From: Vicugna vicugna
Taxonomy: Eukaryota
DNA: 64,000 nt
Reading direction: 5' to 3'
Assembly: GCA_013265495.1 (NCBI GenBank)
Contig: MU057377.1
Location: 372,001-436,000 of the forward strand
A model generated the notes under the pieces. The model was not told the origin of the DNA. It did not search any database and was given only the letters and a program-made list of their open reading frames with translations. Below, piece by piece: positions 1 to 64,000 of this stretch (its first letter is position 1; each line of letters begins with the position of its first letter). The position numbers were made by a program, and so were the translations under genes.

Positions 1-69
1 CTTTCTTATTTTCCCATTTAGCTGTGCTTAAATGTGTGCTCCTTTAAATTTAATCAGAGGCTCCTACAT

Positions 70-270
70 GGATGATGTTGGCTCCGACTCCCAGCTGGGC
101 TGTGAGCAGGCTGCACTTGCTTTTTGTGTCTTGGTTTTCTGATCTACAAAATGGGGTTAATAATAGTATTTACACCACAGGACTCTTTAAAGATTTAAGT
201 GAGTTAAGACACTAAGATGCTCATAACATTGCTTGATATATAAAGAACTTCTCAATACGTGTTGGCTGTA
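70..270 (+). mobile_element. MIR SINE fragment
   Basis: ttggttttctgatctacaaaatggggttaataatagta...aagatttaagtgagttaa. Confidence 0.65.
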
Positions 271-3200
271 ATTAAAAAGTAATAACCAAAGGAATTACCC
301 TCTAATGACAAACTCAAATAGCACGACCATCATTGAGAGAGACTATTAAGAAAGTGTGGGCATCTGGAGTGATCTACAAATTGCATAACTTTGCATAATG
401 AGAGATTTACCTGCACAGCACATTAGGCTGGACTCTCATTAGATTGTGCTCTTCAAGAGAGAAGGGGAAAAGCCTGTTTTATTCACCAATGCACATCTGA
501 ACCACAGCACAATGCCTGGCCCGCATTTGTTACTTGGTAATTCATTTTTGAATGAGTTGATTAATGACGACCTTTGTAAGGCAAGTAAAATTTTTACATT
601 GCATTTAACCTGGTCTAATCCAAAGCCCAAAGTGCTCTCCTAGTGTGTGTTTTCAGGTAAATCTACCCAACGTCAATCTTTGCCCACGGCCGTTTACGTA
701 CTGTCCATCTAGACCCTTGATTGGATCATATCGTGCTTATATTTTGCTCTGCTTGGATTGCTTTCATACCATCTTTGTTAATCCCAAAGTATTTCAAGCT
801 CTGTGAAGAGAGGGAACGTATCTCACCAGCTCCCACGGCACCTGCACAGTGCTGCAAAAACAAAACTAAATCGAACTGATTTACTAGTTGCATAACCATC
901 CTTACAGGTAGCAGAGGACTGACACAGGAGTTGCAGGCTCTCTTCTGATGCAAGTTCCATTTAACTGAACTAATGAAAATTTCAAACTTTTGTATTAGAA
1001 GCCATTTTACTTAGATTTGATTTTCACAGGGTTTAGAGAATATAGAAAATAATCAGCAAGCATTTAATTAAGAGGAATATTGAACAACTCATGAGTCACA
1101 ATCAAAGAAAAACATTCTTTTTCCTGCCCATTGTGCTTGCAGACATATTTAAGGCAGGATGAAATCTCTGGATAAAGTCTCCAGCAGACCCCAAGTCTTT
1201 TCTGTTCAGCCTTGAGTCATCGTCTTAAGATCACTTTTAAAAGCCTACAATCAGCAGAACGGCCAGTCCTGAAACCACAAGCTTCAGTGCAGTTTATGAC
1301 TGCATCTTCTTTCCTCGTCTGCTGGTCGACTTCAGGCCATCTTGGACAAGGGCTTGGAAGGCTTCCCTGCTCTTTCTTCCCTCCCTCCCACCTCCAGACT
1401 TCTATCTGAGTGTTAGAGGGTTCAGAAAGTTCCACCTGACGGCACTGGCGTAGGGCAGTCCCATGCACTGAGACTGGCTGAAGTGTCACGGTGACCGTTA
1501 GTCGAGGTCCTCGCATCCTCCTGGTCTCTTGCTCTGTGGGGCAGTCTCGCCTCTCCTTGGACCAGCGGCTCTCACGTTGCCCCGCCCCTCCCCTTCACTA
1601 TGGGTTCTCTGAGGCTTACTTGACCTCCACAGACTCTGCCCCATGGGGTTCCTGCACCTGCTGACAGGGACCAGGTACACTGGCCACTGACTGATGTTCC
1701 TCCCATGAGTCCCCAAAAGACCCCAGGGTCCAGGTGCCTCTGCTCCCCTGGGAGGGGGACACAGTCAGTTCCCCACCCCACCAGCAGCAAGTCCGTCCTT
1801 TCCCTCTTTCCTGCTCCCTCAGGCTGGGAGTCACGCCCTTTCATCTTTAGATTCCGCAGGTGGGTGAAGAATCTAGTCTATGTGGCCCATCCCCTCCTCT
1901 CCCCGAATTTAGGTGAGACCAGAGTTCTCCTTGAAGCAGCTCTCGCTCCCCATCGCGGGGTCAGAATGCAGCCTCCATCCATCCCCCGGCTTGGGGGCAG
2001 GGGCACAACTCCTGGGGCAGCAGCGAGTCTCTCCAAGGAAACCTCTTGACAGACACCCTCCTTCAGATTGCCTCTTAGGAATGTTCACACTCCCTCAAAA
2101 TGAGTAAACATTTAAGAAGCCTAAATTATGTCATCTGTCTTGATATGGACATTCATAGAGCACACAGTCGCTCTCAGAATCCACTCTGGTACCTAACAGC
2201 AACCATATTTTGACTCTTGGCTGAAAAATCAATTTACTGTTAAGTTAAATTTACAAACTACGTCCTCTGGACCCCACCGTCGCAGAGGACTGTGAGAGAT
2301 GCCAAGTCGGAGAGACAGACTTGGCCTCAACTTGCTTACAACACGGTGGGGTAACAGGACGCATGTCTATGAAGACAGAAAATACACTGTACACAGCAGG
2401 TTTCTCCATGAATGTGTGGATAATACGGGAGGATCAAAGTGGGGGGGGCATTGGGGAAAGTTTAGCCAAGTTTTAAGGAAAAAGCCCTGAATAAGAGATG
2501 ATCATAAATCTTCAGCAGTGAAAACTCAACATTTTAAATTAAATCAATAGACACACACTGATGACATAGCTAGCATGTATAAAATACCATGGACGGCGTG
2601 GCGCACACGCTGGTCCCGCCCTCAGTGAGTCTGATGGAAAGGCAAGACACATTTGTGAGAAATTAAACGACGGTGTAAGTCAGGGCAGCGCTGAAGAGAA
2701 AGCACTGAACAGCGCACGCGGGAGTCCGAGTGACTTGGTAAGCGGCATCCCGGTAGCTGTGCAGAGAGAGCTCTCCCGCCGGGCTGGGCTGGGAGGCTTG
2801 GTGGAGAGAGGATTCAGTCTCGGTCTCCATGAATGGCTGAGACCGACCAAGAGGTCTGCGGAAATAACTGACTAGAAAAAATTCTTCAGTGGAAAACCGT
2901 TCGGCCTTTAGAGTGAGTTTGGTGATCTAGTTGGCCTGGAAGATTTACGTCGGAAAAGCAAGTCAGAAAGATTGGAGAAAGCTAGACTGGAGAAGGTCTG
3001 GAAGCGAGGGAGCTTTTATTGTTTTGTTTTATTTACATTTATTTGTTTGTGTGTTTATGTGTGTATTTTCTGAAGGCCAATAAACTGGCAGCTGTCGGAT
3101 GGAGGAGCAACATGGTTTCTCGGAAGGACCAATCCCACGGGACTGTGCCCCAGAGTGCAGTGGGAGGAAACCAGAGACGGGAAGATGCTGCGCACTTACT

Positions 3201-4448
3201 AAAACTGTCCGCGCCTACGGTCTGTGGGCCTGAAGCCCGACATTTCTTTCCTGAGCGTTTGCGGCATCCTTCATCTGTCCCTGGTGGGCAAGGGAGGCCC
3301 GATGGTCACACGTTCTTTCCTGTTGCTTTACTGCATTTTTCCTTGTAATTCCTAACATTTACACATTTAATCTTTCACAAAAGAACTGCCAATCACTTGA
3401 CTATGTATTTCTTTAAATCTACACAGGGAAACTAGTTTTAAGTTTCGCCACCCTGGGGGAAAAGAAGAGAGTGAAGAGAAAGCCTGTATTTGGGTCAGTG
3501 GTCTAAAGGAAAGGTGTTGAAGAAAAGATACTGAAGTAGAGCGATACACAGTGACTTACACAGGCTTCTACCTGGCTTAACGTCAGCTCTGTGGGCATCG
3601 CTAGTGTAAAGTAAGGTTGGACATGTTTATTTGATGAACCTGGAAAACTAAAGCGGGAAGACTGGAATTTCTTTTATTGGCTGTGTGGCTCGTCCAAGGA
3701 CAGCAAGCTCTGCTGTCAGTCAGGATAAACGGATCAGGGGACATCGGCGGGATTACTTGCGTCACTCAGGCTCTTAACTGGGTGCTTCGGCCGACAGTGA
3801 ATTGCCTATTTATGTCCATGTATTTATACTGTGAGGTGGATTACTTGACGCTGACTGTTGTTTTGTTTATGAAGTCAGTTCACTTAATTAACTGAAAATG
3901 ATCACTTCCTTTTATTTTTCAAAAATTCTTTTAGTTGAATATCTGATTCCACGATACAGTTGTATTTCAAAAATAATCACGATGGGGAAAATTCTTATTA
4001 TCTGATGCAGCCTGCACTTACATCAGAATAAATTACATTAATGGAGAAGAAGGCCATAAATTTTAAGTTTATATAAATATCATTGGCTATTAAAATGACC
4101 TTTGTCTTATTCCCACCTTATTCAAAGTCATACATAATGAAACATCCAAGAGAAAATTATTTCTACAAAAACATATATGCAAAAAAGTAAGTTTCATCTT
4201 TCTCTGTTTTAACTGACCTAGGTGTTTAATTAACAGAAATTTTAAAATATTAAAATATAAAGACCAAGGGCTCAATGCATAAGTCCTTTCCTCATTACAT
4301 TGAGTAACATTCTCTTACTTAAAAGTTCTAATTTTCAGCTGGCAGTAATGCCTAATACAGCATTAACAGCAGTTGCTAAGTGAACATCTTAAAAACTCTA
4401 ACAACGTACTACTCAGCTTCTACAAGTGATAAGAAAAGAGCACGTTAC

Positions 4449-4500
4449 CTATGAGCATCGCCATTAAAATGTGAAGACCTTGTGTCCCGGCACCAAACAT
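4449..4500 (-). CDS. CRB1: CRB1-B alternative first coding exon (exon 5c), coding part; hydrophobic leader
   Basis: Minus strand reads ATG TTT GGT GCC GGG ACA CAA GGT CTT CAC ATT TTA ATG GCG ATG CTC ATA G|gtaacg = MFGAGTQGLHILMAMLI-G. This closely matches the recalled human CRB1-B N-terminus MFGARTHGFHILMAMLIG. The phase-1 donor has the same phase as the exon 5 donor, so it can join exon 6. Confidence 0.92.
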
Positions 4501-4770
4501 CTTTCTGCAGAAAAAGAGGTATCCATCCAGACACCTCTCAGGCCGACAGGACCAGTTTCTGATGCTTTTCTACCATTTCCAAGAGTGTGGGCTTGTCCTT
4601 CGGTGTCACCTTCTTCCTTCAGGCAGAGAGTGTGAGGACTTAGCTCGGTTCACACCCCCGCCCGGACCAGCCAGGCTTAGGGTAAGGCCGTGTGTGCCCT
4701 CGCCAAGCAGCCTTGTTTATTCTTAGCCCCTGCGTGACACCCGGGGCCTCGCTTTTATAAGTCACAGCAG
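4501..4770 (-). promoter_or_regulatory. Candidate CRB1-B core promoter and 5'UTR
   Basis: TATAAAAG on the minus strand at 4759-4752 implies a TSS near 4730. CTAAGCC (CRX/OTX-type) lies at 4680-4674 and a GC box (ccccgccc) near 4656-4663. The region sits directly upstream of the exon 5c ATG. The TSS is inferred, not observed. Confidence 0.6.
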
Positions 4771-5748
4771 TGAACGCTAGGTCGGTCGCACGCTGAACAT
4801 GGATGCTTTCATCACAGGGAAATGAGTTTGGGGGACCCTGCATGCAGATGGGCACTTTGGGTAACTTCTATTACTTGATCTTATTTTTTCTTCGTAACAT
4901 TGGAAATGCCGGGGTTTGGGGGATTTTTTTGGTTTTGTAACTTTTTTTCTGCTTTGCTTTTGAATGGTAGCTGAGAAATTCGTGGCAGCTTCAAATCTCT
5001 TCACTTATGCGTGGAATTGCGAAGGAGAAAGTAAAGAAAACAGCAGGGGTTTCAGTAGACTTAACGGATTGTGGCGAGAGTTATTTGTGTGATGCGTCCA
5101 GGCTTATATCCTACTCTCTGTGAAGGAATAACTAGATTTCTCCAAGATACAACGGTGTTTGACTGTGTACGGCAGGTGATGTGAAGAGGTGAGGCGTTGG
5201 GGACATACTTAAAGGACTTGGTGCTTTTTTTTCTTTTTTAAACATTTTCTGAGGGCGGAGCTGAGGATGTGCAGAAATTTCATCCAGGCAACACGGGCTG
5301 AGTGGTCCCTGAGTCCCGCAGGGCTGCCACGGGGCCTGAAATTCTTACCATTAGAGCAGTTTCTCTAGGTTGAGCCGTGTCTCTCGGACGCCTTGGAAAA
5401 GAGGCAAGTATCACCTGAGAGGTGGTGAGTACGTGACGAGGCAGGTGTCGGTGCCCGTCCAGGGACCAGCACACGCTCTTAGAACCCCGGCACGGAACCG
5501 AGTCAGGTCAGCGGCGCTGGAGCCAGGTGATGGGGCAGCAGGAAGGACGCAGGGCAGGAGACGCTGCACTTGTGCGCTCCTTCACTCGTTGATTGCTCTT
5601 CCTTTTAGCTGTGCTGGATGAATGTGCCTCACTCATTTATCAGTCACTCATCCTTTTAACAGCATTCATAGCACGGGGCATGGCTGCTTCCTCAGCATCC
5701 ACTCCTTTGATCTATTTTATTTTCACACGATTTTAAAAGTTTTGCTTC

Positions 5749-5770
5749 CACACACACACACACACACACA
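5749..5770. repeat. (CA)11 microsatellite
   Basis: Read directly from the sequence. Confidence 0.95.
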
Positions 5771-6119
5771 CTCCTGGACTGACGATTGTTCAGAATCATA
5801 CAGTAGCTTGGATAAAAACACTGCGCCCAGAGGAAGATCTGAGCCAGTCTGTCGTGTGAAAAGTACTCTGAGGTCCCTCAAACGGAAGACGAAACAGCGG
5901 TACAAGAGCCTCGCACGCAGGTCTGCGAGTCACTCGACTTCGCACTTCAAACATCGCACTTGGAAGCCCAGCGGAGAAAGGAAGGTGATTGTTGGTTATT
6001 TTCCGGACTTCCACGTAGAACACAGCAGTCCACGTACTCACTCCTGTCGTCTTTACTCTGAAAAGTCACTTCAGAGAAACTCGATCCAGGCCAGCCCGAG
6101 CGAGCCTAGCTGCCTCTGG

Positions 6120-6560
6120 TCAGTGAATCACCAGAAAGGGCTGTGCTGCCGCTGAGCCCTTTTCTCCCTCTTCTTGTCGCGGGGGACGCTCGGGCCCCGG
6201 GTTGCGGGGAGCTGCATGCAGCCCCCCCGGCCCGCGGCCCCGTCCTCCCCCCGGACTGGTGGCCCTTCTCTCTCTCGCACGCTCATTCAGGTTTCGCTCT
6301 GCACGGCCACGAAATGACGCCCGAGGCCGAGTAAGTTCCTGACCCGGCACGGGCTGACCCCCGCCTCCACAGGGCGGCTCCCGTGTTCGCGCGGCTCTGC
6401 CCTGGGCCGCCGGGGCTTGTCTCCGCGGCACCGGCTCAGACGCCGCCGCGCCGCCTGCTGCCTCCCGCGGGCCGCGCCCCCCGCCCCCGCGCCGTCAGGC
6501 TCGCAGGCGCGGCGGCCAACGCCCTGGCTTCCCAGCGCGAGGTGCTGTGCAATAGTCCTG
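6120..6560. other. CpG-island-like GC-rich patch about 1.4 kb upstream of the CRB1-B promoter
   Basis: Dense CG dinucleotides (e.g. cgccgccgcgccgcc, gggccgcgccccccgcccccgcgccg) within AT-richer flanks. Confidence 0.7.
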
Positions 6561-7026
6561 TGTCCTGTACGCTGTCCTGTACACGGGCCAGGATAATGTC
6601 TGCCTCTCGCATCCAGTGTGTGCAAGGCTGTCATACGTTTCCTGAGTTAAAGTAAACATGCATTCAGTCTTTTTCATGAATAAAAGGAGAGTCTAATGCA
6701 TCGGAGGGCGACTCTAGTCTTCAGGCCTCTGGACGTGGCGTTCACAGATGCCCGGAGCCTCCGTGAACGGACGCCTCAGGCCTAACAGTCTCCAGAAAGT
6801 GTCTGAAGTATTTTGGGATTTGTTATTATTGCATTCCCCCCGCCCCCGGGAGAGCATTCACAGTAGTGACTTTGAAATTTAATGTATCACTTAGTGGGGG
6901 TATGTGTTTTAAAATGCAGATTCCTAGGACAAAGGCCCAAATTTGGGTCTATAAAGGAACAGGCAGAACATCTTAGAAGATGGCACTACGGTCGTGCCAA
7001 GACACAGGAAAACGTGGTTCTTCTAC

Positions 7027-7491
7027 GTGACATAATAAAGCACATATATTTGGCCTCTACCCCCGGTGCCTGCACAGAGCTTCTGAGACCTGTAACCGCC
7101 TGAGGGATGGGGGTGGGAAGAGCGCCTGCACAGAGCCCCTACGTCCCTTGGAATATCCTGGATGACAACAGTGGCTTCTGCTCTAATGATGCAGTTTCTG
7201 GGGGGCTCCTGGGTGGCTTCACTATGGGGAGTGGCCACCAGAAAGATCAAGGTGAGATCAGAAGCTTGGAACTTCCAGCCCCAGCCCACATCCTCCAGGG
7301 TCACCAAAGTGACAAAGCCTCCATAAAAATTCCTGAACTCTGGGGGCCCGAGAACTGCCAGGTCAGGGACCACACCGAAGTGCCGGGAGGGTGGCCCGTG
7401 CGGAGAGGGGTTGGAGCACCTGTCACCACCCCCCTTGCCCGTTGCTTCTCTTCCATTTTGATGTTTCTGAGTCACGTCCTTTACAACAAAC
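7027..7491 (+). mobile_element. MER21-like LTR fragment
   Basis: atatatttggcctct..., ggccaccagaaagatcaagg...agaagcttggaacttccagcccc, aagcctccataaaaa and ggagggtggc follow the recalled MER21 consensus in order. Confidence 0.7.
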
Positions 7492-7494
7492 GAA

Positions 7495-10400
7495 AACGAA
7501 AACACACCGAACCAAAGTTTCTGGGATCGGCAAAAATAGTACCAAGAAGGCAGTTTCCAGTGATAAATGCCTACATCATATAAGAAGAAAGATCTCAAAT
7601 AAACAACCTAAACTTGCACTGCGAGAAACTAGGGAAAGGAGAACACACTCAGCCCAAAGTTTGCAGAAGAAAGGAAAGAAAGATTAGAGCCGAAGAAAAC
7701 AAAATGGACAATAAAAGCAACAGGAAAAAATTGATGAAACTAAGAGTTGGTTTTTTGAAAAGGTAAGCCAAATCGACAAACTCCCGGCTGGACCAACCAA
7801 GGGAAAAAGAGACGAGGTTCGAATACATGCAGTCAGAAACAAAAGAGCGGCCATCTGAGCCTCCGTCGCAGCCTCAGAGAAGGGGGAGACCTGCCACGTG
7901 TGACGACGTGGGCGAGCCCGGAGGAGCTCCACGAGGGAAGCGAGCCAGAGGCAGAAAGATAAACACCGCACGACCTCCTTCAATGTGGAGCCTGAAGTAG
8001 TCAAACACTCGAAGCAGAGAGTAGGGAATGGTGGTTTCCAGGGGCAGGAGTGCGGGGAGGGGGGCAGATATCAGTTGCAGGGCACAGAGTTCAGTTACGC
8101 AAAATGAGTAAGTTCTAGAAATCTAGAGCACAAAGCCTGGAGTCGTTAATACTGTACTCTATACACAGATTTTCTAACAGGATAGATTTTATGTTCACTG
8201 CTGTAGCAACATTTTAAAAATAATTGGTAAGAGGGTAGATCTCATGTTACATGTTCTTCCCACAATAAAAAACGTAAATGGTAAATAAAAAACATTTAAA
8301 ATGGCTGAAGCTGTTTTCAAAAGCAAGACTTGTCATAAAAATGCAATAAAAATAAATACCGTTTACATTTTAAAATTTAGAAGTAAAAAATAATAAAAGA
8401 TCAGAAGTGGTAGACAATACAGATGAAGGCAGAGATCAGTGACAGAAAAAGCATAATACACAGTTGAACTGAGAGATTCAAGAGCTATGGGTGTTTACTT
8501 CCGTGGAGGGAAAAAGATAAATAAGTTAATAAACAAGATAAATAAACAGATAATAAGTTTACTCAAGAAAAAAATTTAATTCAGAACAAATACAAACATA
8601 CTGTAAAAACAGGGACAAAATTAAAATATATAAAAGAATATCACTTATAATTTTAGAGTAATACATTTAAAAATCTGAGAACAATGTATCACTTCCTGGA
8701 ATATAAAAATGCTCAAACTTGACTAAATGAGGAACAGAGTAAGAGAACAGCTATGTCTGTATTGTTGTTAACAGCGAAAGGTTCAGGCACTAAACAGGTT
8801 TTTATAAATTAATAATAATCCCCCTGTTTGATGATCTCTTCCAGAGAAAAATGGAAATATATTCAAAGCGGTGTATTTACCCATCACAAAATCAGCATCT
8901 CAGTGTAAGATTATCCAAAAAAGAAGATTATAAACCAATCTTATTTATGTATGTTGATTCAATAGTACTATTGTAAATAAGATACCACATTTTTTTTCTA
9001 ATTTCCAGCAAACACTACTTTCAAGGCATGTGAGCAGAGTTAGCATCAACATAGTCCGTCATAGTGATGGTGTGCGTCTTTGATCTGATGTGATGAGGAC
9101 ATTTTACTTCTGGGGGCCTGCTTCAAAAAGCACTTTACCCCAGTTTCATCAAGAGAAAAACACCAGACAAGTCCAAATTGAAAGACATTCTACAAAATAC
9201 CTGACTAGTGTGCCACAAGACTGTCAAGGTCATCAAAAGTAAGGAAAGTCTGAGAAACTGTCACAGCCAAGAGGAGCCTAAGGAGACAAGACAATTAAAT
9301 GCAATTTGGTGTCCGGGATGGGGTCCTGGAATGGGAAAAAGGCATTATGGGGAAACCAAGGAAATCCAAATGAAGTACAGACTTTACTTAACAATGGTGT
9401 ATAGTAGTGGTTCACTAATTATGAAACATGTACCATACTAAGGTAACAGGTCGGTAACAGAGGAAACTGGGTGTGGAGTGCAAGAGAACTCTGTACTTAC
9501 TACCTTTGAAATAATCCGGGATGTGCAACATTGATCTAAAATAAAAAGTATATTTGTCATGCATTAAGGGAAATGCAAATTAAAACCACAATGAGGTAGC
9601 ACCTCACTCACTAAGATGGCTACTGCCATAAACAGAAAGTAGCAAGTGTTGGCAAAGATGTGGAGAAGTTGGAACCCCGTGCATTGTTGCTGAGAATGGG
9701 AAACAGTGCAGCCACTCTGGAAAACAATAAAAAATTTTAAAAAATAGAATTACTGCATAATCCAACAATCTTACTTGGGGTAAATGCCCCAAAGAATTGT
9801 CAGCAGGGTCTGAAAGAAATATCTGTACACCCATGTTCACAGGAGCATTCTTTATGGTAGTCAAAATGCAGTAGCCACCCAAGTGTCACCGATGGGTAGC
9901 TGAAGCGACAAAATGTAACACACAATCCATTCACACAATGCTCTATTATTCAGCCTTTAAATGGGAAGAAATTCTGACACATGCTCCTGATGCCTGAACT
10001 TGAGGACATTATGCTAAGTGAAATAAGCCAGTTGCAAGACAAGTACTGAATGATTCCAATTATATGAGGTTCCTGGAGCAGTCAAATCCATAGACACAGG
10101 AAATAGAATGCTGGCTGCCCGTGCCTGGCGGGGGCACTGGGGAGTTGTTACTGGGTGTGCAGTGTCAGTCTTGCCAGGTGACAGGCGTTCTGGACACTGG
10201 ACACACAACTGCATGAATGTATTCAACGCTGTGAACTGTCCGCTTAAAAGTGGTTCAGAAAATACATTTTTGTTACGTGTATTTTATCACAGTTAAAAAT
10301 AAACATAATAAAAAAGAGTTGAAGAAATCGTTTTGAAAATGTATTAAAGGAAGCAACTCAAAATTATGATCAGTCCAGAAACACAGATACGATTTAATCT

Positions 10401-10520
10401 TAGAAAACTTGTTAACAGCCGGCATCAAATACGTATAATGACAAAAACATGATTCTTTTAGTAGGTGATAAAAATCATTTCAGCAAACTCCAACCCATTG
10501 CTAGAAAATAGCATTCTGTG
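7495..10520 (+). mobile_element. Cluster of nested L1 fragments (ORF2 remnants and L1MA/MB/MC-type 3' ends)
   Basis: aaatgcctacatc...aagaagaaagatctcaaataaacaaccta (ORF2), gacattctacaaaatacctgac...gtcaaggtcatcaaaa (L1MC-like, about 9060-9550), gaaatgcaaattaaaaccacaatgag and gaggacattatgctaagtgaaataagcc (about 9555-10310). Confidence 0.85.
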
Positions 10521-11633
10521 GGAATAGTGAGATGGAAGCTCGCAAGGGCAGCACAGCCGGCACCTCTGTCTTTTACCAAACACGCACATGGTGGTGACAG
10601 ACTAAGGTGAAACCAGGAGCCCAGCCTGAGTTAGCACTCGATTACACGCAATTATAATTAATTAACACATTAGTTAATCTTGTCACATAATTACACTCAA
10701 ATATACCTGATGAGGTTTGTCAGCAGAGTTGGTCATTTTAAGAAGAGATGAAACAAAAATTGTAGCTGTTGGAAAGAAGAATTATTTGCAAACAAAATGT
10801 AATACTTTTTATGCAACATTTGAAATTGAGTCACTGCACTGGGCCCTGAACACTGGCTCATTTTTTCCTATTAACCTCTCTGAAGGAGAGACACACTGAC
10901 GCATTAGGAAGCTGAGTCTCAGAAAGGCTAAGTTCACACCGCTGGTAAGGGACAGAGTTCTCACTTGAATCTCTGTCCACAAAATCCTAAAGTGTTACTT
11001 TCTTTATTCATCGTGCTGCTCATTAAACTGCCACTCTGATTTACCAAGGCAGAGACTTCTCTGCAGAGCTACATAGTCCAACCAAACCACGTGTTGTTTG
11101 AGAGAGAGAGAGAGAGAAGAGGGAAAAACAGGAGAAGTACATCAAAATATGTCTGGGTGTGGGATTACAACTGTTTCCAGTTTTCCTCACTTTTTTCTGT
11201 ATTTTCCCAATTTTCTGCAATGAGTGTATTTTACTTTGCTTTAATTTAGAAAATGTAGCAGACATTGCATTTCGAAAAGCAAATACAAAAGTGTCCAAGT
11301 CTCTGGGAGTCAAATTTTAAAAAAGAAAACCTAAATCAGGGCTGAGTGAGTATCTGACTGAGAAATCTTGTACATCAGAGTGAGACTAAATGGAACTTTT
11401 CTTTCTTTTGTCTGCGTGGTTTATGGTTTACTCTGGAAGAAGAAAGCGGGACAGGTTTGCAAGAGCACTATAGGGACTCAAGAGCTTCGTGAGCTGCTTA
11501 ATGCTTCTGTTTTTAAAGTGGGCTTTGTTTATTCCATCATTTAAAATGATCTGCTTTGGTTTTTGCTGGCGGCTCCTGCTTTCAAAACCTCGGACCCACC
11601 TTAATAGACACTGTAACAGACGCTGTGAAGCAT

Positions 11634-11669
11634 GCAGCACCATCTAGTGGTAACTCCGGCTAACTGCAG
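11634..11669 (-). promoter_or_regulatory. CTCF motif with upstream module
   Basis: Minus strand CTGCAG-TTAGCCGGAGTTA-CCACTAGATGGTGCTGC: a near-consensus core plus TGCAG at the usual spacing. Confidence 0.7.
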
Positions 11670-11719
11670 AACCACCGCACCAATTCATTCATTAGTTCGT
11701 TTACTGCCCCCCCCCCCTT

Positions 11720-12620
11720 TTTAACCACTTACTGAGCTCTTTATCCCTTTGTAGATTCGGGTTCTTGTCTGATATTACATCCTTTCTGATGGAAAAACTC
11801 CATATAACATTTTTAGTAGCTCAAGGCTGCTGGCAATACCTTCTCTTAGCTTTTGTTTGTCTGAAAAAAGTCTTTGTTTTGCCTTCATTTTTGAAAGATA
11901 TTTTCACTGAGCAGAGAAATCTGGGTTGACTCTTTTGCTTGTTTTTTGTTAGTATTTTAAAGATGTCACATCAGACATAAGACCTGAATGTCTCCTGGAA
12001 TTCCTCTCTTTGCTCCTCTGTTGGTACTCTTTCCTCTGGCTGACTACAAGATTTTCTTTCTTTTTGATTTTTAGCAGATTGAAAATGACATACCTAGGAG
12101 TGTGTGTGTGTGAGAGAGAGACAGAGGTTCCTTCCTCGGCTTCTCTGGGATTCTTTAGCTTGGGATTTAGTGTCTTTCATTATCATTTTTAGAGGATTCT
12201 TGGCCACTTTCCTTCATACTACTTCGTTCATTTCACCTCCTTTCCTGCTGTTGCTTCGGTTACAGGCATGTTAAACTATCTGACATTGTCCCAAAGCTGT
12301 TGGATGTTCTGCCTTTCATTTTTTTTTAATTCACTTTTTTTTTCTGTTTATGTTCAACTAGGATAATTTCTATTTACTTGTCTTCAAGTTCACTGATTCT
12401 TTCCTCATCTGTGTTGAGTTTATTGATGAAGTGGTGGAAGCAACTCTTCATTTCTGATAGTGTATTTAAAAAAAATTACTCCAGGTATAGCTGATGCTTG
12501 TTGGAATTGCCATCTCATTGCTGAAATCTGCAATCTGTGTGTGTGCATATGGTCTGTGTTTTCTGCTAGATCTTGTGACATATTGATCAGCGTTATCTTC
12601 AGCCCTCTGCTGGTCCCAAC
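11720..12620 (-). mobile_element. Old L1 fragment (ORF1 region)
   Basis: T-rich sequence with typical antisense L1 strings: ttttgtttgtctgaaaaaagtctt, ccttcatttttgaaagatattttcactg, tcttcaagttcactgattctttcctc. Confidence 0.75.
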
Positions 12621-13193
12621 ATCCGGGCTGTCTCTGGGCCTCTTGTTCTTCAGGGGTTCCCGCTCGCCTGAAGCAAGGAAGTCATCCATGTTCTTGTCCG
12701 CAGTCCCCTGAAGGCGTTGGGCCGACTGGACAGTGAGAAATGCTGCTTATAGGCTGGGGAGCGGCCGGTGGCTGCTTACGACTCAGATCTCGGTGCTACC
12801 TGTGTCCCCCGTCTGCCTGCGACAGGCTCACAGCCTGTCACTCTGAGCTTCAGACTCTGCTCTTCTCCCCTCATTTGAACTGAGCTCTTTGCTGTCTTTC
12901 AATTTGCGTCTGATTTTGTTTTCTTTGTGGATTTTCCCTATGTGTATATCCCTTTGGGTTGTTGACTCCATTTTAATAACTTAATATCTCCTTCAGGTCC
13001 TCACACTCAAACGTACGGACAATTAGCGTCCCTGCTGTGTTCGCTCCTTCTCAGCAATCCATATCCCAGCTGGGAGGAGTCAGGCACACAGGACGGCTTG
13101 GCCTCATCCTTGGACCATCAGCAATATCTTGTTTTACTCAAGGTGGTTTATTCGGCATCAGTTAAAGAACAGAAAATGTACATGAGCCATGAA

Positions 13194-13227
13194 TGTGTGT
13201 GTGTGTGCGTGTGTGTGTGCGTGTGTG
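13194..13227. repeat. Interrupted (TG)n microsatellite
   Basis: tgtgtgtgtgtgtgcgtgtgtgtgtgcgtgtgtg. Confidence 0.95.
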
Positions 13228-16200
13228 AGGGTGTGGAGAGCCTGGAGGACTGGCCAGCAGAAAGAGGGTACTGAGCAGAGGATGGGAGCACGGAGACGAT
13301 CGGGGATTCTCTGACGATGGAGAAAGGGGAACGTAGAAACCAAACCTCTTATTTTCACGCAGTGTTTCTCTCCTGTGCCAACTTGGGGCTTTATTTCAAG
13401 GTAATCTTCTCTGTTAATTGTTACAGTTCCTTAGTGAATAGTATGAAATCTGCCAGACAACTCAAAGGCACTGGGAAAATATTTCTGGCTTGTGAATAAT
13501 TTGTTTCCTGCCTCCACTTACAGAAAGTTCCAGGGCTTCAAATAGCTTCAGATAGAACATACGTTACTTGGGGTCAGAAGAAACCCTTCTAAGAAAGTTA
13601 TTCCATTGAGCTATCACTTGGAACAATGTTGGAGCGCATTTATCAAGTTTACGAGATGACCTTCACTGATGGCGTTGGGACAGTAATTTCTTTCACACAG
13701 TGTCTCTGCTGCATCTGCTCTGGAGACATCCGTCAGCAGTTCTGTTCAAATTCTGGCTTTACGTGGAAACGAACTTCAGGCGAGTTACTGAACCTCTGAA
13801 GCCAGACTTTCCTTCTCCCTACAAGGCTGATAATAGTAAACAACACCCCAGGGTGGGTATGAAAACTAAGAGGTGTAAACAGTGCTCCTTGACCGCATAG
13901 TGAGTCAGAGTTATTTATCTCTCCAGTTGCCTTAGGAGCTAACAAAGCCATGGAACAGAGACACAACTTGGAGATACTCTGTCTCGTTTGAGTGGAGCCT
14001 AATATATGTGCTCTCCTGGTATAAAATGGGGTTCTGACAACCTACGGAATTAAAATGTTAGCACCACCTTGGGAGAAGCAGAGACTGACAGCTACTCCTG
14101 TCACTGACTGCAAATGGTGTCCCTGTGTTGAAACCGACTTAAATAAAACTGAAATCAAGATGATTTCTTGTAATTGACACAAGTTTGTAAACAGACTATA
14201 CTTCAATAAAAATGCATATATACAAAAAAAAAAGAAGATTCCTTGAAAGGAAATAGCAAAAAGCCAATGTGAAGATCAAGGTCATTAGGGTTTTTTCATA
14301 AAATAAATTATAATTTATAATAAATTAGCATATAATTATAATTAATTTTAGTAATTGGTACAAAAGAAGTACTTTTATAATATCTACACCACATAGACGT
14401 TATAGACATATGTATAATACCATCCAAAACTGCATAAATGTTGTGGGAATTTTTTAAAAGGATGCCTATGCAGTACTTATATATAGTGAGATTTTAAAAT
14501 TGAGATCATCACTGCAGATTTGAATGAAAAAAAAGTGACTCAACCTTCATACAAATTCCATTCTTACTAATGGCAATAGAGTTTGGCAAGGACTGTGGTT
14601 GTTAATAAAATGTCACAACCCAAACACCTTAAATTCCATTGGGGGAAACTTGATCTGTAGTCATAGTTCGAACCACCTGGGTAATATATTTTTTAGTTTG
14701 GGGGGGTAAAAGTTTGATTACTTAAATCCTTTAACCGCTTAGACCATTTTTAGGAAAATAACAGTATTTTTTCCCATTGGTTTCACCTCTTAAATAGTGA
14801 ATTTTTATCCTTTGGAAAAATGACCACTTTTTAAGCAGCTCGTAACGCTGAGGTACCTGGTGTGTGCATCCAGGTTTGCAGAGGAAAATGGAAAACACCC
14901 CCGCTCTTTAACAGCAAATGTGAGCTCTCAGCCACCGTGGCCCCCTCCTCCTGCTGTGCCATCGCCGGGTCCTCGCTTGTGGCTTCTCACTCAGCACATC
15001 ACACAGGCTGGCATCGTGGACCTATTAATTTAGCAGCGGCAAACCTTGCTTTAGGAGACAGTAGTTTATATTAGTTCCGTGACTACGTCTAGAAAGAAAG
15101 AGAAAACACTGAGCAAACAATTCTATTTTTTGTCTTAGGTTCATTCTTGGGCCTCCGTTGCATGTGCTTTAAGAGTTTCATCCGCTTTTAAATCTGTATC
15201 TTTCACTCTATGGGAAAAAAGTTTGTTTGACTTCCAGTCCTGACTGATTATTCTGTTCTAATAGAGAAATGCAGCCAGCCAGTTGCCTTTGGATTTTGTC
15301 TGGATCCGACTACCCAGGAGATAGGTTTGTTCACCCCGGGGCCCGCGGCGAGGACCTCCTTCCCCAGGCATCACTGCGCCAGGCGCCAAGTTTGAGGGCG
15401 ACCTGCGTTTGTAACCTGATCTTCCCACTTGGCTGCCGTGGTGGCAGCCCCAGAAAATGAAATTCCCAAATCTGCAGCTGCACCTGCTCATTTCCGGTAG
15501 GACTTCCTTTCCTCGGGAGGGCAGTCTCCCTGCTCCACCGGAGACCTGCCGAGGTTGTCTCCGGTTGCACGTCTTATATTTGATCCACGGTATTTTTTCA
15601 AGTTATATTTTACTACACTCTCTCTGTGGTCACACTGATTCATTTAAGTGAGGCTTCAGTGCCCCACGGGTCCGTGTACCAAGCTTTATGAAGCCGTGGT
15701 TTCGAGAAAACAGTCCACCCGCTTACCCTTTCTGCTTTTCGTTTCTTGGGTCCTTTCTGGGCGTTCAACAATGTTGCAGCGGAGTTTGGAAAAGGGGTAT
15801 CTATAATAGTAGCAGGAGAAATAATGGTTATACCTGAGGAAGAGAAGCTAACCTCCCAAGTATCAGTGTGGAATGGATTTGCTTCCATTTGGACTACTTT
15901 CCAAAAGAAAAAAAAATTTAATATATGCTTTTTCCAATCTGGCCAACTCCCAAGTTGGGCTTAATTTTACATTGTGCTTAAGCCCATAATTCCATATATT
16001 TTTAATGGAACCTGTTTCTTTGCTGTTCAGATGGTGCCCACATAGAAAGGGCTGAAACATGGAAATGATGGAAGCAAATGATCTGCGCTCTCATCGCGGC
16101 GCCAGGCGCCAACCGGCCCCCGCCTGCTCCAGCTGTCGGTAATTAGCGCCCAGTGACCCTGCAGGTTTCCCATCCGGCCGTGCGATCTCTGAGGTCTCAG

Positions 16201-17869
16201 CTAGAGGAAGATATTAGGAGCGATTTTCCTCACTTGCTAGTGGGAAAATTATGCATTTAATACATATTTTAAAATATAAAAACCAAATACAAATATATAT
16301 GTATACAATTGTATGTATGTGACTTTGGTTTTTCGCCTGTCATCAGAGAGAAAAATCAGAACCTCAGGTGTGGAGTGAGAGTAGAAGGTCGCCCTCAGGT
16401 GTCAGCCACACCCTCCGGACACCTCCAGTCGTACGTGGTGGGAAGCCGCCAGGATTCCTGAGATCCTTTCTCCTGGGATTCAGGCGCCACCGGACGCTGT
16501 ATCCAATACCTGCTTTGAAAACCCTCCCTGGCTTCATCCCTAATTTCTCACAGCTTCTTGAATACGTCCCTCGGAGTAAAATGTGCCTTTGAGGGCCGCT
16601 GCGGTGTGACGCCCAGGTTTCAGCTGCAAACCCTACAAGCAGATGCCCCATCGCGCTCCAGCCTGGGCCCTCTCAGATATTAATGCCATCCAAGGCTTGA
16701 ACTGGACTTGTCACCCTGGTGTCCCTTCCTCTGAGAGGGTCTAACCCTTCCTTCCTACAGTTTTCTTAATTCTGGTGTGTTCTGGTTCGTTGCACCCACA
16801 ATCCAACTCACCAGCATCTCTCGGAAAGCCTTTCCATCATGGCAGTACGCTGCTGGGAACGAGCTAAGTTCAGCTGCAATAAACAAGAAGTCAGCAGCTC
16901 GGATGTACAAAACCCAGGAGTGGGATTAATTGTAAAGTTTCAGGACGCGACCATCAGGAGCAAAGCCGCCTGCTGGTCTGTGGAGTTATATATGGCGCTC
17001 GCTTTGCTTGTTAACAGGAAACTACAAGACAACTCCAAACATTCTTTTCCATTTGAACGTCTTCTGATGTAATCATCTTCCATTATGGTGACAACTTCAA
17101 GGCAGGAGCTTGGTTTGCTTTCTTTATGTTCTTCAGAATGATACCATTAACAACCCCTCTGAAGGGATCAGAGGAAATCAGGAGAAATTTATGAGGCTCT
17201 GTCCAGCCGTGGACCCTCGGCCCCTCTGTCAAAGTCGGGCGAAAGCCGCCCGTGGGGTCAACAGTTATTACAGCAGGTGGACAGGCCAACAAGGCAAACG
17301 ATCTTGTGAGGTTCCCTGCCCGACGATGCCGCACTGCAAACAGATCTGTTTTCACTCCGACAACCTCTTAAGGGAGTCTCAGAACGCTGGCTGTTGATGA
17401 ATGCCCCTGTGGGGGGGAGATTGGGATGTCTCTAATATGCCGTGAAAGGAATTGTGTTTCTGGTCTCTAGGTGAAGCCTCTTGCTCGTTCTAATTGCAGT
17501 TGGCATGTAAGTCCACCTGCTGTCTGCTGGGAGCCTGTTTCTGCCTTCAACTCTTGCCTGGGGAAATCGTTTCTTGGGAAAGTATTTCGACAATTCCTAG
17601 GAATTCTTTAAAATTTTGCTCCAAAATATATGAACCTGCAATGGATAAGTAAGCGTGTTTGCACAACCTTTCCATGAAGGCCTGTCCCGGCGTGTTCCAC
17701 AGGCCTCGGGCTAGAAAACCATCATTGCCGTAGGAAGCGTTTTCACGTACAAAGACACCTGAGCACCGAGAATTAAGGAGAGCTTCCTGGGTTGTCACTT
17801 TTATGAGAAAGAAAGGGGATTTAAAGATCTTCATCAGCCTACTTTCTTTCTCTTCGCTGGCTCCACTGA

Positions 17870-18165
17870 GATACAAATGATATAAAAGCCTACGTGAGTT
17901 TAAGGTGCACAACGTGACGACGTGATACATGTACGCACTGGGAGACGGTTACCACCGGAGCGTTCCTGATGGCCTCCAGCACCTCACGTCACTGTGTGTG
18001 TGTGTGTGTGTGTGTGGTGGAACTTTTAAGATCTACTCGCGGAGCAACTTTAAATTACGTAAAATAGTCTTGTGAACTACAGTCACCAGGCTCCACGTTA
18101 GCTCCCCAGAACTTACTTATCTTCTAACTGAAAGTCTTTACCCTTTGGCCACCTTCCCCCAATCC
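17870..18165 (-). mobile_element. L1MA-type 3' end fragment containing (TG)12
   Basis: tttaaggtgcacaacgtga..., cttttaagatctactc...agcaacttt, ctccccagaacttacttatctt, ttaccctttggccacc. (TG)12 at 17993-18016. Confidence 0.75.
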
Positions 18166-21100
18166 AGGAGAATTAAAGGTTGTCTAAAAACTGTAAGAGT
18201 AATAATAACACTAATAATAACAATGGTGTATTTATAATAGTATAGACGATAATATAATTAATATTAATGAAAATAGCTCTATTAATGTCAATATATTAAT
18301 AGTTTCTATTATCATTAATATGTTACATAGAATGTATAGTATTATAGCATAATACATTCTCATATATTATTATTACTATTATAAATAACTTGTTGAAACT
18401 GGTACCCTGAAGAGTTGGGATGATAGGAGAAATACTCAAGAGAGATGGGAAACCTGAAAACTACTTCCTACTCATAATTTTACACCTTACATCACAGACA
18501 TATTTTTTCTGACAGACCATCAAAGAGAATGACAGAGACCAGTTTCCAAAAATGCCTCGTTTATCTTTACATTTAAAGACAGAGCCATTGTTTTGGGGAA
18601 AGCAGTCCTCCACTGCCTTTTTCATTTGCATCACAGCTTCAGAACCAGTAACACAGCTGTAACGAATGATAACGTACAAGTGTACAACTGATTCAAGTGA
18701 CTAACAGCCGCGGTCTGTCTCAGAGGCCAGAGTGTGCGAGATGGAAGAAAAAGTCTGCAGTCGCAACATTTCAGAGGAAAGTTCCTTCTTAGAAACAAGT
18801 TACCTGAATTAATGAGCTTAGCCGACTGGCTGACTAAATCAAACCCTTTCCTCCCTGGAAACTCCTCAGATAGAAAATCCTTCAAAGGTTTCTGCGGATC
18901 CTCTGATGTACAGAGCAAGTCCCATTTTATTAAAAGTCTCTCCACCTTTAATGAAGGAGATTCGTTTTGCTTTTGTTTTTTTCTGTGCGAGCATCTCTGC
19001 GGGAGAGGAGAGAAGTGACGGGACAGGTGGCACACATCTCTCCAAGGCAGTGACTCCTGCACGCGGGCAAGGAGCAGTGTGAAAATGCAGATGCGGGCAT
19101 CCGCGGCCTTGCCACCTGTAAACGCTAGGCAATTCAGTGTGACGTGCTCCGGGGAATAATTTAGGTAAAACTGCGTTTATGTGGCACGAGCCCCGCAGTG
19201 AAAGGCGCTCCTGTGCTCATTTGGCCATTTTATCGTCAGTGCGGAGGACTTCACCAGAAGCCGCCAAGACCCCAGGGACTCGTGAATGCTCATTAACTCC
19301 AAGCAGAGACACCTACAGAATGCAGAAAAAGCACTTAAGATGCCACCACTCCCATCTCAAGATAATCCACTGTAAACTTAGAACTCAGGCAAAGGTCGCA
19401 CACTGAACCACCCGCGGACACCTGGGGACCATCTGAAGAGGCAGGGCAATTTTCAGCTGCAGCTACTGATGCCGGAGGGCCAAGAGGGGGCCGAGGGCCA
19501 GGCTTTTGGATTTCTCCCTTCAGGTAACAGCATGGCCGACCCGGGAGTGTCTGGAGCCTGGTGGTCTGGGTCCAGGTCCCGGCTGGGCCATTTGCTCTCT
19601 GGGTGACCCTGGAAAATTAATTACTGAATCTCTCTACGCAGTTATTTCCTCATTTGTGAAACGTGTATCATGGGGATGACAGGACTTTAGAGGAGTTTTG
19701 AGGAGAGAGAAAAATGAACTCTCAGCTTCATGGTGGCCAAGACGAAAAGAGAAATGTCTTGACTCTGTTGAGGTCACTTTGTCCAACAGAAGGAAGTGGC
19801 ATGTCCCACTGTCCAAGGAGATGTCTTCCAACTTTGAACTCTAAAATTTCTAAAAAGGGTCTTTGTACAGGAGACATTTAACAAAGAGCAACTGAAGTAG
19901 CAGTTCTATTGAAAAAGTAAAGAAATTCTACATGCATCAGATCCCCAGTTTGGCCCTCAGGACCAACGCTAGGCACACTCAGCTTACTTCCTAGTCTCGT
20001 AAAGGAATTTGCAAGAAGCAGGTGAGTGGAGAGGCGGAGAGGGTAGCCGGGCCACGTGCATCTGTCTGTGCTCATCTGGCAACACAGAGACAGAGCTTAG
20101 AAAGTCTCCATCAGAGAATTGTCAGTACCTCCCTATTTTAGCTTTCTCAAGTATCAGATGACTTTTGTTTGGGTTCATATGGAAATGCCATTGTGATATG
20201 GACATCTTATATGTTGACTAAAAGAAGATGCATTTGCTGCACAAACCAAGGATGTGCATGGGATGGGTGGGGGAAGGGTAAGCAAGTGAGATGGGGAGAA
20301 GAATGTGGACCAAGAATTCTCAAAATGTGACTTTGGGTCCGTTGAAGTCCTTGAATGATTCTGAAACAGAGCTCCAGAATTCTGCACCAGAAATAACCCT
20401 AGCCTCGGAGATTTTTCAGGACAGCCATCAATTTTCTACTTCTGCTGTAGCAGAACCTAAATCTAATTCCTGTAGAAAGGTTGATTTGGGGCAGGACTGC
20501 GTCCTGAGAGGTCAGGGAAGTTTTAAAAAGCAGCAAAATGTACCCTGACATTTTGACTGCTTAATCAACAGATGGTCCTTTGGAAAACACCTTCCCATCT
20601 TAGAATCATCGCTGAAGCATCTTCTCTGAAATTTGCTTTCTTATGCCAATAAATAAGGAAATCAGTAAGTAATGAATACATTTGAAAAGTCTATCTGTCA
20701 TTAAAAGAAGTGAGACTTTTTCATCGAACTCACTCATTCGTTAATTCACCGGTTGTTTGTCGCACACTTTACTGGTTATCAAGTCCTCATGAGACATGGT
20801 GCCGGGTATTGGAAACAGTGAACCTCACCATCCCTGCCCGCACGTGCCGGGGGACACACGCCGATGCAGAACACTTACACTGGGCTTTCTCTGCCCCAGG
20901 AGCTGCTCCAGGTGCTTTGCACGTACTAGCTCGTTTACTCCTTACAAGCGCTGTGGACGTTAGGGTATTCTCATTATACTTTGTAAACGAGAACTGAACA
21001 GATGCAGAATAATTTGCCTTTACACCAAGGAAGTTTCTGGCCCCCCAGAACGTACTACAATCTCCGTCACAGTTTCACTTCCCTCACCTGAATAAAGGAA

Positions 21101-23389
21101 CGCCCAGCGCAGGGCAGGCACACCGTGTGCGTTGGGAAATTACAAATTGAGTCAAACCTCTTACAACCTAAGGGAGGAGAGGCCCTTGGGAGAGCATCAA
21201 ACCAATGGGGGCAGGGGGAGAGGATACCCCCTCAAGCCCGTCAGTCACTCAGCGTCCTCACATTAAATAGGACGGAGCACTTGTGAGGAGATCGACTGTC
21301 TCGCTGGTCGGTATGCACTTGACTCTGCCAATCGGCGTGTGAATTTCCAAGATTCTTCCTGCGAGTTAAGTGGCCGTGGGAAGTCTTTACGTGAGTTTAA
21401 GACAGGAGCAAGCTCGTTACTGCCGCTGCCACGAGCGTGCTGTCGTCTGGCACACCGAAGGCTCTCCGCATAACCTCTTGTGCCTTTAACCACTTTCTAC
21501 AGATTCCTGGTGTGACCAAATCAATTTCATACATTTTACACAGCTAGAGAAGTGACGACGCAGGGACAAAAACGAGTGATGTTCACCAAGGAAGCCCTTT
21601 TAGTTACACGTATACAAATTAAATTGACGTTCTGATTCTCCCTGGGGAAAACCTTGGTAAGGCATCACTGTGGGCCCTAGAGAAAATAATGACTTATTCT
21701 GGGCATCTGAAAGTATACTAGATTTGTGTATTTTCTCAGCAGTTAGAACCTAAATTTGCCTATGAAACATGTAGTAAACGGGGGTTAAGCAGACAACCTG
21801 AGTGACCCAAGTGTTGTCATAATCCATTCTCCTCTTAATTCTTCATTATAATATAGTCCTTAAAATCACTGAAAAATTCTCATTACTGCCATACACACTG
21901 CTGGGACAGGCTAAAACATTAAATGGGGGGAAGGATGAGAATAAATCAGGATGAGGGACCCGCATAATAGACGTTGACCAAAGGCGCTAGTGAGGCGCTG
22001 CTTACATGAACGCGTAAAACTGATAGTAACAGACGATCTTTTAGGATCTCAGAGTAATAATTCAAACGAGAATGGTTGTCAGAGGAGATAGCAGGGTCAT
22101 GAAAAGAAATATATCCTTCACTGGAAGCAGGGAGGCGCTGAGGAACCTCCTCCCGTCTCTGCTGCTTTCAGAGGCGTGATTTGCATGCCAAAAATTTCCA
22201 CCAACAAGGACAAGTCCATCGGGGAGAGATGTGCAGACGTGCATTGCGTTGGCTCCTGGGCCTCCTCGGTCCTGCTGGGCTGCTTTGTGCGACTTGGCGT
22301 GGTGACGCGTTCAAACAGGATGGATCAAAGTGCCCAAGAGCCAACTGTGAGAATTCAAAGGCTTTAAAAAAGGCTTCAGATGATCTGGAAGCATCTCGGT
22401 GCAACGCTTCCAGTGTTTTAATTTCTTGCAGCATTTTGCCTTTTGGGCTTCGCAGAATTTAACTGTGGCTGAAGTTAAGTGCTCGGCTGGGCGCTGGCTT
22501 CTCTCGCGTCCCCTAATGAAGGCACGGTGAGAACCTGGATTATCTTACTTGGATTTGCTTACCTACTTGTCTAAGCGGTTTAAATCTTTCCACTGGAACC
22601 AATTCTCTGAGCGTCTTCCTGCTTCTGGGGGGTGCGGATAAGAGATACAGGGATGCCCTTAGCGGCTAGATGAATCTAGCGCCTTCAGTGAAAGGCCACA
22701 GCTGGATGGCTGCTCCAAGCAGTATCATGAAAGTGGGTTAAAAGAAGAAATACAGGGCCTTATTAAAATTTCAAGGGCAACTGAGAAAGGCAAGATATAA
22801 TGAATGGTACTGGAGTTTGGCCAGGTCAGCGGTGTTAAAACTCACTCAAAGAAATAGATAAATCCGAGGCCCTGGCCTTTATTTAACCTCCCACCCAAAA
22901 AATGATTCTCCTTTGCTAAAACTTCTGATGATATTCCAGGATATTTGTTTAATAGGTGACTCAAAAAGGAAAGCTGCCTTCAATGTAAACACCGTGGGCT
23001 CTGCAGAACCCAGGTGTTAAGTAGAAAGTTAGACAGTTCTTATCTTTATTGGCCTTTTTCTTCCTGTTTGTTAAATCACTGAAGCAAAGTAGCATTTTAA
23101 AATATTTTTTAAATCACAAAATGAAATGGTCACATACAGAAGAATATTAAAGAAACATGTTTCCACATCATGAAAAGGTGCACAAAATGAAATCTTCATT
23201 CTATTGCTGAACATTGGGGGGATAGTTATAAGAAAGCTTTATAGTCATCATCTTGGCAACATTTTTATGCTAAAATAAAATTGTTAGCTTTAATGAAAAG
23301 AGACATAAAAATCCACTATTTGCCAAAATTGACCCAAAGAATGGGATTAGACATAAATTTTCCATCTTATGAAACTTATTCTAACCTTC

Positions 23390-23492
23390 AACCAAGATGT
23401 CACTCTGTATCCTTAACTTATAATAAAATATTCTATAAACAAAACCAAGCTGTCACTCTGTATCCTTAACTTATAATTAAATACTCTATAAA
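23390..23492. repeat. Two-copy tandem duplication, period 53 bp
   Basis: aaccaagatgtcactctgtatccttaacttataataaaatattctataaa versus aaccaagctgtcactctgtatccttaacttataattaaatactctataaa (3 mismatches). Confidence 0.92.
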
Positions 23493-24156
23493 TATGGAAA
23501 CAAAACCCATTCCACTATTCTTTTAATGTGTTTGCTAAAAAAATCAACTTAAAGGATCTTCTAAATACCATCTTCAATAATTAGGAAACAGACTTCCATT
23601 ATGCACGTTTATTATTGCCTTGATGCTACCTCTAAGACACTGATCTTCAGTTTGCTTTTAGATGCATTTTTAGAGTTGGAAAGAATCAAAGAAGTCATTC
23701 AGTTCAACCTACCACCCGATGCACCGTCTTGTCTTTCCTGTCCATGAACAATTCCAACCCCATGAAACCTTGCTTCTTTGTAAGGATGCTTATGCTGTTC
23801 GTAAGATAGCTTTAATTGTTCGAGAGTCATTCCTTTGAACTGAATTTTGTCTCTGTGGCCACCTACACTGGTTCTAGTTGCCTCCTTCAAAGGCAAGTAG
23901 CATATGTTTAATCATTATCTTGATCCAGGTTCTTGACACACAAGTGTGCTTCATTTACAACAACTTCATTGAGCTATAAGTGTATATAACACATGCATTT
24001 TTCTGCATGTGGGTTATGCTTCCATAAAATGTTTACAGGGAGCAAACACAAAAAGAGGAAGAGGAATCACCATATCTGGATTAGTGTGGTTTTTTTAGGA
24101 GAAGGTAAACTACAATTTTGGGAGGGAGACTTTGAAAGAAAATCCATGAGGAAGGC

Positions 24157-24262
24157 TATATATATATATTATATATATATATGTATATATTTCATATATA
24201 CACATTATATGCTCTAATTCAAAAGGATACATGCACCCCAATGTTCACAGCAGCATATATAT
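24157..24262. repeat. Degenerate (TA)n tract interrupted by a 42-bp L1 segment
   Basis: TA repeats at 24157-24210 and 24255-24262 flank ctaattcaaaaggatacatgcaccccaatgttcacagcagca. Confidence 0.85.
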
Positions 24263-24583
24263 GGCATTAGCAGCAGAGTGTCTGTGACACTTATGAAATG
24301 TTTCATTCAGACCTTCCCTGTCAGAGTCAGACTACCTCAAGAGGAGCTGAAAAGGAGACTGAGATTTACATAGCTCATCCCAGGGCCATCAAAAGTGAGT
24401 CTAGTTCCTCTTCTGTCAAGAAGGGTTGGCAGAGTTTGGGATTAGTGAATCAGTCATAAAATTTTTAATGAATCTAGTAAGAACCATTATAATAGAAAGA
24501 GAGAGACGTGTGCAAGAGTGAGAGTGAGAGAAAGAGACTGAGATGTAAACCAGGCTAATCTGTATCTATAAGGCAGCTATGAA

Positions 24584-26160
24584 CACTCTTGAGAGAGAAG
24601 GACGGAGCTGGAGGTCGCATGCTCCCTGACTTCAGACCACACTACAAAGCTACAGTCATCAAAAGAGTATGAGATTGGCACAAAAACATACACATACGTC
24701 AAGGGAACAGAATAGAGGGCCCAGAAATAAACCCGGGCACCTACAGGTAATTAGCCCAAAGGAGGCAAGAGTATGCAATGGAGAAAAGACAGCCTTTTCC
24801 ATAAATGGAGCTGGGAAAAGTGGACAGCCACATGCGAAAGACTGAAACTGGGCCACTTTCTCACACCATCTACAGAAATAAACTCAAAATGGTTTAAAGA
24901 CTTAAATGTAAGACCTGAAGCCATAAAACTTCAAGGGAAAAACACAGGTAGTTAGCTCTCTGACAATGATCTTAGCAATATTTTTTTGGATATGACTCCT
25001 CAGGCAAAGGCTACAAAAGCAGAAATAAACAAATGAGACTCCATCAAACTAAAAAACTTTTGCACAGTGAAGGAAACCATCAACAAAATGAAAAGGCAAC
25101 TTCCCTAGCAGAAGAAGATATTTATAAATAATATATATGATAAGGGGCTAACACCCAAAATATACAAAGAACATCCCCAAACAGGCCAATTAAAAATGGG
25201 CAGAGGACCTGAATAGACATTTTTCTAAAGAGATACAGATGCCAACAAGCACATGAAGAGATGTCCAACATCACTAATCATCAGGGAAATGCAAGTCAAA
25301 GGCTCACACCTGTCAGACTGGCTGTCATCAAAAAGACAACGGCTAACAGTGCCAGTGAGGCTGTGAAGAAAAGGGAACCCTCCTATACTGTTGGTGGGAA
25401 TGTAAATTGGTGCAGCCACTGTGGAAAACAGTATGGAAGTTCCTTAAAAAATTAAAAATAGAACTTCCATATGATCCAGCAATTCTAATTCTGGGTATTT
25501 AGCCAAAACAAACAAACAAAAAGACCCTGCACCAAAAACACTAATTCAAAAGGATACATGCACCCCAGTGTTCACAGCAGCACTATTTACAGTAGCCAAA
25601 ATATGGAAGCAACCTAAGTGTCCATCACTGACGAATGGATAAAGAAGATGTAGTAAGTACATCTACACAAAGAAATATTATTCAGCCATAAAAAAAATGA
25701 AACCCTGCCACGTGTTACAACATGGATGGATCCAGAGGGCATTATGCTAAGAGAAATAAGTCAAACGGAGAAAGACAAATTACTGCCTGATCCCACTTAT
25801 GCGTGGATTCTAAAAAACAGAACAAACCAAAAACAAAATGAAAACACTCACAGATACAGAGAACACATGGATGGCTGTCAGAAGGGAGGGGGCGTGGAAA
25901 TGGGGGAAACAGGTGAAGAGGATTAAGAGATACAAATCTCCAGTCACACAGTCAGCCAGCTATGGGGGTGTAATATACAGCATCAGGACTATGGTCAGTA
26001 ATACTGTAATAAGTTTTCATGGGGACAGATAGTTCTTAGACGTATTGTAGTGATGATTTCCGTAACAGATGCAAATGTCAAACATGATACAGTGCACCTG
26101 AAAATAACATAACATTGTACGTCAACTATACTTCAATAGAAAATGGTATAATTTTAAAAA
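24584..26160 (+). mobile_element. 5'-truncated L1 (end of ORF2 plus 3'UTR)
   Basis: Broken ORF2 peptides ([31 protein letters not shown]...[43 protein letters not shown]); 3' end tcaactatacttcaata. Confidence 0.92.
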
Positions 26161-27711
26161 CAGCTACGTAACTACCTAGAAAAATTCAAATGATGAACAG
26201 ATCTTGATGTAAACTGTGAATCCAATTTAAATAAAGATAGACTTCTTTGTGGAGAGCAGGCAATTTCGCTAGGATGGATTTTAAAAATTTTAAACAGGGG
26301 CTAGAGTCTGCATCATTGCATGATACTGGTAAAGTATTGAAATATTCCATGTGTCAGAAAGAGCCACCCACTCACAGCCTTATCCTATCTCCTTCCCTCT
26401 TCCTTCTCCGCCCCCTACACGTGGCAGATAAACCAGGAAAGTCTGACTGGAAAAAAAACAACCACAAAATACTGTTCCATGTCAACAAAACCTGTGGCTT
26501 TGCTGTAAGAAGCCAACTCAACAGGGTAGCATCACTGAAACACCTCGCTGGTAAAGCTACTTCTGCCACAAACCAATGAACTAAAAATACTCAATGAAGA
26601 TAACGCCAGAGGGAAACAGAAGGCATGGAGCTTGGGTGGCCTTGCCTGACGCCATAAAGTTCCTTATTGCATAAAGCATTGCAGTCACATTTCCCATAAT
26701 AACTCTGGCAGATCTGGCGTTATCCATCAAAAAACAAGAAATCACGAAATCATAAAAAAAAAGGGTTCAACGAAACTTTAAAGGATTTCACTTTTAAAAG
26801 AAAGATTTCTCACAAAAATACAAGCTCTTATAATCCATTTGAACTTTTCTTTGTAACATTTTTAATTCTTGAGAAGAAGAAAGCTGGATCTGAGAAACTC
26901 AAAAAAAGATGCTAGAGGCTCCTGAAAAGGTAAGATCAATCAGAAATACAGAGAACACATTCTTCAAATTATGGTGTGTCAACTGGCATGGAAAACTTAA
27001 TTTGTCAAAATCGGCCTAGACTGACCGTATCTGGGACAAGAATTCTGAACCTCAACCAATTATATTTGGCTTAGAAGAGTGAAAGAGTATTTCCAAGACT
27101 CACTGATGTTTTCAGCTGCTGAGGGAAAAACTTTACCTGACTTGCAGGTTGATGATCAGTACTTGCCCCAACGCCCTGAGATTTGACTGAGGCTTCATTT
27201 GAGTGATTCCAACATTTTTATATTCAACAAATACTTTCTGGGCCTCCTATTATGGGGTAGGCACTGGGATAGGTCATGGGGCTATAATATTCAGCAAGAT
27301 GTTCAAAGTCTTAAAAAAAGATATTAAAAAAGGAAGATACTCAAAGTCTCTTTCACGGTAGACAATTTTACTCAGGGCTCGGAGAGGGGAACTAAAAAAT
27401 AAACACGTGTGTGTGTGTGTGTGTACACGTGTGCACACACATGTGCATGAGATCAGGTAGTAACAGACAATATAAAGAAAGTAATTAAGACAAGGAAATA
27501 GAGCTTGTCTATGCGTTGGATTACAGAGAGAGACAGCATCATATTGAGGGAGGTCCCGAAAGACCTTTCTGGAAAAGTGGCATTTGAACAGAGGTCTAAA
27601 AGAGGTGAACGAGGCACTCTGCAAAGGTCTGGACCCCGTCAAGAAGAGGTTAAAGGAAATACAGAGCCTTCAAGGCAGGGAGGTTTGGTCTAATCCAATA
27701 ACATCAAGAAC

Positions 27712-27868
27712 CCACCACGTTTGCTGTTTTTAAGGAACCTCCGTACTGTGCTCCACGGTGGCTGTACCAATCTGCACTCCCACCGGCAGCGAGGAGGGCT
27801 CCCTCGTCTCCACGCCCTCCGCCCTCTCCAGCACGTGTCACGTGTAGGCTTTCTGATAATGGCCCTCT
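27712..27868 (-). mobile_element. Short L1 ORF2-end fragment, GC-shifted
   Basis: ttttaaggaacctccgtactgtgctccacggtggctgtaccaatctgcactcccacc is homologous to the L1 segments at 50170-50217 and (reverse complement) 25330-25450. Confidence 0.85.
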
Positions 27869-30800
27869 GTACGTTGTTTTAAATGACCTTTTCCTGCTCA
27901 CATCTGACTCGTCTCGCTGACAGGTGTTGCAAACAGATCATGGGAGGAAAAGGAAGGTTACAGCCCCTGGACGGGACACACGGTCTCAGGGCCGTGCCGG
28001 GGGAGCCACCCCAGCCCCCGAGGACAGAACACGTTAGCCCCGGGAGGCTCGGGGAGGGGACAGCTCACACGCTCCTTGTTCCTTCGACTCGGCACCGCAG
28101 GCTGGCCCAGCAATCCGATGGTCTAACTCAACCGAGGGGCAGCTGCCGCGGGCAGTTTAACCCGCTGCTGGGTCCATCATCTCCATGCACGTGCTATAAG
28201 AACAGGAACACCGTGGACTCGGCTGGTCCTGAACTCTTCTGCCACACCGGACCCCATCAACGGCAGTTCCTGACACTGCCCCCCCGCCCCAACCTGGTAC
28301 GTATGCAGACAAATGGACCCCCTACGAGCTTGTCTGGGTCTTAGTGACAAAACCCACAGCCGCTCCTGCACCCGAGGAGCCCTGGGCTGTCGTGCACAGC
28401 AACCGAGGCTGCAGCTACTCTGTACCAGACCAACCCAGCCAAACCAATGGAGCAACGACCTAAATCAAGTTGCACAACAAATTCCAGACCGGAGCGAAGT
28501 CTGGTCCTTCATGAACGTCTCTCCCCTGGGAGTGAGGGGAGAGACTTGCTCGTCTCTTGCCCCTGTGCTGCTTCGTAAAAACATCAGATCAGCGGGTCGG
28601 TCTGAACTCCCTGGCGCGGGCCGCTGCCTGGCTGCAGACTATGCCTTGCCTACCTCAAATAAGACCTGCTGGTGCCGTGAGATTCAGTCACAGTTCGCTG
28701 AGTCCAGGACCCTGGGGAGTGCACTTGAAGTCAATACGGCCAATTGATCTCATCCTGTTACCTAGAGCTCTGCCGATAACACCCTTAACAAAATGCCACA
28801 TGAGGGAACCAGAACAGATTTGGTCCTAGTCTCTGCCAGCCAGATTAATCAGGCTGTCTTGTGGAGTGGCATATTCATATGAAAATTTGAGTTCACCCGT
28901 GAAATTGTAGGGCCAGGGGGTGGATTACTGGAGGAGGCCATCCAGCACGGACCCTGGGCATCCTTGCAGCCTCTTGCCAGGAATGCCAGATTGCAAAGCC
29001 CTGACTGCTCTTCACCCAGGCCATTTCTCAGGGCTGGAGGCGGTAAGCAGCTCTGAGGGGTGAAGTAACGTCTCCCTCTAGGACGAGGAACAGGCTCCAC
29101 ACCGTCTGCTGTAAAAACAGTGAATTCCTCAACTCAGTGTAACCCAGTTGTGCCTCTAGTCCTCACCCAGGCCCACGTGGTGTCAGCCGCACAGGGCTTG
29201 GGTGCAAGAGAAATCAGTGTAAACAAGACGCTTGTGCTGACCGCCCCGTGTGCATTTTTTTTCCTTACTCGAAAGTCTCAAGTCTTCTGCCGACATCCGC
29301 GAAGTGGTAACACACTAAGTTATGAGCTCATAAGTAGGATAAAATCAAATCTCAGATCCAGCAATAGATTTAGTGGCGGGAAGATGAGGTGGTTCTTCTC
29401 TGAGTGAAGTTAGAAACCTGAGCATCAACTTAGGGTAACAAAGAGGGAGGAGGCAGTAGAAGTTTGAAAGAAGAGAAAACACGAGAAGGTCATCTTGGGA
29501 AGTAGAACTCTCAAAGGATTGTTACCTAAGCGCCGAGTCTCCTTGAAACTTGTGGTCATAAATTCAAAGTGATATTCATCAGTGAAGTGTGTGACTTGTG
29601 AGGTTTTCTCCAACAGCATTCAAATGGCTTGTAGGTGAGGAGAAGATGAAGTGTTTTGTTTAATCACATGTGGACTTCTGCCAGGTCAGTGCCACGGAGA
29701 GAGACGGGATCAGGGATGCTGAGCTTATAACCGAGGGAATAATTACAGTTTTAGACCATGGACTCTTAGCTGAGACCGAGAGTGAGGCAAGGAGTATGAT
29801 ATTGGTTGAAACAATTGACTCGATGCAATGGAAAAAGTGTTGGAGTGTAAGTGAACTGGGGAGGTAGAGATGATGGTCAGAGGACAGAATGGTGGAGGGT
29901 GAGGTTTCTGGTGAGCTGCTGGTGATAAACCAGCCTAGGCTGTGATCACAGGAGTGGGGAGAAGTTGCTGGATGGCGGTCAGAGTCATTCGGAGATCAGG
30001 AGGTCAAATGACTCGGAGACGCTATTTGCAAGGACAATCCACGTGGGGGTCGAAGCCTCCAAGAATGATGAGGGGAGGGAGACGCTGAAACCTTCAGTGA
30101 CTGAGCGGGGGTGCGGGAGTGGGAAGAGGACCGCAAAGAGGTGAGGCAGCGGACGGCGTCACACAAAGACGCGTGCTTCAGCGTGAGGTGGGGTTTTGAA
30201 TGACGAGGGGAACAAGCGGAAGTGAAGTGAGGACACGGAGCTTACCTGGGGGGCCAGTCGCACATGGGATTTGGGAGAAGAATAAAAAACAACCACCATT
30301 TGAGGGGGTCCCAGAAGAGACTATCGCTAGACTGTCGCTGCAGCACATGGGTGAGGGAAACGCTCGAAAAAGAGGTTAAGGATGGTGGTGATTGAGTTTA
30401 CAATACATTTTGAGAACCTTAGTGTATGGTGCACAGTTCAGAAAAGGGTGGGAAACCCGGTGAAATTCGGCAATGCAGAGAGCATTTGGCATCAGAGCCC
30501 AGGGCTTCCTGGGCCTGGATCAAGACAACCGAGCTGCTGGGACGTCCGTGGGTGACGGGGGGTAAGCTCACTCAAAGTCATGGTGAGACTGTCCCTGACA
30601 GACTTCAGAGGAAGTTATAATCAATTCTGATTTCAACCTTTTTGAGACTTGCTGCTTAAGGAATGACTAGGGAGAGCTGAAGAGGCCCACTAGGGAAGGA
30701 AGGGTGGTTTTTACCAAGAGCAGGTACAACCAAGCCTTTTATGGGAAACAGAGATCCAGCTCTTCATTAAGAGATTTGGTGGAGCTCAGGTTTTGGACTG

Positions 30801-33800
30801 GGACCTGAGCAGCTCAGGGTGGAAGTAAAGTCCCAGACAAGCATGGATGCGGAGGTGGTTAGGGAGGGGCATGCGGTGGGGGAGAAAGGTGTTTTTGAAG
30901 CGTCTTCGGGGTTAATGTCAGAAGACAGGTTCCCTCTGAACAACCAGAGCAGAGGACCTTGGTGAAAAGCTATCACCACTGACTGGGTCAGGTCTGGGCA
31001 CTAATCCTGCGCTGTCCAGTGATTAGCACGCTTCAGGAAACTGTTGGGGATTTGGAGCAGCAAGAGACAGAACGGGGTTCCCAGACGGCCATCCTCACAA
31101 GCAGCAAACCCACACAGGACCAGGTCATCTGCAGGTTTGCAGTGCAGACTTCTGGAAGCACACTTCCTAGTATCTTCAACCTCTGCTCTGAACATCCTTT
31201 TCAAGTTTTTGCTCTAACAAGCGCTGAGCTACTAACAGACCTTGACAGCTCTTTCAGGTGGCAGTGGCTCCCTCTCTCACACAAAAACAGAATCTTGGTG
31301 TGAAAATGTACCATTTGGGTCCCCCAAGGGCAAACACAGTGCCTGTGGCATGACAATGTGTATTACTGACAACTTAATTATGAACTTCCCAGGGAAAGAC
31401 TTATAATGGTTTTATTCTCTTGCTTTAGAAAACTGCCTTCTTTCCCTAGTGCACATTGGCCAGAATACTTGACTTGGAGAATCGGCATCTGTCTTCTGAT
31501 TGTTCCTTTGAGAACAAAACAATGCTGACCCAGGAAAGCGGCCACAGCCTGTGAAGCCACTGCCACCCATCCCTGTCCTAGGGCCTCACAGACACGTCCA
31601 TCTCCATATCAGGTCTGCATTCAATCTTCCAAATTATGACTATTAAATTTCCCTAGTAGGTGTAATATCTTTGCAGGCAGCAGGTCATAAGCACATAATA
31701 AACACGATTTTCAACATCAGCCCACATCTAAGGAGGTGGCACCGCCCCCCTCACGGCTGCTGCTGAGAGCACAAGATCCAGAGCGGTGCGGGTGGAACGG
31801 CGCCCATACACGCTGCGAAGAGCTCCATGTACAGGCATGGGTGCTCACAGCGCTGGAGCAAAGGTGAATGAACTGGATGAATCCCTTGAAAATATTCATA
31901 AACATTTTAGTAAGTAAATAAGGATGGAAGCAAAGTTGGCTCTTTCAAGCTTATAGCTTTATGCATGTATCAAATACCTGTTCAAGTTATTTAGGACCTG
32001 TACTCTCCAACTGGACACTGCAAGTCAGGAGAAAGTGCATCTCTAAGAGCCGTGAGCCTAAAACATAAACTCAGCAAGTGGACCAATTCCACAGAAGATT
32101 TCTCTACAGGCAGGAGATACGGACTGTCCCATATGCTGGCTCCATTGCTTCACGGACCTTTCAATGTCCCATGCTTGGTCATATATGGCTATTTTAGTTG
32201 GATCGAGGTAAAATGACAGGATTTAACTTCTAAGGAAAAGTGAGCACTTCATTTTTAGCAACATTGTGCTGCAGGCAGATGCACATGAGACACCCCGTGT
32301 GCAGTCACTCTGCCAGGTGGCTCTCATCAGGGTGTTTATTGTTAAGAACCCCGCTATTTCTGCCTGGGGTTTGAAGCCAAGACTTCAGAGGCTCCCCTGC
32401 CGCACGGCTCAGTTCTTCCCATGCAGAGAGCAGATGGGTGAAGCAGAATAAAATCCTAGCCTCAGAGGCAGTAAGGAAGCGTTCCAGAGACCAGCGATGG
32501 TGTGGCTCCTCGTTGGAGTAAATACTAATTGGAGCTGGTGAGTGAAAGTTAGAGCTGAAAATTGGACTTGGCTTAGGAGCAGCTGCGAATCTTGTTAAAG
32601 GTATTATCGCCACCACATTTCATAAACAGAAACAAAATGTTCACATTCAAAACATAAGTCAATTGTTTCCAATTTAGCTCTGTTGGTTAGAACATGATGG
32701 ATGGTCGGGGCGGGGGCAGTACACAGGTCATGAGATCCTTTCTTAATTTTTAGAAGTAACATGATCATTTGTATAAAAAAATGCTAACTTCCCAACTCGT
32801 TTGGATTCTTACAATTTCCACTAAATTCTACCTGGCGTAAATAGCAGAAATAGGCCTTCCTTACTGACTTCTCTAACTGCCTTTTTAAGGCTTTGCTGTG
32901 GCAGTTTTGTCTTGTGTTTTTGTGCATCTTTTTCCTCACTCTCCTTCACTTTCCTCTGGGAAGAGACCATGTGTTTTCATCATTATATCCCTAGAACTGA
33001 GCCCAGTGCCCCAAAGTGAAAAGTCAAAACATAACAGAGAGAAGCAGCCAACATTCCTCCTAGCAGCGGTCAAGGATGGTCGCTCAAAAAAAGATAACCG
33101 ACAACTCTGGAACGGACTGAACAGTGTTATTCAAATACAGGCCTCCTGCAGTTACAGGCTTATTTAGCGTACCACTAAAATCGTGTGAACGTGTGGGTTT
33201 AAGTAAACGCACAGACCTCTGAATCAAGTGTTCATGTACCTCTTTGAAGTTGAGCAGCCACAGGCACAAAGTGGTTATGACAGTATGTGAGGATATTTTT
33301 GCCAAAGATTATTTTTAATGATTTTGAGATAATTAGAGAATAATAACCATTATTGTATCTAGACCCAGGAGTTTCTAAGTTTCAGTTCGGCTCATTAAAA
33401 TACCTAAATGGATCTTCAGATTTTTGCTCAGTTATCTCATTGGATGAGACTTTTGGTTTCTCTGGGCTTAGCTTGCGTCACTTGCTGAATGTCCCAGAAG
33501 ACAATCTGGATAAAAGCTAGCGTCCCTTTGGCGGGGCTTGGTTCCTCTCACTAGGATCCTCCGCCTCCTTGTTCCCATGTTTCGCCATTTCTCATTTTCC
33601 ATGGCTTTAAGCTCTCTTCATTTCTATCTCCCTGAGTACTGTCTTCTGGGACTCTCAGTTAATTTCTACTCTGGTGTATTTCACTTTTACACTGTAAAAA
33701 GCTAAAAAGTCACACTAAATATGCAACCATAACCATTTTCAATACGGAAAGTAACTGTACATGTAGGGAAGAGTCATAAATACATCCTTAATTATAATTT

Positions 33801-34099
33801 AAAAGCTGGAATAGCTTGTAGCTATATTCAACAACTCTAATGGTTTCTTTGAATAGAGCTGTCACAAATGTATTATACACAATACATTTTTATCATGATG
33901 GAAATTGTATTTTAATCTGATAAGTGACAGAATGGCAAATATGTATAACTTGCAAAAAGTAAACCGTGTCATTTATATCATCATCAGAGATGGATGGGAC
34001 CCCAGATAAACCACACAGACCAAATAACCCCACCAGAATCCTGATCATTGGACCTACACAGCCCACAAAAGCAGGCCAGGACCTCTTTGACAAAACTAA

Positions 34100-36690
34100 A
34101 GGGTGACTGCCCGCAAAAATGAAAAAAATTCAAACAAGACTCAGAGTTTTCTAACATAATATCCAAAATGTCCCAGATATAGTTGAAAATCACCCATCAT
34201 ACCAAGAATCAGGAAAACCAAAACTCAAGTGAGAAAAGAAAATGAACTGACATCATCAACTCAGTCTGAGCTGAATCAGATGTTGGAATTATCTGATGAG
34301 GATTTAAAGCGAACATTATGAAGAATAAATAAGCAATTACAAATTCTCTTGAGATAAAAGGAAAACTAGAAAATATCAGCAAGGAATTAGATATAAAAAA
34401 TTGAAATTATAAAACTGGAAAATGAAATAGGAGAAATATAACCAATTCCCTGAATGGACTCAGTAGTGGAGAGGAAATGAAAGAGAATAAAGTTAATGAA
34501 TTTGGGGTCAGATCAACAGAATTTACCCATTCTAAACAAAATAGAGGGAAAAAAATGAACAGAGACTCAGGAACCTGTGGGAAAATAGCAAAATACCCAC
34601 AGATTACATTTTTGGAGTTGTAGATGCAGGAAAAGATAGTGAGGCTGAAAGAGACATAAGTACACAGATGTGAAAAGCTGAATGAATTCCAAATAGGACA
34701 AGCCCAAATAAACTGACACCAAGACACAGCATTAATAAAATTCTGAAAACTAAAGACAAAGTTGAAGGTATCATCACTACATTTTTTTTTCTCTGCAAGA
34801 AGCCAGAGAAAGGATTCATTCATTACCTATAGAGAAATACAAATTTCAAAGACAGCAGATTTCTCATTTGAGACCATGGAGTGAAGAAGGAAGTAATGTA
34901 GAATTTTTCAAGTGCTGAAAAAAAAAAAAAAAGGACTGTCAACCATGAATTTTATATTCAGCAAACTAACTTTCAGGAACAAATGGGCAATTAAGTCTTT
35001 CTCAGATTAAAAAAAAAGTAGAAGAATTGACACTAGCATCCTACTCTTAAAGAAATTGTAAAGGAAGTTCTTTACACAGAAAGGAAATGGTAAAATAAGA
35101 ACTGAGGCAAAAGGAAGGAAGAAAGAACAATGGAGAGGATGCAGAGGACAGGTAAATGAAACAGATCACCTTTCTCTTCATGAGTTTTCTAAATCATATG
35201 TAGTGATTAAAGAAAGAATTACAATACCATCAGATCCCTAAGACAATAATAGTTCAAAATGCAAAAAAAAAGGAAACTAAATGGAAATGGAGTTATTCCA
35301 CTTCACTTAAAATGGTAAACTGTTAATACCAACAGGCTGTGATGAGTCATGTGTTTATATTATAATACCCAGAACAACCACTAGGAAAACTGCACAATAC
35401 AGTATATCCAAAAATACTATAAAATCAAGATAAAATCCTTAAAAAAATGGACAAGTAAACCCACAGGAAGGCAAGAAAAGAGAAACAAAGAAAACAAACA
35501 AAAAATTAAATGACACAGTTCAGCCCTAAAATATCAGCCCTAACATATCACTTAAAGGCAAATGGTTGAAATACATCAATTAAAAGGCAGAGATTAACAG
35601 AATGGTAAAAAATCAAAGCATGGCTCAATAATATGCTTTTTACATTGCCATTTACAAGAAACTCACTTCAAATTCAATGACAAGTGGGTTGATAGCAGAA
35701 GAATGGACAAAGGCATACCATACAAACATTAATTTTGTAAAAGGGAGCAGCATGATCATCTATGTGGGAAATCTGAAAGAACTCACAAAAAAATCTCCTG
35801 GAAATAATAAAGGATTATAACAAGGTTGCAGAGTACAAGGTTAATACACAAAAATCAATTGCTTTCCTACCTAACGGCAACGACCAAGTGGAATTTGAAA
35901 TTAACAACATGATACCATTTACATTGGCACCCCAAAAATGAAATACTTAGATATAAATCTAACAAAATATGTATAAGATCTATATGAGGAAAACTACAAA
36001 ACTCTGATGAAAGATACCAAAGAACTAAATAAATGGAGAGCTATCCCATGTTCATGGATAGGAAGACTCAATATTGCCAAGATGTTAGTTTTCCCCAAAT
36101 TTGTTTATAGAGTCAATGAAATTCCAACCCAAATCCCAGCAGGTTGTTATATAGACATCAACAAGCTGATCCTAATGTTTACATGGAGAGGCAACAGACC
36201 CAGAATAGCCACCAAAATACTGAAGGAGAAGAACACCGTTGGAGGATGGACACTACCCAACTTCAAGATTTCAAGACAGCATGGTATAGACAAAAGGACA
36301 GACAAATAGGGAAACAGAACAGAATAGAGAGCCCAGAAATAGACTCTTGTAAATACAGTCAACTGGTCATTGACAAAGAAGTAAAGGCAATATAATGGAT
36401 CAAAGGTGTTCTTTTCAATAAATGGTGGTGGAACAACTGGATAGTCATAAGCAGGAAAATGAATCTAGACACAGACCTTACCCCTTCACAAAGATTAACT
36501 GGATCACAGACCTAAATATAAAATGCAAAACTACAAAACGCCTAGAAGATCACATGGGAGAAAACCTCAGTAAACTTGGATGAGTTGACTTTTTAGATGC
36601 AGCACTGAAGGCATGACCCATGACTGCATAAAAATTAAACACTTCTTCTTTGCCAAAGGAAACATCGAAAGAATGAGAAGGCAACATGGA
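34100..36690 (+). mobile_element. Old, internally deleted L1 (ORF1 remnant and ORF2 fragments)
   Basis: A-rich ORF1-like region; ORF2 peptide MKDTKELNKWRAIPCSWIGRLNIAKMLVFPKFVYRVNEIP at 36007-36309, with frameshifts. Confidence 0.9.
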
Positions 36691-36729
36691 TAACTGTTCA
36701 TGGACAGTTTTCTTTTCATTTTAGGTACA

Positions 36730-37070
36730 CCACAAAACTAGATTTCTCAGTCTCTGCCACAGCTAAATGTGGTCGTATGACTAAGTTGGAACAATGGTAC
36801 GCACGCAGAAGACACAGTCACCACTTTTAGGGCTTGGCCCACAGAAACCTGCTAGAGGCCACGCTCCGTTTTCTTTCCTCCTCCAGTGGGTCGCTGCAAA
36901 AGAGCATGGTAAACTTGGAAACCACATTTTGAAGATGGAAAAAAAAGAGAGAGGAGCCCGTGACCTCAGATCATCACTTGAAGGACAACTGATGATGAGA
37001 ACCCATTTTTGGAATTCACATGAGTGGAAAAGAAACAATATCCTTAAGCTGTAGAGACTTGGGGAAGCCA
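36730..37070. mobile_element. MaLR (MLT1-like) LTR fragment
   Basis: cagctaaatgtggtcgtatgactaagtt..., gaaaccacattttgaagatgg and ttaagctgtagagacttgggg resemble MLT1 LTRs. Confidence 0.5.
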
Positions 37071-37773
37071 CGACTTCTTTCTTGTCTGCTCTTCAGAAAT
37101 CAAGGCCAACACACTCTCCTGGAACACTTCACAGCCTCTCCTGTTTGGATCCGCAGATTCATTGGTCAAGCACACTCTTGTATCTGATGGGGCAATATTA
37201 GCAATGGCCCTTACTTTGATAGACTCTCCTCTTTACAATTCTACACCAAATCAAAAACAAATTTATAAATCCCTTGCCTTCTTTCAAAAAGGATTTCAAG
37301 TACCTGGCAAAAATACATACACTATACCAGGATCAAACAATTCAGAAAAAAGAAAGAAAGAAAGAAAAGGCAACTGCAAGAAACAGAAACAGGAGATTTT
37401 AATAATCCCAGGTGTGGGGTAAAAAAATAAATACATTTCAGAAAAACCTATATGACTGTAGAAGCCACTTTTACCTATAAGATTTCTAGCATCTTACATT
37501 GTTGGGAAATGTGATATATCGCAGGGTTTATTTCATGCTTTTTTGCATTTATCAAAATTAATTTGTATGCCTTTTATTAAAGGCAGAAGCTAGAAGCTAC
37601 TCAGGAAAAATAATACTTATCCTGATATTGACACTGGGGGGGGGGCTTTTTTCCCATGCGTGTTGGTAGAGGGGACAGTGAATAAGGACATCTGCTCAGC
37701 AACCTTACAGCAAACAGTGCGGTGAATCAAAGGTCATTACACTTAAAAACTGAAACATTAAGAGAAAGGGAAG

Positions 37774-37940
37774 GAGAGGGGACAGAGTATGTAGTTCAGT
37801 GGTAGAGCACATGCTTAACATGCACAAGGTCCTGGGTTCGATCCCCAGCACCTCGTTAAAGATAAATAAACAAATAAACCTAATTACTTCCCCCCCAAAA
37901 TAAAAAATTAAAAAAAATTTTTTTAAATCTTTTAAAAAAT
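37774..37940 (+). mobile_element. tRNA-Ala-derived SINE (camelid Vic-1-like)
   Basis: A box (tagttcagtggtagag), B box (gggttcgatccc), tail with acctaattacttcccc and an A-rich end. 11-bp TSD agaaagggaag at 37763-37773 and 37941-37951. Confidence 0.88.
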
Positions 37941-38639
37941 AGAAAGGGAAGACTAAGTGTCAATAAGCCCCTCTCCTTTTTTTCTTATTCCTTATTTATT
38001 TTCTCATAAATTCCCCAAAACAACAGAAATATTTTCCTCGGGTATCGCTGAATCTACAGAGAAGGGAATTATACAGAAATCTAGACTGTAATTCGTTTTC
38101 TCAGTGGTATCTCTGCACTTGTAGGTAAGTTGCTTCTCATTACCAAATACAGAACCATCTCCAAACTTTTGAAAATTTCCAGCAGTGGGAGCAGACACAA
38201 CACAATTGTTTACTGGAAAACATACATGCAAATCTCCTCTGGGTTTCAGAGTAAGAATGCTGCAGAAAAAGCTAGAGTCGCTGAAATGGGACACGCGGAA
38301 GAAAGTTAGCCAGAGAACAGAGGGAGATGACTCCTTGAGAAGAGATGACTGTTCTCAGGGTGAATATAAATGAGGGTGACTTTTTTTGTTTTAGCAAATT
38401 TGAGTAACATAAAATTTAACATTATGACATTAACATAAAAAGTCCCAACATTTTCTCTTCATAAGCTGTGGAATCTGAGCTGGCGTCCAGTTCCCAGCAC
38501 AACGTATACAAATATTCCCCCTTCATCACCTCGGCTCCCCCTACCTCTGATACCTTCCCCCTGGTTTGAGGAACGAGGAGACGTGAAATGAGGTATTTTT
38601 CAGGCCCACCAGGGGGACCCTTTGCACCACCGCACAGAG

Positions 38640-39110
38640 TTCTGCGCGCACAGCCCCTCCTGCTGCGGCCCCGTTAGGGTGAAGGCAGCATCTGCCACGG
38701 ACGCTAGAAGCGCAAGGCACCTCCCCGGCCCGGGCCGCGGCCTCACCTGTGAGTCCCGGCGGACAGACGCAGGCGTAGCCCGAGGCCTGGGCGCGGCTGG
38801 AGGGAGAAGGCCGCCGGGCGCCGCGCCCGCGCGCGGTCTCCGAGGACAGCGCCACGCACTGCCCGCCCGACTGGCAGGGGTGGCTGCTGCATCCGTCCAC
38901 GTCGGTCTCACACTGGGCACCCGTGTATCCTGCGGGGACAGGTGCGGAGAAGCTTCTCAGCCACTGAGCGCGTGCCGGGAGGAGGCCGGCCACCGCGCTG
39001 GCTCCGACCAACAGCACGATGAGCGCCGCTCGAGGAGCTGGGGAGGGCGGTCTGGTAAGGGAGGCGCCCATGAACTTCAGAAACAGTAGACCGGGAGTCA
39101 CCGGTGTCAT
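38640..39110. other. CpG-rich patch centred on exon 5
   Basis: High CpG density over the exon and about 100-180 bp of each flank, within an AT-rich intron. Confidence 0.75.
38747..38929 (-). CDS. CRB1: CRB1 exon 5 (183 bp), atypical EGF repeat with a long insert loop
   Basis: Acceptor ctgtccccgcag|GATAC and donor ACAG|gtgagg. Translates to GYTGAQCETDVDGCSSHPCQSGGQCVALSSETARGRGARRPSPSSRAQASGYACVCPPGLTG. Cys spacing and the LSSE...ASGY anchors match CRB1. Confidence 0.96.
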
Positions 39111-39129
39111 GTCCACCAATGCTTTTAAT

Positions 39130-39313
39130 AAAGACTATATACAAAATTAATAAACAAGGTCCTACTGTCTAGTACAGGGAACTCTATTCAATATCCCGTA
39201 ATAACCTCTCACGAAAAAGAATATATATATACATGTATAGCTGAGTCACTATGCTGTGCACCAGAAGCTAACACAATATCATAAATCAACTATACTTCAA
39301 TTTGAAAAAAAAA
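39130..39313 (+). mobile_element. Short artiodactyl-type L1 3' end, about 200 bp from the exon 5 acceptor
   Basis: aacaaggtcctactgtctagtacagggaactctattcaatatc...ctgagtcactatgctgtgcaccagaa...aatcaactatacttcaat followed by poly(A). Confidence 0.85.
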
Positions 39314-39699
39314 GATTGGATGAATAAGGCTTGAAATGAAATGGAACTTTCAGATAACCTTGATTTAACCTGGACATTTTAACTAAATATTCCAACTCCT
39401 CAAATATTCCAATTGTTTGCATTTTAAGCAAGAAAAAAAAAGATACATTTTCTCCAGAAAATAGCTGTAAAGTAGGCAGTATCCACACAATCCACCCTAA
39501 ATTCTGCTCTTAAAACTCAGAATAAAGATAAATGACTATTTCCTAGCACTCAGAGAGGCAGAATAAAAAATTATTTTGTATTTGAATGGATTTAGCTGGG
39601 TCATTTCATCAGGGAGAAGAATAAAAATAATAAAACATGAATGATTTCCTACTTCATAAAACACTTAAATATTAAATATAAAAAAAGATCCCTACCAGA

Positions 39700-40330
39700 A
39701 CGATTTCTTGGTTTGATATACATATCCATCTCTTAAATAGATCCATGTATATGTTTGATGTGTGTGTATTAACAAAATTGGAACTGTACCACACACATTC
39801 CTCTACAACTTGCTTTTTTCACTTCCTTGCACAATCTATCCATGTTCGTAACAGATCTAACTCATAACTTTAAACTAGCGCTAAGTATTCCGTAACACAG
39901 ATGTGCCCAATTTGACCATTTCCATTCCCTTAGTGAGTTTATACACCTTTTTGCTATTAGAAACAAAGTTGCAGTGAATATTATTATATACACGTGCAAA
40001 TGTCTAACTCTGGGGTCTGTGCCTAGGAGTGGGGACTTGGGGTTATAGGTTATGGATTTTTTTATTTTAATAGACGCTGGCGCACCTCTAGGGCAATTGT
40101 ACAATGCACATGCTGACCAGCGCTGGAGGAGTGTGTGGGAGGCCCCAGACCTCTGCTAATATTTGCTACCACCAAATAAATGTGTTTGACAGTTAGTTTA
40201 AAGAAAACATACCTCATTGTTGTTCTGGTTTACATTTTCCCCAGTTACTACTGAATTCAGTATTTCAAAAATTATTTTATCGTTTCATGTCTTCTTTCCA
40301 TTTGTCCACTAGGTTGTTTTCCTCATTGAC
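39700..40330 (-). mobile_element. Old L1ME-like 3' fragment
   Basis: caacttgcttttttcactt, tttttgctattagaaac..gcagtgaatatt, cctaggagtgggg, tacctcattgttg. Confidence 0.6.
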
Positions 40331-43300
40331 TTGGAGCATTTCTGTGCCCTGCTGAGTGCTCGTCCAAAAGCGTGAATTCAGTAAGACGCTAATGCAGCAC
40401 TCGGGAGTGTGACCAGGGCACCATCAGCTGTGCTGTGAGACGGTGAGGGAGATGCGTGAAGTCCTTAAAGGAACACAGTGTGACTTCGATACAAGTGACT
40501 TCACTCTCAGCCAAGGATTTTGTCATGTCACTTAACTGCTGAGAAATACGTTTTTAAAATAAAATTTACAATCCTAAATTGTAAAACTTATAAATCAAAT
40601 CACGGAATTTCTTAAGTTTGAAACTATTCAATGGCTTCACTTTTCACACAAAAGAGAATTCAGAATCCTTAACCTAAATGGCCCCTTATTATCTGCCTAT
40701 TCCCACCTCTACTAGGATGTTTTCCACCCCAGGGCCTTTGCAACGTCCCTCTCCTACAACACCCCCTCCCAGACCATGCTTGGGTAACTCTGCTTGTCAG
40801 ACTTGTGTGACTTTCTCAACCTGTCTTTGCCTCATGGACGGATCTGAACAGCATCCTTTTGTCTTCTCTCGCATACCCAATTCTTTTCCTTCATTGCTTT
40901 ACAATGATTTTTATTGCAAACTTGGTATTTATGGTTGTATTTTCAAATTTATTTATTTATATAGATGTCTTCCTCAACAGACTGAAAACTCCACAAATGC
41001 AGGGACTGTGTTTTTTTTATTCTCCACTCCAGGACTGGGCAACGCCCAAGTGGCAGGCCTCCAATGAACGCCTGAATGAGAGTCAGACAGTTCTAACCAA
41101 CAACTCAGATTATAATCCTAGTTTAGCAAATAAACCAGAGAACTGACGAATTCTTAACAAGCAGATGATGAGACTATGATGTGACGGCTCATTTTGTAAT
41201 TTTAATAAAAATCTGGGTGGAGTCCTATGTCAAACTGTAACCACCACATAAATTCTGTTGCTTAGCTATACAATACCTTTGTCACAATTGACCCCTGGGG
41301 TCTTTCTTACCCATCCAACTTAGAGCTGAAAAAGGAAACTAAAAGCACATGTCAGATCAAGATCCCACATCCCTCTGGAGTGACCCTGCCCATCTCCCAC
41401 AACTCAGTCTCTTAAGCCTGAATGTCTACTTTTAAAGCGCTTTTACTTCATACTTGAAGATCTGCAAATATTCACTAAATAATGCTTTTTGCAACATGTT
41501 TTTATAAACCGGTATCTGTTGTGCTACAGTTGGCTGACTAAAGAAAGTTCTGACTATTTTTCATTCTCTTCTCATTCTAAGTTGCAAGACTCACACACAG
41601 GCCAGGTTAGGAGGTAATTTAGAACCTTCATAAATTCTTCTCCGCTCTTCAGCTCATGCGTCATCTTATTCCTGTTCTGAATGTTAGGAAGGTTCTGATT
41701 TATGGCCTCACCAGTCCCGTCCCCACCACTGAGTCCTGCGGGGATTTTGTTTACTGTTCCTTTAACCGTGTATATAAATAGATTCCTTCAGTCAAGGCTA
41801 CATTCAATAGTTTGAACAAGTTTTTCTATAGAACCCTGTACAAAGGAAACAATATGATGCTGAATCAAGACCCCAGGGTTCTTAAATTATATTGTTTTTT
41901 TTTTAAAAAAAATCCAATCTTTCCTGGGTAACAGGAAATCTTTTAAGATAAGCATTTAAGGTGACTGACACTTCTTGTGATTAATTACTTCTGAAATGAG
42001 GACCCCAGGCAATTGGAGCAGTGAATTCGTGCCATCGTGGGGTTCTGTGGCAGTGGTCCTGTGACCAAAGGAGTGGTCTCCTTTCCTTAGATGGAGGGTA
42101 GCTGGCCATATTGAGTCTTCTCTAACTTTATATATAACTTCATATGTAACTGTGGGGGTTGGTACAAAGGCACTCTGTGTTGCCTCTCTAGGCAAAATCC
42201 TCATCCATCATCACCCAGGAGAGAAGCTCCCAAGTAGCACTGTCCTAACCCTGTGCCCCTTTCTCCATTCCCGATCATTTCCACCCCCAGGGGCTCTCCT
42301 GGCCATTCACGCCCTCGTCTCCACCCTCAGCACCTGCGTCTTGTCCCTGTGTGAACCGCTGCAGGGCTCTCCCACTGGATCCCCTGCCATGAGCCCCTCC
42401 TCTCAATCGTCCTGCACTCCAGGGCCAGGAAGCTCGCTTTAAATTAACAAGTCAGACTGTGTTACTTCCTGGTCCCCGAGTCTGCAGGGCAGACAAGCAG
42501 CGGGCAAGCTGGCTTCAGTCTCCTCTTGCTCCCAGCCCCGTCTCTCCACCATTAGCCGTACGTCGTCCGGCACTTTTGAACAATCAAGTGCTCTTCTCCA
42601 CGTCCGCCTGCTGCCCTCTCTTTCTCCCCTCCCTCTTCTGTGCCTTCCTCTCTTCTCTCCTTAAATAAGCAATGAGCTACCATTGTGCTGGCCATGGGTC
42701 TAGAATGGTCAGTCTCCTAGTCTGGAGACATCTAATGGGCATTTCCGGAGGGCTTGCTGGGGCGAAGGCTGAGCTGGGAGCGCCTTCTGTATTGCTGGAC
42801 TCAGCTCCACAGCAGCACTTCTGGCGGGGGTGGATATCATTCCATCATCTGTGCTTTATCAGTCCATAAGGAAGCCAAGGCGCAGGGCGGTAACGAGGCC
42901 AGCCACCCGCTGGCGAGCAGCTTTCTGGGACGTGCTTAGAGGTCTTCCAAGTTTCTGAGCTGCTGCCTCTGTGCTCGAGCCCTCCCGGAACTTCTCGCCT
43001 TACTCCCGTCTACAGAATGTACTAGGGCTTCCTGCTGCGCTTGAAACTGTACTGTACACATCTTTTCACACTACATCCCTGCTAGAATTTAAGCTCCTTG
43101 GAAGAAGGGACCACAGCTTTTTGATCCCCAGGGCCCTGGTGTATCTATAGTCTGTGCTGAAATCCGTGTGGCTTGAATGAACGGAACACACCCTGGTCTT
43201 TTTTAGACAGCTCTTCTCAACTGCCTGACTCCCTCCCAGACCCTCTGAGAACAGAGGTCTCTTATGCCCAGTTTCCACCTCCTGGTGCAGAACTCGGTAT

Positions 43301-44775
43301 TACTAACACAGGGTGGTGCCCCCATCCCCGTTACGTGCAAGTACCTGTTACCTGCCAGGCTCTGTTTTTATGATTTTACTCCTCACAACAGTCCTCTCAG
43401 TAGTTTCTTTACCCTTTGCTGGTGGAGGAGGAATTTCAGAATTAAGAGGTTCCTCAGCTGGCAAATGGTGGACTTGTCCTGCTCCCAAACTGTGCACCCA
43501 GCCTCTGCTTCTGGACAGAGATCCTCTCTAGAGTGTTGACTGAATGCTGAGTGATGGTTGATGACAAGAATGTGGAATAACAGGTTTTGAAAAAAATTCA
43601 GTATTATGGGATGGCCTGTTGATTCAAGTGTTACCATCCTGCTTCCTACTGACCACAGCCAACGAGCAAAGGATAACTGGTGTGTGCACTTTGCTACCTG
43701 GACGTGGGAAGACACGTGGCACACAGGTTTCTGAGCCACAGGAGGATTCCAAACTTCCTTTTGTGTGTTCGTGTTTGTTTCTTTGTTTTGTTTTTTACTT
43801 ACAAAATATATTTAACCAAAGCACGTTAACTGTTCCTTAGGCAATGAGACAGCTTTCCGTTGGAAGCTACTAGTGACTGGACTGAGCTCAGCCTCCAGCT
43901 TTCCTCCCCAGCCTTGCCTTACCCTCTCCTTAGACAATCAGCTGTGGTGGGGGAGGGAGGAGACAGACGATCAGCAAGCTTATAACAGCTAGATTTTGAA
44001 TAATCATAAGGTTATCATTTCTTCCAATGGCTCAAAAAAGAAGAGGAGTGAAATGCTCTTTCATTTCCAGCCATAAAATCCTGGTAAGAATTTGGTTAAA
44101 CTATGTCAAGCAGGTTGTTTGCCAAAATTAACATCGATATTTACGGGTGGCTCTTGGATTCAATGTCACATACTCTTTCCTACCGATTCTGGCCTCACCT
44201 CTACACTCAAGTCTAACTACCTTCGCAGGGTCATTTTTAGTTCTGCTTTATATATGCTTAGCTTGTGTTTTCTTCACGTTGTGAGTGGCTAGGAGACTAC
44301 ACCTACTTCTGGAATGTCTTTCTGTCCCCTCTACAGGGACCAGCATAATCATGTTGACTGACTCCACGAATTCTAATACCAGCTCCTAGGATTTTAATAT
44401 TATTTCATGGGTGTTAATATTTTCTAGTTCTCAAAGCAATCATCTTGCAGGAAAAGGAAACATCATCCAGTGAATCTTTCTCCATGAAGACCATGCTGAA
44501 ACTGACCCTTCCATTGAATTTTTTTTCTCCTCTCTGTTTCTTCTAGAAAATTCTGATCACTGGGCAGCTTGGTAATCTGCTTTAGGCATTGCACAGCGCA
44601 GCAGTGAGTTGGTGTGAGCACTGAAGGGTACAATTAAATGACGAGAACTAGAAGAAAGACTTGGTTTTAAACGTTTATCAACAAGAACTTTCAGTTTATT
44701 TTCCGTAAACGATTAGCTTCTATTCTAAGCAAAAAACAAACAAAAAAATATTGTGGAAGCTGTTTCGTCACTTAC

Positions 44776-44915
44776 CAGGCCAGCAGTGACAAATGTAACC
44801 GTCAGCACCGTCCTCACATGTCGCATTATTGTGACAGGGCTTTGACCAACACGGAGGCACCGGGGTCTCACAATGCGTCCCTGTGAATCCACTTCCTGTG
44901 CAGTTACAGCTGTAG
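44776..44915 (-). CDS. CRB1: CRB1 exon 4 (140 bp), EGF repeats
   Basis: Acceptor ttgactctccag|CTAC and donor CCTG|gtaagt. Translates to [47 protein letters not shown]. The ORF track does not show this frame. Confidence 0.96.
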
Positions 44916-47498
44916 CTGGAGAGTCAAGTGAAATTTTCACGTCATTGCTTGGTCATATTGAGATCAACTATCTGCCTCCCGTCTCTTCACCTGTCCATCA
45001 ACCCCAGACCCGTGGCCTGGTTTTAATACTTATCAAAAACCTCGAGGCGTTATCACCACAAGCCTGAGAGCATTATGCGTTTCCGTATCAATATCTTACT
45101 ATCTTTGAAAATTTATAACATGGCTTTCAGTCAAAATTATCTAGCAACCATGGTTGTTTACTTCAATTTCATCATCATAAATTGAAGACACTCATACCTT
45201 TGTTGGAGTTGTTGGGATAATCACATGTGCATATAAAGAACAGATACAGCATGCCAAAGAGCAGAAAATACTGCCTAAAACTACTAAACAGGTCAAAATA
45301 AAGTTGTTAATATTTGTGAGGGTGGTAGAGAATGATTTATACCATCACGGCACATTTTTATAGCGAGAGCCCAGTAATAAGGTCCCTTACGAAAAATGAA
45401 ACAATAAATTATGAAAAAAAACAGGAAAAGTTCTCATTCTATACATTGTGACTTACGTTCTCTCATTTTTAGACTACAGGAACACTTCAGTCTTTCTGTT
45501 TATAAGCGCTCATTGACTGAGCGGGATTATCTGACAGCCCTAAAATACGAATCTGACGGGGAAAGTCGGTCACTTTATCAAAAGCTGGCTTTCAATTTAG
45601 ACAGCACCTCCTCAAGGACTTTGTGTCACAAAAACATAGGCTTACACACCCAGCTTAGATAAAGTGAGGGTCTGGGGGCGAGGACACCTACGGTTTTGTA
45701 AAGAGGAACAGTCCTGTTCACCACAGCTGTGTGTCCATTTACCTCTAACATGAATATTAAGACTTCACTAAGGAAACTGAAATATTAGCAAATACAATAA
45801 GTGGCTATAATTTTTATACATCATTTTGCTAGTTAGAGACTCTCTATTCAGTATTCCATTTATCTAATTAAGAATACCTACTAACAATCTACCATATGGG
45901 AGACATTCGAGACAAGAGCCCCGTGCTCAAGGCTGGCAAGTGGACCTCAGTTCATGGAACCAGAGTCTCCATTTATGTCTTCCTTTGTCTGCAAGAACCT
46001 TCCATGGGGTATAGTTTCTGACTCTCCCGCGTACCTCACAGCGAACGTGTTAATTTTTTGTTGTGGGAACATTAAGTCAGGTTGTATTTGCTGACCTTGG
46101 GATGATCTCCCGAAATCCAGGCAGTAAGAGAGATACGGACACAAGAGAAGAAGTACTATGTCGCACATCCAGGTGAAGAGAGGAAGCCAGCCAGGTTTCA
46201 GCCTTGATCTGTCTGCGTGTCTGTCACTTCTCTCCTGACACTTTCCGGAAATGGTGAGGCAGGGCTGGGAAAGTCTCCTCTTTTCATCTGGAGCAAAGGT
46301 GTGGAAACTGCCAATCTGTCTGTCTACATGTTGGCCAGTTACCTGTCTCCAGGAACGATGTTCGTGCCACTGGAGAATGATTTGGGTATCACTGAAAGTA
46401 ACTGGCGAGACATGGAATATGATCAAACATGATGCTTTATCGTTTACAAAAGAGATGCTCTCCCATGTTGCTCTATTTTAAAATCTTATTATTTTCTGTA
46501 TCTATTGGAAGTGCACATGCCTTTTATTGCTACCCTTTTGAGTCTGATTCATTGCAAAATTCAGATTTGGTAATAAATTACATCTCACTTATTAATTAAG
46601 GATAGCCGGATATGAGTCCTCCTTTTGCAAAGAATTAACTGTCTGGATTTGTGGGGGTCACCTAGCTTCCCAGCACGTTAGACTCACTGTCATGTGGGAG
46701 CTTTAATGCCCACCTTGTCTTCTGGCTCCTGAAAGAGCCACCAAAAATCTGTTCAGGGCTGATGCTGTTAAAAGCTGTCCTGTGTTTTATAATGCAATAC
46801 CTGCAGTGTAAGTAAGTATTAGAAAGTTCTTTAAAAAATATTTTATATGAATTCAACTGCTGTTACCCAAATTTATTATATGCATGCTATTAAGGTGTAA
46901 TTTATTGTTTTGTTTTTGCTGAAAAGCCAATGATAGACTCTAATTTGGAACAGAATCACATGGCTACTTATCATTCTGCTGTCTCAAAAGTATTCACCAA
47001 TTCCCCAAACACTTAGAAATTCAAGATATAATTAATCTGATATCATTGCCCTTTCCAACACTGTTTATATAAAATTCTTAAAGGATTTATTTTTCATCAC
47101 TTGATTTATGTGCTTGCTATTATATAAATGCAAGCTTATATTCACATAGAGAATAATCTTTAGCTTTTGCTTTGTTTTGTTTTGCATCTACAACGGAGAG
47201 GGAAGAGAGATCCCCTTTGTTTCATGGAGTTGGAAAGCTGGCACTTTTCTGTCATAGAAGCAGTTCTAAACTGTTATGAAAATGACTGGGAAAATGCTCC
47301 TTCTTGAGACCGATGACTTCCAAAGAATGCATTTTTTCATAAAATCTGAATGTTACAACTTTTGGTCATTTAAAGTATAAAGCAATCTGAACACTGTAGG
47401 CCGTGGATGCGAGAGCTCCAGGTTCATCAGAGCGGTGTCACAGCTCTCGGTCAGCAAGTCCTCTCCATGCCAGCGACCCAAACGCAGGAGAAAACCTA

Positions 47499-47822
<324 letters not shown>

Positions 47823-48044
47823 TTAATTGTAATCGATATTAACTTTCTGGCATGCCTGTGGGAAGTTACACAAAGCAGAGCAGCTGTTACTTACAAAGAA
47901 AGATCGCGTTCAACAGCTTGCGGTTTTTGAGTCCAGGGAAACAAATCATTTTTAGAACAAAGTTATTGTTTACTGTACTTTTGTTGGGAGCCTGAAAGGG
48001 ATTGGCCAATGTCTTTAAATTATTTTTAAATTCTTAGTTTAATG

Positions 48045-48260
48045 AGGCACCATATTGAGCAGTGGGTAAAAAGCTCAGACTTCAAAGCCAAACAGCCTGG
48101 GTGGGGTTAGCCTCTGTCAGCTGTGTGACCTTGGGCAAGTCCCTTAACCTTTCCTTACTGCAGTGTCTTCACCTGAAAAGCGGGAGAAATGGTTGTCATT
48201 GCCCCCAGGAGATAATGGTAACAATTACAATGCATTCTACAGTGCTTATGATAGTACCTC
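48045..48260 (+). mobile_element. MIR SINE
   Basis: Core agctgtgtgaccttgggcaagtcccttaacctttc...cagtgtcttcacctgaaaagcggg. Confidence 0.8.
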
Positions 48261-49547
48261 GGGGGCACTGTGTTTGCTGGAGAAAAAAAGAAATACTTGT
48301 TCTTTTCAAACATTTATTGTACAAAAGTGATGTGCAACCATTTCCTTGAGTGCTCCTTTTGCATAGAAACTTTCAAATTTAAATTTTTCTATAGTGTTGT
48401 AAAATACGATTTTTAAATGGAAAATCGGTCTGTGACTTACATGCATTGTGATGAGTGATATTAGTGGAAGCTACTTCACTTTAGGGTAACATTACATTTA
48501 ATCCCCCCAAATAGTAGACGAAGATTGTTTACTAAGCAAACAAAGTTTAGGATTTACACGCACTGAGAGAGCAAGCTGACTTAGTGAATCTGTCAAAATA
48601 ATATTTGATACACAACGATCAAATCTGCATATAGGTTTTAAAAGACACGAGAAGGGAGGCTGTCTGTATTTGTCCATCTTTATTTCTGTGCCTATTATCC
48701 AGGGTGGTGAACTGTGTATTAAAATGATATTGAGGGATTTTCAAATGACTCAGAAGTTTTTAGTAGTTTGATGGATTTTGTGGCCCCCTTCCTGACGGAA
48801 GATGCAACAGGACATTCTCCCAGCACCTGGACTTAGAACAGTGACTAGCTTCTACAAACCCCGAAGTGAGAAGGGACGGCAGCATGCTCAATTAGATTGT
48901 TTTCTGAGAAGAAAAAGAACTTAAATTCCATGTCAGTGAAGATGGAAAGTTGTGGGATGGCACTGGTCACAGGTAAGCGGCTTGCACGGGGGCCTGGCTC
49001 TTTCTCACCCAGTCTGTGAGCAAGACTTCCCGTGTCTGTTTGACGCGGCATCCGTGAGGTTGAGGGAGAGCCCTGAGTGGGCCAGTGGATGATCTGGGTC
49101 CTCATTTCGTCTCTGAAACAGCGTTTCAGTCATATTTTAGTATCTATTTCTGTCATGTCAAATAATACAATAACAGATGCCTCTTTATATTTTCCAAGAA
49201 TGTATGAAGGACAAAAAATGATCAATTCTTTTAAAAAATGTTTTACACAATTTTTTTTAACATATATAGCAACTCAGGCTATAACGTGTTGGTCCTCTAC
49301 TAAAACAACACTGACCAATGACGACCTTGAGAACAGAACTCTGCTCACCCAGGGACGTCCGACCCTCGGGGCTCCCTGAGTGGGGGCAGCTGGCACTTAC
49401 TAGACCCCCACCACACGCGAGGCAGGCTGAGGGGATGTGACATCGGTTATGTCCCTTGGAATTTTAGTCATCTGTATTTGCTGAGAAGTATTAACATGTA
49501 AAGCCAAACCAGTGGTTTAAAAGTGGCTAACATTTCCTCTAAATTTT

Positions 49548-50217
49548 TAAATTTATTTCTAATTGAAGTATAGCTGCTGTACAATATTATATAAGTCACA
49601 GGTGTGCAATACAGTGAGGCACAATTTTTAAGGGCTTTTCTCCATGTATAGCTATTATAAGCATTGGCTCTGTTCTCCATGTTGTACCATATCTTTGTAG
49701 CTCATTTTACACCTAACAGTTTGTAGCCCTCGCCCTCCCCTCGCCTCACTGGTCACCACTAGTTTGTTCTCTGTATCTGTGAGTCTGCTTCTTTTTTTTT
49801 ATTATATTCTACTAATTTGTTCTATGTTTTAGATTCTACATATACGTTGTATCATACAGGATTTGTCTTTCTCTGTCTGACTTATTTCACTGAGTGTAAC
49901 ACCATCCAAGTCCACCCATGCTGCTGCAAATGGCAAAATTTCATTCTTTTATATGGCTGAGTAGTATTCCACAGTATATACACACCACGTCTTCTTTATC
50001 CAGTCGTCTGTTGATGGACACTTAGGTTGCTTCCTTATCCTGGCTATTGTAAATAGTGCTGCTGTGAACATTGGGGTGCACATATCGTTTCAAATTAGTG
50101 TTTTTGGCTTGTTTTGGATATACATGCCAGGAGCGGGTCGCTGGGTCATACGGCAGTTCTATTTCCAGTTTTTTGAGAAACCTCCATGCTGTTTTCTACA
50201 GTGGCTGCACCAATTTT
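49548..50217 (-). mobile_element. L1 3' end (antisense)
   Basis: aattgaagtatagctg..., tttgtctttctctgtctgacttatttcactgag, tatggctgagtagtattcc, gatggacacttaggttgcttcc. Flanks share the degenerate repeat aaca.tt..tctaaatttt. Confidence 0.9.
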
Positions 50218-52659
50218 CTGCAACACTTTTCTAAATTTTATTTCATAACTCAAATAAAATTTGTATCTTCATCTGCTATACACCCAGGTTGCTTCCAAAT
50301 TCTTAAGAAATACATTATAAACCATTGTTTTAAACACTGCAGCTCCATTTATAACAATGCAGTTCAAACACTTTAGCTGCAAAGTGATCCTGATGCAAAT
50401 GTAAGAATGTGTTTCAGTAGCTCAGATACAATTTCAGTTCAAACAAGTATTTGCTCTGGATTAATGTGATTTGTTTGTATGACTCTTAATACTGCTAACA
50501 ACGTGATTCTTATTGCAGCTTTTCACTGCTACTAATGTAGGAACAAGTGATTTGGTCTACGCCTGTGTGATGCCAAAATAGCTGGGAGAAAAGCGGTAAC
50601 TAGTCAGTCACCCAGATGTTTTTGTATTTCCAGATCCTTGGCTTCATAGATAAAACATCTGGAAACCGTACTGTGATTTTCGTTTTTCATTTGGATGTTT
50701 ATCATTACATGCGTACAGCCATTCAATACAGACAATTAATTGTCCTGCAGAAACATAACCTGAACTGTGTGGTCCAGCCTCTCTGGAAACATGCATTTTA
50801 TGGCTACTGTTCCTATGTAACCAGACCCTCACCATCTCTCATCTGGTCTGACTGCTACTGGCTTCTCTCTTCCAAACCACTCTCTACATTGAGGAGAGTC
50901 ATATGTGTAAAATACACATCTGATTTTCCCATTGTCTGCATAAATGTTTAAAATAGTTTCCCCTTGTCTCCAGGAAAAAGCACAGTTGCCCTGGAATGCT
51001 GTAGAAGCTTCTAAAAGACGTGGACTCTGTTGGGGTCACCTACGGGGCTGCTCCTGTGCCCACTGTCCCTCCTGCCCCCAGGCTGCACACGGCCGTCCTC
51101 CTTACTGGGATGCCCACCCCTCACTCCCCACTCCCCCTGGCCGTTTCCAGTTAGTTCCCCAAGACTGAGTTCTAGTACCACATGATCCTGGGAACTGTAC
51201 TTAACCACTTATACCTGCCTAGAGTGCCACTCCACTGAAAAATAAAAATACATATTGTATTTTACAGAAATTGTTTGTCAACTTTATTTACAAAATTGTT
51301 AGCTTTTTGAGGTCAAAGTCTTTGTCCTTTAACACCAAGATCTGCGGCATTTAGCACATATTCTGGAACATAGGAAATGCTCAGTGAGCTGTCAATGATT
51401 GAATAACCCACTATTCCCAGCTCTGGAATGACCCACCACTCTCATGGAAGACGTGACCTGCCAGGACGGGACATCTCAGTGCTTCCCCAAGCCTGGGCCT
51501 TCTCAAAATCAAAAGCCACAACGCCAAATTTACGGCTTTGGTAAATGTCTAAAGCAAAGCATTGTTTCTGAATGATTGTGCCCTAAGCTTCTGATCAGCA
51601 TTTAGAGATTTTGCACCTCAATAAGAACCTTTCAGCGATTAGGGATTGCGGGTAACACTGCACAGGCTAGATAATTCGCATCGTGGGTTATCAGCCTGGA
51701 GCAGGTCTGGCCACTGACGCCGTCACCACCCATCTCAGTGGGGAGAGAGCACACTGTATGCGCCGTGTGGCATTGACAGACCGCGCTGGTCACCTTTCTC
51801 ATTGTCTGCAGGGTCCACGCTTGGGAAATAATTCTTCTCTGGCTTTGGGTTACCATCCTAAGTTTCAGAGTCCACCCAATATATTTAACATCTAACAAGC
51901 CTCCATGCACAACGTTTTCCTTTAGAATAAGGATTACATATGCTATTTCCAGGTTCCTTCAGGAATGATGTATGTTGTGTCCTTTACAACAGTTATCAGT
52001 GCAAATCTGGACCAAGGGTTGTGCAAAGAGGTAGTGTAACGTGTAACACACGTTTCCATGACAGCCGCAGATTTACAGTATGTTCTATACATATCATGGT
52101 TGTGATGTTGTAACAGCCAAGAGCAAGAAAGGGGACTGTGTGACTTCCTGCTCTGATTAGTAGTGCCAAGCAACTATAATAATAATTAGCAAGATGCTGT
52201 GAGAGATTCAAGTTGGGATTTTTATTTTCAGTGGGAACATCTTTGGGATTTTCATCCGATAAGATTTCTGGCTTGTGCATTTAGACACACCTTTTCTAAG
52301 GATACCAAAAAGGAATAGAACACCTTTGAAAAAGCATTCACTTCAAGTAGACTTTACACACCGGGGACTCATCTCTGAAGGACAACTAAATTTCCTCAAT
52401 TCCAAGACTGCTCCCTTCTCCCTTCGTGTTTTTAACTTCTAGACACTACTATGGACTTCACCATCAATAGTGTCTTGGGGTTGTGTTATATTTCAGTTGC
52501 ATAATTTTTCTTTCTTACTGTATATGAAATGAATGTAAATATCAGTGATGAATTTAACCCTGATGAAATGCAGAAATCCCTTTATTATTTTTAATACTAT
52601 TTATTATATTTTATTATTGCTTACTGTTTCTATTCCTAAGTATTATTAGTACTCTATTA

Positions 52660-53380
52660 CTCCCACCAGACTCCACTCCAGAGACCCAGCCCCGCCCTAC
52701 CCAGGGACCAGGGCTCCCTCAAGTCCCTGTCGGAGGCCCCAGGCCAGACCACGTGCTGGCCGAGGCAAGGCAGCGAGTTCCCGCCAGACGCACCTGCAGG
52801 CCGAGTGGGCACCGTGGCGTGGATGAGGGCTTGTCGTCGGCAGACACCTGTTCCCTCAAGGGCCCGCTCTGGCGACCTGCCTTCCGCAGCCCCAGGGCAG
52901 ACCCCAGACCCCGGACTACCGTGGCCCACGTTGGCCGCGCACGTGCAGTGCACACTTCAGCCGACAGGGGCGGCCGCACAATACGGTGCGAGACTGCAGC
53001 CGCAGAGCTGGAGACAGGCCCCATTTGGGCGTGCTGCCTGCTGGGGACCCGGGCCTCTCCAGGAACCAGGCCACCGGTCCCACAAGCCAGGCCTCAGGGC
53101 TCCCGAGGCATCCGGCTCCAGGGTGAGGGGGCCTTTGTGTAGGTGCGGGCTTGGACACTGGCAGATGCCTGGTTTCCCCTAAGAGTCCAGCATAGGGATC
53201 CGGCCTCTCCTGAACCGGGTTCTGGCGCGGATTCCCCCTTTCAGGGAGCTCTGAGCGGGGCGCATGCGCAGTTTGCTACCAGGCGCGCAGGTGTCTCTCA
53301 ACGAGGATGCTCGCCCCCGGACCGGCGCATCCCCGGGCGGCTTAGGCAGTCCTGCCGCAGCTGCCACCAGGTGGAATAGG
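52660..53380. other. CpG-rich island in intron 2 with an NRF1 palindrome
   Basis: Abrupt GC/CpG-rich block between very AT-rich flanks; GCGCATGCGC at 53260-53269. Confidence 0.65.
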
Positions 53381-56300
53381 CTCCTATGGGTCGGTTAGGG
53401 CTTGGAATTAAGCAGATTCCTTGTGTCTTCATGACCCTTGAACTCTCCCTGGACCCTGGCTACCCTCAACCACAAGAGACACTCTTGAGTAATAGGCTCT
53501 ATCCCATTTATTTAACCGATTTTATTATTTTGTTTTATAGCTATTTAAATCTTTTTTGTTTCTATAAGTTATCTTTCTGCGAGTCGTAATTGGAATAACC
53601 TCTGCTTTTAATATGAGGCGTGTGTTTTGCTCGTTTTGCTCATCCTTTTCCTACTTTGCCCTGTTCCCTCCTTTTATCATTCGTGAAACAAGAATGTTCT
53701 TGACCCAATTTCATCCTCATCTTTTCAAAACATTCATGGAAGTGAGAGCTCGTTCTAGGAAGAGAAAGAACTGCTCCTTTTTTTGGTCAGCCCTAAGGGC
53801 GGAGGCTGGGGAGCGCCTTCCTGTTCTTCCTCGTGGCCAGTGGTCCTCGCTGAGGTGCCGTCTGTGTCTGGAGGTTCCTTCCCCTGTGCTCCCCCCTCTC
53901 CCAGCTCTGACCCACCCGCCCCTCCTTCCTCATCCAGCCATCTTTCTCTTAGTCCATCTCTGTGCTCTTCCTTCCATCTTAAATGTCGTAACATGTCCAA
54001 AGACGTTATTTAATTTTAAAAATATTATTTCCAGGTCAACGGGCATGACTTCCTGAATCTACTGCCTACATTTGATGTGCGTGTACATGTATTTTTTATG
54101 TGTAAAAACAAGAAAATACATACTAAGTTTAAGTTGGAGCAACCCCATTTCAGGGTCTCCAAGATGCTATGTTTGAAAAACACGCCACTTTTATGAATGG
54201 TTTATAGCTTGCTTTTGTAGTTAAGTTTCTTTGGAAGATTATAGGAAAATTGTTAATGTTCACATTTTCTGTTAAAGATGCCAATATTATACATTTCACA
54301 CTTCTATAATTATAATATTTTAATCACAACAAATCTCTTTCTTGTGTTTCTTTTCATTAGGATAATTGTTATTCCTGACCATTTGAAACGTTATAATGTT
54401 AATAAATTTATGATATGGCAGTTTCAGAAATTAAATTCTTGCCTCGGCATACCATAAAATTCCAGTTTAAACTCATAAACAGGGTGCAGAGATTCCGACC
54501 TCAGTTAACCCATTCCTGGGTATGGTTCTAATATTTGCAAAAAGAAAGCAGTTCAAGTACAGGAAAATGATACTTGTAGAAAGTATTGGTAACGCTGCGT
54601 AAACCGAATCGACACTGGCAGCAGTGGTGACGATATTAAAACAGTGACAACCAACATATGCACAGCCTTAAACCACATGAAAAAAACTGCCACTAAATCG
54701 TTTAATTCTCACCAGGACCCTGAGGTTAGGTGATGTTACTATATTTATATGTGAAAGTGAGGGAACGGAGGCTCAGTACTGCTGTCATTTATCAGTACCC
54801 AGCCACCAGGGAGCTTCAGAGCTGGGCCTGGGGTCCTTGTCTCCCGTGTCTTTCCATGACACCCATTCCTCATGTTACATGCTCCTGTTATGTATGACTG
54901 TGGCCCCTCCTCGCTCAGACCCACGCACACAGCCTGCTGACAGCTAGGAAGGTACTAAGAGGAGGAGTCGGGGAGAGAGGGAGCTTAAGACGGGGCGCTG
55001 CATCCCTAACTGCTAACTACACCACCAGCCAACAGTCAACGCAAGCACGTGGGGAGAGACATCACCCCTTTCTAAGACGTCTCTGCGGTCCTTCCCCCAT
55101 GCAGTTCAGCTCATTGTTATTCACACACGTAGCCAGAGGACAAGAGCCTCAGTTCTCCGTCCTGGACGTGGTGCATCTTTGTTCTGCTCATGGACCACTT
55201 TTTCTCCAGAGCCTTTCCTGACTCTGAGCAGCAGCTTTCTTCGTGCTTCCTCAGCACTCTGTTCAGAGACAGATTGTAACGTTTGTTTACACGCCTCCTC
55301 CCTGAATAGGCTGTGAGCATTTTGTCAGGGATAAACCTTGTCTTCGTCATCTTTGTGTCTCCACGGGCTCGCACCGTGTCCGGTGCCCTGAAAGGATGTG
55401 ATAAATATTTGCTGAGCGAATGGCACTTGTTATTTTGTGCACTCGTTCAACAAACATTTGTCAAAAGCCAGAAACTTTATTTCTCCATAAAAACTATTTC
55501 TAGTGGCTCCAGTCCTGAGCAAAAGCCTGAACAAGTGTTTAATTGCCTTTCTATGACACTGCCAAAATTGATCAATTTCATAATTAAGAGCATATAGAAA
55601 AACAGCCATTTTCCTTTGATAAAATAAAAATACAACCTGTGAAATTAAAAAGTTACCTTTAGGCTGTTACACATTATTTGCCTTTTGGGCTTGAAAGATA
55701 TTTGTTATGGGCACATTATGTGGTGAGTAAAATTTGAGATTTCTAGATAGGTACCCATAGAATCAATATTTAAATGTTCTTCAAACTGGTGTCATACATT
55801 GAGTGTACTTATACAAATATGGGCTATTTATTAATAATTATTCCCAGTAAATTGATGTAAGTTCATCAAAAGTTCTGTCTTAATTTTGCAATCAGGAATG
55901 TCGTTTCAGTAAAAAAAAAAAATCCATGATAATGGTAATGATAGTAATTATTTCTCATGAAATAAGCTTATACTTTACAGTAAATAATAATTTTTCCCAG
56001 ATTATTTTCATGACCATTAAATTATCCATTTGATCTGTCATAGACGTTTCAAAGTGATTTAGTTGATCGAAAATACATTTAGAAAAGTTGGAACATCAAG
56101 CCCAGATTCAAGTCTCCACAGTGACTGAAATTCAAAGTATGCCTTTGGTAAACGCCAACGAAGCGGCAGTGTCGCAGTGAGCTGCCTCTTAGAATCCGAA
56201 TGCGTGAGGACTGTTGGAGAAAGCTCAGAAAAGAACACGAAAAACTATCGGGAAAAGGTCTGACAGGAAATTTTAAATGAGTATCCATCATGTAATGCAG

Positions 56301-56392
56301 AGAAGCAGGGTTAAGTTTCAGGTGTGCACTTTGGAAAGACTGCGTGGTTAGAAATACTCTGAAGGGCGGGCCTGGGCCGGATGATTCGGACT

Positions 56393-56411
56393 TCCCACCA
56401 GAGGGCGGTAG
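56393..56411 (+). promoter_or_regulatory. CTCF core motif
   Basis: CCACCAGAGGGCGGTA at 56395-56410 fits CCASYAGRKGGCRS. Confidence 0.65.
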
Positions 56412-56599
56412 AGAGCAGGCCCAGGAGGCGGGCTCTCATTTTGTTTGCATGGTCACATCATTTTTGTGTTAATTTCTGTCTTAAATTTTAGAAGATAAAA
56501 AGGCGTTATCGTTAAAATACTTGTCTTGCACTCCCTCCTCTCAAATAATATGGTCCATTTACTTGGATTACGGCATTAATCTCCATTAGGTACCCTAAT

Positions 56600-57125
56600 T
56601 CTACCCTAACACCTCCCTGCACTGCGTCTTCAGAGTAACAAGCAGAGAGAGATTGTTAAACTGCGAGTGGAACCATTTCAGTCCTCTGCTCAAAACTCTC
56701 CAACAACTTCCCTTCTCACTTAGAGGAAGAGCCGAAGTCCTTACGGTGGCCTTCAAGCTCCAGTAGTCTGACCCGTGCCTCCTTCTTGTTCACCCCACCC
56801 AAGTCACAGCAATCTTATTCTGCTTCCCCATCATTCCAAGTACCTCAGGGCCTTTGCACCTGCTGCTCCTCTGCCAGAGGTGCTGCTCCACAGGACGTTT
56901 GCCTGACTCCCTGCCTCTGCCCTCTCTAAGGTCGTTCACGTGTCACCTTCTCAGCGAGGCCTTCCCAGCGAGATCAGTCTATCTAGAGTTCAACCCCTAA
57001 CTCCCGCTTTTTTTGTTCTACATTTTTCCACTGAATTTTCTCACTGTCTAATCTCACCACATATTTTATTTACCTACGACTTATTTTGCATGCTTCTTGC
57101 TCTTCCCTCTTGAATGTAGGGGCAC
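56600..57125 (+). mobile_element. L2 3' fragment (others at about 2280-3190, 27215-27690, 29540-30900, 40600-41080, 50850-51410 and 55200-55420)
   Basis: cctctgctcaaaactctccaa..., cctcagggcctttgcacctgctg, gtcaccttctcagcgaggccttccc. Confidence 0.75.
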
Positions 57126-59259
57126 TTCTACATTACTATTTCTGTTGGTAGAAGAAGTCTGCCGCTTTCCCGTTCAGCTGACACGGGCGTTTGCGCCAAG
57201 GCGGTGCGGACTCTCCGGACCCCCCGGGAGCCTCTCTGCAGTTCAGCGCTGGGGCGGGAGGGAGGCCCAGGGCAGGATCCCCGCGGGGCGCGCTCTCTGC
57301 GAGCGAGCGCTACCACTCTGTCCTCTCCTACCTCCCTGTCTTTTAAAATTTATTACATTTCCTGACTTTGCTGCTCAGAGGAACGCGGGCTCTCTGCTGT
57401 CAGCCGGGTTCTTTATGATCGCTCTAAATTTGGAAGCGGCACACCGCAGCTCGGTGGCTGTAACACGGTTTCCAGGATTCGCGATGCCTGGGGACATTGG
57501 ACCAGCCGGTGCCCAGCACATCCACGCTGAGCGCTCCAGCTGGCCCCTGGATGATACAGACCTTCTTTGGGTTTCCCATTAATTGGCCTGAGCTGCCACG
57601 AACACTGGTAACCATGGGACAGTGCCCCCCTCCCCAAACCCAAACAAACAAACAAAACCAAGCCTCCTTGGGGCTCTGAAGGATGGGGCAGGGCAAGAGA
57701 AGTTTCCAAATGAGGCTCAAGTACACTTAGCTCCTGGCTCCTGGCCTGGCTGTGAATAGAGTCACCGGTACACGCGGCTCTCCGAAGGCAGAAGCTGACC
57801 GCCTGCGGTTCAGAACACCCTGGGGAGTGGCTACCGCTGAGTCAGGGCTGAGGATGAGCCGGGAGACCCCGGACCAGGCTGGTTTACTCGGGGAGGGGGC
57901 TGGGATCAAGGCGCCATCACACCTTCCTATCTAAACAGGCCTAACCAGCTGATACCTGGCTCTTACTGCTGTCAGAGTCTTCCATTTAAATTCTTTTTGC
58001 AGGTACATTGTATATATGCCACCCGAAAAGCTGAAATAATAAAATGTGCCTGCTTTCCTGGGAAACAAAAGAAAAACATATTCAAACAGGGAGGGACACT
58101 ATCAAGTCAGGGTTTGAGCAAAGGGAAGCCTCCTCATTGTGGACGTTGTTACAGTGAGAAGAAGGCCTTGACCCTTACTGGGCCCCAGAGATACGACGGA
58201 TCTACAGTATAAATTAGTTTACTGCACAGTGGAATGCCTTCCGATGGGGTTCTGCTGCATCTCACATTTGGGATATATCCTTGATGTCGTTTATGCCTTA
58301 ATTTAGACCACTTAAAGGGTTCATTAAAATCTAATTAAATGAAGATGCAAAAAGTAAAAAGTGCATACACCATAAAACATAATTTTTTCAAGCTGTGTTT
58401 TTGCAATGAGATGACTTTCAGAACACTGCAGTTAAAATGGCTGAGACACTCCATCTCAGGTCTATTCCTTTGAGTCACCACTCACAACACTGTTAGCAGC
58501 AGGAAATGGAAGATATTATCTTAATAAGCTATAATGGTTTTTAAATGTGACCATTTTAAACAGAAGCGATCCCAAAGCATCCCCGCAAAAAGTTACTTCT
58601 TATTTTTATTCAAAAATTAATAAGACTGATTTTGGTGGTGAGCACACCGTGATGTCTACAAAAGTAGAGATATAATGCTGAATTCATGAAATATATAATG
58701 ATATGAATCAGTTACCTCAAAAATAAGTTAAAAATTTAAACATTGAAATTCAATTGCTATAACTCAGCTAAAAGAATGGACATGATAGTATAGCATACGA
58801 ACAAGGAGTTTTTCACATAGAAGTAGTTTCATAAGCTCCTTGACTATGACTATTAGCACAGAATTGGTAATTAAAAGGCATTCGATAAAATAATTTTCCA
58901 CTTGACACAAGCATTTCGCCATCATAAATGATGCACCAAGTAGTAGAGAAGGTAAAATCTAGTTTAATATCTATATTAGTTTCATCTCCAGGAAGGGTGC
59001 CCAGAAACACAGGGAAGAATTTAGAAAATTAGAGCAATCCAGTGACAGCTTATTAAGCCACCATTATTCACTGTGCTGAGTTCTCCTCTTCTTAATTCAC
59101 TAGCTGACGTCACAGAGCTGGGAGTGAGGAGGCCAGGAGAGCAGTGAGCCCAAGTTGGAATGAATGAACGTGACAGAGCAAAGACCTCTTACAGTGGACG
59201 GAAAATCCACGGGGTAAAGCCACGGAAGGAAGACGGTGGCCAGGCAGAGCTGACCTAAA

Positions 59260-60360
59260 TGCGCCGCGGACTCGGGACAATGAGGCGGGCGCGGGGTGCT
59301 GAGCGCGAGAACAAGGCGCAGCAGGTGCCCTTGCGATGCATCCGCCCTTGTTGCCCCGTCACTAAATCAACATCCACAGAAACTTCGGGAAGAGACGGGA
59401 GGGACTATTATTTGCTATTTCCAGGAGATTCTGCAAGAGTGACGTCTGCATTGGTGACGTCTTGACTGCTCCCATCCCCTGTGCCCCGTCAGCCTCGCTA
59501 CCCTCGGCGTGTTCACTTCAGCACTGGTCACCCACCTCCGCCGTCCACCCCGTGGTCCCCTCCCCAGGCCGCCCCGGCGGGAGCGGGCACCGCAGCCAGG
59601 ACGGCGGGAGTCCGCTCCGGCGGGGAACCTGCAGGAGCCGCCGGAGAGCGAGGTCCCGCGGGGCCCGCTGCTTCCAGGCGGCGTCTGCGCGTCCGGGAAC
59701 AGGCGAAACCGCGGCGGCGCAGCGCGCGACCGCGACGCCCGGGGCCCCCTTGCAGCTCCGCGCGCTTTCCGCCCACAGATCAGCCCCTGTCGAGGCCACG
59801 TCCACAAGCGAGTGGACGGGACATCAAAGGCCAGGTCTGCTCCTGTCACGTGGACGAGAAGGCTACTTACGCCACCTGGGATTCAAGCGGGGGCACACTT
59901 ACCCGAGTAAGGGCGGGGACACAGGCAGGCGTATCTCCCGATCTCATTGAGGCACGTGGCCCCGTTCCCGCAGGGATGTGACGCACACTCGTCCACCTCC
60001 ACGTCGCAGTGGCGGCCCTGGTAGCCCGGGACGCAGAAGCAGGCGTAGCCGTTGGCCCCGTCCCGGCACACGGCGCCGTTGCGGCAGGGGCTGGACGCGC
60101 ACTCGTCGCGGTCCAGCTCGCAGAAGCTTCCGGCAAACCCGGGAGGGCAGACGCAGGCGGGCTGCGCGGGGCCGAGGCGGCAGACGCCTCCGTGCTGGCA
60201 GGGGCCCGCGCCGCAGGCTTCGTCGGCCGTGTCGCAGGCGGCGCCGCTGGATCCGGGAGGACATCGGCACAGAAAGCCCCGCTCCCCGGGGGCGCTCACG
60301 CACGTGGCGTTGCCGGGGCAGGGGCTGGAGACGCAGGGGTCTGGCTCCTCGTCGCAGCCT
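59260..60360. other. CpG island over the 3' part of exon 2 and the start of intron 2
   Basis: Very high GC and CpG density, which also produces many overlapping spurious ORFs. Confidence 0.8.
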
Positions 60361-60484
60361 TTGCCCAGATGAAGGGCTGTGTCTGCGCAAGGGCAACTGT
60401 GGTCTTCTGACGCATCCTTGCAGGTGGAATTGTTCTGGCAGGAATGTGAGAGGCACTCGGTGTCGTTTTCATTGCAAAAGGAAT
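59903..60484 (-). CDS. CRB1: CRB1 exon 2 (582 bp), N-terminal EGF-like repeats
   Basis: Acceptor ttttatttccttgcag|ATTCC at 60485/60484 and donor TCGG|gtaagt at 59903/59902. Translates to [23 protein letters not shown]...[69 protein letters not shown], collinear with recalled human CRB1 ([23 protein letters not shown]...[22 protein letters not shown]). Phase 1 at both ends. Confidence 0.97.
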
Positions 60485-61356
60485 CTGCAAGGAAATAAAA
60501 AACAAAACAGAACAGGATGAATAAATGGAGGGTGATAAAATTAAAGAGCGTCCTCCTCTCCGCCCTTGGTTCATTTCAGACACGCTCATTAAATGCAATA
60601 CAAAGTTGGCTGCATTCTCATGAGGAATTTGTCAAATGACGTCTAACAGTGAGTTTTGTCACTAATGATGATTTGTCACTGTTTTCAGAGCTGCTAACGA
60701 GAAACAAAAATGGCTGGTTTGAGAAGCTTCGCAGCCCTTGCGTTTTCCTTTCTCAGGTGGAGGTGCCGTCGAGCAACGGGGTGAATTGAAGCAACAGCTG
60801 AATTGTCCCGCATACACGAAATTTTGAAATTCACATTCTCTCATGGAGGGTTTTGGGGTGTCCTGGAAGATGAGATACAAAATTGTCTCTGAATATACCG
60901 CCGAACTGAACCTAATACTGGAATGAAGACTAAACCTTGGCTGGTGACTGCTTTATGGCAATCACTGTGGATGCTCTACAAAGAAAAGCACGGAAAAATG
61001 AAAATATAAAAATAAAATAAAACACCAACTGTTGAAGGTCTACTTTGGTAGCAAGCAGGTCAGGTGTTTCACATGTATTACTTCTAACCCTCACAGCAGC
61101 ACCACATTACTACGCACATCTTAGAGATGACGGATTAAGCCCCACCGCAAGGAAGCAGATGTTATAAAGTTTCCGGATTTTCAGTTTTCTGAAAGATTCT
61201 CTGTTCTGGGGACACATTTTTGAAATTCTAATTGAAATGATAACCTGCCAGAAAGCAATAATTCTATGATTCTTCTCCAAATTCATCAGATACGTGCATG
61301 TGTATAAATTTTCCCTGAACATACACACATTGTGACCACAGCACCGTTATTTTCTT

Positions 61357-61438
61357 TTTTTATTCTTATTTTTTAAATTGAAGTGTAGTCTATTTACAGT
61401 GTTAGTTTCAGGTGTACAGCAAAGCAATTCAGTTATAG

Positions 61439-61473
<35 letters not shown>

Positions 61474-61626
61474 TATTTTCAGTTTGTTTTCTGTTATGGC
61501 TCATTGCAAGAAATTGAATACAGTTCCCTGCACTATAAAGCAGGTCCTTGTTGTTTATCTATTTTATATACAGCAGTGTGCATCTGTTCATCTGAAACCC
61601 CTGATCTATCCCTGCCCCCCAGCCCT
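61357..61626 (-). mobile_element. Short L1 3' end with TSD and an internal (CA)n
   Basis: aattgaagtgtagtctatttacagtgttagtttcaggtgtacagc...gcaggtccttgttgtttatc. 11-bp TSD gttattttctt at 61346-61356 and 61627-61637. Confidence 0.88.
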
Positions 61627-61939
61627 GTTATTTTCTTAATCGTGTATATTGAGAAGCTTTACGATTTGGCAACTCAATCGTACCAGTTCACAAAACACTG
61701 TCTTTTGCATGTGGATTCATCTAATACATCATGCTCTTATTTTTATTTCCTTTCTCACAATATTGCTTATGAATACAATAGTGGCTAACAGGACAGGCCT
61801 GTAATTTTTTAAATTACAAAATGAAGCATTTGCTCTTATGATACGAGACCTCCATCAGTGACTGTCAGGAGACAGCAGCACGCACACCTCAGGGGATCTG
61901 CAATGACAAGCCTCTCCCCTCTCAACCCGCAGAAGGCGA

Positions 61940-62655
61940 AGGGGAAAGAACTTAAAGTTATGACGGAATATAAAGAACGCTCCTATAATTAAAAACAAGT
62001 ATATAGATTTAAAGTTTGTATGAAGTGCCCTAGATAATGAATGAAAGGCTAAATCCACAGCAAATCCCTGAGGTGGGACAGGAAACCGCTCATTCACAAA
62101 GCCTCAGAAATCAGAACAAGCATTCGCCTTACGGACGGAAACACTGGAAGCTAGAGGGCATTCGAACCATGCCTCAAAATTCTTGAAAGGAAATAATCTC
62201 CGAATTAGAATTCTGTGCCCAGCTAAACTAGCAATCATCCCCGAAGGGAGAAGAAAAATATTTTCAGGGATGCAGGGATTAAAATTTCCAGCTTTCATCC
62301 TCATTTTTCAGGCAGATCTTTCAAAATATACAGTCCATGGAAATGAGAGTGTAAAGCAAGAAAGAGAGCATGGAGTCCAGGGTACGGGGGATCTAGCAAA
62401 GGAAAGGAGTGAGCAATGTTACTGACAATTGCTCCCTGTACGGCAGGTGTGTTACCAGCGGGTACAGAGATTAACCAGTCCTGAGAGCAGAAAACGTGGG
62501 GCCCCAGGAAGGATGCGCAGTAAGGAAAATGCACGGAGTGTCATGTAAGAGAAGTGATGGAAAATTAAACAGAACATTTAGGGAATAAAAAACCTCTCAC
62601 TGGCATTACTTCTAGGGAAAACTGTAAGTTGTACAGGAAGGAGATGGAATCATAG
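61940..62655 (+). mobile_element. Old L1 ORF1-region remnant, continuing after the LTR to about 63480
   Basis: aacactggaagctagagggca...tcaaaattcttgaaaggaaataat...tagaattctgtgcccagctaaacta. Confidence 0.65.
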
Positions 62656-63119
62656 TGTTACGGAAACGACAGGCCAGCCAAGAAACAAGCACCACTAGGA
62701 GGGTTGGAGTCCTCAGATGTATTACGCCGGCGGGCTCAGAGGGGCTTCTGCTCCGAAGCTCTGAGCACCTCCAAGACGTGCGCATGAGGTTTTACAGGGT
62801 TAAGTACAAGCTTGGGGTATTCGGCCAATAGGCATGGAACAGCTTTAGCAGCATCATTATCACAAAAGTGGAGGCAGGGAGGCAGCAAACCAACATTCCA
62901 AAGCCAGATATATATCTTTGAAAATCCAGCTGGCTAGCAAAAAAACATGAACAGCAAACCAACACTAATTAACCTAGATTTACAAGTTAGTCTAGCAGAA
63001 CTCAATCAGTATTCCAATACTTAGATTTGTGAGTTATCTTGTTAGCCCAGCCCAGCCCCTCCTTCACATTCCTAGACTTGTGAGTTATCTTGTTAGACCA
63101 GCCCGGTTTTTCCTTCACA
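62656..63119 (-). mobile_element. Solo ERV LTR (ERV1-like, 464 bp)
   Basis: TG...CA termini and a 4-bp TSD ATAG (62652-62655, 63120-63123). The minus strand reads U3 (about 51-bp tandem duplication), then TATA-like TGTAAAA, then GAGCCCGCCGGCGTAATACA (polyA-like), then U5. It interrupts an older L1. Confidence 0.85.
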
Positions 63120-63780
63120 ATAGCACACTATGGAGCTGAAGGAAATTCTCTATAATAGCAATAATAGTAATAAAGTGATGCTTTCAGGTGGAGCTGAGGG
63201 AGTGAGTGTGTGGGTGCCCGTGTGTGACCGAGAACTGCGGGAAAGCTCAGTCCACGTGTACTGCAGGAGAATTCCAAACAATTATGCCAGTATCTAAAAC
63301 TGTAAGAAATATTTAGAAGAGTTTTAAATAGTTGCATCTAGGGGGGTGCAGGCTGGGAGTGGGGAGCTGGAATGGGATGGTAATAAGGGTATGACACTTC
63401 CCCTCATAACCCTTAGTGGCTTTTAAAGGATTACTGAATAAATGTCATAAAAATAATTTTCAAAGCAGAATAGGTAGATGTATACTTTAGTCACACACAC
63501 ACCTCCATCACTTTGTTGACATGTACACTCTGAATTATGTTTTCAGTGCTGGTCCTGGACAAGATGATTTATTAAGCACATCCTTTTCCTGGGTCTTCGA
63601 GGTGGATGGTGTCATTGGCACCGTTGGTACCGTTTGCTGCCTGGGTTTATGGGTGTGTCCACAGGTGAGATGCTAACAGGCCTTCTTGGAAACACAGCCT
63701 GTGACAAGGCATCATTAACTGATGCTTCAGCTGACTGTACTAAACAAGCAAAGACATTTGCCTGCCAAGAAAAAACTCAT

Positions 63781-63922
63781 GGCGGGGAGAGTATAGCTCA
63801 GTGGTAGAGTGTGTGGTTCAATCTCCAGTGCCTCCATTAAAAATGAATTTTAAAAAACCTAATTACTTCCCTCGCCTAAATAAATAAACCACAAATAAAA
63901 AATAAATTTAAAAAATTAAAAA
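63781..63922 (+). mobile_element. Second Vic-1-like SINE with an internal deletion
   Basis: ggggagagtatagctcagtggtagag...ggttcaatctccagtgcctcc...acctaattacttccc plus A-rich tail. It lacks the anticodon-region segment present in the 37.8 kb copy. Confidence 0.82.
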
Positions 63923-64000
63923 AGAAAATCATATTTTTCAAACATATAATGGAGCTGTGATTTACGCCTTATTAAAAATAACTAATTAAAGAGCCAACTA

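Follow-up and report, generated by a model that had tools for sequence, protein, structure and literature searches.

CRB1, a blindness gene, has an alternative start used specifically in the retina. The resulting isoform CRB1-B is described as the main retinal isoform of CRB1 in mouse and human, produced by both rods and cones, and mouse Crb1-B has its own 5' and 3' exons, 5c and 11b (Ray et al. 2020, PMC7335077). The question raised by this camelid locus is whether the first of these exons, and the promoter that would feed it, persist in a form that could still work. In mouse, ATAC-seq and in situ staining show the 5c promoter to be accessible and in use in rods and cones, deletion of the first exon and promoter leads to loss of CRB1-B protein, and the signal peptide and transmembrane segments of the protein are predicted; Crb1-B was also quantified in cow, rat and zebrafish (PMC7335077). 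The dominant mouse isoform, PB.338.150, comprised 36,872 reads, or 72% of Crb1 (PMC7335077, Supplementary Data 1). One later paper gives "7 exons from 5c to 11" (PMC8657784) and, like Ray et al. 2020, calls the exon 5c, while a 2026 preprint (10.64898/2026.08.05.743134) calls the same exon 5a; two others restate the isoform, in the portions that concern it, with no promoter detail (PMC12692272, PMC11450717). A literature search on CRB1 in alpaca and camel found no report of camelid CRB1-B. Published work already covers the isoform, the cells that make it and its conservation across vertebrates, and what is new here is only the species and a gap in annotation.

The window is the whole stretch of vicuña DNA that was analyzed, 64,000 nucleotides in length. 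The segment of interest lies in CRB1 intron 5 on the minus strand, where a preliminary description of this DNA had placed it, with exons 2–5 mapped upstream on the same strand:

59903..60484, minus strand: CRB1 exon 2, 582 nt; 193/193 residues match alpaca CRB1 X1 and 183/193 match full-length Camelus models
47500..47695, minus strand: CRB1 exon 3, 196 nt; 63/64 match the alpaca model
44776..44915, minus strand: CRB1 exon 4, 140 nt
38747..38929, minus strand: CRB1 exon 5, 183 nt; 60/60 match the alpaca model

The corresponding mouse exons in the published transcript rows are 579, 196, 140 and 183 nt long. Three of these four window exons were scanned in Pfam, and all three matched EGF. The full identity of exon 2 to alpaca CRB1 points to alpaca or a close relative as the source. 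The alpaca CRB1 protein aligns to the window as far as residue 391 only. Exon 5c lies 34.0 kb downstream of exon 5, compared with 58.7 kb in the mouse transcript coordinates. Exon 6 is absent from the 4,448 nt of window that remain past the 5c donor and is expected beyond the window edge, since the mouse intron between 5c and exon 6 measures 6,475 nt (Ray et al. 2020, PMC7335077).

Two features of the upstream exons deserve mention in their own right. Exon 3 encodes R at a residue where the alpaca reference model has Q, which makes the window a different allele or a sister species. Exon 5 (38929-38747, minus strand) has a very high GC content and encodes a central stretch rich in Arg and Ala, unlike the mouse residues available for that position; because all 60 residues are identical to the alpaca model, this is a lineage trait.

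The region around exon 5c is not an assembly artefact, because sampled words of positions 4000-5200 recur in 14 DNA or unlabelled sequencing runs from 6 studies (0.93-0.97 of words present); 13 of these runs remain when the one flagged as a possible source is set aside. Six RNA or guessed-RNA runs contained 0.10-0.25 of the same words, which speaks neither for nor against transcription, and none of the 24 listed runs was labelled retina.

As the preliminary description had reported, the segment is a 52-nt minus-strand coding stretch that ends in a phase-1 GT donor:

4449..4500, minus strand: coding part of the CRB1-B first exon (5c), 17 codons plus 1 nt, with a predicted signal peptide; 14/17 residues match both pig and macaque
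4442..4448, minus strand: 5' splice donor GTAACG, phase 1 (TAG|GTAACG, GT at 4448-4447)

The ATG at 4500 opens 52 nt that run to 4449 and encode MFGAGTQGLHILMAMLI followed by one G. The donor would be compatible with exon 6, because it is in phase 1, as is the exon 5 donor. This pattern by itself is no proof of an exon, since the 38.7 kb of intron 5 within the window contain 3 instances of an ATG that is followed by 10-30 open codons and then by a phase-1 AG|GTAA. Homology is far more specific. Among 127,894 six-frame positions in the window, the pig 17-residue peptide scored 63 at 4500 (next-best 22) and the macaque peptide 68 (next-best 30), and tblastn with the macaque N-terminus gave E=2.8e-16 over 4563-4447. 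In the pig, macaque and (from the published rows) mouse sequences, the peptide passes from ..LIG directly into exon 6. The peptide was found in 2 of the 400 proteins compared (CRB1 for the most part, plus some Notch and other EGF proteins), namely those of pig and macaque. When the 41-residue frame that is open across exon 5c was searched against proteins, no candidate emerged, a weak negative because the search covers cluster representatives only and the pig and macaque proteins are cluster members.

Each of the three species compared (mouse, pig and macaque) supports the assignment as exon 5c, which the preliminary description had proposed under the name used by Ray et al. The mouse DNA was read against the window by eye rather than by program, from rows of the Ray et al. 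supplement that were located with a DNA 8-mer; words of the window peptide gave no match there, and the table covers mouse only. Read this way, mouse 5c (isoform PB.338.150, PMC7335077) matches the window at 13/17 residues and 44/52 bases. In both species the exon lies late in intron 5, carries 52 coding nt and a phase-1 donor, and exits at the same base, and the window stretch 4760-4449 (312 nt) is close in length to the longest mouse 5c listed (310 nt, 139255551-139255860). A pig protein of the CRB1-B type, UniRef100_A0A8W4FJ88 (998 aa), already in the database, has an N-terminal 17-residue stretch identical to the window peptide at 14/17 positions; this stretch stands at its very start and is joined straight to exon 6, and a B-type tail stands at its end. 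Macaque CRB1 isoform X10 (XP_073887785.1, 1055 aa) also matches at 14/17, with the peptide preceded by a 22-residue extension that likewise aligns to the window (30/40 overall), and ends in an A-type tail. The 22 codons before the window ATG (4566-4501, minus strand) are open, and 15/22 are identical to the macaque extension. We rejected a coding extension as in macaque: where macaque has its ATG the window has AGC, and in the mouse sequence, as read by eye, the frame does not stay open.

The predicted signal peptide differs among these species at residue 5, which is G in the window, R in both pig and macaque (including the pig B-type protein), and K in the mouse rows. In the window peptide no basic residue, K or R, precedes the hydrophobic core, while the core itself (2.53, versus 2.60 in pig and 2.42 in macaque) shows hydropathy like that of the orthologs. 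Judged by its sequence, the segment at 4500-4449 is the camelid ortholog of CRB1 exon 5c, with ATG, frame and donor intact.

Existing camelid gene models likely lack this exon altogether, in line with what the preliminary description had suspected of automated annotation. None of the 15 listed camelid cluster members (of 21) uses exon 5c or begins with its peptide, and the best reached 5-6/17. Three camel models carry a B-type tail and begin with other pieces of intron 5 joined to exon 6, which map to the window as follows:

14962-14852 and 3284-3201, minus strand: intron-5 first-exon pieces of C. ferus models
6066-6043, minus strand: intron-5 first-exon piece of a C. dromedarius model

The use of these pieces in place of 5c is probably a prediction error. 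The B-type tails of the three models suggest that exon 11b is intact in Camelus; no such tail occurs in the 6 listed alpaca models. In a regular-expression scan, 18 of the 400 proteins had the B tail, and pig was the only one to have both it and the 5c peptide.

Our data thus establish the position and orthology of 5c in this camelid and the intactness of its ATG, frame and donor. Its expression and splicing, the cells that use it and the role of its signal peptide are inferred by analogy with mouse, and we put the probability that 5c works in this camelid as it does in mouse at roughly 0.93. Under this model, an internal promoter in CRB1 intron 5 would be active in rods and cones, and transcripts would start in or slightly upstream of 4660-4760. 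Exon 5c would provide the 5' UTR and an 18-residue signal peptide and would splice in phase 1 to exon 6; together with an extended exon 11b, this would yield a CRB1-B surface protein of roughly 1,000 residues, without the EGF repeats of exons 2-5 and without the Crumbs polarity tail. The preliminary description had further held the two-promoter architecture to be intact in this lineage. The 5c side of that statement holds at the level of sequence, while exon 1 with its promoter, exon 6 and exon 11b lie outside the window.

What would drive transcription of exon 5c is less settled, and the relevant elements lie in the 5' UTR and just beyond it:

4501..4760, minus strand: 5' UTR and start-site region, with blocks conserved in mouse by eye
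4752..4759, minus strand: TATAAAAG, a TATA consensus 259 nt upstream of the ATG, of uncertain function
4718..4727, minus strand: GCTAAGAATA, with a TAAG core, a candidate upstream element identical in mouse by eye; its function is inferred only
4674..4686, minus strand: CTTA-N3-TAAGCC, a CRX-type 3'G variant site

Blocks kept in mouse, read by eye, are 4760-4732 (21/29), 4727-4718 (10/10), 4711-4703 (9/9) and 4595-4576 (19/20), a pattern that points to a window 5' UTR orthologous to that of mouse 5c. The preliminary description had correctly noted TATAAAAG about 250 bp upstream, with CTAAGCC (4680-4674) in between, and had treated the former as a promoter element with a start near 4730. Transcription starts about 30 nt downstream of a TATA box, and a box at 4759 would place the start near 4730. 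A box that drives a focused promoter should lie at this distance from the start and be conserved in orthologs, and the available mouse sequence shows otherwise. At the TATA position mouse has TACAGAAG instead of TATAAAAG, and TACAGAAG forms bases 2-9 of the longest mouse transcript listed. Eight mouse B-type 5' ends, mapped by eye, fall at about 4760, 4695, 4681, 4677, 4676, 4674, 4668 and 4668; seven of the eight thus lie at about 4668-4695 and none near 4730, though these ends are representatives of collapsed clusters rather than CAGE peaks, with genomic coordinates for 7/8. Neither the TATA box as a promoter element nor a start near 4730 is borne out by this comparison.

The same ends draw attention to the CRX-type site. 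Both CTTA and TAAGCC are kept in the mouse sequence, and the site sits where most of the listed mouse 5' ends fall. The arrangement CTTA-N3-TAAG occurs only here in the window, and YTAAKCC sites overall show no enrichment (24 seen versus 35 expected). CTAAGCC is a known 3'G CRX site of medium affinity (PMC5335693, PMC10817189), while the published CRX dimer, as described there, is TAAG-N3-CTTA and the window has the reverse order. The conserved TAAGCC has the form of a K50 homeodomain site and is a candidate for CRX-type regulation. GCTAAGAATA, which the preliminary description did not list, lies 40-50 nt upstream of TAAGCC. The promoter may also reach past 4770, because the mouse deletion that abolishes CRB1-B extends 628 nt further upstream than the longest 5' end (PMC7335077). 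We consider a CRX-type promoter with dispersed starts somewhat more probable than a TATA-driven one that uses the box at 4759.

A focused TATA promoter on the same exon is nevertheless a serious contender, if the less favoured one. Here TATAAAAG at 4759-4752 would set the start near 4730, and either mouse has lost the TATA box or camelids have gained it. The box is a perfect consensus within a block that can be aligned to mouse (21/29 by eye), the exact 8-mer occurs just 3 times on the minus strand of the window, and GC and CpG increase directly downstream; moreover, camelids may differ from a mouse whose 5' ends represent clusters and not CAGE peaks. Against this, mouse has TACAGAAG at the site and its longest listed transcript starts on it, no mapped mouse end lies near 4730 whereas 7 lie at about 4668-4695, and the looser TATAWAWR consensus occurs 36 times on the same strand (0.17 per 300 bases).

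Further candidate signals lie closer to the ATG:

4538..4576, minus strand: upstream ORF of 12 codons, out of frame, whose ATG at 4576 has a strong context and, by eye, no mouse counterpart
4464..4526, minus strand: upstream ORF of 20 codons, out of frame, overlapping the main ATG; the mouse ATG lies in the same GGATGG word by eye
4505..4521, minus strand: pyrimidine tract and CAG resembling a splice acceptor, ending 4 nt short of the ATG; splicing here would create a 56-nt internal exon at 4504-4449

The strong-context upstream ATG at 4576 could lower translation. Both this ATG and the acceptor-like CAG at 4505 are specific to the window in the comparison with mouse. The acceptor-like site raises the idea that 4504-4449 doubles as an internal exon. 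If joined to exon 5, it would carry a stop codon into CRB1-A and silence that isoform; if joined instead to a non-coding exon lying upstream, it would provide CRB1-B with a second promoter. The site is one of 20 acceptor-like sites in 38,746 nt and one of the 3 that have an AG|GTRA donor no more than 200 nt away, and the frame that would follow from exon 5 does reach a stop inside these 56 nt. The criterion for acceptors, however, is our own and loose, the AG is absent at this place in the mouse sequence as read by eye, and 5c always comes first in the 7 mouse B-type transcripts with coordinates. We regard the double role as unlikely. A broader version, in which camelid 5c has gained control that mouse lacks through the combination of this acceptor, a true TATA and a strong upstream ORF, is distinctly unlikely; were it true, inclusion of the same 56 nt, with their stop, would switch off CRB1-A in photoreceptors, or the 56 nt would be joined to an upstream exon, and one small exon would serve both as the start of isoform B and as an off switch for isoform A.

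It is very unlikely that exon 5c is a silent relic, with the orthologous sequence persisting in camelids that no longer make CRB1-B in quantity. Such a reading would account for the lost basic residue at position 5, the added upstream ATG, the absence of the exon from all 15 listed camelid models and the lack of a retina run among the listed runs with the sequence. Yet the start codon, reading frame, donor and hydrophobic core show no damage, the peptide agrees with pig at 14/17 residues, and Camelus models retain an intact B tail; absence from models is also usual for this exon, with the peptide present in only 2 of the 400 proteins compared. The chance that the segment is an accidental ATG-to-GT pattern is negligible, and the idea is refuted by homology of the 5c peptide: two further such patterns exist in the same intron, but scores of 63 and 68 stand against backgrounds of 22 and 30, E is 2.8e-16, and the donor and exon length (312 versus 310 nt) are as in the mouse rows.

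With exon 5c read as an intact first exon of CRB1-B, the value of these data is modest. They correct camelid annotation and add an artiodactyl sequence for locating the conserved elements of a promoter that matters for gene therapy of CRB1 and for CRB1 disease that lacks an explanation. For that purpose, the camelid-mouse comparison favours TAAGCC and GCTAAGAATA over TATA as the conserved elements.

Repeat-like features elsewhere in the window are minor. None of the 10 tandem repeats listed for the window lies near exon 5c. The sole Rfam match in the window is a weak tRNA match at 37785-37855 on the plus strand (37.1 bits), far from exon 5c, which we take to be probably the head of a tRNA-derived SINE, and two open reading frame pieces on the plus strand (25213-25926 and 35977-36395) presumably represent LINE-1 ORF2 remnants, which they resemble.
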